A stretch of DNA of 64,000 bases from Mytilus trossulus (lineage: Eukaryota): assembly GCF_036588685.1 (NCBI RefSeq), contig NC_086374.1:13454001-13518000 (forward strand), written 5' to 3'. A program made the position numbers and the translations under genes. Of the stretch, positions 1 through 64,000 are shown piece after piece. How positions within the stretch are numbered: the stretch's first letter is position 1; each line of letters opens with the position of its first letter. The notes beneath the pieces were generated by a model that saw only the letters and a program-made list of their open reading frames with translations, made no database searches and was not told the origin of the DNA.

Positions 1-335
1 AACTGTTTTGCATTTATCAAGTACAATCTCTTAAAGCTTACTATGTAGTATGGTTTTTGTTCATTGTTGAAGGACATACCTTTAGTCGCTAACTTTTTAC
101 AAAATTTGGTCTTAGTAGAAAGATGTCCCATTACAACATTGTCTTAATTTTTTTTTATTTCAATTTTTACATGATGTTACAATAGTAAGATGCCATTAGT
201 ACATGACTGGACTATATCTGTCACACACAATGTAATGATACTCTTTATGTACTGAAAAATGGCTCCTAACCATAAAACTTAAGTGTTTAAGGAATGAATT
301 TCTCTTTGATGAACCTGTCACATTAACATACTTAC

Positions 336-3300
336 TGAATTAGAACCAGGGAAATCGTATCCTCCCATCACCTTCATGTAAGCCTTCTCTAACAAGGAAA
401 CCCATAACTCATTTTTATTGTTAGAAAATGAACATAAAAGTTCTCGGTCTTTCCCCATTGGTAAAAAGTCATCAACAACAACCTGCAAATAATGTGTTCA
501 ATTAATTAAATCTAGCAAATTTAAATGACAACTTGTGTGCGATATACATATTTTCTAACATCCTGGCACTTTAACTTTCTAAGAGATGAGATTCTCTGTG
601 TTTTACCTCAAACTCTATGGGAAAATACAATTTTTAATTCATGTAGTATACAAATATCATCTTCTGGTAATCTGCTCATATTATAAGTAAACATATAATA
701 TTCAAATGCCTGTGTGACATGTGCAATGTAACATTTCTATTCATCTCAATATCATGTGAAATGTATAATGTTAATGTTCTCTAAACCCCAAAAGGGTAAT
801 GTTACCTTTCTGTAGACTCCATTGAGGTGAAGTTTAATCATATATTTCCCACATGGATTGAAAACTGGATCACCATTTCTGTTCTGAGGATAGATTATCC
901 TGAAAAATTTAAAATACATTTAAAAGAAAGTGTTATACACTTAATAAAAAAAATATATATTTTTTTTTATAAACTAACTTGTAAAACTTGTTTCCCAATG
1001 TTTATATAATGTCCCTACTTTTGTATGGTTCTCTGCTTAACTATTAACTCCACCCAAAGGAAGGTTGAACCTTTGCTAACAATTACTTCATGGTTGAAGC
1101 TAACAAGAGATATAATCTTTACCTACACACTCGAGTCTATGTGCTGTAAACTGAATGTAAACCTTGACTTATCTCATTGAACCATAAATTGATTCACAAC
1201 TTTTTTAGCCAAAAAATTGTGCAAAAAATATTATACCACTTTATACCAAACAGCATTTACTAATTGGAAGATAATTAAGAACCTTTTCTTCTTGAATTTG
1301 TTTTATACTAAGATTGCCTTTCAAGCAGTTTATAAAACCTACTATTTAAAGAAAAGAAAAGTTACCCACCTAGTTATCAGTTTCTTTTTAAATCTTCTCT
1401 CATACTGAGCACTGATGGCCAGTGAGGCTACAAAACTACAGTCACTAACAATTGTCTAAAATGAAAAAATAAAAGTATATAAATGAAGTCCCTATAAATG
1501 GTATGAACTTATATAATGAAGCCATTAAACAATAGTCATAAACAATGCTCTGTAATAAAATTTCACGAAAACATCCACCAAAATTACGGATTGTTAAGTA
1601 GAACTGTAAACATACCAGTATTTAGATAAATTGCATCATTATGTTGGTGGTTTTTTTTTTTTTAAATATACACCATTTATGCTTTTATTTATACTAAAAC
1701 AAGAAATCTAAAAAAGAAATAATGAATATAGATCATAAATCTACCTGGTAATGCAATGTGCTAAATAGCCATCATTTAAAAAGTGAAAATCTATTGTTCT
1801 TATTATGTTTCTTTAAGTAATATTTTGACTGTTCTCTTTTGTTCTGATTTTACAGAGAAATTCTGTAAGTAATATCCAGTCTTTATTTTCTGTGATCTTT
1901 TTTCTGTTCATTCCTATTCCAACACAGCTCTATGAAATGTACCTGTTTGATGCTAAAACATGAAATGGCATATATAAGTTGTGGATTATCACAGAATTCC
2001 TCAGGTCTCTTCCATCCTGCAAACCTTTCTCTCTGTTTAGGTGACAAAGCTAACTTCCCACATTTATCACTACAAAAATAGAAAACAGTAAATTTTTTAC
2101 ACAATTAACAGATCTATATTATATTAACAGTTCTTTTTAATGTAAGGTTGAAAGTGAGCCAATAATTTAAAAAAGGTTCTCTTTAATATGGGCATGATGG
2201 GTTATAATACAATGTACAAATTAACTGTACCAACATAAAGAGTTCAGCTTAAGGATGAACTTGGGTGAAGTTTAGGAATTTTTGTTAAATGTTAGAACCC
2301 TTTGGTTTTCCCCTATGATAAAAGATAAAATATTTTGCCCCAAAACATACATTTTTCTTTTCATATAAGACATTTAAGTCATATGAAATGAGTTAAAAAT
2401 AATTTTAATCCAATTCTAGAACCAATGCATACAAATATCATCAACTTAGTCTTCGGTGCGAGATTTTATCATTTTCCCCCATAAATTTAGTATAACCGTC
2501 AAAAAAAATTTCAATCTTTCAGTGTTGTTGTGAAAATATGGCAGGTAATTAATGGATAGGTTTTGAAGACAAAGTTTAATGATTGTCACTCATTTGTAAA
2601 CAATCAACAAAGAAGCATGGATATTCAGGTACAATGATATATAGTTTATCTTGATGATGGGGCGATTTTTACATTTGGTTTTCCATTCACACTTGCATAT
2701 TGAGATCACCGGATTTTTACGAGAATGGTCACGCTATATACAGAAAACATGTCGGCGAATTGTTTGCTGGAAGCAATCCATAGAAAAAGTAAACTTCTTC
2801 TAAATTTGGACAAATTATAGAGAAGTATAGGTACACATATTAAAGTTTTATAACAAAAATTATCGCACCGCGGGTATATTATCACGTGATTGGTTTAACG
2901 CCGTCACGTGGTGACCCCCTATGAGACAGTAGGGGGTTAGTAAGTTTCATAGGGGGTTCGTGACGCGGTAATGGTGACGTCATCTATTAATGTTGTTGTG
3001 TTTCGTTGTTTATTTTACAACAAAACGCAGCAGAAAAAATCTAGCGTGCGATAAATTCGTTATACCGTTAACTACTGACCCCCTACGGATCTAAATTTCA
3101 CCCAAGAAATCCTAAAATTCCTATGATTAAATGTTAACTGAATTTACACATGTACACCTTTGAAATCTCTATAAACACCTATCATGATAAAAGTAGAAAT
3201 ATATGAATGAACTGCTGCAAACATTTAATGACTTTACTATTTTCATTTTTTGTTAGGTACCCGTATATAACTTGAAATACGATTTTCTTATGGGTAACCT

Positions 3301-6300
3301 ACCTATATGGTACAGGAAAGGCAAACTTTTCTTTCATATCTACACTCATAAAAGGCACATATTCTCTTCCATTAATAAAGGAGGTTTTTCTGAGCACAGC
3401 TATCTCTTCTTTTGAGTAATCAGATGGACCAAGAGTTATCAAACCAGTCCTTGCTGTCTTGTTTGGTGCATTTGTCCTTTGATTATGTGCAGTAGTCTCC
3501 CCTTCATCTAAGAAGGCACCATGGCCTAATGGTGCCACTTTCTTTTCAGGTAACTTCCCTACATTTCCTTTCTTAGTTATTGCTTGTTTTACCACCTCTG
3601 CCCTAAATTGAAAAATAAAATTGGGGAAACTAGTGCAATTTTTTTCATAACTTAACAAATCATACTGAAGTCAAATCTATTTTTTTTTATCAGTTTGGAC
3701 TGATTTCAAATTTACAATAATATAATCTAATTAAAGTGAAATTGGTCGCTGCAGAGATTTAATTCTAATTCAGATTTTGATCAAAGGAGTAGGTCCGTTA
3801 AGACCTCTTTTTGGCCCCAAAATATAGCCGTTTTACAAAATTGTTAAAATATAAACTTTTACTTATTTATTGGATAGTAGAATGGTTCTGCTACATAAAT
3901 ATGGGCTGTTTTTGACAATACAATGCACATATATTGGGTACTAGCACCATGAAGTCGTGCTAAATTACTGAAATCTTCACAATTCCAGCATTTTAGTTAA
4001 ACTTTAGACGGTTTCCGGGTAAAACGAAAGTGGCCGCATTCGTGTTCATCCAAAATATTGAAATGGAAGTTGTATTTGATGATGATACATAATATATGTA
4101 AAGATTGAGGATGAACACGGATGCGGCCACTTTCGTTTTTGACAAAAACCATCTGAAAAGTGACTTTTTTTTGGATATTTGGTAGATTTTTCATATTTGA
4201 GCTTGAATCAGATCGTTTTTAATGACTTAATAAGTTAAAATCTTGCACATAAATTAATTGAATCATATGAAATAGACACTTAAGTGTTTAAAAAGTGGTC
4301 AAAATCTTTCGTCAGATGAAACTGAAATTTGGGGCCAAAATCAGTCCTTACCGGACCTACTCCTTTTGTAAGCATTTAAAACTTGTTAAATTGCACCTGA
4401 ATTAATTATAAATAAAATGCTCTACTAGTGTGCAGCTTGATACACTGCAGATGTTCAACCCTGAACACAATGATGTATTCTTCTGTCTCTGATTATATAT
4501 TGTAAACTGACCTATCCAAAGCACTCTTAGCCATCTTTTCAACCTTTGCTTGTAAACTTTTGTCAGACGTATTGCTCCTCTGTAATAAAGAAAATCAGAA
4601 TAGAACAAGTTATATTTATATTTTCCAATCATTGTTATAGATTATTACATTTCATATTTTCTTGGTTATTGTGCATACAGATGTATTATATAACTGCAAA
4701 TATTTCAGATAATTTTTTCAAAATTTCAGTGAAAATTTTCACTTTAATTTGAAATAACAAAATGATTTATTGCCACAACATGCCAAATTAGAATTTATGG
4801 ACCAATTGGTCATCTAAAATATACTTACTACTTGATCTATATAATTTTTGGGAGAAGACACAATTGTTAAATCTGTGTGTCTAAACAAAATATCTCACAT
4901 TCAGCTTCATAAACAATTTTTAATGCAAGGGGTATCAATTTAAAAGGAACTGTTCCAATAAATGAATGGACATACAATTTATTTTTATCTCTAAGAAATT
5001 TTAAGGGGTGAACAAAAAGAATCTTGAACAACTGTTACTAGTTGATATATAAGGTATTTTTAAATATGTAACTCCTAATAGCCATTGTTATGAGCATCCA
5101 TTTTTGTTCTTATGTTGGCATTTTACTCAACTTACTCTGTTTTCAAAGTTTACAGAATAAAGCCTATGTTTTTAAATCATAATGATGAGCATGAACCTCA
5201 GGACTTTTAATCAATCAAATAATCTATTAGAGTACTTAACCTTTAACAGACATAATACCAATGAATATATTGTAGGTTGAGTAAATTTCAATAAGAATGC
5301 AAGACAAAAACACAAGATCACCAAAACAAACACGTAAGAGGTCAACTTATGCTGAGTTCACACATAATTCATATTCGATTTGCATTAACTAATTCGAATT
5401 GGAATGCGTTTCAAATTCGCTTTGTTGTCCTAACGACGTTAACTTTTAATTTGGATTAACAAAAACATGTTTCTAATGAGAATTATTTAATTCGAATTAG
5501 CTTATTCGAATTAAAAAAAGAAGAATGTGAGAACGCGATTAGCGAATTCGATTCGCCTTTCGATTTGAATTCAAATCAAATCAAAGGTACGTGTGAACGA
5601 GGCATGAGAGTCTTCAACCATGGATATGCATCATCATGTAAGCAGGGAGCTGTTTGCAGTAACTTAAGTGACTTAAGTGACAATAATAGAGTTTTATGAA
5701 ATAGCATTGATAAATTTGATTGATTTATTCTTACAATCTTTAGAAATAATTCCACTGCTTCAGAGTAGAGTTCTACAGCATCTTTAAGGTTTTCAGATTC
5801 ATCTTCATCAAATGCTTGGTTCAACAAAAATGTTGCTCTTTCAAGGTTTAACTGAATAATATCAAATAATTACTAACATAAACATTGGCTTGTAAGTATA
5901 AATACTGGTATGTATTTTAAAATACTTAAAATATTGAAGCAAACTTGGTCTTTCATCATACTTCTACTGTTACTGTACCTGTATAAACTCCGACTCAGTT
6001 CATTTTTAATTCTCTTCAAAGTTTGGTAGTTAATCTTATTTGCTATATCATACTTTCATCATATCAACCTGACATTATGACTATCTCTTAACCATCAACA
6101 TATTCTTATCAAAAACTTTCTTCTGCCAATTTTGTTTTTACTTTCTTTGAATAATCTTTGTAAGTTTTTTGATTTTTTTAATTAATCAAAGTTTTATTGC
6201 ACTTTTGCTGTTAACAATTTATCTTTGTAAGTTTTCAAGCAAAATTTGACTTGTATAAGTTTCAGTAGAATAATACAAATTATATCTAATTTTAAATACT

Positions 6301-7485
6301 TTTGTTACTTTTAAATATACACGATTATATTGAAATGTAATTTGCGACACCTTTTCACAGATGTAATTTTCAAGTTATATCTCTAAGTACATTGTACCAG
6401 ATATATACTGTTTGAGCAGCATTTTTGGTAAGCTTGATTTTAAAGTAAATCTATTGGAGAGTGTTTATCTATTGAAAAGTTAAACCATATGTGCTCACTT
6501 TTTTCCAAAACAGATGAACCAGTTTAACACTAAAAATAAAGATTATACCTTTTCTTCAGACTTTGGTTGTTGCTGGTTTTGTTTAACTTGTGCAGCTGCA
6601 AAAAAACAACATGTTTTTCTTATTCTCACTATTCAAATAAATGTTTGTTAGAAATGCACTATCATGACTATGGTTGTTAAATACATGTACATGTTTTGAT
6701 TACAGATTTTTTTTATTATCTGTTTATTTTTTGTTAAAATAATTCACCATTTTTTTACATTCAGGAATTTGATCACCCTCAAACTGTTTCATCAAATGAT
6801 CTTCTTTACCTCATACTGTTTAAAGAAAAATGAAAATTGCTGCAGACAAATAGGAATTCCCCCCCCCCCCCCCCCCCCTGTAAACCTTAAATATTTTATA
6901 ATCTTTGCAGTGTGTAAGAATTGCAATCTAAAGTCACATACCTGCCGACTTGAGTTGTTCAGCTCTAAGAATGTAATCATTTGCTCTTTCTACAATGTTA
7001 GGGACATGTGAACCTGCTAATGCAGCACTCAATAAAGCCTGAGCTGCTTCCTGTTCAATGAAGAGCATCAAGAATGTATGAAGTTGTCAAGACTTGAATG
7101 GCCTTGTTTTAAATCAACAAATTTTAAATTGAAATTATTTCTCATACAAGTTTCATCAAATTGCATGAAAAAAACCTCAGAAATGTTGAGTTATTAAAAT
7201 ACATCTATACTTTAACAGTACTTCATCTTTTCAAATTTCTATCTAACTGATTGAAAAATGTTGATTAAACATTGATCTTTGCAATGATTTAATAAGAACA
7301 TAATTCTTAAAACTAAAAACATTGAAAAACATGAACTAAGATAATTTAAGACTTACATTATAATAAAATATTGCCATGCCATAGTTCTCGTTCGTATCAT
7401 TGTTAACTGCCTGAACAGCAAATGCCTTGCCATCGTTTTCTAAAGCTGTAGGATCAGGAGCATAATCATCACAACTAGGATCCAT
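336..7485 (-). CDS. CAPN7: Calpain-7 (PalB-type; two MIT domains plus start of the CysPc protease domain), 3'-partial, continues beyond the window start
   Basis: Ten GT-AG exons with consistent phases: 7485-7357, 7050-6942, 6595-6549, 5851-5735, 4579-4512, 3602-3303, 2069-1943, 1455-1370, 899-806, 482-336. The translation includes MIT1 ([15 protein letters not shown]...AIFYYNEAAQAL), MIT2 ([33 protein letters not shown]), the catalytic Cys motif [21 protein letters not shown]...[14 protein letters not shown] and [25 protein letters not shown]. Confidence 0.96.
2249..3115. mobile_element. Degenerate MITE-like element, probably with a nested insertion at ~2855-3090
   Basis: ttaaggatgaacttgggtgaagtttag at 2249 is an imperfect inverted repeat of ctaaatttcacccaagaaatcctaa at ~3091-3115. 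The inner segment has a tatcgcac/gtgcgata inverted pair and an agcgtgc(g/a)ataaattc motif that recurs at ~27430. Confidence 0.5.
3785..4364. mobile_element. Non-autonomous DNA transposon (MITE; Kolobok-like ends)
   Basis: TIR aggagtaggtccg(t/g)taag at 3785 pairs with cttaccggacctactcct ending at 4364. There is an internal ~31-bp inverted repeat at 4021-4051 and 4109-4140. Confidence 0.75.
5349..5605. mobile_element. MITE with imperfect TIRs (Harbinger/Tourist-like)
   Basis: Ends are atgctgagttcacac ... gtgtgaacgaggcat. The interior is rich in ttcgaa/aattcg palindromes. Confidence 0.55.
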
Positions 7486-7651
7486 TTCTTGGTGTTTATT
7501 TCATTGTATTCATCATAATAACCTATCAAATATCAAATACAAATTTAAAACATAAGTTTGTTGGGCATCTATACAAAATACTGACTGTTGAAAGATCCAC
7601 AAAATTGTTTCGTAAAATTAGAGATTTGGTGAAAAATCAAATTGTGTGCTA

Positions 7652-8244
7652 CAGTCAAACCTGTATTCATGGTATTTAGTAATCATCACTCAAAACAGAC
7701 AAGAGTAAAACAGGAGGAACACATGCATATAGGAATGTAAATCTCCATTGAGTCTTTCATCATGATTACATTGGTAGTTCATACAATTAACATGACCCTT
7801 AGTTAAAAATTGAAATGAAGATTTTGTGAAAAAATTAAGGATGTGTTATGTGACCAATATTGACAAGTATATTAATAGAACTTAAATACCCTGAGGTGTG
7901 TATACAGCGGTGGATCCTATGACATTATTAATGTGGTCAGTACCTCTCTCAATACCTTAAACATGTGCTATGTCTGGTCCAGATCTTTGTTGAAGGGAAT
8001 TCACACAGACTACTTAACATTTTTTGCTCAAAGAGTATTTGGTTATCAAATTGTTGATATAAACAAAATATATGTCAATTTGCAACATTGAACCCCTGTG
8101 GTATCCAAAATAGGCTTTGACTCATGTACAATACCTAAGTGGGCAATTGCCTTTGTGAAAACCTTTGAAATAAGCAGGTCTAAAAGTGAAAATTAGAGTC
8201 ATGTTACTGTTGAAACAAGTTGATTATTGAGGCAGGTCGGTCTG
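7652..8244. mobile_element. Probable Tc1/mariner-family non-autonomous element
   Basis: TA|cagtcaaacctg ... caggtcggtctg|TA: imperfect TIRs flanked by TA. Confidence 0.45.
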
Positions 8245-8957
8245 TATTTAAGACGTCATGTAACAAAAGCTTACACATAAATTTTCAATGAAGACCTGGC
8301 CTTGAAGGCATAAAACTTTGCTCAGTGCTCAGAGCACAAAAATCATGCTCGAAAGTTTTATGACCGTGAGGCCATATTTCCCATTGTGTCAATTTATAAT
8401 TGAAATTATATACACTCTATGCTGTTCACTTCCTTCCAGAGCCTGCTTTCAGAGCAGCTCTAAAACCCTGTATTGAGTCAGCTGATCCTCACACCTTATT
8501 GCTTTTTGTCTGCCTATTTACTGGCCATCACAAACATGACAAAGGTTCCTGGAAAATTTTGACAATATAATAGAAAATATCTGAAGCCACAAAGGAAAGG
8601 CGATTGTTGTATGATGTTAATATACAGTATTTCTATTTGTCTGCCATGTCTGGACATCACTAAGGTTTCCATAAAATTTTGACGTTAGTACAGAATACAT
8701 CATGTACATGTAATACAAAATATCTGACGACACAATGCAGAAGTGATTGTTGTGTGACGTCAACGGTTGAAGGGAGACAGATTCTCAGGTCAGCTGGGAC
8801 ACAATTTCAAATAGCAATAAAGTGTATAGTTCAACAGACACAGATTTCCAAAATCCAAATAGCAATAAGGTGTATAATTATGACATGTATGATGTTGGTA
8901 AAACAATTCTTATTTGAAAAAGGTAGTAAAAGAGGTCATTTTAAGGCCTTATCAAAC

Positions 8958-10329
8958 GAATTCAAGTCAAATCGGCACCTGGTTAAATCGGCACCTAGTC
9001 AAATTGGCACCTGGTTAAATCGGCACTTGAAGTAGTCAATTCGGCACCCATGTTAAATTTGTTTAATATATATGTTGTGTACAAGATGTAACTTTGTACA
9101 AGTTATAAGTTTTTCGACACACATTTTCTTTAATACACCAGGTGTCAGATACAAGTTTATCTTTAAAAATGTTCTAGTTCAATCTTTAAATTCAAATTTA
9201 TATACTTTAACCTAATTTAACATTTCATGCTATTATCCTTGTACATGTCCTCACAATGGAAAATGAGGATACCTGAATGGTTTAAATTCTAATTTTAATT
9301 TTCTCCTGATACCACACATATCCAGAAAAAGTCTTTTTGTGGTCTAATAATGTTTTTGTATTAATTCTCACTATTAGATTGTATCATATAGTTGTGAAAA
9401 TAAGACAGAAATATGCGAAACAAAAGCAGGTGTTACATTGTGTTTTCACTATGGACTTGATTACAGTTATTAATTAATTGAAAAGAAAATTTATCAAAAC
9501 ATGAGTCACATAATGTTGAGAAAACTTTAAATGATTAACTTTTGTATTTTTACCATGTTTACTGCTTGATGCTTTTTAACATGTAATGCATGATAAAATC
9601 AAACCCCCAAAATAGATCATAATCGAATTTATACATTTTTAGAATTATTTATATATACAAATTCAAATATACAAATATTTTATTGGCACAAACACAATTA
9701 CAATTATTGGCAATTGCCCATACAACTGATATACAAACAGTAATAATGCATAGAATATCAATAGGCATATTTCGAACAATATCATCGAACGATATCAATA
9801 TCATCAACAGTATTAAATGATTAAAAAAAGATATATCAATTACATAGTTGGTCAAACAAAATAAGTATTGAAAATAACGACAATATTAATATGTAATATT
9901 ATGAACAATGATTATTAGCAATTTTATAGAGTTTGTTCTGCTTTACGCAGGTTCAAACTGTCTGAGATGAAAGAGGAAGTTAATTTTAGGATTGTGTATG
10001 AATTATTATTTAATAAAAAGATTATATTATTTTCATGTTTTTGAAATTTTGTAGGATCAACAATTATATTTGAAACTTTATGGTAAAATATGTCCCTCTT
10101 AGTAGAGTATTTTTCACAATGTAAAAGAAAATCTGAGACTATTATGCTAGTATATTTAAATTACTTACTTAGCATAATAGTCCCAGTCCCATATATTATA
10201 TCAAATATTATTGGATGCCGAATTGACTTTACATAGGTGCCAATTTGACTAGATGCTGATTTAACCAGGTGCCGATTTGACTTTTTCTATGGGTGCCGAT
10301 TAGACCAGGTGCCGATTTGACTTGTACCC
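8958..10329. mobile_element. MULE/foldback-like non-autonomous element with tandem-repeat TIRs and a 9-bp TSD
   Basis: The left arm is an array of ~16-bp aaatcggcacctggt units (8958-9050) and the right arm is the inverted array (10215-10329). The direct repeat ttatcaaac lies at 8949-8957 and 10330-10338. Confidence 0.85.
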
Positions 10330-10484
10330 TTATCAAACATACTCCTATAAATATTTTATCTTGCTGATTACTGTCATGAATGGAAAATAAAATAATAAGA
10401 AAAAACAACCAGTAATAAACATTTTTTTTTTCTAGATTTGTAAACAAATTTGAATGAGTGAAAAAAAAAAAAGGAAACTTATAC

Positions 10485-10744
10485 CTGTCACCAGAGAAAT
10501 ATAATATTGTATTATATGTCTCTGCTGTCACAAGTCACAATCATAAAAATATTACAGATATAATAAGTAAAAATAATATCCGTCTTCATTTGTTACGGTT
10601 ACACATGAAGAAAGGCGAACACAAGTGAGTTACCAATGTACTGTTGACTATGACTGTATTTTCGATTTCGTTAAGTTCTTCAATCTGAAGGTAGAAAAAG
10701 ACGTCGTGTGTAACTCACAGACCGGACGCGGTGAAACTTCGGAA
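10485..10744. promoter_or_regulatory. Putative bidirectional promoter / 5'UTR region shared by CAPN7 and DNAJC1
   Basis: CpG-containing stretch just upstream of the DNAJC1 ATG. A minus-strand donor (CAG|GTATAAG at 10485/10484) could splice to the acceptor at 7523-7524, just before the CAPN7 ATG. No transcript evidence is available. Confidence 0.5.
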
Positions 10745-13700
10745 ATGGTGTCGAAAAGACTTGGACGCATTACGTGGCTATTATTTTTGTCTCACATATG
10801 GATAGCTAAGAGCTGGGATACTGATGATCTTGAACTTTTTGATCTGGTTGAAGAGGTCAACCGAAACTTCTATGAAGTTTTAGGCGTAGACCAGGTATTG
10901 TCACAAATTTAACATTATATTGTGATTACCATAAGGTAATTTTGTCCATTTGGGTGATCCTTTTCGGAATTTTGTTTCTGGAGCGATTAAAAGTGATTAT
11001 TTTTGCTTCTTTAAAAGAAATTTGCAAAATGGAAAATGCAAAAAATGAAAAAATGAAAAAATTTGCGTCCCCTCCCCCTTAAAAAAATGATGGTGGCCAT
11101 ACACCTTATCGCCATTTCAGCATTTGTCTGCCATTGTATGTATGTATGTACGAAGATCCCTCTGTGAGCGGAGCACCCCTCGATTGTTGCGAGGGTACAG
11201 TGGAATCTGTGTACACTCCCTATCAGGATTAATGGAGATGTGTCACTAACTTATATACTTCTACTTCTATGTGGTTAATCTGCAGTTGGAAAATCCATAA
11301 CGCAAATATACTGTGCGCGTGTGTCAACCAGTACACGCCAAGTTAAAAATAACACAAACTTTGTGTATTTACAGGAACAAAAACAAATCAAATTATGTGA
11401 TGTTTGCAACAACTGTACAGGGTTAAAATCAGGCATCAATAGTTACGCCAGGAACTGCCACACACAGACCCGGAAGGCGACTGTTGTGGGAGCTTGGATG
11501 GCACTTTCAGGTAGTTGGTTCCAGTCAACAATTGTTCTTGGGATGAAACTGTATTTATACGCATCCATTGAAGTGCTGACTCTGGAAAACCTGTCTCTGT
11601 GGTATTGTCGGGTTGTTACAGTTGGTCTTCTGATGTAATCTGGAATAATGACTGATGCTTCTCCATATAGGATCTTATAAAGGAGTATGAGTCTGGCTCC
11701 TTGTCTGCGTGTTGCTAGTGTTGGCCAGCCAAGTGTCTGTAGGATGTTGGTTACAGTTCCTGGTTCCCGAGAATAAGTTGATGTTACAAATCGGGCAGCA
11801 CTTCGTTGTACCATCTCGATTTGGTTAATATGGCACTTTTTATATGGGTCCCACACTGCAGATGCATACTCAAGGTGTGGTTGGACTAATGTTTTGTATG
11901 CACTCTCTTTTATGTCTTGTGGGCACTTATTTAAGTTCCTCCTTAAAAATCCAAGTGTTCTGTTGGCTTTTGATGTTGCTTTTGTTATATGATGGTCCCA
12001 ATTCATGTCCTCTGATAGTTCTAAGCCGAGGTATGGGTAGTGCTGAACAGTTTCCAGGTAATGCCCCATCATATGGTAGTTGTGAACGACAGGGTTGCGT
12101 TTTCTGGTTACCCTAAGGATGAAACATTTTGCTGGATGGAATGTCATCTGCCAGCGTCTTGCCCATTCTACCAGTTGCGTAAGGTCTTGTTGTAGCTGCT
12201 GGCATGTACCTGAGTTGTGGACGCTTCTGTACAAAAGGGAGTCATCAGCAAACAGTCGTAGACTGGTACATGGCCATGGCCACCACCAGGACAATTCCAA
12301 ACCCAATACAGAGGGAGTGTTAGGAGACACAGGGAAGTCTGTTATTATGGTGAATGAAACTGAAGAACCTCGTGGAAAACCACTGGGCTTCTTGGCGGGA
12401 ACAGACAAACTGAAGAGATATCTATATAGATTGATCTCCAGGTCAAAGTCGGGGACCACTTTGACCAACCATGGCCCCCAAAGTACCCATTCTAGTTTAA
12501 TCTCCGGTCTAGGTCCCAGAGATGTGTGTGGGAGGATGAAAATCACCCTACTAATGGTACTGAATTTCCAGCGCCCCGAGTCAGGATCGAACCCGGGACC
12601 TTCAGCACTGCAGCCATCAGTCTAAACCACTAGGCCATGAACCAACATTTAGAAAACTGGTCATCAAAAGGCTCCACGTACAGTTTTGACATCACATTCA
12701 AAATATATGACTTCACAATTGAAAAGTAATTGTACAGTTGCTATATGACGTCAATAGATTTAATGGCACAGATTTTTAAATAATGATTCATGTAAAATGT
12801 ATTGGCCTTGCCAATTAGTGGTTGCCATACTTAAATCTGATATCGTGTCTGTTCGGTCCCATACAGGTTAGCAATCTACACATTCGACCCCTGAGTTTAT
12901 TCATACCCAATTTTTATTCAAGGATATTTGGAATGATTAGATGCATACCTGCCAACTTTTAAAAATGCCCACGGGGGTTTAAGGGTGCGACAACAATTTC
13001 AAAGGTTACAATTCTTTGCGACGACTTTGTTGCACGTGCTGTTTTGTAGTCTAGAAAAAGTGTCATATTTGTAAGATGAGCTTACATGCCTTTTTCTTAA
13101 GTTTATTTGCATGATTCTAGTTATTATATCAGCAGAAAATATGAACATGTAGCTGTAAGACCAGGAATTATTTTCATGTGTAAGGATACTAAATAGTTGT
13201 TGACTTTTCCAATTTAAAATTATACACAAAGAAGGACCTTTATCAAGTTAGGAACAACACCTAGGGATCCCCTCTCAATGTTAGGACATTAAAAACCACT
13301 TTTAAGTACATCTGATGTCTTGAAGGATGTATACATGTACAACAAATTCAATTATGAATCAAAATATATTTTCATGACTAAAAAGTCATATATTTTTTTA
13401 ATTTTTTTTTGAGGGTTGGGGGGATTTGATAGTGCAGGTAAATTTTTGTAGAGGTAGTCTATCGCCCTATTGAGTTATATATAATGTATATTAGACATCT
13501 AGAATATTTTTTGCCTATCATATAATTTTAAAAGTAATGGTATAATTTAACAGTTCAATAACATTTAAAAATAATAAATGGCTATGAGTATGAAAGGATT
13601 ACTAGGTTTATCAACCATATTCCTAATAATTTCCTCAGCGGATTGAATTGGGAATCATTATTGACTGCTTCTGGAAACTCTCACATGCTTTTCAATTAAT

Positions 13701-16700
13701 TTCTGTGATGTTTATCATGCATTTCTGGAAATTTGTTTGAAAACTACAACACAGTGTGGTTTTACCGCAAGTGATTTTATACTTTTAACAAAATTGTTGA
13801 GGAGCAATCATGAATTAAGATTCAACATGTTTTGAAAGACATAAACTAGATGAATGATAATTGTTGAACAATGAGTTAAGAAATTTTGTATTTGGTTGCC
13901 TGTAAATCATTATCTTAAAGTTCAAAGAAAGACAAAATTTTAATAGTTCTTGACTGTATTTCTTCTGCTGAAGTATATGATAAAAAGATCATTACATGTC
14001 ATTTTTCATAACAGACCCTTTATTGGCCCTGGTTCATGATATCATGACCTAGGTCCGATAAAGGGTCTGATATGAAAAATGCCATGTAATAACCTATACA
14101 TATAGTATAAAGTATACAGCAATTTTTGAAAGCTTTGTGCAATAGATTTTTATGCTTAGTTCATGAGACAAAAATTTGAACTTTAATCAGAGGTGGATTT
14201 AAGGGCCCCCCTCCTTTTCTGGGCAAAATTTGGTTGATTCTGTAGGGAATCACTGAAGCATGATCGGAGCAGGCCCCCTCTTAGGCAGTCAGTGGGCTCC
14301 CACTCATGAAAATTTCTAGGTCCACCACTGCTAATTAACAATGTAGTAACACACCAGAGAAATTCTGTTATGGCATGTTTTGACCTCTCAAAACTAGAGA
14401 ATTTAAGATTGATTTTTTTAATAACTTGTATAGGTAAATTTTGATAGAAGATTTAGGGTAGCTAAATCAAACCTTGAAAATAAAATCAAAATTTTATAAA
14501 TTTTACCTATACTTCTACATGTTCTAGTAGATATTACTTGAAGTAAATAAAAATGACTAGACATCATAGGAAAGGTGTGCTGATGTAAGTGGTCCCTTAA
14601 CACATTAAGTCAAAATGTTAAATAAAAATGACTAATTGGAGAACATATCAAACTTTTTTTCCAAACTGATCCTTACCTTGATCCTTTGATGAAAACAACT
14701 TGTCTCTTTGTAAAATTATTAATTTCATCTTTATCTGGTGCTCTTCATTGTATATCTCTTTAAAGTAAAACTTAATTTAAAACTGGACATTGTAAGGAAT
14801 ACAATATAGTATAGACACTGTATTTTAATATATTTTGTGACACTCAGTTCCCCTATAACATGTTGACGTGATGAGTAATAGCTGTTACTACCTCAATGTT
14901 TGTGTTAGAGATTCCAAAATATCAAGTATTATCCTAGGAATAATAACAATTAACTGATGGTAAAGTGAGGAAACTCAAGACTTTCCCCTGAAGAAACAGT
15001 GATTGATTACAGCACATGGCACAGGAGTTGTTACATGTAGTTGTAAGTAAGTAAAGTAAATATATCTGTGGTGGAATTTCCCTGATTTTTATGCAGATTA
15101 TTAGTGTTGATATAAGTGAATTTTACTTTATTTTTAGGCTGCAAGTAGCTCAGAAATCAGAAAGGCCTACAGAAAACTTTCCTTGCAGCTTCATCCAGAT
15201 AAAAACAAGGACCCGGATGCTGAAGCCCAATTTAGACAGGTAAATTAGTAAATGATTACTTTGGGAACATTGTAGATGATAACTACAATGTAAATAAATG
15301 TAGCTACAAAACCATTTTAACAAGGCAGTCAAGTTCCAGCATATTCACTTATGTTTTCATCAAGTAGCTGTGGTGTTATTTTAGTCATTATATTATGATA
15401 CATATACTTATAATACACAAAATATTGATAACAGAATATATATTGTTATCAAAAACAGCAATTGTTGCTGCATGTGTTGTCCAGTTATGATATGAAAGTG
15501 TATGTGAAAAATATGTAATTAAATTCCAGGTTTACGAAGAAAAAACTTTTAATTTCTTATGTTATTAAGGTGGTATGGGTGTCTTTCGCCATCTTGGATT
15601 GTAAAAAACAGAGAATCTAAGGTCCATATTTTCTATCAATATAGCAAAATTTGATGCAGGAATGCAGATATTTAATGTGAATTTTCGTTTAAAAGAATCA
15701 ATTTATAAGAATATAACTTAGAAATAAAAATATTTTTACAAGTGTAGATTAGTTTTGGTTGTTTTTGAATATTTTCAAATTGGCATTTTAAGGGGAGGTA
15801 ACTCTAAAACAGTGCATTTTCTGAAGGAATCTACATGAAATTTTCCTATTTTGTCTTTTAGCCGAAAAAAACGTACGGTGACCCTATCTTTTCTTTTGAT
15901 TTTCTCAAAGCATTGTCTGAAAGCAATCTTTTCCTAATTTATTTTACAATTCTATCATTTTGTTTAGTTTCTATTCACAAAATGGTGTTTTTTCCTGTAT
16001 AATCCATACAAAATTTGTCATTTTGTCACAACCTGTATCTTGAGAAAATGTGCGGTGACCTATCAGTTTTATACGACCGCAAATTTTGAAAAAATTTTCG
16101 TCGTATATTGCTATCACGTTGGCATCGTCGTCGTCGTCGTCGTCCGAATACTTGTTTTCGTACTCTTACTTGAGTAAAAGTGAATATAAATCTATAAAAT
16201 TTTATCACAAGGTTTATGACCACAAAAGGAAGGTTGGTATTGATTTTGGGAGTTTTGGTCCCAACATTTTAGCAATTAGGGGCCAAAAAGGGCCCAAATA
16301 AGCATTTTCTTGGTTTTCGCACTATAACTTTAGTTTAAGTTAATAGAAATCTATGAAATTTTGACACAAGGTTTATGACCACAAAAGAAAGGTTGGGATT
16401 GATTTTGGGAGTTTTGGTTTCAATAGTGTAGGAATTAGGGGCCAAAAAAGGGCCCAAATAAGCATTATTCTTGGTTTTCGCACAATAACTTTAGTTTAAG
16501 TAAATAGAAAATAATGAAATTTAAACACAATGTTTATGACCACAAAAGGAAGGTTGGTATTGATTTTGGGAGTTTAGGTCCCAACAGTTTAGGAATTAGG
16601 GGCCAAAAAGGGACCCAAATAAGCATTTTTCTTGGTTTTTTGTACCATAACTTTAGTATAAGTAAATAGAAATCTATGAAATTTAAACACAAGGTTTATG

Positions 16701-19700
16701 ACCATAAAAGGAAGGTTGGTAATGATTTTGGGAGTTTTGGTCCCAACAGTTTAGGAATAAGAGGCCCAAAGGGTCCAAAATTAAACTTTGTTTGATTTCA
16801 TCAAAATTGAATAATTGGGGTTCTTTGATATGCCGAATCTAACTGTGTATGTAGATTTTTAACTTTTGGTCCCGTTTTCAAATTGGTCTACATTAAGGTC
16901 CAAAGGGTCCACAATAAAACTTCGTTTGATTTTGACAAAAAATTAGTCGGTTGGGTTCTTTGATATGCTGAATCTAAAAATGTACTTAGATTCTTGATTA
17001 TCGGCCCAGTTTTCAAGTTGGTCCAAATTGGGGTTTAAAATTAAACTTTGTTTGATTTCATCAAAAATTGAATAAATGGGGTTCTTTGATATGCCAAATC
17101 TAACTGTGTATGTAGATTCCTCATTTTTGGTCTTGTTTTCAAATTGGTCTACATTAAAGTCCAAAGGGTCCAAAATTAAACTTAGTTTGATTTTAAAAAA
17201 AATTTAAAACTTGGGGTTCTTTGATATGCTGAATCCAAACATGTACTTAGATTTTTGATTCTAGGCCCAGTTTTCAAGTTGGTCCAAATCAGGATCTAAA
17301 ATTATTATATTAAGTTTTGTGCAATAGCAAGTCTTTTCAATTGCACAGTATTGTGCAATGGCAAGAAATATCTTATTGCAAAATATTGTGAAATAGCAAT
17401 TTTGTTTTTAATTACAGTTATCTTTCTTTGTCCAGAATAGTAAGCAAGAAATATCTAATTGTAAGATTTTTTTTTATTTGGAGTTATCTTTCTTTGTCCA
17501 GAATCAACTTAAATCTTTTTTATATATACAATATACAATGTATATTCACTTTTTACTCCCAACTGATAAATTAAAATAATCTTTACCATTCAGTGATAAC
17601 AAGCAGTTTTTTTACAGCTTAATATTTTATGATGTATTTAAATGAGTAGTAATTGTTGCAAACTCCATTAGAAATTTTAATTGAGATTAGTTTTGGAATA
17701 AGGGAAAGGGGGATGTGATTAAAAAAATTGGGTCCAATTTTCTCATTTGAAATTTCATAAATAAAAAGAAAATTTCTTCAAACATTTTTTTGAGAGGAAT
17801 AATATCCAACAACATAGTGAATTGCTCTAAGAGAAAACAAAAATTTTAATTTCATTAGAACACATTCATTCTGTGTCAGAAACCTATGCTGTGTCAACTA
17901 TTTAATCACAATCCAAATTTAGAGCTGAATCCAGCTTGAATGTTGTGTCCATACTTGCCCCAACCGTTCAGGGTTAAACCTCTGCGGTCGTATAAAGCTA
18001 CGCCCTGCGGAGCATCTGGTTATAATAGTTTTGAACAAGTATCAATAGATACTACATTTTGACAAAGTATGAACAAATTCTATCATTTTTATTTTAGACT
18101 CCCATACCACCTTAAATATTTAGTTAAAAAAATAATTTATAAAAAATAAACTCAAAGGTTAAAATAATTTATATTATAACACAAAGGTTCATATGTTATT
18201 TATTCATGTAATTACATGTAATGTTGAAACATATTGTTTTAGTTTTTTAATTAATACATTAGTCATTGATTTTTATGGTGACAGATTGGATTGTTATAAT
18301 ATATGTACATGTCTATTAACAAGAATTTCTATTTATATCAGCTTATTAGATTAGTATGAAAATATCCATAAATTTTCCTGATTTAAAAAAAAATATTTTC
18401 CAACTTTTTTTGTTTTCTATAAACATCAAGTATGAAGATCATATGAACTATATATTATAATAGTATTAAGTTTAAGTAGAAAATCTACAAAAAAAATGGT
18501 TGTATATTGGTATCATGTAGGTGGCAGCTGCGGCATCGTCCAAAGATGGATGGTTTCCAGATAATAACTTTAGTATAAGTAAATAGAAATCAAAATTTTT
18601 TTAACACAATTTTTTAACCACAAAAGGAAGGTTGGGATTGATTTTGGGTGTTATGGTTCCAATGGTTTAGAAATAAGGGGGCCAAAGGGGCCCAAAACAA
18701 GTATTTATCTAGTTTCAGGACAGTAAGTTGTTTATAAGTATTTCAATTGCTCTGATATTGTACCACAATGTTCATACCATAAAGTAGAAAGTTTTCAGGG
18801 TTATGGGACGAACAGTCTAGGAATTAAGGGCCAAAAAGGTCCCAAAAACAAGCATTTTTGTAGTTTCAGACAATAACTTATGTATAACTGTATGGATCTC
18901 TCTGACATTGTATCACAAGGTTCCATATAACATAGGGAAGGCTTTGATTTTGTTTGGGGTTAATATCCCTGAACATTGAGGAAAAAAGGGCCAAAAAGAA
19001 GCATTTTTCTAGAATACAGGCAATAACTTGGGTTTAAGACTTTAAGTGAGTGGATCTCTCTGAAATTATGCTACAAGGTTTCTTATTTACATAGGAAATG
19101 CTGAAATTGAGTTTTGGGGTTCTTGCTCTAAGATTTGAGAGAGGTTTCAACAAGTGAGGGGTAAAAAAAGGGCCCCAAATAAGCATGTAGTTTTCAGTCA
19201 ATAACTTGTGTTTAATTGCATAAATCTCCCTGTTTTTATACCACAAGTTCCATACTACAAAGGGATTGTTATTGGGGGTTATGGCTCAAATCATTAAGCA
19301 ATTAGGGGCAAAAAAGAGGGAAATCAAGGGGTTTTCTGGTTAAAGGACAATTTAGACAATTTAAAAGCAGTGTAAGGGAGGTAATGCAATTAAAATTTAA
19401 AGAATACTGTCATATATATATGTTTGATTACTTGATTACCTCCCATACACTGTTTGTTTTCAAAAGTTTAAAGAAGAAATCTTCAATTGCACAGTATTGT
19501 GCAATAGATTTGTTAAATCTTTGACCACATTTATATTGTGACAAAAACCTATATTATGTCAAAACTTTTATCACAATCCAAATTCAGACAGTATCAACCT
19601 TGAATATTGTGACCAAATTTGCCCCAACTGTTCATGGTTAGACCACTGCGGTTGTATAAAAGTGCACCCTGTGGAGCACATGGTTTACTCATGGTATTAT

Positions 19701-22700
19701 GGGAAAACAGTTGAATTCCTAATGGAATTTATAACATTTAAATCTTAAGTTCCTTAAAGTCTGATTTCTAATCTGTGTACTGCAAAGGTCTTTTATATAT
19801 GACAAAGGTTTTCATATTAAACTTAAAGTGACTTATATTTTCATCTAGCTTGTTGGTGTGTATGAAGTGCTCAAAGATGAAGAAAAGCGTAAGAGGTAAG
19901 AAAACTTCAGAAATTTAATTTCAGAATTTTAATGCTTTTTTAGCTCACCTGGCCCGCAGGGCCAAGTGAGCTTTTCTCATCACTTGGCGTCCAGCGTCGA
20001 TAACTTTTACAAAAATCTTCTCCTCTGAAACTATTGGGCCAAATTAAACCAAACTTGGCCACAATCATCATTAGGGTATCATCTAGTTTTAAAATGTGTG
20101 GCGTAACCCGCCAACCCACAAATATGGCCGCCATGGCTAAAAATAGAACATAGGGGTAAAATGCAGTTTTTGCCTTATAACTCAAAAACCAAAGCATTTA
20201 GAGCAAATCTAAAAAGGGCCAAGTGAGCTTTTCTCATCACTTTGCGTCCAGCGTCCGGCGTTAGCTTTTACAAAAATCTTCTCATCTGAAACTACTGGGC
20301 CAAATCAAACCAAACTTGGCCACAATCATCATTTGGGTATCTAGTTTAAAAATGTGTGGCATGACCAGCCAAACCAACCAAGATGGCCGCCATGGCTAAA
20401 AATAGAACATAGGGGTAAAATGCAGTTTTTGGCTTCAAACTCATAAACCAAAGCATTTAGAGCAAATCTGACAGGGGGTAAAATTTGTTTATTAGGTCAA
20501 GATCTAGCTGCCCTGAAATTTTCAGATGAATTGGACAACCTGTTGTTGGGTTGATGCCCCTGAATTGGTAATTTAGGGAAATTTTGCTGTTTTTGGTTAT
20601 TATCTTGAATTTTATTATAGATAGAGATAAACTGTAAACAGCAATAATGTTCAGCAAAGTAAGATTTACAAATAAGTCAACAAGACCAAAATGGTCAATT
20701 GAGTCCCTAAGGAGTTATAATTGTCCTTTATAGTAAATTTTTAACAATTTTCATAAAATTTGTAAATTTTTAATAACATTTTCCACTAAAATTACTGGGC
20801 CAAGTTCATTATCTATAGAAATAATTGTAAGCAGCAAAAATGTTCAGTAAAGTAAGACATCACCATCACCGAAACACAATTTTGTCATGAATCCTTCTGC
20901 ATCCTTTGTTTAATATTCACAAAGAACAATACATGAGCGACACAGACTTCAGAGCCTCTAGTTTAGATATGTAAACTATTCTGGATTTTTTTATTAGACA
21001 TGAACAGAAGCTTCTTACAATCAAAAGATAGTACTGAATATTTTTTTTTCACAATTTTGTTGAGCCTGCGATTAACAGCAAAAGTAGGCGAGATACTGGG
21101 TCCATGGAACTCTTACGATTTTTTTTTGGTTTATTTATTGAGGTGTAAAAGCATTAACCAAAGTTCATTTTAAATGAAGCCCAGAAGATCATAAGATTAT
21201 CCAGGAGTAAATTTGGAAAAAAAAATCCTGGTTATCTGTATTTTACTTCTAAATGGACCTAGGTTTTCTGCAAGTTAACATAACATTCACTTTGTGGTTA
21301 AAGTTAACTTTCTTAAAATATTCTGTATGTGTATCCAAACTTGTTTATCCGTATTTTATCTTTTGTCTTCAGTATATTATTTGTTTTGGTTCGCTTTAGG
21401 TATCATCTTGTCCTTGAAAATGGGTTACCAGATTGGAGACAACCTATATATTACTACAGACGAGCTCGTAAGATGGGAATGTTTGAGTTACTGGGATTAT
21501 TATTTAGTATTCTTACTCTTGGTCATTACATTGTTTTATGGGCTTCATATGCAGAAAGAAAATTTACAGTCGTAAGTAGCATCCTTGTTAATGTACATGT
21601 TTTTGGATATCACAGATTAACTAACAAACTTGACACAGAATTGGCAGTGAATAATTGAATTAGCTTTGATGATACCAAACGAATGCAACTTTATTTTTAA
21701 TCACAAGGAAAGAAGAGAAGAAAGCAAACATTACAGCAATTTATAATTTATATTCTGTTTTTAAAGTTAGAAACCAAACAAAAGACTTGACTACCGGTAT
21801 CTATTTGGATTCTGATTTAAAATTATCTGAAGTGTAAAAAGCATAATTAATGTGTCTTATGAGTAAAACTGTTTAAAACTTAAACTATGATGAGTTTATC
21901 CTTTTCACCAATGTTCACACCACTGATATTTTATTCAACATTGTAATGTACAAATATTTCTGTTATATGCCTGTAAATGTACAAAAAAAAAGGTCCTATC
22001 ATATGTTGTTGGGTAGCAAAAAATTTATGTGACAGTTATTGGGCTAAATTACAGAATCGTAACTGTATAAAGCTGCAAGATTGATTATTTTCGTGTTTAC
22101 CTATTAATAGTTTATTTGTTTTATACTGTATTGGAGAGTTTATACTTTTAATGCTTCTATATCTTGGTATATAAATAAAGGCATGCACATCATACGTATG
22201 TAACTCTTTGGTTGAAATCTTTTTATTTCCTGTTGTAGTCTGAAAACTTCACTGATAGAATGAAGAAAATGGAATCAAAGAATAGAAAAATCCGAGGGAA
22301 ACTTGAAGATCAGATTGAGGAGGAGATGGAATTAGCCCTTCAGTTAGTTCCTAGACCAACATTGTCAAAGCTATGGCCAGTTAGACTTACTTTAGCAATA
22401 ATCAACCTTATAAGGATTTCCCCTACGCTAATAAGACAACTAGTAGAGTATATAAAACACAGACAAGAATTAAAGAAGATAGAAGAACAAGAATCTGAAG
22501 AGGAAGAGGAGACTGATGGTAAGATTTTTATATACGAGATATTACTAAAAAAACACAATAATTACTGAAAAAGAAGATTTTATTTCATTAATTGGTAATT
22601 TTAAAATTTAAAGCTAGACCTGAACAGATTAACTTCATGAACTTTGTTTAGGTAAAAAAAGCCATATGTGCTGTCTGAAGTTCTTTAGGGACTACAGAAT

Positions 22701-25700
22701 GTGCTGTCTGAAGTTCTTTAGGGACTACAGAAAACCTTAGTACATATAGTATAAAAATATTTTGTACTTGTGTATCAATAAACAGAAATTTCTCTACAGT
22801 TTCTTTGGTTTACTATTTGATTCCTTCTATATATACAAATTTAGATGTTGTGAAGAAGGTGAAAAGAAAAGTAAAACAAGAGTTTCCAGAGTACATCCCA
22901 CAGACTGACGGTCCAGTTGTATATACACCTATTGGATATGATGATGATGAACAGAACTTACAGGTTGTGGAGAAAAAGGTAACACTACTGTCAAGTTAGA
23001 TTTAAACAGCTCTATCAAAATTATTTTCAAAATAAAATTTAGAATTTTTCTCAAACCACTTCGGATTAAAAGTTTTTCAATCTATAGAGTTTAGCTGTAA
23101 AAAAAACAGAAAAATTTTATTTGAAAGCATAATGACATAATTATGCCCTGAAAATTATACCATAGAAAATGTCCCAAATTGTTATTGGGAAAAACATGTA
23201 TTTATTTGGTGTTACTACAATGTTTTTTAAACTCATTTCAAAATAATATTTTTTTTTAAACAAATTTATTTTTGATATTCAAGACCATGAATCTAGAATT
23301 TTATCACACAATTTTCGCAATATCTTAATCAAAGGACCAAAAGTTATGGTATTTTTTTTCTTCAAATTTTTCAAATTCATATCAGATATCACAACAAGAA
23401 AGAACATGTTTTATACAGGTTTTTTTTGTATCCAGTGCATAGAATTTAATACCTGTTTTTGGAAAAGCTTTTCAAAATGGATTTTTTTTTGTCTGACTTG
23501 CAACACTCAATATGTATTTCAGCCTGATTAAATCTAATTGTTGCTGCACTATATATATTTAACAGCTAGTGACATCATCTGATTAGATTTGTTGAATGTT
23601 AACTACATAAACACATCACAAAAAACTTGAATTGTATTTCAAATAGCACCTTTTTTATAGGGAAAATGGAGCCAAGAAGAGATGGCCAACTTAGCTAAGG
23701 CTGTAAGTAAGTTTCCTGGAGGTACACCTGGGAGATGGGAAAAGATTGCTGTTTTTATGGAAAGACCTGTTGCAGAGGTAATATATAGTTTATCAATAAT
23801 ATTATAGTAATCAGAAGCTCTCTTGACTTGAACTTTTCAATGGTCTTATGGATTATATCTACCATACAAGTATATGATAGGATATCTGGTCAGATTGCTT
23901 ATGAGTATTATATTTAACTGTATAACTTTTTACATGAAAAATGCCAATATATTTATGATTAAACCTTATTAGCAGAACTCAGTTGTATCTATTATAGGAC
24001 TATTTATATATATATATATATCATACTAGTTTAGATTAAAAGAGATAAGAATGTTAAAAACCAAAATAAAAATAGTTTTTCTGGTTATAATCCATAAATA
24101 TAGAATGAATTTTAATGGTAAAAATTGTATGACAAATAGGAGTTGTACACAAATATGCCAACGTTTACAGTGTTAAGTTATTTAACTTATTTACACAAGT
24201 TTATTTTGGTGTGAGCATTTTCAGGATATTGAACATAGGTACCCAAAATGAAATTATAATTTTTGTCGAGCCTGCAACTTTTGTTGCAGAAAGCTCGACA
24301 TAGGGATAGTGATCCGGCGGCGGCGGTGGTGTTAGCTCACTTCTTAAAAGCTTTATATTTTAGAAGGTAGAAGACCTGGATGCTTCATACTTTGTATACA
24401 GATGCCTCATGTTACGAACTTTCCGTCAGTCACATGTCCAATGTTCTTGACCTCATTTTCATGGTTCAGTGACTTCTTGAAAAAAAAGTTAAGATTTTTT
24501 GTAATGTTAAATTCTCTCTTATTATAAGTAATTGGATAACTATATTTGGTATGTGCCTACCTTGCAAGGTCCTCATGCCTGTCAGACAGTTTTCACTTGA
24601 CCTCGACCTCATTTCATGGATCAGTGAACAAGGTTAAGTTTTCGTGGTCAAGTACATATCTCAGATACTATAAGCAATAGGTCTAGTATATTCGGTGTAT
24701 GGAAGGACTGTAAGGTGTACATGTCCAACTGGCAGGTGTCATCTGACCTTGACCTCATTTTCATGGTTCAGTGGTTATAGTTAAGTTTTTGTGTTTTGGT
24801 CTGTTTTTCTTATACTACATGCAATAGGTCTACTATATTTGGTGTATGGAATGATTGTAAGGTGTACATGTCTAGCTAACACTTGTCATCTGACCTTGAC
24901 CTCATTTTCATTGTTCAGTGGTTATAGTTAAGTTTTTTAGTTTTGGTCTGTTTTTCTTATACTGTATGCAATAGGTCTACTATAATTGGTGTATGGAATG
25001 ATTGTAAGGTGTACATGTCTAGCTGACAGGTGTCATCTGACCTTGACCTCATTTTTTTATGGTTCAGTGGTCAAAGTTAAGTTTGTTAGTTTTTGTCTAT
25101 TTTTCTAATATTTTATGCATTAGGTCATCTATATTTGTTGTATGGACATATTTTATGATCTTTATGTCTGTTACGCTGGTTTTATTTGACTTTGACCTCA
25201 TTTTCACGGTCCATTGCTGAGTTTTAAGTGTTTGTGTGTTTTGGTCTGTTTTTCTTTATTTATAAGCAATAAGTCAACTATATTTGTTGTATTGAAGAAT
25301 TGTTAGCTGTACATGTCTGCCTGGCATAGTTCATCTGACCTTGACCTCATTTTCATGGTTGATTGATCAATGTTTCCTTTTCTTGGTTAATGTTGAGTTT
25401 ATGTGACAGTTGTAATAAAGCTTTACATTTAGGTCTATCAAGATAGTTTCAAGGATTAGTAAAGAAGGCGAGACATTTCAGTGTGTGCACTCTTGTTAAA
25501 ATTATTTGATATTTAAACTTATATTATATTTTTAGGTGACAGCCAAAGCCAAAACATTGAAAGGATCTTATAACATTACAGCAAATACCAGTTTACAAGG
25601 TCAGCATTTCATTTGATTTTCTCTTTTAAATTTCTAAAAAAAAAAATGTTTTACAAACAAAGACATGTTATTTTATTGCTAGATATTCTGACACCATTTC

Positions 25701-28700
25701 GGATTTTATTTTAAATGAACTATTGTTGAAATTAAATTCATAACAATTTATTATGACTTAACACATCTCTCAGTGCAAATGAAAGTAGTATATCTGGCCA
25801 AGTGAAGCAAGTTGAAATGTTACAGAATTGCAGGTTTATTTGCTGTTCAAATTTGGGTTAAATTCAAACTGTGCGCAGCTGGGCCGGACAATAAAGTGTC
25901 ATATATTTTTGTTCCATTATGGAAGATAACAAACACATATTCATTCAACAAACATTTAAATTTCAATGACATTCACAATTTATTCAACTGCCTTGTTCAA
26001 GTTTACTTCCATACATGTATAATTTCACTTTGTATTTATACTATCCACTGTTACATTGTGAAATAAACATTTTTTTGTCACAACAGTTTAGGAATTAGGG
26101 ACCAAAAAGGGGCACAAATAAGCATTTTTCTTGGTTTTCACACAATAACTTTAGTATAAGTAAATAAATATCTTTGAAACTTAAACACAAGGTTTATGAC
26201 CACAAAAAAAAGGTTGGGATTGATTTTTGGAGTTTTGGTCCCAACAGTTAAGGGGTTCTTTGATATGCTGAATCTAACCATGTATTTAGATTCTTAACTT
26301 TTTGTCTCGTTTTCAAATTGGTCTACATTAAGGTCCAAATCATCCAAAATTGAACTTTATTTGATTTCATCAAAAATTGATTTTTTTGGGGGTTCTTTGA
26401 TATGCTGCATGAATATATTAAACCATGTATTTAGATTTTGGATATTGGACCATAATAGGTAAATGTACAATTTTATTCTAAGTTCTTAGACTACATTCAT
26501 TCTGTGTCAACTTTTTTCACAATTCAAATTCAGAGCTGTATCAAGATTGAATATTGTGCCAATACTTGCCCAAACATTTCAGGGTTTTGACCTCTACAGT
26601 TGTATCAAGCTATCTTAAATCTATTTAAAATTTATTGTAAAATCTTAGATACTAAATATTCAGAAATTTATTTGGTACACTGTTGCATTCCCATCAAATC
26701 CATTAAACTTATAGAATCAGGTATTTTTATGTAAGTACTAATGTTCTTCTGCTTTACAATGTATAGAATTGTGCTATTTCAGGTGGAATGTTGAAACAGC
26801 CAAAGAAATCTCAAACAATTACAGATGAAATGATATCTCAAAATGAAGAATTACCTACTGTTGATGGAGATATAGGTGATAGTCAGGTTAGACAAAGGAA
26901 AAATAAAAAGACTGCCAATAAAACAGTCAAAGATAATAGTGAACCAGGAGGGAGAGTCTCAGAACATACAGATAGTAGTAACTCAAAACAAAAAATTACA
27001 AGTAATGGTAAGATTAACTCTCTACCAAATGGAACTGATGTATCATCAACTCTATCTAAATCAGGTAGTGCTGCTAAATTGACTGATGATTCAGATGGAT
27101 GGAATAAAAATCTACAAACCATATTAGAATGGGCATTGAGACAACATCCCAAAGGTACAGACCAAAGATGGGACAAAATAGCACAGCATATACCAGGAAA
27201 ATCTAAGGTAATATTATTGTTCTTTAATGCTACTTATCAATCAATTTCTGAATGATGCAAGGAATTATTATTATTATTTATATTCACATTTTAATATATG
27301 ATATTTAATTATAAACTATTTTTTTTTCATAATGAAGGAAAGGAGTTCTAGGTTTCATAACAAGTGATAATTGGATATCGCTTTTTTTTGCATAGCAATA
27401 TAATATTTTCCACAGAAAGTAACCAAAAGTTAGCGTGCAATAAATTCTAATATTGCACTAGTGCAATAAATCTTCAAAATCCATGACGTCATCAACGACA
27501 AAATCTTAGTTTAAACCAATTTTTACTTTCAAATATTATATTGCTATACAATAAAAGGGTTATTGCATGAATCTTGGGAAATATTGTCCCTCATATATAT
27601 ATAGAACATATATTGCACCCGCAAGCTTGTGCAATATGAAATTCCACTCTGGACAATATTCATGCAATAACCCTATAATATCAACTTAAAACATTTTATT
27701 TCAATATAATACTAAACAAGCCTTTGGCAAGGTTATTATTACTATTTAAATTAAATAACTAGAGTTAATATCAAGCATTATCGCTATTTTGTGCATTTTT
27801 CCTTTGATCTTTTTTTGTGATAATTTTCATATCATGCTTCTCGCTTGAGATGGAAAAAATTATCGCTAGAAACTAAGGAGGCCACGTGGCGTTGCTAACG
27901 AAATTGACATGAAATTGACATAGGTAAAATAGCGATAAACAGATTATCATTGGTCATCTCAACTCAATTGCTTTTGTGACTTTCGCTGTACCAGCTCAAG
28001 CGAGAAAATCAATCTCGTTGAGATGATCAACGATAATCTATAATTATCGCTATTTTGTGCATTTTTCCTTTGATCTATTTTTGTGATAATTTTCATATCA
28101 TGCTTTTCGCTTGATATGGAAAAATTATCGCTAGAAACTAAGGAGGCCACATGGTGTTGCTAACGAAATTGACATTGAAATTGACAACGTCGTCATAGGT
28201 AAAATAGCGATAAACAGATTATCATTGGTTATCTCAACTTGATTGCTTTTCTCACTTTCGCTGTACCAGCTCAAGCGAGAAAATCAAGTGTCGTTGAGAT
28301 AATCAATGATAATCTATAATTATCAAAATTCTCACAAGTTGTTAATTTTTTTTATCTTATGGTCAACACTGTCATTGTGTTGAAATAAAAATCCCTTGAA
28401 TGATTGATATAGTCTTTTGCACATACCAGTATGATGTCATATGTTCCGACAATCAAATTTTAAAACACTTAATCTCATATCACTTTTTCATATATATCTC
28501 TTCATCCAAGAAATGGATAACAGGCCACAACCATAAGAGAATGAAAATTCCAATTATTTCTTTCATGTTGAACCCATTTGAATTATTTTGAATGAATGTA
28601 AATTATCAGTGTCATAATATAATTTGTTTTTTTATTATTATTCCAGGAGGAATGTATAGTCAGATTTAAATATTTAGCTGATCTAGTCAAGAAGAAGAAA

Positions 28701-28724
28701 GAACAAAACACACAAGAACAATAA
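10745..28724 (+). CDS. DNAJC1: DnaJ homolog subfamily C member 1 (ERdj1/MTJ1), ~522 aa, complete
   Basis: Exons 10745-10894, 15138-15239, 19849-19895, 21400-21571, 22239-22518, 22845-22978, 23661-23777, 25536-25599, 26783-27207, 28647-28724 (1569 nt, all GT-AG, in phase). Encodes a signal peptide, [15 protein letters not shown], a J-domain with HPD ([10 protein letters not shown]), [14 protein letters not shown] followed by a TM helix, and two SANT/Myb domains ([14 protein letters not shown]; [23 protein letters not shown]). Confidence 0.96.
11136..12270 (-). mobile_element. 5'-truncated non-LTR retrotransposon (CR1/L2 group): C-terminal RT coding region, 3'UTR and (TACA)n tail
   Basis: Uninterrupted frame [11 protein letters not shown]...[17 protein letters not shown]...YPYLG...[13 protein letters not shown]...[10 protein letters not shown]...[15 protein letters not shown] with a stop at 11443-11445. 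Stem-loop ccctcg/cgaggg at ~11177-11195 and tail gtatgtatgtatgta at 11136-11150. Confidence 0.92.
12271..12644 (-). mobile_element. tRNA-derived SINE-like head and body joined directly to the RT fragment
   Basis: A-box TGGCCTAGTGG (12637-12627) and B-box GGTTCGATCC (12593-12584) at tRNA-like spacing, with CTGCAG in the anticodon-loop position. The body contains gtggttttccacgaggttcttcagtttc, reminiscent of conserved SINE central domains. Confidence 0.75.
13991..14090. repeat. ~100-bp imperfect palindrome (mini-MITE)
   Basis: attacatgtcatttttcataacagaccctttat...tcatgatatcatga...ataaagggtctgatatgaaaaatgccatgtaat. Confidence 0.75.
15569..18111. mobile_element. TTAA-target non-autonomous DNA transposon (Kolobok-like), interrupted by a nested HINE-like element
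   Basis: TTAA|ggtggtatgggtgtct ... agactcccataccacc|TTAA, with the TSD at 15565-15568 and 18112-18115. Confidence 0.85.
16068..18021 (+). mobile_element. Helentron-associated non-autonomous element (HINE/DINE-1/pearl-like) carrying satellite-like arrays
   Basis: Sub-terminal inverted repeats tatacgaccgc / gcggtcgtata, a (GTC)n microsatellite near the 5' end, four ~160-bp units (16211, 16370, 16531, 16693), two ~260-bp units, a short 3' hairpin, and insertion in a T run. Confidence 0.8.
18515..19686 (+). mobile_element. Diverged relative of the 16068-18021 HINE-like family
   Basis: Same ~160-bp unit (ccacaaaaggaaggttgggattgattttggg) and a similar 3' end (gcggttgtataaaagtgcaccctgtggagcacatggtt). 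Confidence 0.7.
19936..20964 (+). mobile_element. HINE-like element, second family (ttagctcacctggccc...gagcctctagttt), with a duplicated ~255-bp head
   Basis: Termini and body are shared with 33867-35657. The head is repeated at ~19961 and ~20216. Confidence 0.8.
24260..25497 (+). mobile_element. HINE-like element, third family, with a ~148-bp tandem array
   Basis: 5' hairpin gtcgagc...gctcgac, (GGC)n, units containing gaccttgacctcattttcatggttcagtg at ~24745, 24893, 25040, 25187 and 25337, and 3' end ggcgagacatttcagtgtgtgcactcttgtt. Confidence 0.8.
26075..26612 (+). repeat. Deleted fragment of the 16068-18021 family
   Basis: Collinear pieces of the 160-bp unit, the 260-bp unit and the 3' terminal region. 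Confidence 0.7.
27777..28321. repeat. Tandem duplication of a ~270-bp unit with an internal hairpin
   Basis: ttatcgctattttgtgcatttttcctttgatc starts at ~27778 and again at ~28044. Each unit ends with gattatcattggtcatctcaac...gttgagatgatcaacgataatc. Confidence 0.9.
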
Positions 28725-28962
28725 TATCTAATGAAGTAAAGGGACAGTGCAACCCAAGAAAATCAGTATCTGTGTAATAAACAAAAGATTTTTTTACTTC
28801 AATCAAGAAATTTAGAAAGCCAAAGATACTCTTACGTACAGATGTTGAAGAGTTATTATAAATGCTGTTGACAGTTCTATTGGAGTTATTTATTTGGACT
28901 TCTGTCATACAATGTTGTATTAATAAATTTTTATAGAAGTTGTACAATGCTGTATTAATGAC

Positions 28963-29405
28963 TTTTATGCCTCCTTGGTGAAGGGGCATTGCTTTTATCC
29001 TTGTTCGTCTGTCCGTCCTTTAGTCCTTACACCCCAAAGTTGGTTTCAGTTCTCTAACTTTAGTTTACCTCAATCAAATGTTATGAAACTTTTACACAAT
29101 GCTTATTACCTCTAAATACAGATCAAGTTTGATTTTGGTGGTTTATCTGATCTAGAGTTATGCCCTTTACAAAGAAAAAATTCCAAAATTTTTTGGTTTC
29201 TGTTCTTTAATTTACCAGTACCGGTAAGTTTGCATCACCCAAATGTAATGAAACTCATACACAATGCTTCGTACCACAAAACTCAGATCAAGTACAAGTT
29301 TGGGTAGCATCACTTTGATTGTTCTTTTGTTATGTCCCTTTATAACTTTATATGATATGCAAGCAGGGGCATCATCATAGTCCCATGGACAAAATCCCCA
29401 TTTAT
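28963..29405 (+). mobile_element. Short HINE-like element downstream of the DNAJC1 stop
   Basis: 5' ttttatgcctcc...ggggcat hairpin, (GTCC)-like microsatellite, two ~150-bp units, and 3' ggggcat plus hairpin. The unit is also seen at ~62030-62280. Confidence 0.6.
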
Positions 29406-29639
29406 TACTTCTTCAAGAATTTTCTGATCACAGATCTTGTTCATTGTTTCTGTTAAAAACATTCACAACTTTTATAAACTTGAGAGATATTCAGCATGAT
29501 ATATGGTATAGACACTTGTCTATTGTTGAAGAAGGTGTCTTCTCCAGATGTCTGTTGATTATTTTTGCCCTCTAGATATCTTTTGGTTATATTTTGGTTT
29601 GGTGGCTGTGTCTTAGTTAAAAAAAAGTCGTTAGAATAC

Positions 29640-30510
29640 AGATGGTTTCCGGATAATAACTTTAGTATAGATTAATAGAAATCAAAAAACATTTAACATG
29701 AGGTTTATAACAACTAAAGGAAGGTTGGGATTGATTTTGGGGGTTATGGCCCAACTGGTTAGGAATTAGGGGCCGAAACAAGCATTTTATTAGTTTCCAG
29801 ACAATTAATTGTGTTAAAGTGGTTGAATCTATCTGAAATTATACCACAAATTTCCATACTACAAAGGGATGGTTAGGATTGACTTTTGTTTTTTTTTGGC
29901 TCAAACCATTTAGGAGTTGGGGGCAAAAAAGATTGGAGACCAGGGGTTTTCTGGTTAAAGGATAATTGAGATAATTTAAAAGCAGTGTAAGGGAGGTAAT
30001 CCAAATCAGTTTATTAAAAGAACAATCTTTGATTACCTCCCTTACACTGCTTGTATATAATGTATTGAGAAAAGATGATTGTCTTTAGGTGATTAGCTGT
30101 CAATTTATTTTAGCAGTTACTATTAATTAATATTAATTTTAGCTTGACTAATCAAATCAAATATATTTTATTGTCAATTAAAGACGCCCATTACAGGCAG
30201 AATAATCACAAGTTAAATTTGGTACAATGATTACAAAATGATTACAATTATTGACTATGTATGTTATTTTATATTTTAAAGACTTTATTGATTTATTTTG
30301 ATGGGTAGTTAATTATTCATGGTGGAAAACTCCATTAGAAATTTGAATTGAGGTACTGACCATATCTTAGGGGAAAGAATATTTTTGGGGATAAGGGTAA
30401 AGGGGAGGTGAAAAAAAATGGAGGGGGCACAGTTTTTCTCATTTCAGATTTCAGAAATTAAAAGAAAAGTTCTTCAAATATATTTTTGGAGAGGTATATA
30501 TATATTCAAC
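29640..30510 (+). repeat. Diverged fragments of the 16068/18515 HINE-like family
   Basis: gatggtttccggataataactttagtata...ggaaggttgggattgattttggg and aaaagcagtgtaagggaggtaat are shared with 18550-19390. Confidence 0.6.
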
Positions 30511-30549
30511 AGCAATGTGTATCGCATAAAATATTTTTTAAGTAAGGCA

Positions 30550-31555
30550 ATCACACTAGATAAACAAATTGTGAATACTAATATTTTAAGGGTAATAACT
30601 CCTTTTTTGCCATATAAACTTATTTGTAGAACTTGCTTTGCTTTCTACACTTTATCTTTATCCATAATATTTAAGATGATAACCAAAAATTTCAAAATTT
30701 ACTTAAATTACCAATTTAGTGGCAGCAACCAACACCAAACAATGGGTTGTTTTGTTCTTCTGAAAATATCAGAGCTGATAGGTCAAGACCTTGTGGAAGT
30801 TTTTTTGCATGTCAGATTTACTCTTCATGCTTTAGTTTTTGATATAAAAGCCCAAAACTGCATTTGACCCTTATGTTTTGTTTTAACCATGGCTGCCATG
30901 TTTATTGATGAATCAAAACTACAGATTAAGATATAAACAATATATACCTTAAGGAACATTCAGTTAAAGTTTAGAAGTTTCAGTGGAAAAGATTGTTAAA
31001 TTTTAGCAAACATGATAAACAATTTGTGTAAAATTGTCTTTGAAGGGCCATTACACCTCAAAGATTTGGTCTTATTAACTTTTTAGTAGATCATACTTTG
31101 CTGTACATTATTGCTGTTTACAGTGTATCTATATCTATATTAAAATCGAAGATAATTACCAAATAAAAAACAAACAAAAAATAATCTTACAATTAACAAA
31201 TATGGGTCAGCATCCAAACAATGGGCTGTCTGATTCGTCTGAAAATTTCAGGGCAGATATATTTTGACCTGATGAACAGTTCATATCCCATGTCAGATTT
31301 ATTCTAAATGCTTTAGTTTCAGCGATAAAGGCCAAAATCTACAGTTTACACTGTGTTCTATTTTTAGCCATGGTGGGCATCTTGGTTGGCAGGCCAAGTC
31401 GTCAGACATATATTTTAAAACTAGATACCCAAAAATAATTGTGGTCAAGTTTGGTTGATTTTGGCCTTGTAGTTTCTGAGTAGAAGAATTTTTATCAACG
31501 AAAGCCAAGTAATGAAAAAAGCTCACTTAACCCTTTGGGCCAAGGGGGCTTAAAA
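30550..31555 (-). mobile_element. Diverged reverse-orientation copy of the second HINE-like family
   Basis: The reverse complement of 31500-31555 matches the family 5' end. Two degenerate ~500-bp units follow. Confidence 0.65.
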
Positions 31556-32539
31556 TACACTTTTTCAGATATAAGCTAAAGTAACCACTTATACAACAAA
31601 TCTGGCAAGCTTGGATTCAATTGATTTAATTATTCTTGTGACTATCTAAAAATTCTTTATTATTTTAATCGGATTTCAAAGGGACATATCGGTAATTAAT
31701 TTAGTGATGTACGGGTTTCTGTCAATTTGACAGCCTCTTGTTAGCCCCTTTAAATCATCTCATATTTTTTCAACAGAACGTTTCTGGAGTTCTGCATGAT
31801 TTGTTTTTATTTTCTTAAATCTGTTCTTGTAGAGAAAAGTAAATATACTTTTTCATATGGTTGTAATGTAAAATTTACTTCGGCTGTTGGTCTTCTTGAA
31901 TTTTACATAGGCACAATATATTTTATCTGTTCCAGCCTCAAATAAAAACACATGTAAAAAATCTTCACAGGAGTATATCAGGAAAGTTTCATTTCAATTG
32001 CTTCAATTGTTTAAATGAATCTTATTGTGACATTCTTTGGAATTTATACAAATTCGACCCCTTCTATTCCTTGACTTTTAATCAGAAAAAACTAACATAC
32101 TCGGGCGCATAGCTACGTTTGTGTCAAAACGTCCGAGCGTGCACGTGTATTTTGGAAGGGGACATATTTTTATCCAAATAGATTAAAGAAACTGTTTAAA
32201 GTGCACGAGCGATTGCTTCGATGACTCTTATTGAAGATAAAAAAAAGTATGCATATCCTGCTCCACATGAGGTACCTTCGTGTTGCTCATATAGGTAAAA
32301 ACTCAGTGATAAGTCTAATTCGGTAGGTCAAGGTTAAGGAAAAGAGGATGAATAGTGGTTACAACAATGGAACATGTCCGTCGTCATCTGTGAAACAGTC
32401 AACCAACTATATCGATTTAACATGTTCAGAGGGTTGCCCCCAGCTTCACCACTTTAATAGATTCCTTGTAAGGTAGCAACCTCATTCTAGGAATTCGGAC
32501 ATGGTGGGAAATGCAAGTTCTAAAATATCAACTGGGAGA

Positions 32540-33210
32540 ACAAGGAACTGACCTTGACCTCATTTTCATGATTCGGTAGTTATAGTTAAGTTTTTGTGTT
32601 TTGGTCGGTTTATCGTAAACGGTATGCAATAGGTCTACTATATTTGGTGTGTATAATGATTGTAAGGTGTACATGTCCAATTTGCAGGTGCCATCTAACC
32701 TTGACCTCATTTTCATGGTTCAGTGGTCAAAGTTAAGTTTTAGAACTTCAGTGGTTTTTTTTTTATATTACTATATATGCAAAGGGAAACTATATTTGGT
32801 GTATGGAAATATTTTATGATGAACATGTTAGTCTCGCAGGTTTATTTGACCTTGGCGCCATTTTCACTGTTTATTATCGACTCCTAGGAGTGGATATTAA
32901 GAATTGAACGATGGACAATCAGTGCGTAAATTTTTCTTGCTACCTGATTGGAAGATATTACGAGACGTGCATAATCAAAGTTTATTGATTGGTTAGGACA
33001 ATCCAAACCTAGTAAATGTCCTTCAATCCCGAAGAAAGGCTAATGCTTGTTTGCTTAGTGTAAGTTTTTGTGTGTTGGTCTGATTTTTCTTAAGCTATAA
33101 GCAATAGGGCAAATATTATGTTTTGTATATAATGATTGTAAGCTGTACATGTCTGCCTGGCATGGTTCATATGACCTTGACCTCTTTTTCATGGTATAAT
33201 GGTCAAAGCC
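32540..33210 (+). repeat. Fragments of the ~148-bp satellite-like unit (third family)
   Basis: Repeated gaccttgacctcattttcatg...gcaataggtctactatatttggtgt...gtaaggtgtacatgtc. Confidence 0.7.
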
Positions 33211-33866
33211 AATAATTCAACTCATATGGACCCATATTCATGATCATGCGTGTAAACTTCAATTTGACCCTTACCTGAGGATGGGTTTCAAATGTGTTTT
33301 GTTATTGAAAGGAAATAATGTAAACCTTAAAAAATGAAAAAATGCATCTACCGGGAAGAACCGATTCTGCTCACAAAAAGATCATTCAAAAATAAACTCA
33401 CACATACCAGATTTAATTTCTGGGTGCCAGACGCGCGTTTCATCCAGGAAAAGACTTATCAGTGATGCTTGAATAAAAATGTTGGCCAAATAAACTACAA
33501 AATTTCGGAAGGTTTTGTCAAACACAGCTTTGATCAGCTTTACGAGAATCTATTCATGGTAAGTATTTTAGAAAACTTCCAAGATTTGAAAACAGTTTAT
33601 TTATATGTATATGCATTGTAAAAATTTTAAGGATTTTATAACTTTGGATAGGTGTTTTAGTATGTTATAAATAAAAAATGAGAATTTTGAGTAGAATCGG
33701 TGAACATGCTTTTGGCATCTAAACTATTATCCGTTTAGAGTATAAAGATGAAACATCCAATCATTAATTTGTCACTGATGTCTCTCTATATTTTTTTTTG
33801 CAAATATTGAGAATAATCCACTGCCAAACATTTTAGGTGGAATTGCGAATAGTAAAGCAAAACGCC

Positions 33867-35657
33867 TTTTTAGCTCACCTGGCCCGAAGGGCCAAGTGAG
33901 CTTTTCTCATCACTTGGCGTCCGTCGTCCGTCGTCGTCGTCGTCGCTAACTTTTACAAAAATCTTCTCCTCTGAAACTACTGGCCCAAATTAAACCAAAC
34001 TTGGTCACAATCATCATTGGGGTATCTAGTTTTAAAAATGTGTGGCGTGACCCGCCAAACCAACCAAGATGGCCGTCGTGGCTAAAAATAGAACATAGGG
34101 ATAAAATGCAGTTTTTGGCTTATAACTCAAAAACCAAAGCATTTAGAGCAAATCTTACATGGGGTTAAAATAGTTTATCAGGTCAAGATCTATCTGCCCG
34201 GAAATTTTCAGATGAATCAGACAATCAGTTGTTGGGTTGCCGCCCCTGAATTGGTAATTTTATAGAAATTTTGCTGTTTTTGGTTATTATCTTGAATATT
34301 ATTATAGATAGAGATAAACTGTAAACAGCAATAATGTTCAGCAAAGTAAGATTTACAAATAAATCAACATGACAAAAATGATTAGTTGACCTCTTTAGGA
34401 GTTATTGCCCTTTAAAGTCAATTTTTAACCATTTTTTGTAAATATTAGTAATCTTTTACAAAAATCTTCTTCTCAGAAACTACTGGGCCAAATTAATCCA
34501 AACTTGGCCACAATCATCATTGGGGTATCTAGTTTAAAAAATGTGTGGGTTGACCCGCCAAATCAACCAAGATGGCTGCCATGGCTAAAAATAGAACATA
34601 GGGGTAAAACATAGTTTTTGGCTTATAACCCAGAAACCAAAGCATTTAGAGCAAATCTGACATGAGGTAAAATTGTTTATCAGGTCAAGATCTATCTGCC
34701 CTGAAATGTTAAGTTGAATCAGAGAACCTGTTGTTGGGTTGCTGCCCCTGAATTGGTAATTTTAGGGAAATTTTGCTGTTTTTGGTTATTATCTTGAATA
34801 TTATTATAGTTGGAGATAAACTGTAAACAGCAATAATGTTCAGCAAAGTAAGATTTAAAAATAAGTCAGCTATTTTGGTCATTTGACCCCTTTAGGAGTT
34901 ATTGCCCTTTAAAGTCAATTTTTAACCATTTTTCATAAATTTTATATGTCTTTTACAAAAATCTTCTCCTCTGTAACTGCTGGGCCAAATTATTCCAAAT
35001 TTGGCCACAATCATCTCTGGGGTATCTAAAAAATGTGTGGCGTGACCTGCCAAACCAAACAAGATGGCCGCCATGGCTAAAAATATAACATAGGGGTGAA
35101 ATGCAGCTTTTGGCTAATATTCAAAAACAAAAGCATTTATAGCAAATCTGACATGAGGTAAAATTGTTGATAAGGTCAAGATCTATCTGCCCTTAATTTT
35201 TCAGATGAATCAGAGAACCCGTTGTTGGGTTGCTGTCCCTGAATTGGTAATTTTAAGGAAATTTTGCTGTTTTTGGTTATTATCTTGAATATTATTATAG
35301 ATAGAGATAAACTGTAAACAGCAATAATGTTCAGCAAAGTAAGATTTACAAACAAGTCAGCATGACCAAAATGGTCAATTGACCCCCTAAGGAGTTATTG
35401 TCCTTTATAGTCAATTTTAAATAATTTTCATAAAATTTGTAAATTTTTACTACCGGTAACATTTTCCACAGAAACTACTGGGCCAAGTTCATTATAGATA
35501 GTGATAATTGTAAGCAGCAAGAATGTTCAGTAAAGTAAGATGTACTAACATATCACCATCACCAAAACACAATTTTGTCATGAATCCATCTGCTTACTTT
35601 GTTTAATATTCATATAGACCAAGGCGAGCGACACAGGCTCTTTAGAGCCTCTAGTTT
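33867..35657 (+). mobile_element. Full-length HINE-like element with three ~500-bp tandem units
   Basis: 5' ttttagctcacctggcccgaagggccaagtgagc, (GTC)n, units starting at ~33957, 34459 and 34957, and 3' ggcgagc plus hairpin aggctctttagagcct followed by ctagttt. Confidence 0.85.
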
Positions 35658-36175
35658 GTAACAGGAAAACAATATCCGTATGTTAACACTTTTATATCGG
35701 TTGTTGAAATGATTGAACAATCTGCCTTATGTTAAAACGGTAAATATGTTTTGTTTTTCTTTCCAATATTAAATAATTTTGACAGCTACCTTAGTATCTT
35801 TATTTGTGTTCCTTTAATTCATTAATGGATTAAAAATACTGACCTTGTAATTTGTTTTGTCTAAAGAAAAAAACCATGATCCGAGAACCAGTATGCGATC
35901 GAAAGACAAAACTACCGTTACCAGCATTTGCCTCGATAAACTGAATCAATTCATGAATGCCGTGTCTATACACTTGTCTAAAACTAGAATATATTTAGAT
36001 AAGAATTGACTAAATAACTGAATATACGGTGGAATTCGGAGATAGAGGCAAGCTATCATGATGGTTTCTTGATAGCCATGGCTCGTATGTACTTAGATTC
36101 ACTGAAACCATTCTGAGCAATAACAAAAAATAATTAGGTATAATTAAACATTTAATCAATTCCTTGCCTTCAATT

Positions 36176-36862
36176 CTAGCAGGTTGGTAAAGGTTCGGTT
36201 AATTCAAACACTTTATGTTTAATACTTTGTATAATTAGTGGACTTCTAACCTGTCGTTGTATTAAGCGACTAGGACGTATCTGGTCTTTTTGCATTCTTT
36301 CAAGAGCTACCGTCTTTCCTCGTCCCATTTCACCCGCCTTTTTAAGTCTTATAACTTCCGTTTTGTTCCTAAGTTTCTCAGCCCTGATAGACACATTTTC
36401 TAAATATTCTTTATGTCGAAGCCTAGCTTCAAGAATGCGCGTCTCTGTTCGTCTTCCTGATTCTCTGAGTTTAACCTTATTCTTTGGTAACCAGATTTGT
36501 TTTTGTTCCTCACCATCTTCTGTTCGTTGTTTCTTTTGCCGTTTTCTTTCAGTTGTTTCACATGCTTTACAAATTTCTTCAAAGAATGCTTTTGACAAGT
36601 TTCCAGAAAATAATAGTTTTACCAGATATGGTGTTCCATACGACCACAGATTCGAGTTATCCGTCATCTGACGAGCATTGCTATTATTGGATGAATACAG
36701 CGACGACAATGTCGGGAATTTCTTCTGGAAATGTTTAACAGTTACTCGGAAATCTTCTTTAGTTTCTTGTATATTTGAGGTTGGCTTTTTAAGATAAAAT
36801 TTCGGTATACGTGGGGATGACGGTATAACCAGAGACGGCAAAGTCTGTACACATGCCGTCAT
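36176..36862 (-). CDS. Uncharacterised intronless 228-aa basic protein with a predicted charged helical C-terminal half
   Basis: ATG-to-TAG ORF of 687 nt in very AT-rich DNA, where such a length is unlikely by chance. It lies outside recognisable repeats and has locally higher GC. No family was recognised. Confidence 0.62.
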   Translation of the reverse strand: MTACVQTLPSLVIPSSPRIPKFYLKKPTSNIQETKEDFRVTVKHFQKKFPTLSSLYSSNNSNARQMTDNSNLWSYGTPYLVKLLFSGNLSKAFFEEICKACETTERKRQKKQRTEDGEEQKQIWLPKNKVKLRESGRRTETRILEARLRHKEYLENVSIRAEKLRNKTEVIRLKKAGEMGRGKTVALERMQKDQIRPSRLIQRQVRSPLIIQSIKHKVFELTEPLPTC

Positions 36863-36981
36863 ACCAGATTACTTGATCCAATAACCAACAGAGGTCTCCA
36901 TGCATTCTACAATGTGTCGTTGCTACGGAACGTCACTGTGAAACTAAAGATAACTCGCATTAACTTTAATATAACGTCTTA

Positions 36982-37188
36982 TACTGTGGATTTCAAATTA
37001 TTATCTTGGGTGCCAATTTTCGTGGGTTGTGGAAAGCTTGCTACTTCATATGTGATTTCGTTGTTTTCCCAGTCTGCATACAACCTTATTTTAAATTTGT
37101 AATTCCTTAATTACTTAAATTCGTGGTTCACCTGTACTCACGAAAACTACAAAAAATTGTACCCAACGAATAATAATTAATCCACAGA
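36982..37188. mobile_element. Small MITE
   Basis: Inverted ends ctgtggatt ... aatccacag. Confidence 0.5.
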
Positions 37189-37377
37189 TTAAAAAAGATA
37201 AAGTTGACTTGTATGGTATGATTGTCAAGGAGACATTTCTCCATAAGAAATCAAATGACACAGAAATTAACACACTGATCGACCTTCGCATAATATCCAT
37301 GAATTATTAAATAAACAATGATTGCAAACCATTCAATTTAAAAAAAAAAAAAAGGGAGGGGGGGGGGGGGTATGTTT

Positions 37378-38300
37378 TTTTTAGTCGAGCTTGCAACTTC
37401 TGTAAAAAGAACGCTCGACATAGGGATAGTGATCCGACTGCGGCGTTAGCTAACTTCGTAAAAGCTTAGAAGGTGGAAGACCTGGATACTTCATTGTAAT
37501 AGGATAAATCTATTAAGTATGTTCGTATCTTGCAAGGTCCTCACACCAGTCACACAGTTTTCATTTGACCTCGACCTCATGTCATAGATCGGTTAACCGG
37601 TTCGTATGGATAGTAAACCCGGCAATTGTAACAAGCCCCTGTGGTTCAGTGGTCAATTTTTTTTTTAATTTTCAAATACTGTTTGCAATATTTCAAGTAT
37701 GTTGGTGTATGGAAATATTGAATGATGTACATGACCTTATTTACACGGTCCATTGGCGATTTGCTCAGTGTTAAGTTTTTGTGTTTTGGTCCGTTTTTCT
37801 TATGTAAAAAAGAAGATGTGGTATGATTGCCAATGAGACAACCATCCACAAAAACCAAAATGACACAAACATTAACAACTATAGGTCACCGTACGGCTTT
37901 CAACAATGAGCAAAGCCCATACCGCATAGTCAGCTATAAAAGGCCCCGATAAGAAAAAACTATTAAGCAATAGGCCAACTATATTTGTTGTATGAAAGTA
38001 TTTTAATGTGTATATGTCTGTCTGGTAGGTATCATCTGACCTTGGCCCCGTTTTCATGGTTCATTGGTCATTACTAAGTTTTCATGGTTAATACTAAAGA
38101 AGAAAGATGATCAAAGATGCACGGTATGATTGCCAACGAGACAACTCTCCACAAGAGACCAAAATGACACAGAAATTAACAACTATAGGTCACCGTATGG
38201 CCTTTTCGAACTTATAAGCAATAGGTCAACAATATTTTAATAATGCATATATATACCTACTAGATTGAATGTAAGGTGTACATGGTTCATTGGTTAATTT
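37378..38300 (+). mobile_element. Diverged third-family HINE-like copy interrupted by SINE-like fragments (~37805-37955 and ~38110-38205)
   Basis: gtcgagc...gctcgacatagggatagtgatccg head as at 24264, with degenerate 148-bp units. Confidence 0.65.
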
Positions 38301-38742
38301 ATAATTATCTTTGTTGAAACTTTTTCTTCGAAATTATAATGAGAAATTGAATGGAAAGTATTTTCTCCCATATCCCTCCAATGAAAGAAAATGACACGTC
38401 TTTAAGAGCAACAATAATCACTGAGGATATACATGTATATATATTAAAAAACCAAACATGTTCGTGTTGGTCAATAGTTCATTGATAAAAATAGATTTTT
38501 GGTTTGGTGTTAGATTGCTCCCGGTTCTGAATGTCACAGTCTGAATGCTGATTGTTCTTTAGAATTATTATATAAGGGATATGTTAATCGTTAGCCTTAT
38601 TGATATTATTCTAACGTTAGTTATCGAGATTAAATTGTTTTCTCATAAAATATATATTCCTTCAATGTGAATTAGGAAAGTAATTTTTATATTTTTTCAA
38701 TGAAATAAGCGTCCTACTTTCACTTTCGTTTTGATCTGTGCG

Positions 38743-41700
38743 ATGACTCTCGTTGTGAAAAACTTGCAAAAGGTTGTTCATTTTAATATTGGCTTATTGG
38801 AAAACCATGTGATGTTATTGAGAAGGCTGATGGACATAACTTCATTCGATTTAGGTGTTGTTTGTTATGACAATAAATCAATTCATAAACTGAATAAGAC
38901 TTACAGAGGCGAGGATGAATCAACGGATGTTTTAGCTTTCCCTTTTATAGAGGTAAGAGTTCGAATTAGTTGAATTATTCATTTTCAGTATTAAAAGTTC
39001 GTAGCAGCTTTGTTTTTACTGCTAGTCTTGGGAAAAGTGAAAACTTTAGGTGCCTTTAGCCTTTAAAACAGGGTTTGCTTTAGCCTTAATAATTGTGGCG
39101 GAGTTCAATGTGAACTGAGGTCCAAATACAAAAACAAAAATCTTAGAGGAATATATGGACCTTTGTCAGTTGATGCACCGTATTTAATGACGAAGTTCCA
39201 CATTCCTCAAATTCATATAGGACATATAGGAATGCACATATGTCAGTGACTCAGTTTCATTCGTCATGTTTGGTGACCAAGGTCTCCATTAAAATAAGGG
39301 TTCATTCGATCATCTTCTTTTCAAAACATGTTAAACCCCGTCATAATGTTTCATAAATTGACACAACTCGGAACTTCAAATAATAAAAAGGAATGATGTT
39401 TTTTTTAATTTTCTCGTTGGATGCATTATGTTTATAAGTGGAGAATTTGTATATCAGAAAGTGGAAGCATGGACCAGTGGCAGCTAGTACCAAAAGTATA
39501 CATTGACATTTATTTTACTTAAATCAGAGGCTTTATAGATTAAGATCAACAGCAACAAAAATACGCTGACATAAGCGACAAAAAAAAACAGCCTACAAAA
39601 AATAATGAAATTTTTAGCATGAGTGACACGAACACTAAAAAAACTGGGGTGTTCTTAGGTGCTCCTGAAGGATATAAGCAGATAACTGCAATTAAGAAAT
39701 GTTTGGCTTTTTATGATAGTTATGGTTGTCTATGGTTTGTTTGGCTTTTTATGATAATTATGGTTGTCTATGGTTTGTTCATTCCATTTTCAAACTGAAC
39801 TTGCTTTTGAAGTATTGTTAGTATCTATCTTCAGTTAGCATCTAATTTCAGAATAAAAGTCTAATCATGAATGGTAATTAACCCCTTCCAAACAGTCAGC
39901 TAATATGGCTATTCTTTCTTAGCTTAGAAATGGAATATATAATGTTATTAGGATATGATAATATAAGTACTCAATAATTTTGAAAAATGAAATATTCAAG
40001 AAGAAGCAATAGTAACGAGATATAACTTTGGCCTAGGGGATTTAGTCTTCACTTTGATATTTTGAAATATGTATGCTACTACCGAAGATCAAATCAATAA
40101 AAGTTAAAATACCTGTTTTGATCGAAGGCTTGTGTCTTATTAGATATTATGTTTATTATTTCAGGTAATCGAGCCAGGTATTCTTCCATTTATAAAAGAT
40201 CCCGAAGAAAGAATTCTCGGCGATATCGCACTAGGCATACCGTATATTAAAGACAATCTAGAAGAGAACGAGAAACTGGAAGAGGTTTTACCGGTTAGAT
40301 CATTAGACTATTATATATATGTTCAGGACCATATGAGTGTTTGGACCATACACGTATGGTCATGACCATATGCGTATACTCATATAGTCCGACCATACGC
40401 GTATGGTCCAATCATACGCGTATCAATAGAATTAGAAGTTACCGATCTTTGCGATAAAGTCCAATGTATGTATGCCGTTTTGCATAATCATGTTTTCCCC
40501 CACGTGGAATGGTATTGGATGTGACATAGATTAGGCCACACTTAAAAATATTTTGGTTTGCCCAAACCCTACCCAAAGGTTGAGACAGGGGGTAGGTAGG
40601 TAGGCATTTTCTTCTTTTTTTTTCAAAAGAAGAAATTGAAGTATCAGGTGTTTATTAGTCTTCATGTCTATTTGATTAAAAAAAAACTTCTTCAAATCAG
40701 GACAATAAAAGAATTTGAGTAGGCAGCTTTTTTCTGGGTAGGTAGCGTTTGGGCAAACAAACCTATTATTTATTATGGCCTTATATATGCATGTTGTGTA
40801 CCTATGTTCGTCCTCTCGGGGTGGTTATGTCATATTCGTAATTAAGGTCATCAGATGATGTACTTTCGTAATAATGTTCTTCACTTTAAAACCCATTCTA
40901 AGGAATAGAGGCATGGAACTTTTGTTAACAAAAGTGTCGGATATATAAACACGGTTTTATCTATCCCATAAGGATGACCATAGGATGTCATGAAGCAGGT
41001 GACTGGTCCCTATTTATATTTAATATTAAAAGAGGATTTAAAAATTGAAGTGTGTGAAAGCTGAAAGGCGTTTGAACTGGTTTTGTTCCACCGCTATAAT
41101 AAATCGTGATTTGTTCCCAGGAATCATTCATTTGATCAAATTTTAACAAATGAAATTTTATATATATAACTATACTTTTAAGTCTGAATGGAAAGCCCGT
41201 GGCGGCGTGAATAAATGAAACTGTATGCTTTGAATGTCTGAAATGTATAACATAACTTTGGTAAACTTGGCACTGAATAATTTGTTTCGATAAGCAGCAA
41301 CTATATGTTTCTAAGATAAGAATGCCGGATATTCGAAATATCATTTTTCATTTTTTTACTCATCAGGTGAGGGGCACCGAATGGTTTTGTTTTAAAAAAA
41401 ATTATCTAAATTTTTTGCTGCAACTCCGTTTTAAGTTTTTTTGTTCTACGATCATACAGTCTCCCATTTTGAAAATCTTTGGACCATGGTTCACCTATTT
41501 GAAAATTCTGTACCATAGCGGCACTGCTATTAACAAGTTACCGTACGTAAATAAATGATGTAAAAATTATTTGTTTCTATTCTGACAGGTTATGGTTACT
41601 CACGGAATCTGCCATCTGATTGGATACGACCACGAAGACGAGGTTCAGTGGAAACAAATGTACCAAAAAGAACTTAACATACTTCAGAAATTTAACGATC

Positions 41701-41753
41701 GGACCGGTTTTAACTGCAAACCATTGTTAGGCGTGGGACACTTTGTTCAATGA
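38743..41753 (+). CDS. YBEY: Endoribonuclease YbeY (UPF0054), 167 aa, complete
   Basis: Exons 38743-38952, 40165-40293 and 41589-41753 (phase 0, GT-AG). Motifs LNKTYRGEDESTDVLAFP, LGDIALG and the zinc-binding HGICHLIGYDH. Confidence 0.96.
40534..40780. mobile_element. PIF/Harbinger (Tourist-like) MITE in YBEY intron 2
   Basis: TTA|ggcca...tttgcccaaaccctacc ... ggtagcgtttgggcaaa...tggcc|TTA. Confidence 0.75.
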
Positions 41754-42762
41754 CATTTTACATTTTTTTTTGCAAGTCTATAACATGATCTTATCGGTCA
41801 ATTTGTGTCACCATACTTTGATTTTATTTTCGTGGTTATATATGGTATGTATAATTACTGATCAACAATGTATCCGACATTTGAATGCTAAGAATGTTGC
41901 CGAAACCTCACTTTTCAACCGCATGTGTCAATTTTTAGTATTAGTATGTGGCATGATGTGAAAGAGGTACAAGTGAATAAGATGAAGTTCTATAACCTGA
42001 ATAACAATAAAAAGCATTATCATGCTAGTGTATGTTTGATTGTGTTGCTTATTATGGTTTGTCAGAGTACTTAAACTTGTATTCATCTAGAATTTGGTAC
42101 ATCTGTAGATACACAAATGCAACCTAATGAACACATAACAAAATTCCGCATACAACTTTGCCATGAACCGTCCTGAAATTGCAGTTATTCACAAGGCCTT
42201 ACATTGTGTTGAAGGCCTCATTGCGACTTTGAGTTCAAGAACAGTAATAAAATTGGTTCCTTTCCTTTTCTGTAAGTGCGTGTTCGGATTTTTTTGTGTC
42301 ATGAATGAATATCCTTTTTCATTACACTGACAAAAGTGTTTGTCGAGATCGTGAACGTTCAGTTCACATCAACCGGCATGCGATAACTTCCCATATGTGT
42401 ACTTACTCAACTTTGGTATTATCTTTTTTTAAGAAATTTTTGTGTTTTCCCCCAATATTCATCCTATTTATTCCTGTCAAAACTTAAAGAGAACCATTGA
42501 CATTGCTGTGCATGATTATTTTTCTTCAGCATTTGCCATGCCAGGATATTCATATTCCAAACCTTACCCCTAAATAAAACTATCAAATGACCGTCCCCTT
42601 ATTTTATACGACTTTAACCTGATGGATTGTTGGTTTCTTATTTTTAAACATCCAGTGGCAAATATTTCATGCATGGCCATGACGACACGAGTTTAAAGGT
42701 CAAGTATATCTTTTATATACAAAAATAATCTTGTTTAGTTTAATACTTTAAACTTATTTGAC

Positions 42763-43039
42763 ACGGCCTTCAACAATGAGCAAAGCCCATACCACATATA
42801 GTCAGCTATAAAGGGCCCCGATAAGACAATGTAAAACAATTCAAACGAGAAAACTAACGGCCTTATTTATGTAAAAAAAAAATGAACGAAAAACAAATAT
42901 ATAACACATAAACAAACGACAACCACTGAATTACAGGCTCCTGACTTGGGACAGGCACATACATAAATAATGTGGCGGGGTTAAACATGTTAGCGGGATC
43001 CCAACCCTCCCCCTAACCTGGGACAGTGGTATAACAGTA
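42763..43039 (-). repeat. Interspersed SINE-like repeat copy
   Basis: Reverse complement of 45321-45544. Contains ggctcctgacttgggacagg, which is shared with ~51013. Confidence 0.8.
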
Positions 43040-43714
43040 TGTCTTTTTCGTCAGACAAGCATTGAACATTGTGTGTGTACAGTCCTGTATTATTCAGCAA
43101 ATGGAGCATAGTTTATTCCCATTGGATACAACACCATTGTCTCTCTAAAACAAAACATTATCAAGCAAAATTAAGTTATATGGGCTTGGGCTTTAATCGT
43201 TTTGTTTGTGGGTCTTTCGTGGTGCACGAACATCATATATCACCAGTCTGATTAAAAACAGCCCCACTATCTACTTGCCTACAAACGCAAGTGGATACCG
43301 GGGGCTGGGTTTAATCTGACTGATGTATCAAATGCGTTGTTTAATTATATTCCATGAAAACGGAATAGCTGTAAAGAACTCGCATTCTCATCCCGTTTGC
43401 TTTACCAATTCTTGTTTCAATGACTATTCGATTAAGTAATATCACAGCATTTTAATCATTCGTTTAATATCACAGTATAACAAATGTTACATTATATGCA
43501 ACTAAATAACAACAATAATTCATGTCTTTGCTTTGGGACTAAACAGTGTCCCCTGTAAGTTATAAATTCACACTGTTCACAATCTTTTAGTTTTTGTTTC
43601 AAACAGAAACTATATATATATGTATAGCTGTGTCAGTTCATATCTGTCATCTTTTTTCACCTTTGGTTCAGATCTAGTTGTGATGATTTATCTTCAGCCT
43701 GTTTTCAACTTCGG

Positions 43715-44818
43715 TTAAAAGAAGTCCATGTCGAATGCGTTAAACATCATTGCTGCCCGTGCAAGATTGTTGCCTTAAAAACAAATTGATGCAATATCAA
43801 TATAAAGTTTCATTAAAAAAAAGAAGTACAGTTGAATTCTTAGTGACCAATGAATATGTTCTATTGCATATAGATTTGACTAGTATTCAATATGTATCTT
43901 TTAGCTATGTTTCAATTTCGGACAACTCAAATATTTAATGAAAAAATAATTCATTCATATCAAGAAGGAGGAACTTCATATATTATAAATTAATTATATC
44001 TTTTGTAAATTAAGTCAATTAGAAAAGGGCAAAATATCTTGCTACAATATTTGTCTTGCTTTCAACTTGACATGAATATAGAATATAATATAGTAAATTC
44101 CCCGTGACTGCGACCAGATGGTTTGCGCTTTGAAAATAACCTGCGGTTAAAGCTTACCTACACAGATAAATTCGATTCAGGACATCGTGTACCAATAGCC
44201 CATCCTTGTTTATATCACTTCATATGGGTAAAATAATTAATAGGGGACAATTTAAATCTGTATTTTTATATCGCCCCTCTTAACTATATCTGTCCGTCCC
44301 TACGTGAATTCATAAATGTGTTTTATGTATAATCAAATTTTCTTACCTCCGAAAAAGTTTCTGTTTGTTTGAAAACGGTTGCTAGCAGAATTTCTTGATG
44401 TTCGTCGTTGACTGTTGGATCTTGGACGGTTTTGAACACGACGTTGGGCTTGGTTTCGAGATGATCTCTGTGAGTTTCTAGAATTTTGATTTTGAGATCT
44501 TCTTCTGCCAGTACTGGATCTTGAAAAAGTTTGCTGTCTGCGTGGTTGGAGACCAAATCCTCTTTGTCCCCAACGTTGGCGTCTTCTTAAGCCTCCTCCA
44601 AAGAATCGGTTTCTGTAGGATTCGCCTGAATCGTCATCGTAATAATTGCTGTTATCGTCATACAAGCTATTTGAATCCGAGTCTCTAGAACTTCTGAAAC
44701 TTCTGGAATTTCTGGAATTTCCGATAAATGAATCACCATAATTGTCTGAATCTCTGTCCCAGAACTGTGCACATATACTTCCAAAAAGTACACAAACTAT
44801 AATTTCACGGAACATCAT
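43715..44818 (-). CDS. Uncharacterised secreted low-complexity protein (acidic D/S/N/Y block followed by an R/S/N/Q block), 176 aa
   Basis: Exon 1 is 44818-44347 (donor G|GTAAG) and exon 2 is 43773-43715 (acceptor tttttaag; GNNLARAAMMFNAFDMDFF*). The phase-1 join is in frame. The N-terminus MMFREIIVCVLFGSICA is signal-peptide-like, and a TATA box lies upstream. Confidence 0.8.
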
Positions 44819-44860
44819 TGTAAAAGTAACCTTTTCGACAGGACTGGCTGTCTGAAATGT

Positions 44861-44895
44861 AATGATTCGATTGTATAGCATGCATTCTTTTTATA
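44861..44895 (-). promoter_or_regulatory. TATA box plus initiator-like element of the secreted-protein gene
   Basis: TATAAAAA begins at 44895 and TCATT lies at 44865-44861 (~30 bp spacing). CCAAT motifs occur at ~44938 and ~44981. Confidence 0.6.
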
Positions 44896-45320
44896 CAGTC
44901 GAAACGATGATTATAATAGTCTAAAGATAATTATTAACCAATAAAAACTTAACGTCATTCACTACGACAACTGTCAACAACCAATCAAAACGCTCAAGTT
45001 AAGGCTTTACAACGAAGGCGTGTATTTTATTATTATTACTGACCTTTATAATAATAAGCTTGACAGTTATGAGATCTTGGTGTCCAATTATCTTATTTCC
45101 GTTTTATTAAAAAAAAGTTAACATTTGTATTCTTTTTGTTTGGCGGAATGCTAGGAAATCTATGCCTATAATCAGATTTTTAGAAGAATTTTTTTTTTTA
45201 GATTTATTATATATATATATCTTTAATTCATTTTGAAATACATAACTTGAGTGTCCAGATATAACAAAAGAGTCTCAATTTAAAATAACTTTTAATCCTG
45301 TTCAATTAGTTATAAATGCA

Positions 45321-45636
45321 TAACCCCGCCACATATGTTTATGTATGTGCCTGTCCCAAGTCAGGAGCCTGTAATTCAGTGGCAATTTGTTGTTTGTTTG
45401 TGTGTTACATATTTGTTTTTCGTTCATTTTTTTTACATAAATAAGGCCGTTAGTTTTCTCGTTTGAATTGTTTTACATGGTCTTATCGTGGCCTTTTATA
45501 GCTGACTATATGCGGTATTGCCTGGCTCATTGTTGAAGGCCGTACGGTGATCTATAATTGTTAATGTTTGTGTCATTTTGGTCTTTTGTGGATAGTTGTC
45601 TCATTGGCAATCATACCACATCTTCTTTTTTTTTTA
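45321..45636 (+). repeat. Interspersed SINE-like repeat copy
   Basis: taaccccgccaca...cctgtcccaagtcaggagcc...ctcattgttgaaggccgtacggtga...gtctcattggcaatcataccacatcttc. Related pieces occur at ~35-150, 37810, 38110, 55205 and 62480. Confidence 0.8.
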
Positions 45637-46499
45637 TATATAACATCAATTTCAGTTTAATTTCCAAACCTGCAAAGGAATTTTATTAATGTTTTTGTTT
45701 TTCTGAGTGCTGTATCATTAACAAAATGTTTTTAAAAGAATCATTATGAAGAAAAACGTACACGGGAAAATACAAAGAATCACCAAAATGTTGGATTTCA
45801 ATATTTACATTTATTTATGTCGATGACTAAGGTCATGATTTTGTCAAACGAGTTTTATTGCCTTATAATAATTGTTCAATAATTACCCTTGTCCGACAAG
45901 TCACATGTACATATCTAGGTGTTGGTGGACATGATGATTATATATTTATTGCTTTCTGTGTACAAAGCAGTTTAGAGGTCTGTCAAATATAGAAATTCGT
46001 GAAATATGTTCTATAATGAGAAAACATTTGATTTCCGTTGTGTATTACTTATGCAAAGGGTATTTAATGACAGTAATTGTGAATACACCATGGAGTTTCC
46101 CAGGGATGTCCGTTGATAACTCGTCCATTTGTTTCTTAAAAAGTCGTTGGACTGAATATATTGTGTTTAACAATATAAAGATACGGTTTAATCTATACAT
46201 TCGTTGATAAGAATTATACACTCTCTTTTTTACCCGTATTAGTTAATCTTACATTAAAAATCAACAATAACTTGAAAATATTCTTATAGACGATGTAAGA
46301 CAAGTTTAGTTTACCGTTGAAAATATTGTATTGCAATAATTAAGCAATGTGAGTGGACCGAGAAACAGTGTGAGTGGACCGAGAAAAAACCCAACAACCC
46401 TGTGATTTAAATTATTCTATATTCTGATAGTATATATAATATAGACGTTTCGCAAACGGGTTTAATTATTCGTAGTCTAAATCTAGGGGAAATATAATT

Positions 46500-47195
46500 A
46501 CAACCCCGATTTAAAAAATGGGGTATACTGTTTTTGCCTCTGTCTGTTCGTCCGTCCATCCGTCCCATGAATATTTTTCGTCGCATCTTTTTCAGGAACA
46601 ACATTCTAAGGATTTCTGAAATTTGGTTTAAGGGTTCGTACAAGTCCGCTTTATCGTGTGATGCATTTTCATATTCATCTTACAGAGCGAGTTGCAGATT
46701 TTCGTCAGTTTTCTCAGGAACTCCTATACAAGGATTTCTGAAATTTGGTTTCGGGGTTAATATAAATCAGCTATTTCCGTAGCTGCGGAACCGTAGCTCA
46801 TAGGTCCTTTTGTTATTTTTTGACTATTTGCGAGTTATAAAAATGTCCTCACGTTTTCTCAAGAACTACAATAAAAAGATCTCAGAAATAAAATTATTTG
46901 TTTTCAGGGTTTATATAAGTCAGCTATATCAAGGATTTGTCACAGTATAGTCACGCTAACCGGCTCAAATGGAAGTTTTTAACGACCTTGACCTTCACGG
47001 CTTGCACGGTCGGTATAGTGCTACTTTACAAATCCTTGGCTATATTACCGGGTATATACATACCTGAGACATATACACACAGTGTGGCTATACCGTACAC
47101 ATGTGATGCGTTTTCAGATTCATCACTCTCAACAACTTCCTGTTTATCGAAATATTTGGGCGGGGGTATCATCAGTGAGCAGTAACTAGAAATTT
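46500..47195 (+). mobile_element. Degenerate HINE-like element
   Basis: 5' hairpin acccc...ggggt, (GTCC)n, repeated aggatttctgaaatttggttt units, and 3' ggcgggggtatcatcagtgagc. Confidence 0.5.
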
Positions 47196-47309
47196 CAATT
47201 GTTTTTCATTATTTTTTAGCCATAGGTACATTGTTACTGAGGATATGTCATATATTAGGCACGCGTTTCAGAAAAAAATTATATACCTTCAAATATATTA
47301 ATTTAAGTT

Positions 47310-47728
47310 TTTTGATTGAGTTAAGCCTGCCAATTGATATTTTATAGTGTGTTTTCTATGTTGTGATGTTATGCTATTGTTTCAAAAAAAGGGAAAAGTT
47401 TTGTAACCATTAAAACGTTTAATCCCACTGCAACTGTTTGCACCTGTCCTAAGTCAGGAATCTGTTGTACAGTAGTTGTCGTTTGTTTATGTAATTTATA
47501 CGTATTTCTCGTTTCTCATTTTTTTATATAGATTAGACCGTTAGTTTTCCCGTTTGAATGGTTTTACACTAGTAATTTTGGGGCCCTTTATAGCTTGTTG
47601 TTCGGTGTCAGCCAAGGCTCCGCGTTGAAGACCGTACATTGACATATAATGGTTTTACTTTTTTAAATTGCTATTTGGATAGAGAGTTGTCTCATTGGCA
47701 CTCACACCACATCTTCCTATATCTATTT
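47310..47728 (+). repeat. SINE-like repeat, related subfamily
   Basis: cctgtcctaagtcaggaa...cgtttgaat...cttttatagct...gttgtctcattggcactcacaccacatcttc is collinear with 45321-45636. Confidence 0.7.
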
Positions 47729-49046
47729 ATAGGGGGAAAAGTGCCTGTGGATAGATAGTCGAATAAATATTGGGGAAAAGATTTATTAAGCGTTTGATAG
47801 AAAATTGTTAGTAATCTTTCTGCTAAATTAACCAAGCCCATTTCAAAATATAAGGATTATAAATTTGTAATTTTGTATTTGCCCTAGCTGTTATTATCTT
47901 GCAGGTTCTAGATGTATTTTTTATAAGACTCATATTCAAAATTTTAAGAAATCCAAATATTCCTAAAGTTATTTTGTGAAGTGACATAGATATTTAACAT
48001 GCCTTTTTTGTAAAGTGTAAATTTAAGTTGTCTCCGTATTTTGTTGTCTGCTCTTTTGTCGGGTTGTTCTCTCTTTGACCTTTTCTTGCATGCATGACTT
48101 GATGACGAAACCAATATTATGTGAGTTATTTCATTATTTTGTGAATAGTATTTAAGAGACGTTCATATTCTGAATATTTTTTTCTGCAACCACAAAACCA
48201 TTTAACACACTTAAATCAAAGATCAGAAAATGGAAATCCCAACCATAATTCATAAACAAATTCACACTCAAAATAGCTCTATAACTTCTCAATGTACTAC
48301 CTAATTATGTTATCGTCTTAGACAATTTCGTCATGCTAGCTTTAGAATGGACTCGTGTTCATTGAATTCTCGCCTATTCCCTTCGTTATTCATTAACAGA
48401 GAGGCGAACGACACAAAAGAGATATACTTATAAGTAAACAAATAATTTGACAACGTCATGGTTGAAAAAAGACAAAAAGACATTTACAACAAAATAAAAA
48501 AACAAAAATCGAAAACTAAAGACAGGTACTCGGGAAGGGGTAGGCAGATCCTGCTCTACATGTGGCACCCGTCGTGTTAAATTCCTTCGTTATCTATTTG
48601 GTTCAAGTGTATACCTTTGTTATGTTTTGATTTGTTTGTTTAGTACTAGTAATTCATTTTGGTATCCAAGGGTCCTTGAAATGAAATGTACCCAAAAAGA
48701 TATATCCTAATAATTTTACAAATAATTTATTAATGCATGGTTGACTGTTCCATTGCAGTATACAATTATTTTTCATGTCTTATAAACTGTTACATTTGTT
48801 TTGTTTTTTTGTTGTTGTTTTTTTAGTTTGTTTTTGTTGTTGTGTTGTCACAGTTATGTTGATCTTATCTTGTTTTTCCCTGTATGTGCATAATTATGTT
48901 AGCGTTTGTAGATACAAAAATATACCAACTCATCCGAAATTCGAATTGATATGGGCTAAAATAGATCAGAATAGTTTATTTTAAAACGAACCATATCCTT
49001 ATTTATATGGGTTAGATTTGTAGATGTAAAAACAAACATATCCTTA

Positions 49047-49250
49047 TGGACGACATCAAAAGATCGATGTAGGATAAAAAAAAAACGTAAATCAAATAGT
49101 TTGGGATGGGGGGGGGGGGTAAATTTTATATATGTGCCTATTGGTCAATCAATTTTCCCCAAATTAAGTTAATCGAGGGGGTAGGGGGTCAGTGAAAAAA
49201 CTGTGATTGAGTTTTTTTTTTATCCTGCATTGAACTTTTGATGTCTTCCC
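49047..49250. mobile_element. TTA-flanked MITE inserted in a degenerate ~48-bp minisatellite (~48900-49340)
   Basis: TIRs gacatcaaaagatcgatgtaggataaaaaaa / ttttttatcctgcattgaacttttgatgtc. The host unit catatccttatttatatgggttaga is split at TTA. Confidence 0.7.
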
Positions 49251-49959
49251 TTATTTATATGGGTTAGAATAGTATATCTAAAAACCAAACATATCCGAAT
49301 TGATCTGGATAAGAATCGTAGATGTAAAAACAAAACATATTGCACCTTGGTGACCGTCTTTCCAGACAGTGTGCACAGCCTGGGGACTTCCTCGCTGTAG
49401 TTATTAATATATTATCAACTGTACATGACAACTAATCATTTAAGGTCGGTTATTTATGATTATTCTCTTGGATGTATTATGTTTTATCACTTCGTTAACA
49501 GTTGAAAACATTCTTTGATCTTTTGGGGTATGTTAGCACTATGTGCATGCAATCCTATTGATTAAAGGGTATTTTACATCGAGTTAGTTTGTGTTATAAT
49601 TACTTTCTAAGTCCAGATAAAAACTGATAAGAAAAGACACAGCTATAAAGGATGATAGTTATGATGATGATAAATATAAAAGATAATTGAAGCTTTTATA
49701 TCTAACTCTTATATATTAAAAAAACACAAATAGGTAGTACTTGGGGACAGACTTATTTTATGAGTCCTGCTCCTTTTTTCCAAAGTGAGTTATTTTTTGT
49801 TTTGTTTAATACAAACATAAATATACTACATATAACTTGTATTTACCATTAACTATCAGATCCAAGCGGTCACTGATCATACATCATATATAGAAATTCC
49901 TGTAAGTTCCCGATTCTTTATTAGCAATTATTGCTCGTTTTCTTCTGATACAGATTTTT

Positions 49960-50550
49960 GTGAAATTAAATCCCAGCGTTTTGGTTCGATCAGTAAAAAT
50001 CCTTGTTGCTTCGATCAGTAAAAATACTTGTTGCTTTTCAAATTGTTGCATTTAACAATGTGTACGCGTACCGGCCAATGTTTCCATTACTTTGCACACC
50101 ACTGAAGTTGGGCCAGCAAGACATGTTTGACCTTTTTAAAAATCAGTAGCGCTAATCTGTGCTACTTTCCAACTACATGGATTGGTTGTAAATTAGGCAT
50201 AACTGTGCTGATATGGTTTAAGAATATTAATTCCGGGGTTTATCCTATCTGGTCCCGGAGATTTATCCACCTTCAGATTCCCTTTACATCAATTTGTAGC
50301 ATTTTGTTTTTATATTCTCTTATTGGTAAGGTGGGAACTTCTTCTTTTGGTTCTTTTGCAGATACACTGTTAAAAGAACGTTGCTAATTTCAGTCTTTTC
50401 TTTGTCATAAGTCTTTCTAAGACTAGGTTTCAATGTTTGGATCGGCTAACAGTTCAAGTATCCCTGATCTTGGTTAAGACTTCGAGTCAATGTATTTCCA
50501 GATTGCTTTTGGATTTTTCTTAGTCATTTGTTGAAAGTTTCTTTTCATGT
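49960..50550 (-). pseudogene. Decayed CR1-like LINE ORF2 fragment
   Basis: Minus-strand remnants NPKAIWKYI, LKVDKSPGPD and TSVVCKVME, interrupted by frameshifts and stops. Confidence 0.6.
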
Positions 50551-50780
50551 TCCCTTTTCAGTGTATTTAAAGTTTCATCGTCTCTACTTGATAAAGTACT
50601 TGAGTGCATTTCAATCTTATACTAGAATCTTAAATTGTTATTGATTACATACAGAAAAAGTTTTTTCCTTATTGATTTTTTGTTTTTTGTATCTATAGTC
50701 TAAATTAAGGTTTCTTTCCAGCTATAAAAATCACTCTTTCTTTTAGTTGAAGATTTTATTTTCTCTAAAAGGATGTAAAT

Positions 50781-51208
50781 AAAATTGAGAATGGAAATGG
50801 GGAATGTGTCAAAGAGACAACAACCCGACCAAAGAAAAAAACAACAACAGCAGAAGGTCTTCAATGTAGCGACAAATCCCCGCATCCGGAGGCGCCCTTC
50901 AGCTGGCCCTTTAACAAATATATACTAGTTCAGTGATAATGAACGCCATACTAATTTCCAAATTGTACACAAGAAACTAAAATTAAAATAATACAAGACT
51001 AGCAAAGGCCAGAGGCTCCTGACTTGGGACAGGCGCAAAAATGCGGCGGGGTTAAACATGTTTGTGAGATCTCAACCCTCCCCCTATACCTCTAGCCAAT
51101 GTAGAAAAGTAAACGCATAACAATACGCACATTAGAATTCAGTTCAAGAGAAGTCCGAGTCTGATGTCAGAAGATGTAACCAAAGAAAATAAACAAAATG
51201 ACAATAAT
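50781..51208 (-). repeat. SINE-like repeat, subfamily with an aattgagaatggaaatggggaatgtgtcaaagagacaac end
   Basis: Shares ggctcctgacttgggacagg...ggcggggttaaacatg...caaccctcccc with 42936-43015. Its end recurs inverted at ~55593-55690 and ~48030-48080. Confidence 0.7.
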
Positions 51209-51329
51209 AAAGCATATCAATCTCTTATATGGAATATCACCAAAAATTATTCCACTATGTTCAAACTGTAGTTACAAACCAACTGATCTTTTAAATTTGT
51301 CATTGTCTACCTCAGTCTTTTCAGACTCA

Positions 51330-52560
51330 CTTAAAATTACCCAGGTGGCACCGATTCATTAAAAAAACAGTACATATACTCGAAAAGGGTAATTACAGAT
51401 CAGTGAGTGTGCTTCCTTCAATAACCTTTAGAAATATTAAAGACAGTCATCGAGACGCAACATTCGGAACATTTCAAAAATACTTTTTGATTCATTTCTT
51501 GCAGCATTTAGAGCAGGTTTTGACTGACCGACTTTTCTAAGGATTATACAATGACAAATGCCTAGCAGCAATTTTAATGGACCTTTGAAAAGCTTTTGAC
51601 TGTTTACCTCATGGCTGGTTACTTATGAAGTTGAAACACTATGGTCGAAGTGAATCTGCTCGCAATTTACTAGATTTTCACAACCAATACAATATGCTTT
51701 ATTTCAAAAACACTCAGTCACATTGACATGTGAAACAAGAGGTAAATTACAAAATACAATCACATAAAATTAAAGAAATAAATAAAACAACTTAGGAATG
51801 AAATATTTAGAAAATTACCTTACTTTATATTATAATATTTATTATAATATTTTTGTTAACTTTGAAATGAATAAAGACTCATTTTTAGATAGTTATATAC
51901 CTGACTCGTAGAAAACAATGTGTCAAAATTGGTAAAAGTATTTGTCAAATGCTTAACATATATAAAGGTGTACCGACACAGTGCTCTATACTAGTCCCAG
52001 TTTTATCTAATACTTATATAAACGATAGGTTTTCTCTTTGTTAAAAAACTGTGACTTGTATAATTATGCAGGTGACAACACCCTTATTAAGCTGATTCTT
52101 CTTTGACGTTGGTTATCAAATCATAGGAGGAAGACAGTGGTTCACTAATTTCATGGTTCTCACAAAATGAAATGCGGGCTAATCCAGAAAAATTTTAAGC
52201 CATAGCGATCGGTAGTCAAACACATAAAGACAAAATAGTATTCAACAACATCAAATACGATAATGAAGTCAAACTACTTGGAGTTACCATTGATTTTAAG
52301 ATCGAATCTAACTAACACATTTACTTAGTATATAACATCTGCAAAAACTGAGCAAGTTCTTATCTGAAAAGAATTGGATCACACTTGAACAAACTGGCAA
52401 AAATGACAATTTACCATTCTTTCATCATGTCAAACCTCAGTTACTGGCCGCTCACATGGCATTTTTGAAGCGAGCGTAACACAAACAAAATTAAAAAACT
52501 GCAAGAACGAGCGCTCCGATTCATTTACAATGAATACAATAACTCAAATGAACAATCTTA
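51330..52560 (+). pseudogene. Decayed LINE reverse transcriptase (L2/Crack/CR1 group)
   Basis: Ordered remnants QVAPIH, GNYRSVSVLP, AAILMDL*KAFDCLPH, KGVP, YNYAGDNTL, NPEK, KLLGVTID, LTWHF and LQERALRFIY, with many stops and frameshifts. An AT-rich insertion lies at ~51675-51885. Confidence 0.85.
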
Positions 52561-53310
52561 ACTACCAGCACTTAACTTGGATTGGGGTTCTTAATACAGA
52601 TTACAATGTTTTCTTTATTTGTAAATACATGTATGAATATAATACAATTTTCTAACAAAAACATATATTGTACGTCTTTTGATGGAACTCGAATTTCGTA
52701 ATAGGCACGGTTGGATCAAGTAAGGATATTCCGAGTACACGTCCAGTTTCGTCAAATTAACCGAAGATTAGTGCACATTTTTTTGCTTAAAATTTGATGA
52801 AATAGCAAGGTTTTTTGGAGGCCTATTTATAAAACTATAAGTATCATTGGTATCTGATATAAGTAGTCATATTTCTGTAACACACGACTAACACCCATCA
52901 ACTGTATTCAATATATTGTAATATGAAACTACAGGAAATGTTTTACTTATACGATCTTTTAATTTACCTGATCATGTTATGGCTCATGGCTGCGCTGGAT
53001 GCTATTGTTTCTTATCTTCGATTTTATCAAGGATTTGTATAAAGACGTCTAATAAAATTGAAAACAAAAATGTATTTCTTGATATAAAAAAAAATCTAAC
53101 ATCAATCAAATTTCTAATATCAGTTTATACGTTTGTTAAATATATATTATTTTTTTTATATCAGAAAATCATATTTGATTTTAAATTGACCGAAGATTAG
53201 TGCACATTTTATTGCTTAAAATTTGATCAAATAGCAGGGGTTTCAACTTTTTGAAGGCCTATTTATTCAAAACTCAAAATAAGGAACAAGTAATAAACGG
53301 CGCCTCAAAC

Positions 53311-53382
53311 GGGTCGGGCGTACAGGTTATAGTATAACCCTAAATCCATTTCCTTTTTGTGACGTCACTCTACTGACCTTGG
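53311..53382 (+). promoter_or_regulatory. Citrate synthase proximal promoter motifs (GC-box-like, CRE, nuclear-receptor extended half-site)
   Basis: gggtcgggcg at 53311-53320, TGACGTCA at 53360-53367 and TGACCTTG at 53374-53381, all within 125 bp of the ATG. Confidence 0.45.
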
Positions 53383-53434
53383 TTGCCGGTGTGCTTACAA
53401 CTTTCTTTTTGACGAGAAGACACTTATATTCACT

Positions 53435-56400
53435 ATGTCTATAATAAGAACTGTAGCCTCATCAGCTTTACAACAAAGCAAGGTATGAGGTTATCACGTT
53501 ATATCAAAATAAGAGGAGAAATTACACTCGGAGGCATGTCATCAAGACAGCGTAGTTAATTAAAATTAAATTATGACCTCCCATAATTTTGCCTATCGTG
53601 TTCCGATTACGAAATCGTCTGAGTGATTTTTTTTCTTGAATATTCAATCACAGTAGCATGCTACTAAACTTTAAAAGACAGAGTATAAAACAGTTTTAAG
53701 ACTTGTTTCTCAAAAGGGTTAAATCAATTGATATTTATGACATGTCCTTTTCAATAGGCCATAATTTGCATAAAGAGTTTGAATCGTTTTGCAATGAATT
53801 CTAGTCAAATCGGCACCTGGTCAATTGGGCACCCGTTATAGTCTAATTGGCACCTGGTCAAATCGGCACCCAATGGTAGTCATTTCAGCACCCTAGTCCA
53901 AATAATTATGACGTCTTGAAAGGCTATTATGATTTTTTTCTTTGACGCCTTACGTCGAAGTAAGGCGTCAAGCCTTTCAAGACGTCATAATCATTTGGAC
54001 TATTCAGCACCCATGTTACACCGGTTGGGTTCAACCCACCAAATGGGGAACTGGTTTCCAAATTAGTAACAATCCCTCATTTAAGTACAGTGAAGTCCCC
54101 TGTGACTTTGCGGCCTGTGATATCATGCATTAGCTGTTTTCGTCATATCAACACAGTAACACAAATAAAATCCATCTTGTTATTGTTTTAGCCTTCCGAA
54201 GGGATAAAAAGGATTAAAATTGATAAGTTCAAGAGTTAATTAATAACTGCAATCCAGTGATTTATCATATTTGGCCAATATTTCCATTAAAACAAATTAC
54301 ATCATCAGATAGAATTTGTTTTATTTAAGTCAGATTTATATCAGATTGAAATAATTTTTGCTCTGTATCCTTGGCAGTGTCCTTGGTTCTAATTCAGCTA
54401 TATTTTGTAGTCAAAATATTTCCATTATTCAAAATAAGCTTTTTTTGGAAGGCATGCATGAAACTTACGGGATATTGAGGGAACTCTCAGAATAGGGTTT
54501 TGAACACACATTACACAAATCTAGAGGATGAAACCATACAAACAGAAGATTTTATGAAATAAAAGTATGTTATGAATGTCTTCACACAAAGTTATCCAAT
54601 TATTGGTTTTATCAGTTGAATGAAGTGAAGTCTTAAGTCTTGGGTGTGCGGATACACTGGACTGCACCGTTATCATTTGATAGTGCTAAAAAACAAAAAT
54701 TTCTAAAAATGGCTAATGGGTCTTTTAAGTTAAAATGGCACAAATTTATAGAAAATGAAACAACTTTTTCCAAAGAACTATATTTTTATTATGGGTTTTT
54801 AAAAAAAGTTACAAGCCTTGAAAATAGTCAAATTTTCTAAGTTTTCATCATGTTCATAGGCCTGTATCTTCTCAGTAAATCAAGATAAGGATAGTCATCT
54901 TTTGGAAACTTTGCTGCATTTCTCATGAATATGTGCCATTTTAATAATAAAAAAAACACTCCGGTAGGAAAATTTTGTTATTCAGCACTATCAAATGATT
55001 ACTCAAATGAGGGATTGTTACTCATTTGGGGAACAGTTCCCCATTTGGTTGGTTGTGCCCAACCTGTTAAATATGTTTAATTATATGTTTTCAATGTTTT
55101 AAAATCATAATAAAAAAATGTTATGACCAGAAATATTTACTTTCTGTGGTTTCTCAAAGATGTTTGTTAGTTATAAAATTTGGAATTGATTTTATCTATA
55201 TAAAAAAAAGATGTCATATGATTGCAAATGAGACAACTCTTTACAAATAAGGGACCAAATGACACCGATATTTTAAACAACTATAGGTCACGGACACTGC
55301 TGTTTGCATGCTCCAATATTGAATTGTAGGGAAGACTTTAAAAGTTGGAGAAAAGGTTTTATCATCTTCATTCTTGCCATATTTTTGAAATGTTCTTATT
55401 TTCCATTTATGTTTAAACACCAACAACGTGTTAAGTATTAACATCGAAATTTGTATATTTTCTTTTGCATATTTCTGTTTGTTACCGTTTGTTTTAAGCT
55501 AGTCCAAAAGTATTTTTTTTCAATCAAAAGCAGATCTGGAGTAAAACATTGAATATCGATGAAGCATTCTGGTTTCACATAATGTTTTTCTCGTTACATT
55601 GAAGACCTGTTGGTGACCTTCCGCTGTTGTTTTTTCTATGGTTGGTTTGTTGTCTCTTTGATACATTCCCCATTTCCATTCTCAATTTTACATAGATATG
55701 TGTGTTTATTTTTATCAGTATTATGTAAAACTTAAGCATATCTGTATTGCATGAAAATTGAATCTGATTACAAAATAAGGATTTAAAAATATATACCAGA
55801 CTAAGATATATAATGCCTGATCCAGCAACTGTTCCTTTTTCATACATGTGTGGTGTAATTTGTTTTAAGAATGAAATATTTGTCACAAGACCTTAAACAG
55901 ACACACTCTAAAAAAATAAAAAAGCAAAATAATTTGAAAAAAGGTGCAAATACATGTTTTGTCAAATGTAAAAAATCATTTTGTTATTTTGGGTGTTTAA
56001 ATAAAGATTTTCTATTTTACTAGGTGCTGTTTCCAGCTGCCTCAATAGGTGCACGAAATTCATCTTCCAGCACAGTAAGTAACTTTTATTTTTCGTGAGT
56101 GACAACTGTCTATAAACAGAATTTTATAAAGAAGGGTAACTTTTTATTTACGAAAAAGGCTGTGGAAGCATAAATTGAAAGTGAAAAATACAAAAATGGT
56201 TTAGGGCAGAATAATGATTTGTGTACCCAGTATTCCAGCTAGGATTCAAAAAGGGCATGGAGCAAATCATGAAAAGGACACTTAAGCATGATGAATGATA
56301 ATTCAAAAAGGGCATGTCAGACATTGTCTTTTATTATGTAAACACCGTAATGTAGAAACTGAAAACAGCAAAATTTGACCGGTGCATTTGATGGGCTTAA

Positions 56401-59400
56401 AGCTGGTGTCTGTGTAGAATATATGAATTGGTTTCTAAGCAGTTTACAAAATGAAAAGAATAAAACCCTGAGAAATTATAATAGCTTTTTTTATCGGTTG
56501 AAATTTGTTATAGTTTATTTCAAACTTGACTAGAAATCACAAGGTAATTTATTGTAACACTCCATTGGATAGAAACCAGATAAATATTTTAGGCTCCATG
56601 AAGCATTGATAACTAGTCAAATGGGGGGAGAGGAATGCTTTTTATTTAAAACATTTTTTTCTTTTTCTTAAAAATGTCTCTTTTCTTCAATTATTCCTTT
56701 TATAAACTTTAATTTGCGAGGAGCCATTAATATTATGAATGAACCTTTACATGATCAATAAGTGAGGAACTAAAATGCAATCATTGTTATGAATTAAAAC
56801 TTATAAATGTACCTAGAAGTTGAATTATTATGATTTTAAACACCTTAGTTTTTAGCATGTTCAGGCTTGAATGATTATGCTGATCAGCCAAGTGAGAATG
56901 TTTTTTAAATAGACACATCAAGGATGAATTAAAATCTGTTGTTGTAAGAATTATTATATTGATATGAAAATATATTATCTGCTATCCTGTTTTAATTGAA
57001 ACAATTTTTTCAGCATTTAATCAGAAAATATTTTAATATACAATATTGTGTTAAAATGCAAAGGGATAAGATTACATAGCTATTTTCTTGAAGTTTAATT
57101 TTACTTAATATTTCTGTGCGATTATTTTCCTTTAAAGCTACACTAAGGAGATGGGTTTTCTCAGTTGAATAGAGACTGTGGTGACACCATAAGCCTAAGG
57201 GTATAGCATCAAACAGATTATTTATGGTCTTTTAAACTTAAGGAACCATTTTAGTAATATCTCTTCTCAAGGATATCACTTTTAGAGGATTTATAGCAGA
57301 TAGACTCCCTTTTGAGTTAAGATTCATTGATAACCTTAAGTATCAGAAATACTTCAGCTTTTAAAGGGCGATAAATAGCCAAAACCATCATTTTTAACAC
57401 CTATTCTTCCTAACTAGTGTGAAGAATATCATTGTAGAAGATACAGGTACTAGAACAAGTAGATGCCTACGATGGCAAATATTATGTTGACCCCCTAGTT
57501 ACTTCATTGATTAATTTTACAGAACTTGAAGGATGTATTAGCAGACTTGATACCAGAAAAACAGAAAGAAGTTGTAGCCTTAAGAAAGGAGTATGGAAAC
57601 AAGAAAGTTGGTGAAGTGACACTGGATATGGTAATATAATCATTATGATCAATACATTTCAGGATAATTGTATATTAATGGTGAAAAAAAGGGCAAACAA
57701 AAAAGAAAAATGTGAAGAAAAGTCATTCTTAAAAAAAAGTATTCATTCAACACTATAAACTAATAAGTGATACAGGGAACAGATGCACAACACTGAACAG
57801 CAGTATAAATGTAATCATGTCTGCTTACACAGTCTGCACAGAAAACTTTTTCATCTACTTGTCTGGAAAATAAATATCAAATTTTCTCTATATGACTATA
57901 TAAAATTTTGAAAATTTTCACTAGTCCTAAATCAAAATTTACTAGTCTGGGGCATTGGACTAGTGGCTAACCGTGCAGACTGCTTACATAAATTTAAAGT
58001 CTAAGGGTTGGTAAAACTTACAACAAACATTAAAGTAATGTGTTAGAGTTAGTTAGAAAAAAATACATTTTAATATTACTTAGCATCTGATTGTGTCTGT
58101 CCATTGGTCTGCAAACACATCTTGGGTTGAAGTCATAAAACTTTGCTCAGTGCTTGGAGCACTAAAATTATGCTCGAAACATGATATCCACCATTTTGAT
58201 TGGTTGATTTTGGAGTATGAGTACAAAAAATTGACTTGAAAATTTTATGACCTTAAGGCCAGGGTCACCTTAACAAATATGATTCGACTTGGTTAAAAAT
58301 GATCAAAATTAACTTAAGACTATTTAGAGCTCGGTATAACTATCATTAAGTGTCACGTATCTTATTTTTCATTATACTTGATTTACAAGTTAGAAATGAT
58401 TGTATACATATAAGCAACAAGTGAAATACAGTTGGAAGACTACTAGTAATACTACAATATTTCATTACCTTTTAGTTCTTTACACATTTAATATGCAATA
58501 CCAGAGATGTGCATTCTATTAAATAATGATTTCAGATCTATGGTGGTATGAGAGGAATAAAAGGCTTAGTAACAGAAACTTCAGTCTTAGACCCAGATGA
58601 AGGCATCAGATTTAGAGGGTACAGTATCCCAGAGTGTCAGAAAATATTACCAAGGGGGAATGCAGGAAAGGGAGAGGAACCACTTCCAGAGGGACTCTTC
58701 TGGTTATTATGTACAGGACAAGTGCCATCACAAGAACAAGCAGATGCTATATCTGAGGTAAGTTATAGCAACTCTTCTTATCAACACATACATGTCTGCC
58801 ACGGAAGCAGACAGTCATAGTTTCAACCACTATTGGGCTTAGTTCATCTATCAGTATCATAACACTTTATGTTCAATTTTTTTTTGCCGACAAATGATTT
58901 GTTTGTTTCTGTTCCTCATGAAAGCCACTAAAAATATTCCTGTTTTCATAAGATTTTGATAAGAATTAAGTAATTTTCACTTATTTGTGACAATGATAAG
59001 AACATTGTTTTTTGTTTCTTTGTCTTTTTCTAATCTATTCATTGTGATAAATGATAGGAATATTATTTTTTTATAGTACCTTTTAGTCAATTCTCTCTTT
59101 TTACAGTGTATAAATAAGTTTGTGCACAATGTTTCATTACTTATATATGACCTGTTATCATAGTAGGAATGATTAAAATATACTCATAATCAGTAGAAGA
59201 TTAAGATTGCATTAAAGATTAGAACTGTAATATTTTAATTTATTTTGTAGGAATGGAACAAAAGAGCTGCATTACCAAACCATGTGATAACCATGTTAAA
59301 CAATTTCCCATCAAACCTTCACCCAATGTCTCAGTTTAGTGCAGGAATTACAGCCCTCAACAGTGAAAGTAAATTTGCAAAAGCTTATTCTGATGGCGTT

Positions 59401-62400
59401 AAAAAAGCATCATATTGGGAGGTAAATTATTTGTTATTGAAGACAGTAAATTTTCTTGTAATGTTGGTTTTATTAGAACGTAAAATTTCTTGTAATGTTG
59501 GTTTTATTAGAACCATAATGTTTTGTCACCCATTTACATTTTGTTGCTCTTAACCTCACATTTACATCAGTATACAGTACTGAAAATTCAGAAGTTATTG
59601 CAACTTTAACAATGTGAATAGGTCAGTAATAAATGAAATCCCATTCTGATATGTGATACATACATGTATAGCTATAAGAAGATTTTATTAAATCACAAAA
59701 AATAATCTCAAGTTTCGACTCATTCTTTGCAAGACACAACAATAAATGCATGAAATAATTTCTGAATTTACAACATGAGACTGGAAATAACATAAATACT
59801 GTTGTGTAAGTGGAGGAAGCTAATTATCTCCCTTCCAAGGAAAAGAAGTTAGAAATCTATAACTGAAATAATAACTAAATTATTTAAGTCAGCATCTGAA
59901 TAGGGAAATGATAAAATTGGAAGACTCTTTATCCTATTGTCTTATAAAGAAGTATAATTCACACATATTTGTAACCTGTGCAAGTTGAGCTATTTTCTTA
60001 CTTCAAAGCTTGAAAGCCTGTTTACTAACGAAAAGATACATTGATGAACATAAAAATAAAGTTGCAAAAAAAATATTAGAACAAGAAAAACAGTAGGTTA
60101 TACTATGTTAAATGATTTTTGCTTGCAGTTACTGAAAGCAAATACAAAGTATTTCACATGCTGATATAAAAGAATATAGTTTAATGTATATTAAATGTGT
60201 TTCATATTGTTACAGTATGTGTATGAAGATTCTATGGATATGATTGCAAAGTTACCAACAGTGGCATCTATAATCTACAGAAATCTATACCGTGATGGTA
60301 CAGCTGTAACAGCTATTGACAATAAAAAAGATTGGAGTTGGAACTTCTGTTCTATGTTAGGTTATGACAATGCTGATTTCATAGAACTGATGAGAATGTA
60401 TCTTACAATTCATAGGTAGGAATAACTTAGTCACCCATCAAGGATAGGATTGTTGTTTATGTATGCAATGGAATAGAGGAATACTTGTACAATGTATTAC
60501 ATTCAGTTAAAAAAAACATTGGCCAATATAGCATTATACATTTTACTTTCCTTCGACCAAGGAGGGAGAGTCGACAGCATTTGGTGTTTTTCATGAAATT
60601 TTATTCTTATCCTCTGTAACAACTGGTTCTTTTTAATAGAAAGTAATTATTTCACATACAAAACAAAGACTATCAGTTGTAATTTTGATTTTGCTATAGA
60701 CATTAAACAGTTTTTGAATAATTTTTCTGCAGTAATGTTCATCAACATGATATTTATTGAATTTTTTTCCTTAAATTGTTTCTTTTTGTAAACCAATTAA
60801 CCTTTCCACTGATAGTTGCCCTGACAGATTCTACTTTTAGACGGTGGTTTCCTTGGCTATTATGACTTAAGTTGGAGATCTTCATAATAAATATCATTCA
60901 AAACTTGTCTGGCAACAGGGTTAAGTAAGTCATTGGTATCTTGATAGAAATTTTAAGATATTTGTAAAAGTCTATAATTCAAGTAGATGAAATAGTAAAT
61001 GTATTTCATTGTGTTTTCAGTGTCCATGAAGGAGGAAATGAAGTGCTCATATCACACATTTAGTGGGAAGTGCTTTATCAGATCCATATCTTAGTTTCAC
61101 TTGTTTAAATGTAATTTCATCCTATTTTCAGTGACCATGAAGGAGGAAATATCAGTGCTCATACCACACATTTTGTAGGAAGTGCTTTATCAGATCCATA
61201 TCTTAGTTTCACTTGTTTTAATGTTATTTCATCCTATTTTCAGTGACCATGAAGGAGGAAATGTCAGTGCTCATACCACACATTTCGTAGGAAGTGCTTT
61301 ATCAGATCCATATCTTAGTTTCACTTGTTTTAATGTTATTTCATCCTATTTTCAGTGACCATGAAGGAGGAAATGTCAGTGCTCATACCACACATTTAGT
61401 AGGAAGTGCTTTATCAGATCCATATCTTAGTTTTGCAGCTGGTATGAATGGCTTAGCTGGACCTCTCCATGGATTGGCAAATCAGGTGATTAATAGCAAA
61501 ACAGAATACTTAAGTTTTGTCATTCAAAGTATTTGTTCTGTTACAAGACTTGGAAAGTTTACTGACAGGTCTTTGTAGTTAAGCATCTTTTTTAAAGGCT
61601 TCAGTAACTTTTATACTTTAAGTTCGTATGATTTAGAGACATCCGATTCTGACAATTTGAAAAGCAAGAAAGTCAATCAAGTTCCAATTTCAGTAATGAC
61701 ACTATCATTGTTCTCTTCCTCCTTGTTTAAATAGAACAAGAATGTGTCCTCAGTACACGAATGCCCCACTTGCACTATCATTTTCTATGTTCAGTGGACG
61801 GTGAAATTTGGGTAAAATCTCTAATTTGGCATTAATATTAGAAAGATCATATCATAAGGAACATGTGTACCAAGTTTGAAGTCAATTGGACTTCAACTTC
61901 ATCAAAAACTACCTTGACCAAAAACTTTTACCTGAAGCGGGACGAACAGACGCACAGACCAGAAAACATAATGCCCCTCTACTATCGTAGGTGGGGCATA
62001 AAAATTGCTAAATTTGTCAATTCCTCACTCTAATATTAGTCTGCATTAACCAAATGTCAAAAAACTTATACACATACTTATTACCACCAAAAATGGATCA
62101 AGTTGAAATATGGACTACATCATTTCCCCTTTCTTGAGTTATGTCCCTTAATAAATGAAAAAACTGCAAAAATTTCTGTTTTGACACTCTAACTTTGGTT
62201 TACCTTAACCAAATGTTGTAAATTTTAAATTTGGGTGGCATTGCAATCACTGTTCTTGGGTTATGTCCCTTTCTTAATTGAAAAATTAGATAGAAACCTA
62301 CTTTGGAAATCAGTAAGTTGATGATTGAAGCTCAAATTTCCTAAATTAAAAAAAATAGGCTTATATCAGTATCTGATTTGGAGTTAAGTGTTGCATACCT

Positions 62401-62915
62401 GTTTTGTTGAACTACGTTGTAATATACATTACTGGTTAATGCCAGCTAAAGCCCTCCTCTTGGTCCAACATTTCTCACTTTGTTGAAGACTCATTGATAG
62501 CCTTTGACTGTTTTCTGCTCTTTGGTTTGGTTAAAACCAGTGAAATATGTATGTCAATTTATTGTGTCCACTCTTCTTTAGATAGATTCTTCTTTTATTT
62601 TAGGAAGTACTTGTATGGTTAACAAAGGTTCAAGAGGATGTAGGAAAAGATTTTTCAGAAGAGAAAATGCGAGACTGGGTTTGGAATACCCTAAAATCTG
62701 GACAGGTTATTCCAGGATATGGTCATGCTGTATTGAGGAAGACAGATCCAAGATATACATGTCAGAGAGAGTTTGCTTTGAGAAAACTCCCTAATGATCC
62801 ATTGTTTAAATTGGTATCAGCTCTCTATAAGGTCACACCAGATGTTTTGATAGAACAGGGTAAAGCCAAGAATCCATGGCCTAATGTAGATGCACATAGT
62901 GGAGTTTTATTACAG
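53435..62915 (+). CDS. CS: Citrate synthase, mitochondrial; 3'-partial (final exon not found in the window)
   Basis: Exons 53435-53482, 56024-56074, 57523-57630, 58536-58757, 59251-59421, 60216-60415, 61356-61485, 62604-62915 (GT-AG, in phase). Presequence-like [16 protein letters not shown]; motifs [62 protein letters not shown] and WPNVDAHSG. Confidence 0.97.
53796..53893 (+). mobile_element. Left arm of the same foldback/MULE-like family as 8958-10329
   Basis: gaattctagtcaaatcggcacctggtc followed by further ggcacc units. No right arm was found. Confidence 0.75.
53894..54002. mobile_element. 109-bp palindromic mini-element with a 10-bp TSD
   Basis: tagtccaaataattatgacgtcttgaaaggct ... agcctttcaagacgtcataatcatttggacta, flanked by ttcagcaccc at 53884-53893 and 54003-54012. 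Confidence 0.85.
54020..55066. mobile_element. ~1-kb non-autonomous TIR element inserted at a TTAA-like site
   Basis: ggttgggttcaacccaccaaatggggaactg pairs with cagttccccatttggttggttgtgcccaacc. The flanks rejoin as catgttaaatatgtttaat, matching the sequence that follows the foldback arm at ~9050. Confidence 0.7.
58125..58262. repeat. Small MITE family also present at ~8297-8374
   Basis: cataaaactttgctcagtgct..gagcac...atgctcgaaa...ttttatgacc...aggcca occurs at both sites. Confidence 0.6.
60997..61433 (+). repeat. Tandem array of four ~112-bp units, each comprising a splice acceptor plus the 5' part of CS exon 7
   Basis: ttttcag|tg(a/t)ccatgaaggaggaaat...gatccatatcttagttt, with acceptor AGs ending at 61020, 61131, 61243 and 61355. 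Confidence 0.97.
61735..62004 (-). mobile_element. Short HINE-like element
   Basis: Minus-strand 5' tttttatgccccacctacgatagtagaggggcat hairpin, (GTCY)n tract, and 3' ggggcat plus hairpin gtgtactgaggacac followed by cttgtt. Confidence 0.7.
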
Positions 62916-64000
62916 GTATGTCTAACTATAAACATTTCTGATTAAAGACTAGAATTTTTAAGTTTTTCATAAAAGTATTTTTCAAAGATATGCAAACTAC
63001 TCTAGTCTTTCTGTTAGTCATTTGGTTTCTGGATGCTCAATAAAACACTATGTTGGAATTGCAACCTTAATAGAATATATGGTCACATAGAATGCAAGAA
63101 TGATCACTATTGATTTTGATGTCTCTATGATTGAAGGTCAAGGTCAGTCACTCAAAATCATTTTTGAAGGAAAGTGGCTTCTAGGTACTTCAAATTGTCT
63201 TTTTCATCTGGGATTGGAGTCTGTGATCACAAGGTCAAGGTCATAATTAAAAAAAAAACTTACTGAAGTTATGCAAAAAAGAGATTTCTGGATCAATCGA
63301 TACTGTAAGAGGTGATAACCTTACTTTTTGGAAAGTTTGCTATAGCTTGCTATTGCCTACTTTCCATAGCCATTGGCCTCAAACTTATGGTGACAGATTA
63401 TCACCATTTCTTTTGATCCGAGATAATTTAGTACTAGTGTTTGAATTCTGATTCTTGGAAGGTTCTTTTAAAAATTTGAGTAACTTCTCATTTGACTGAA
63501 AAGATTACAGCTTTATAAAAAAAAAATTGAATGTTCACCGATGATTCAGATGAATTTAACTTCATTTTGAAAATGAGTATCTCAAACACTACTTCGCGGA
63601 TCTGCCATACGCTGAAGAGAAAATCACAAGAAATCTACGCCAGATTGCATCAGTTTCATTCATGAAAATTTCATGAATGAACATTTTCCGCTCTACTTTT
63701 ACCTGTTTACTATGTATGTACGTAAACGTGGTAAAAGCCTGAGAGTATCGAAAAAATCGGGAATGAGGTGCAAGCCGTCGGATAATTGACAAGTGATAAT
63801 GATTTTTTATAACAAAACACATGTGATAGAATATAAAATACTCGATAATTATATGTCTAATGTCTAATGTCTCAGTAATGGACGAGTACAGGTAAATACG
63901 GTACCGGCTTTCATAAAAAAGAATAATAATTTCAAAATGCATTGTTTTTGTTTAAACATCGATCGAAACTTCAAAGGTTTTGATGCCAAAAATCAGTTGA

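Follow-up and report, generated by a model that had tools for sequence, protein, structure and literature searches.

Results

The citrate synthase gene and its exons

The window analysed here, 64,000 nucleotides of genomic DNA from Mytilus trossulus, carries a gene that by its sequence is a eukaryotic mitochondrial citrate synthase (Table 1). A stretch beyond the window was added to complete the gene model, which comprises nine exons of 48, 51, 108, 222, 171, 200, 130, 312 and 168 nt and, with the acceptor leading into 61356, encodes 469 aa. The protein was identical to the public protein P0127 at 469/469 positions and to three further Mytilus citrate synthases, named as such at source, at 463–464 of 469 positions; these four public proteins are all 469 aa long and free of inserts. 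P0127 matched the Pfam family PF00285 (Citrate_synt) with 330 bits, above the cut-off, and exon 7 aligned to pig citrate synthase (1cts) with an E-value of 1.7e-21. The introns flanking exon 7 measure 940 and 1118 nt. When the genome was queried with exon 8, exon 7 and PF00285, no second citrate synthase locus was found among the best candidates, which were the ones scored.

Several other features were observed in the window. Intron 5 contains a 34-bp two-copy tandem duplication (59446–59513, 97%), which begins 24 nt past the donor and excludes it. An open frame of 392 codons on the minus strand (11446–12621) showed a weak match to RVT_1 (E = 0.00077, below the cut-off) and is likely a retroelement piece, and a second minus-strand frame (5579–5869) with a match to the MIT domain (E = 8e-10) is an exon of a neighbouring gene.

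Table 1. Exons of the citrate synthase gene and units of the tandem array in front of exon 7, in window coordinates.
Feature	Position	Strand	Remark
Exon 1, coding part from ATG	53435–53482	+	nine-exon model
Exon 2	56024–56074	+	nine-exon model
Exon 3	57523–57630	+	nine-exon model
Exon 4, 222 nt	58536–58757	+	nine-exon model
Exon 5	59251–59421	+	nine-exon model
Exon 6; donor at 60416, phase 2	60216–60415	+	nine-exon model
Unit 1: diverged acceptor (AG ends 61020) + 77-nt exon-like part	60996–61097	+	oldest-looking copy
Unit 2: 34-nt intron piece (AG ends 61131) + 78-nt exon-like part	61098–61209	+	
Unit 3: intron piece (AG ends 61243) identical to that of unit 4 + 78-nt exon-like part	61210–61321	+	
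Unit 4: functional acceptor (AG ends 61355) + first 78 nt of exon 7	61322–61433	+	
Exon 7, 130 nt, 1cts residues 237–279; donor at 61486	61356–61485	+	model, 1cts match
Exon 8, 312 nt	62604–62915	+	nine-exon model
Exon 9, 168 nt	3240 nt past exon 8, outside the window		nine-exon model

A tandem array at the intron 6/exon 7 boundary

TRF reported a tandem repeat at 60996–61433 (period 112, 3.9 copies, 94% matches, score 771). Its 112-bp unit joins 34 nt of the end of intron 6 to 78 nt of the start of exon 7, and four units stand head to tail, with acceptor AGs spaced 111, 112 and 112 nt apart as described in the original prediction. All three upstream units have kept the AG, and a candidate branch point and a pyrimidine tract are present in each unit; the intron piece of unit 1 is shorter than that of units 2–4 and diverged from it. 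In line with the original prediction and with the 469-aa model, unit 4 alone runs up to the donor at 61486; the genuine boundary is that of the last unit, and the coding sequence stays unaltered. The extra units make intron 6 longer by 335 nt and add no new intron. Among the 16 exon ends tested (exons 1–8), only the acceptor end of exon 7 had near copies within 3 kb, and a 701-base stretch containing the array had a single match in the genome.

Relative to unit 4, the exon part shows one difference in unit 3, two in unit 2, and four substitutions plus a 1-nt deletion in unit 1, so that the predicted rise of divergence with distance was borne out. Two statements of the original prediction had to be given up. 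It had assigned the same peptide to each unit, and no upstream unit encodes it intact: unit 1 has a D>V change and a frameshift, unit 2 V>I and L>F, and unit 3 L>F. It had further described the repeat as an active-site half-exon. Since exon 7 corresponds to residues 237–279 of 1cts, the duplicated part covers approximately residues 237–262, and His274, which we take to be the catalytic residue of citrate synthase, lies only in the part of exon 7 that follows unit 4.

No match upstream of unit 1 was found for roughly the first 8–9 letters of the intron piece (61098–61105 and the corresponding letters in units 3 and 4). These letters may be filler added during duplication or sequence that has been lost from the flank of unit 1; as their source, a lone 8-nt reverse match 2.7 kb away (within about 11 kb) was dismissed as a chance match. 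Judged by contig depth, the sequence just upstream of unit 1 (about 60779–60972) is itself a repeat, less abundant than the very high-copy repeat in intron 7 (about 61735–62004), and it may stand in place of the intron sequence that originally preceded unit 1.

Predicted products of the upstream acceptors

Exons 1–6 were joined in silico to each of the four acceptors and translated. As the original prediction had it, all three upstream acceptors led to premature stops: use of 61021 gave a TAG at 61061–61063 after 14 exon 7 residues (280 aa), and use of 61132 and 61244 gave a TGA at 61244 and 61356, respectively (304 aa in both cases). The original prediction had also observed that the TGA falls exactly on a unit start; this follows from the unit length (112 mod 3 = 1) together with the first letters of the exon, TGA, and it was ruled out as a designed feature. 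Exon 7 would measure 465, 354, 242 or 130 nt with the acceptor of unit 1, 2, 3 or 4, respectively, and the stops reached through units 1, 2 and 3 precede the exon 7/8 junction by 422, 239 and 127 nt, respectively. A stop more than 50–55 nt upstream of a later junction exposes an mRNA to NMD. Given these distances, mRNAs made with the upstream acceptors are predicted NMD substrates, so that the fate originally proposed for leaky transcripts holds as a prediction.

Over positions −69 to +42, the acceptor of unit 3 does not differ from the real one, in agreement with the original prediction, and units 3 and 4 are therefore not separable by local sequence. Identity extends from −18 to +19 in unit 2 and from −7 to +2 in unit 1, whose acceptor differs in several places from −8 on and has a pyrimidine share of 0.60 vs 0.70. 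One could read this as the trace of selection that weakened the older copies against a small, constant and mildly harmful leak at unit 3, the array being a tolerated burden, a reading with which the finding of a sole citrate synthase locus is also compatible. We consider this explanation very unlikely: the exon part of unit 1 is likewise the most diverged, so that age explains the weakening, its pyrimidine share is still within the range of the gene's real acceptors (0.55–0.70), and unit 3 is not weakened at all.

On a crude scale of U1 complementarity, the best GT sites in units 1–3 scored 6–6.5 vs 8.5 at 61486; the gene's eight donors score 5–9, three of them 5–7, so that weak donors may be present inside units 1–3. 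Separately, a donor-like GT at 61442, in the unique part of exon 7 outside the repeat unit, scored 8 vs 8.5 at 61486 on the same crude scale; its use would remove 44 nt of exon 7 and shift the frame. An RNA structure hiding one of the acceptors was rejected (z = +1.68; 95 of 100 shuffles fold equally well). None of the 137 proteins compared carried the tail predicted for read-through of unit 2 or unit 3, a weak result with few Mytilus proteins among them; P0002 and P0063, which belong to this set and show a doubled motif, are unrelated proteins.

The array in other DNA samples

Logan contigs of four public DNA runs from three studies (taken from 24 public runs) were compared with the window, and the findings for each run refer to the contig pieces listed. 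In run X1, which is possibly the same sample as the assembly, one contig joins unit 1 to the upstream intron and stops at 61095, the very point at which unit 1 runs into the shared 31-mers, and another (61290–61431) crosses a unit junction (32 + 110 letters) at a depth of 98 vs 44–46 in the flanks. In run X2, from another study and under another species label, unit 1 is included in a contig (60770–61095) whose 326 nt differ from the window once, and a second contig begins at 61404 and continues through the remainder of exon 7. A contig of run X3 (depth 15.9) carries 61151G (+20), the window's T at +43, and 61205C (+74, Ser>Arg), of which the last is found in no unit of the window; it crosses a unit junction, with inferred ends at about 61143 and 61267. 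In run X12, a contig (61068–61209) with the intron piece of unit 2 differs from the window only at +20 and +43, where it has the functional letter in both cases; its reach on one side of the junction is 30 letters, which misses the bridging rule by one.

Hence, the unit variants differ between runs, unit 1 being nearly unchanged in X2, and other animals carry the duplication as well, with unit variants that differ from those of the window. The repeat depth in X2 implies about 48 vs 5–9 in the flanks; this depth is not a copy count and hints at more repeat copies in X2. The contigs of X1 and X12 do not cover the second half of exon 7, a gap that carries no weight. Since no listed contig spans the whole array, the count of four units rests on the assembly alone. 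This last point would suit an assembly artefact, in which alleles or misjoined reads were stacked into a false tandem array. Such an error is extremely improbable, as the frameshifted unit 1, joined to the upstream intron, is present in X1 and X2, and unit junctions are crossed in X1, in X3 (with inferred contig ends) and in X12 (with 30 letters on one side). The original prediction had likewise argued against an assembly error, and contigs from three studies that contain the array together with unit variants absent from the window bear this out.

History and constraint of the units

Units 1 and 2 share an A at two places in the intron piece where units 3 and 4 have a T. Position +43 is changed in units 2 and 3 (T and C, respectively, vs A), and position +20 is changed in unit 2 only. 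From this pattern, a single duplication of 34 nt of intron and 78 nt of exon would have given rise to unit 1, and a second copy would then have become unit 2. Further units would have been added by unequal crossing-over, with unit 3 combining a left part of the unit 4 type with a right part of the unit 2 type, since its intron piece is that of unit 4 and its +43 site, like that of unit 2, is changed. The contig of run X12 looks like a unit before the changes at +20 and +43.

The copies contain about seven distinct substitutions, of which one or two are synonymous vs 23% expected by chance (p = 0.66–1.0), and unit 1 also carries its frameshift. They bear no mark of constraint, in a test of little power on a small number of changes.

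A likely second repeat at exon 8 of a related mussel lineage

In a related mussel, the open reading frames P0003 and P0121–P0123 read from the intron through exon 8, the counterpart of 62604–62915 in the window, into the next intron. In 4/4 of these genomic frames, the start of exon 8 recurs as a degenerate copy, preceded by residues resembling an intron end, 37 residues (111 nt, in frame) upstream of the real start; in P0003, 11 of 16 residues of the copy are alike. The 37-residue insert was found in 0 of 8 long proteins of the same lineage, which likely stem from transcripts, as their contigs measure 1.6–4.3 kb. Known at the protein level, the exon 8 repeat is likely an independent acceptor-side repeat in the same gene, of the mirage kind described below for lancelets, and suggests that such repeats may arise often in mussels and be skipped. 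A search of JGI metagenome contigs with P0003 as query revealed no mussel locus among the best 80 of 579 stretches (top identities 67–81%).

Discussion

By its build, the array is an acceptor-side 'mirage' minisatellite, the three extra copies of which are likely removed with intron 6 and decay without function. Exon 7 is likely defined across its length, given the sizes of its two flanking introns, and the acceptor nearest to the single donor, which yields the 130-nt exon, would win over those yielding 242, 354 and 465 nt. Choice across the exon is also the likely reason why the last acceptor would be used, as proposed in the original prediction. An indirect sign of regular splicing is that no insert is present in the four public Mytilus proteins of 469 aa. 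For human introns longer than 250 nt, PMC9225289 describes a cross-exon proximity rule: minigenes with competing 5' sites, on which alone the minigene test was made, use the nearer site exclusively, and where long introns flank 3' sites of equal strength, the preference for the upstream site is described as reduced, not as abolished. The identity of the unit 3 acceptor with the real one speaks against entirely clean skipping, as does the use of nearby repeated donors besides the real one in the human CBS and 6-16 genes (PMC1557585). Some leak to the unit 3 acceptor is plausible, since the resulting exon of 242 nt would be within the range of this gene's exons (222 and 312 nt). Any leaked, stop-bearing mRNA is predicted to be cleared by NMD, so that the array would be tolerated and the remaining copies would be subject to neutral decay.

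The original prediction had gone further and proposed that copy number acts as a heritable dial on citrate synthase expression: a share of transcripts that depends on copy number would use the upstream acceptors, mainly that of unit 3, and be lost to NMD, resulting in less enzyme. Several observations would fit such a dial, including the sequence identity of unit 3 together with an exon length in the normal range, the stops 127–422 nt before the next junction, the unit variants between samples with the elevated repeat depth in X2 (a hint at more copies and not a copy count), and the extra donors used in CBS and 6-16 (PMC1557585); moreover, the title of a work cited by PMC1557585 ties the CBS VNTR to lower activity. 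On the other hand, lancelet mirages are reported not to disturb splicing (PMC3087553, PMC3902484), the length of the human ABCA7 VNTR had no effect on NMD (PMC5954066), and the mussel copies decay without visible constraint. In addition, each added copy lies ever farther from the donor, so that little added leak per copy would be expected, and the weak comparison of 137 proteins revealed no read-through tail. We therefore find the dial unsupported and regard it as unlikely. A broader version, in which copy number segregates in mussels and tunes the enzyme through NMD and in which the gene gained such a repeat on two occasions (once at exon 7 of Mytilus, once at exon 8 of another mussel lineage), appears less likely still.

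Taken as a mirage minisatellite, the array extends a phenomenon known from lancelets to a core metabolic gene of a mussel. Arrays of this type confuse read mapping and gene models, here at exon 7. The locus also offers a natural test piece for acceptor-side choice across the exon: in an invertebrate with varying alleles, one donor is faced by 3' splice sites at distances of 130, 242, 354 and 465 nt. For this choice, the human data described in PMC9225289 are less clear than for donors. If it were true that leak scales with copy number, the array would be an uncommon case of a heritable splicing dial acting on a housekeeping enzyme, at the entry step of the TCA cycle.

Comparison with known systems

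No paper on the locus was found in the literature on Mytilus citrate synthase splicing, judged by title and the start of the abstract, and a search for mirage minisatellites and splicing returned none on mussels. Internal gene duplications are common according to Gao and Lynch 2009, as cited by PMC4974935 and PMC2809761. Such duplications and intron gain by tandem duplication, as in the potato RdRp gene (PMC4974935), resemble the mussel array in that a tandem duplication across an intron–exon boundary turned the surplus intronic. The mussel case differs in that the old intron 6 was lengthened and no new intron arose.

Human VNTRs on the donor side, described in PMC1557585 for F7 intron 7 (37 bp), CBS intron 13, 6-16, lamin B2 and PDGF, share with the mussel array the repetition of an exon–intron junction and the presence of identical spare splice sites. 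According to that source, F7, lamin B2 and PDGF use the real donor alone, and CBS and 6-16 also use copies nearby; splicing mainly goes to whichever site is nearest across the exon. The orientation differs, as the human VNTRs repeat the 5' site downstream of the exon and the mussel array repeats the 3' site upstream of it. The VNTR in intron 18 of human ABCA7 (PMC5954066) consists of a 25-bp donor-side unit and has a very large length range. Use of its repeated donors yields a frameshifted, NMD-sensitive transcript, which for the mussel array is the predicted outcome. ABCA7 is also where length was tested as a dial: expression fell with length, according to the authors not via the stop-bearing transcripts.

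The closest counterpart is the lancelet globin gene BflGb6, in which tandem copies of the 3' end of an intron together with the 5' portion of exon 2 were named mirages (PMC3087553). These units measure 150–160 bp, are 81–100% identical and number six and three on two haplotypes, and RT-PCR suggested regular splicing; PMC3902484 describes a further mirage in PGBD5 and cites those of Adh (Adh3) and troponin C, with no aberrant mRNAs. As far as described there, the BflGb6 and mussel arrays are alike in their head-to-tail arrangement of an intron 3' end and an exon 5' part, their few copies, their similar unit size (150–160 vs 112 bp), the strongest divergence of the outermost copies and the differences between alleles. 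A difference in copy number was shown for BflGb6 and is only hinted at for the mussel array, and splicing was checked by RT-PCR in BflGb6, whereas the mussel array is known from DNA alone. The mussel array also differs in being located in a mollusc and in a single-locus housekeeping enzyme.
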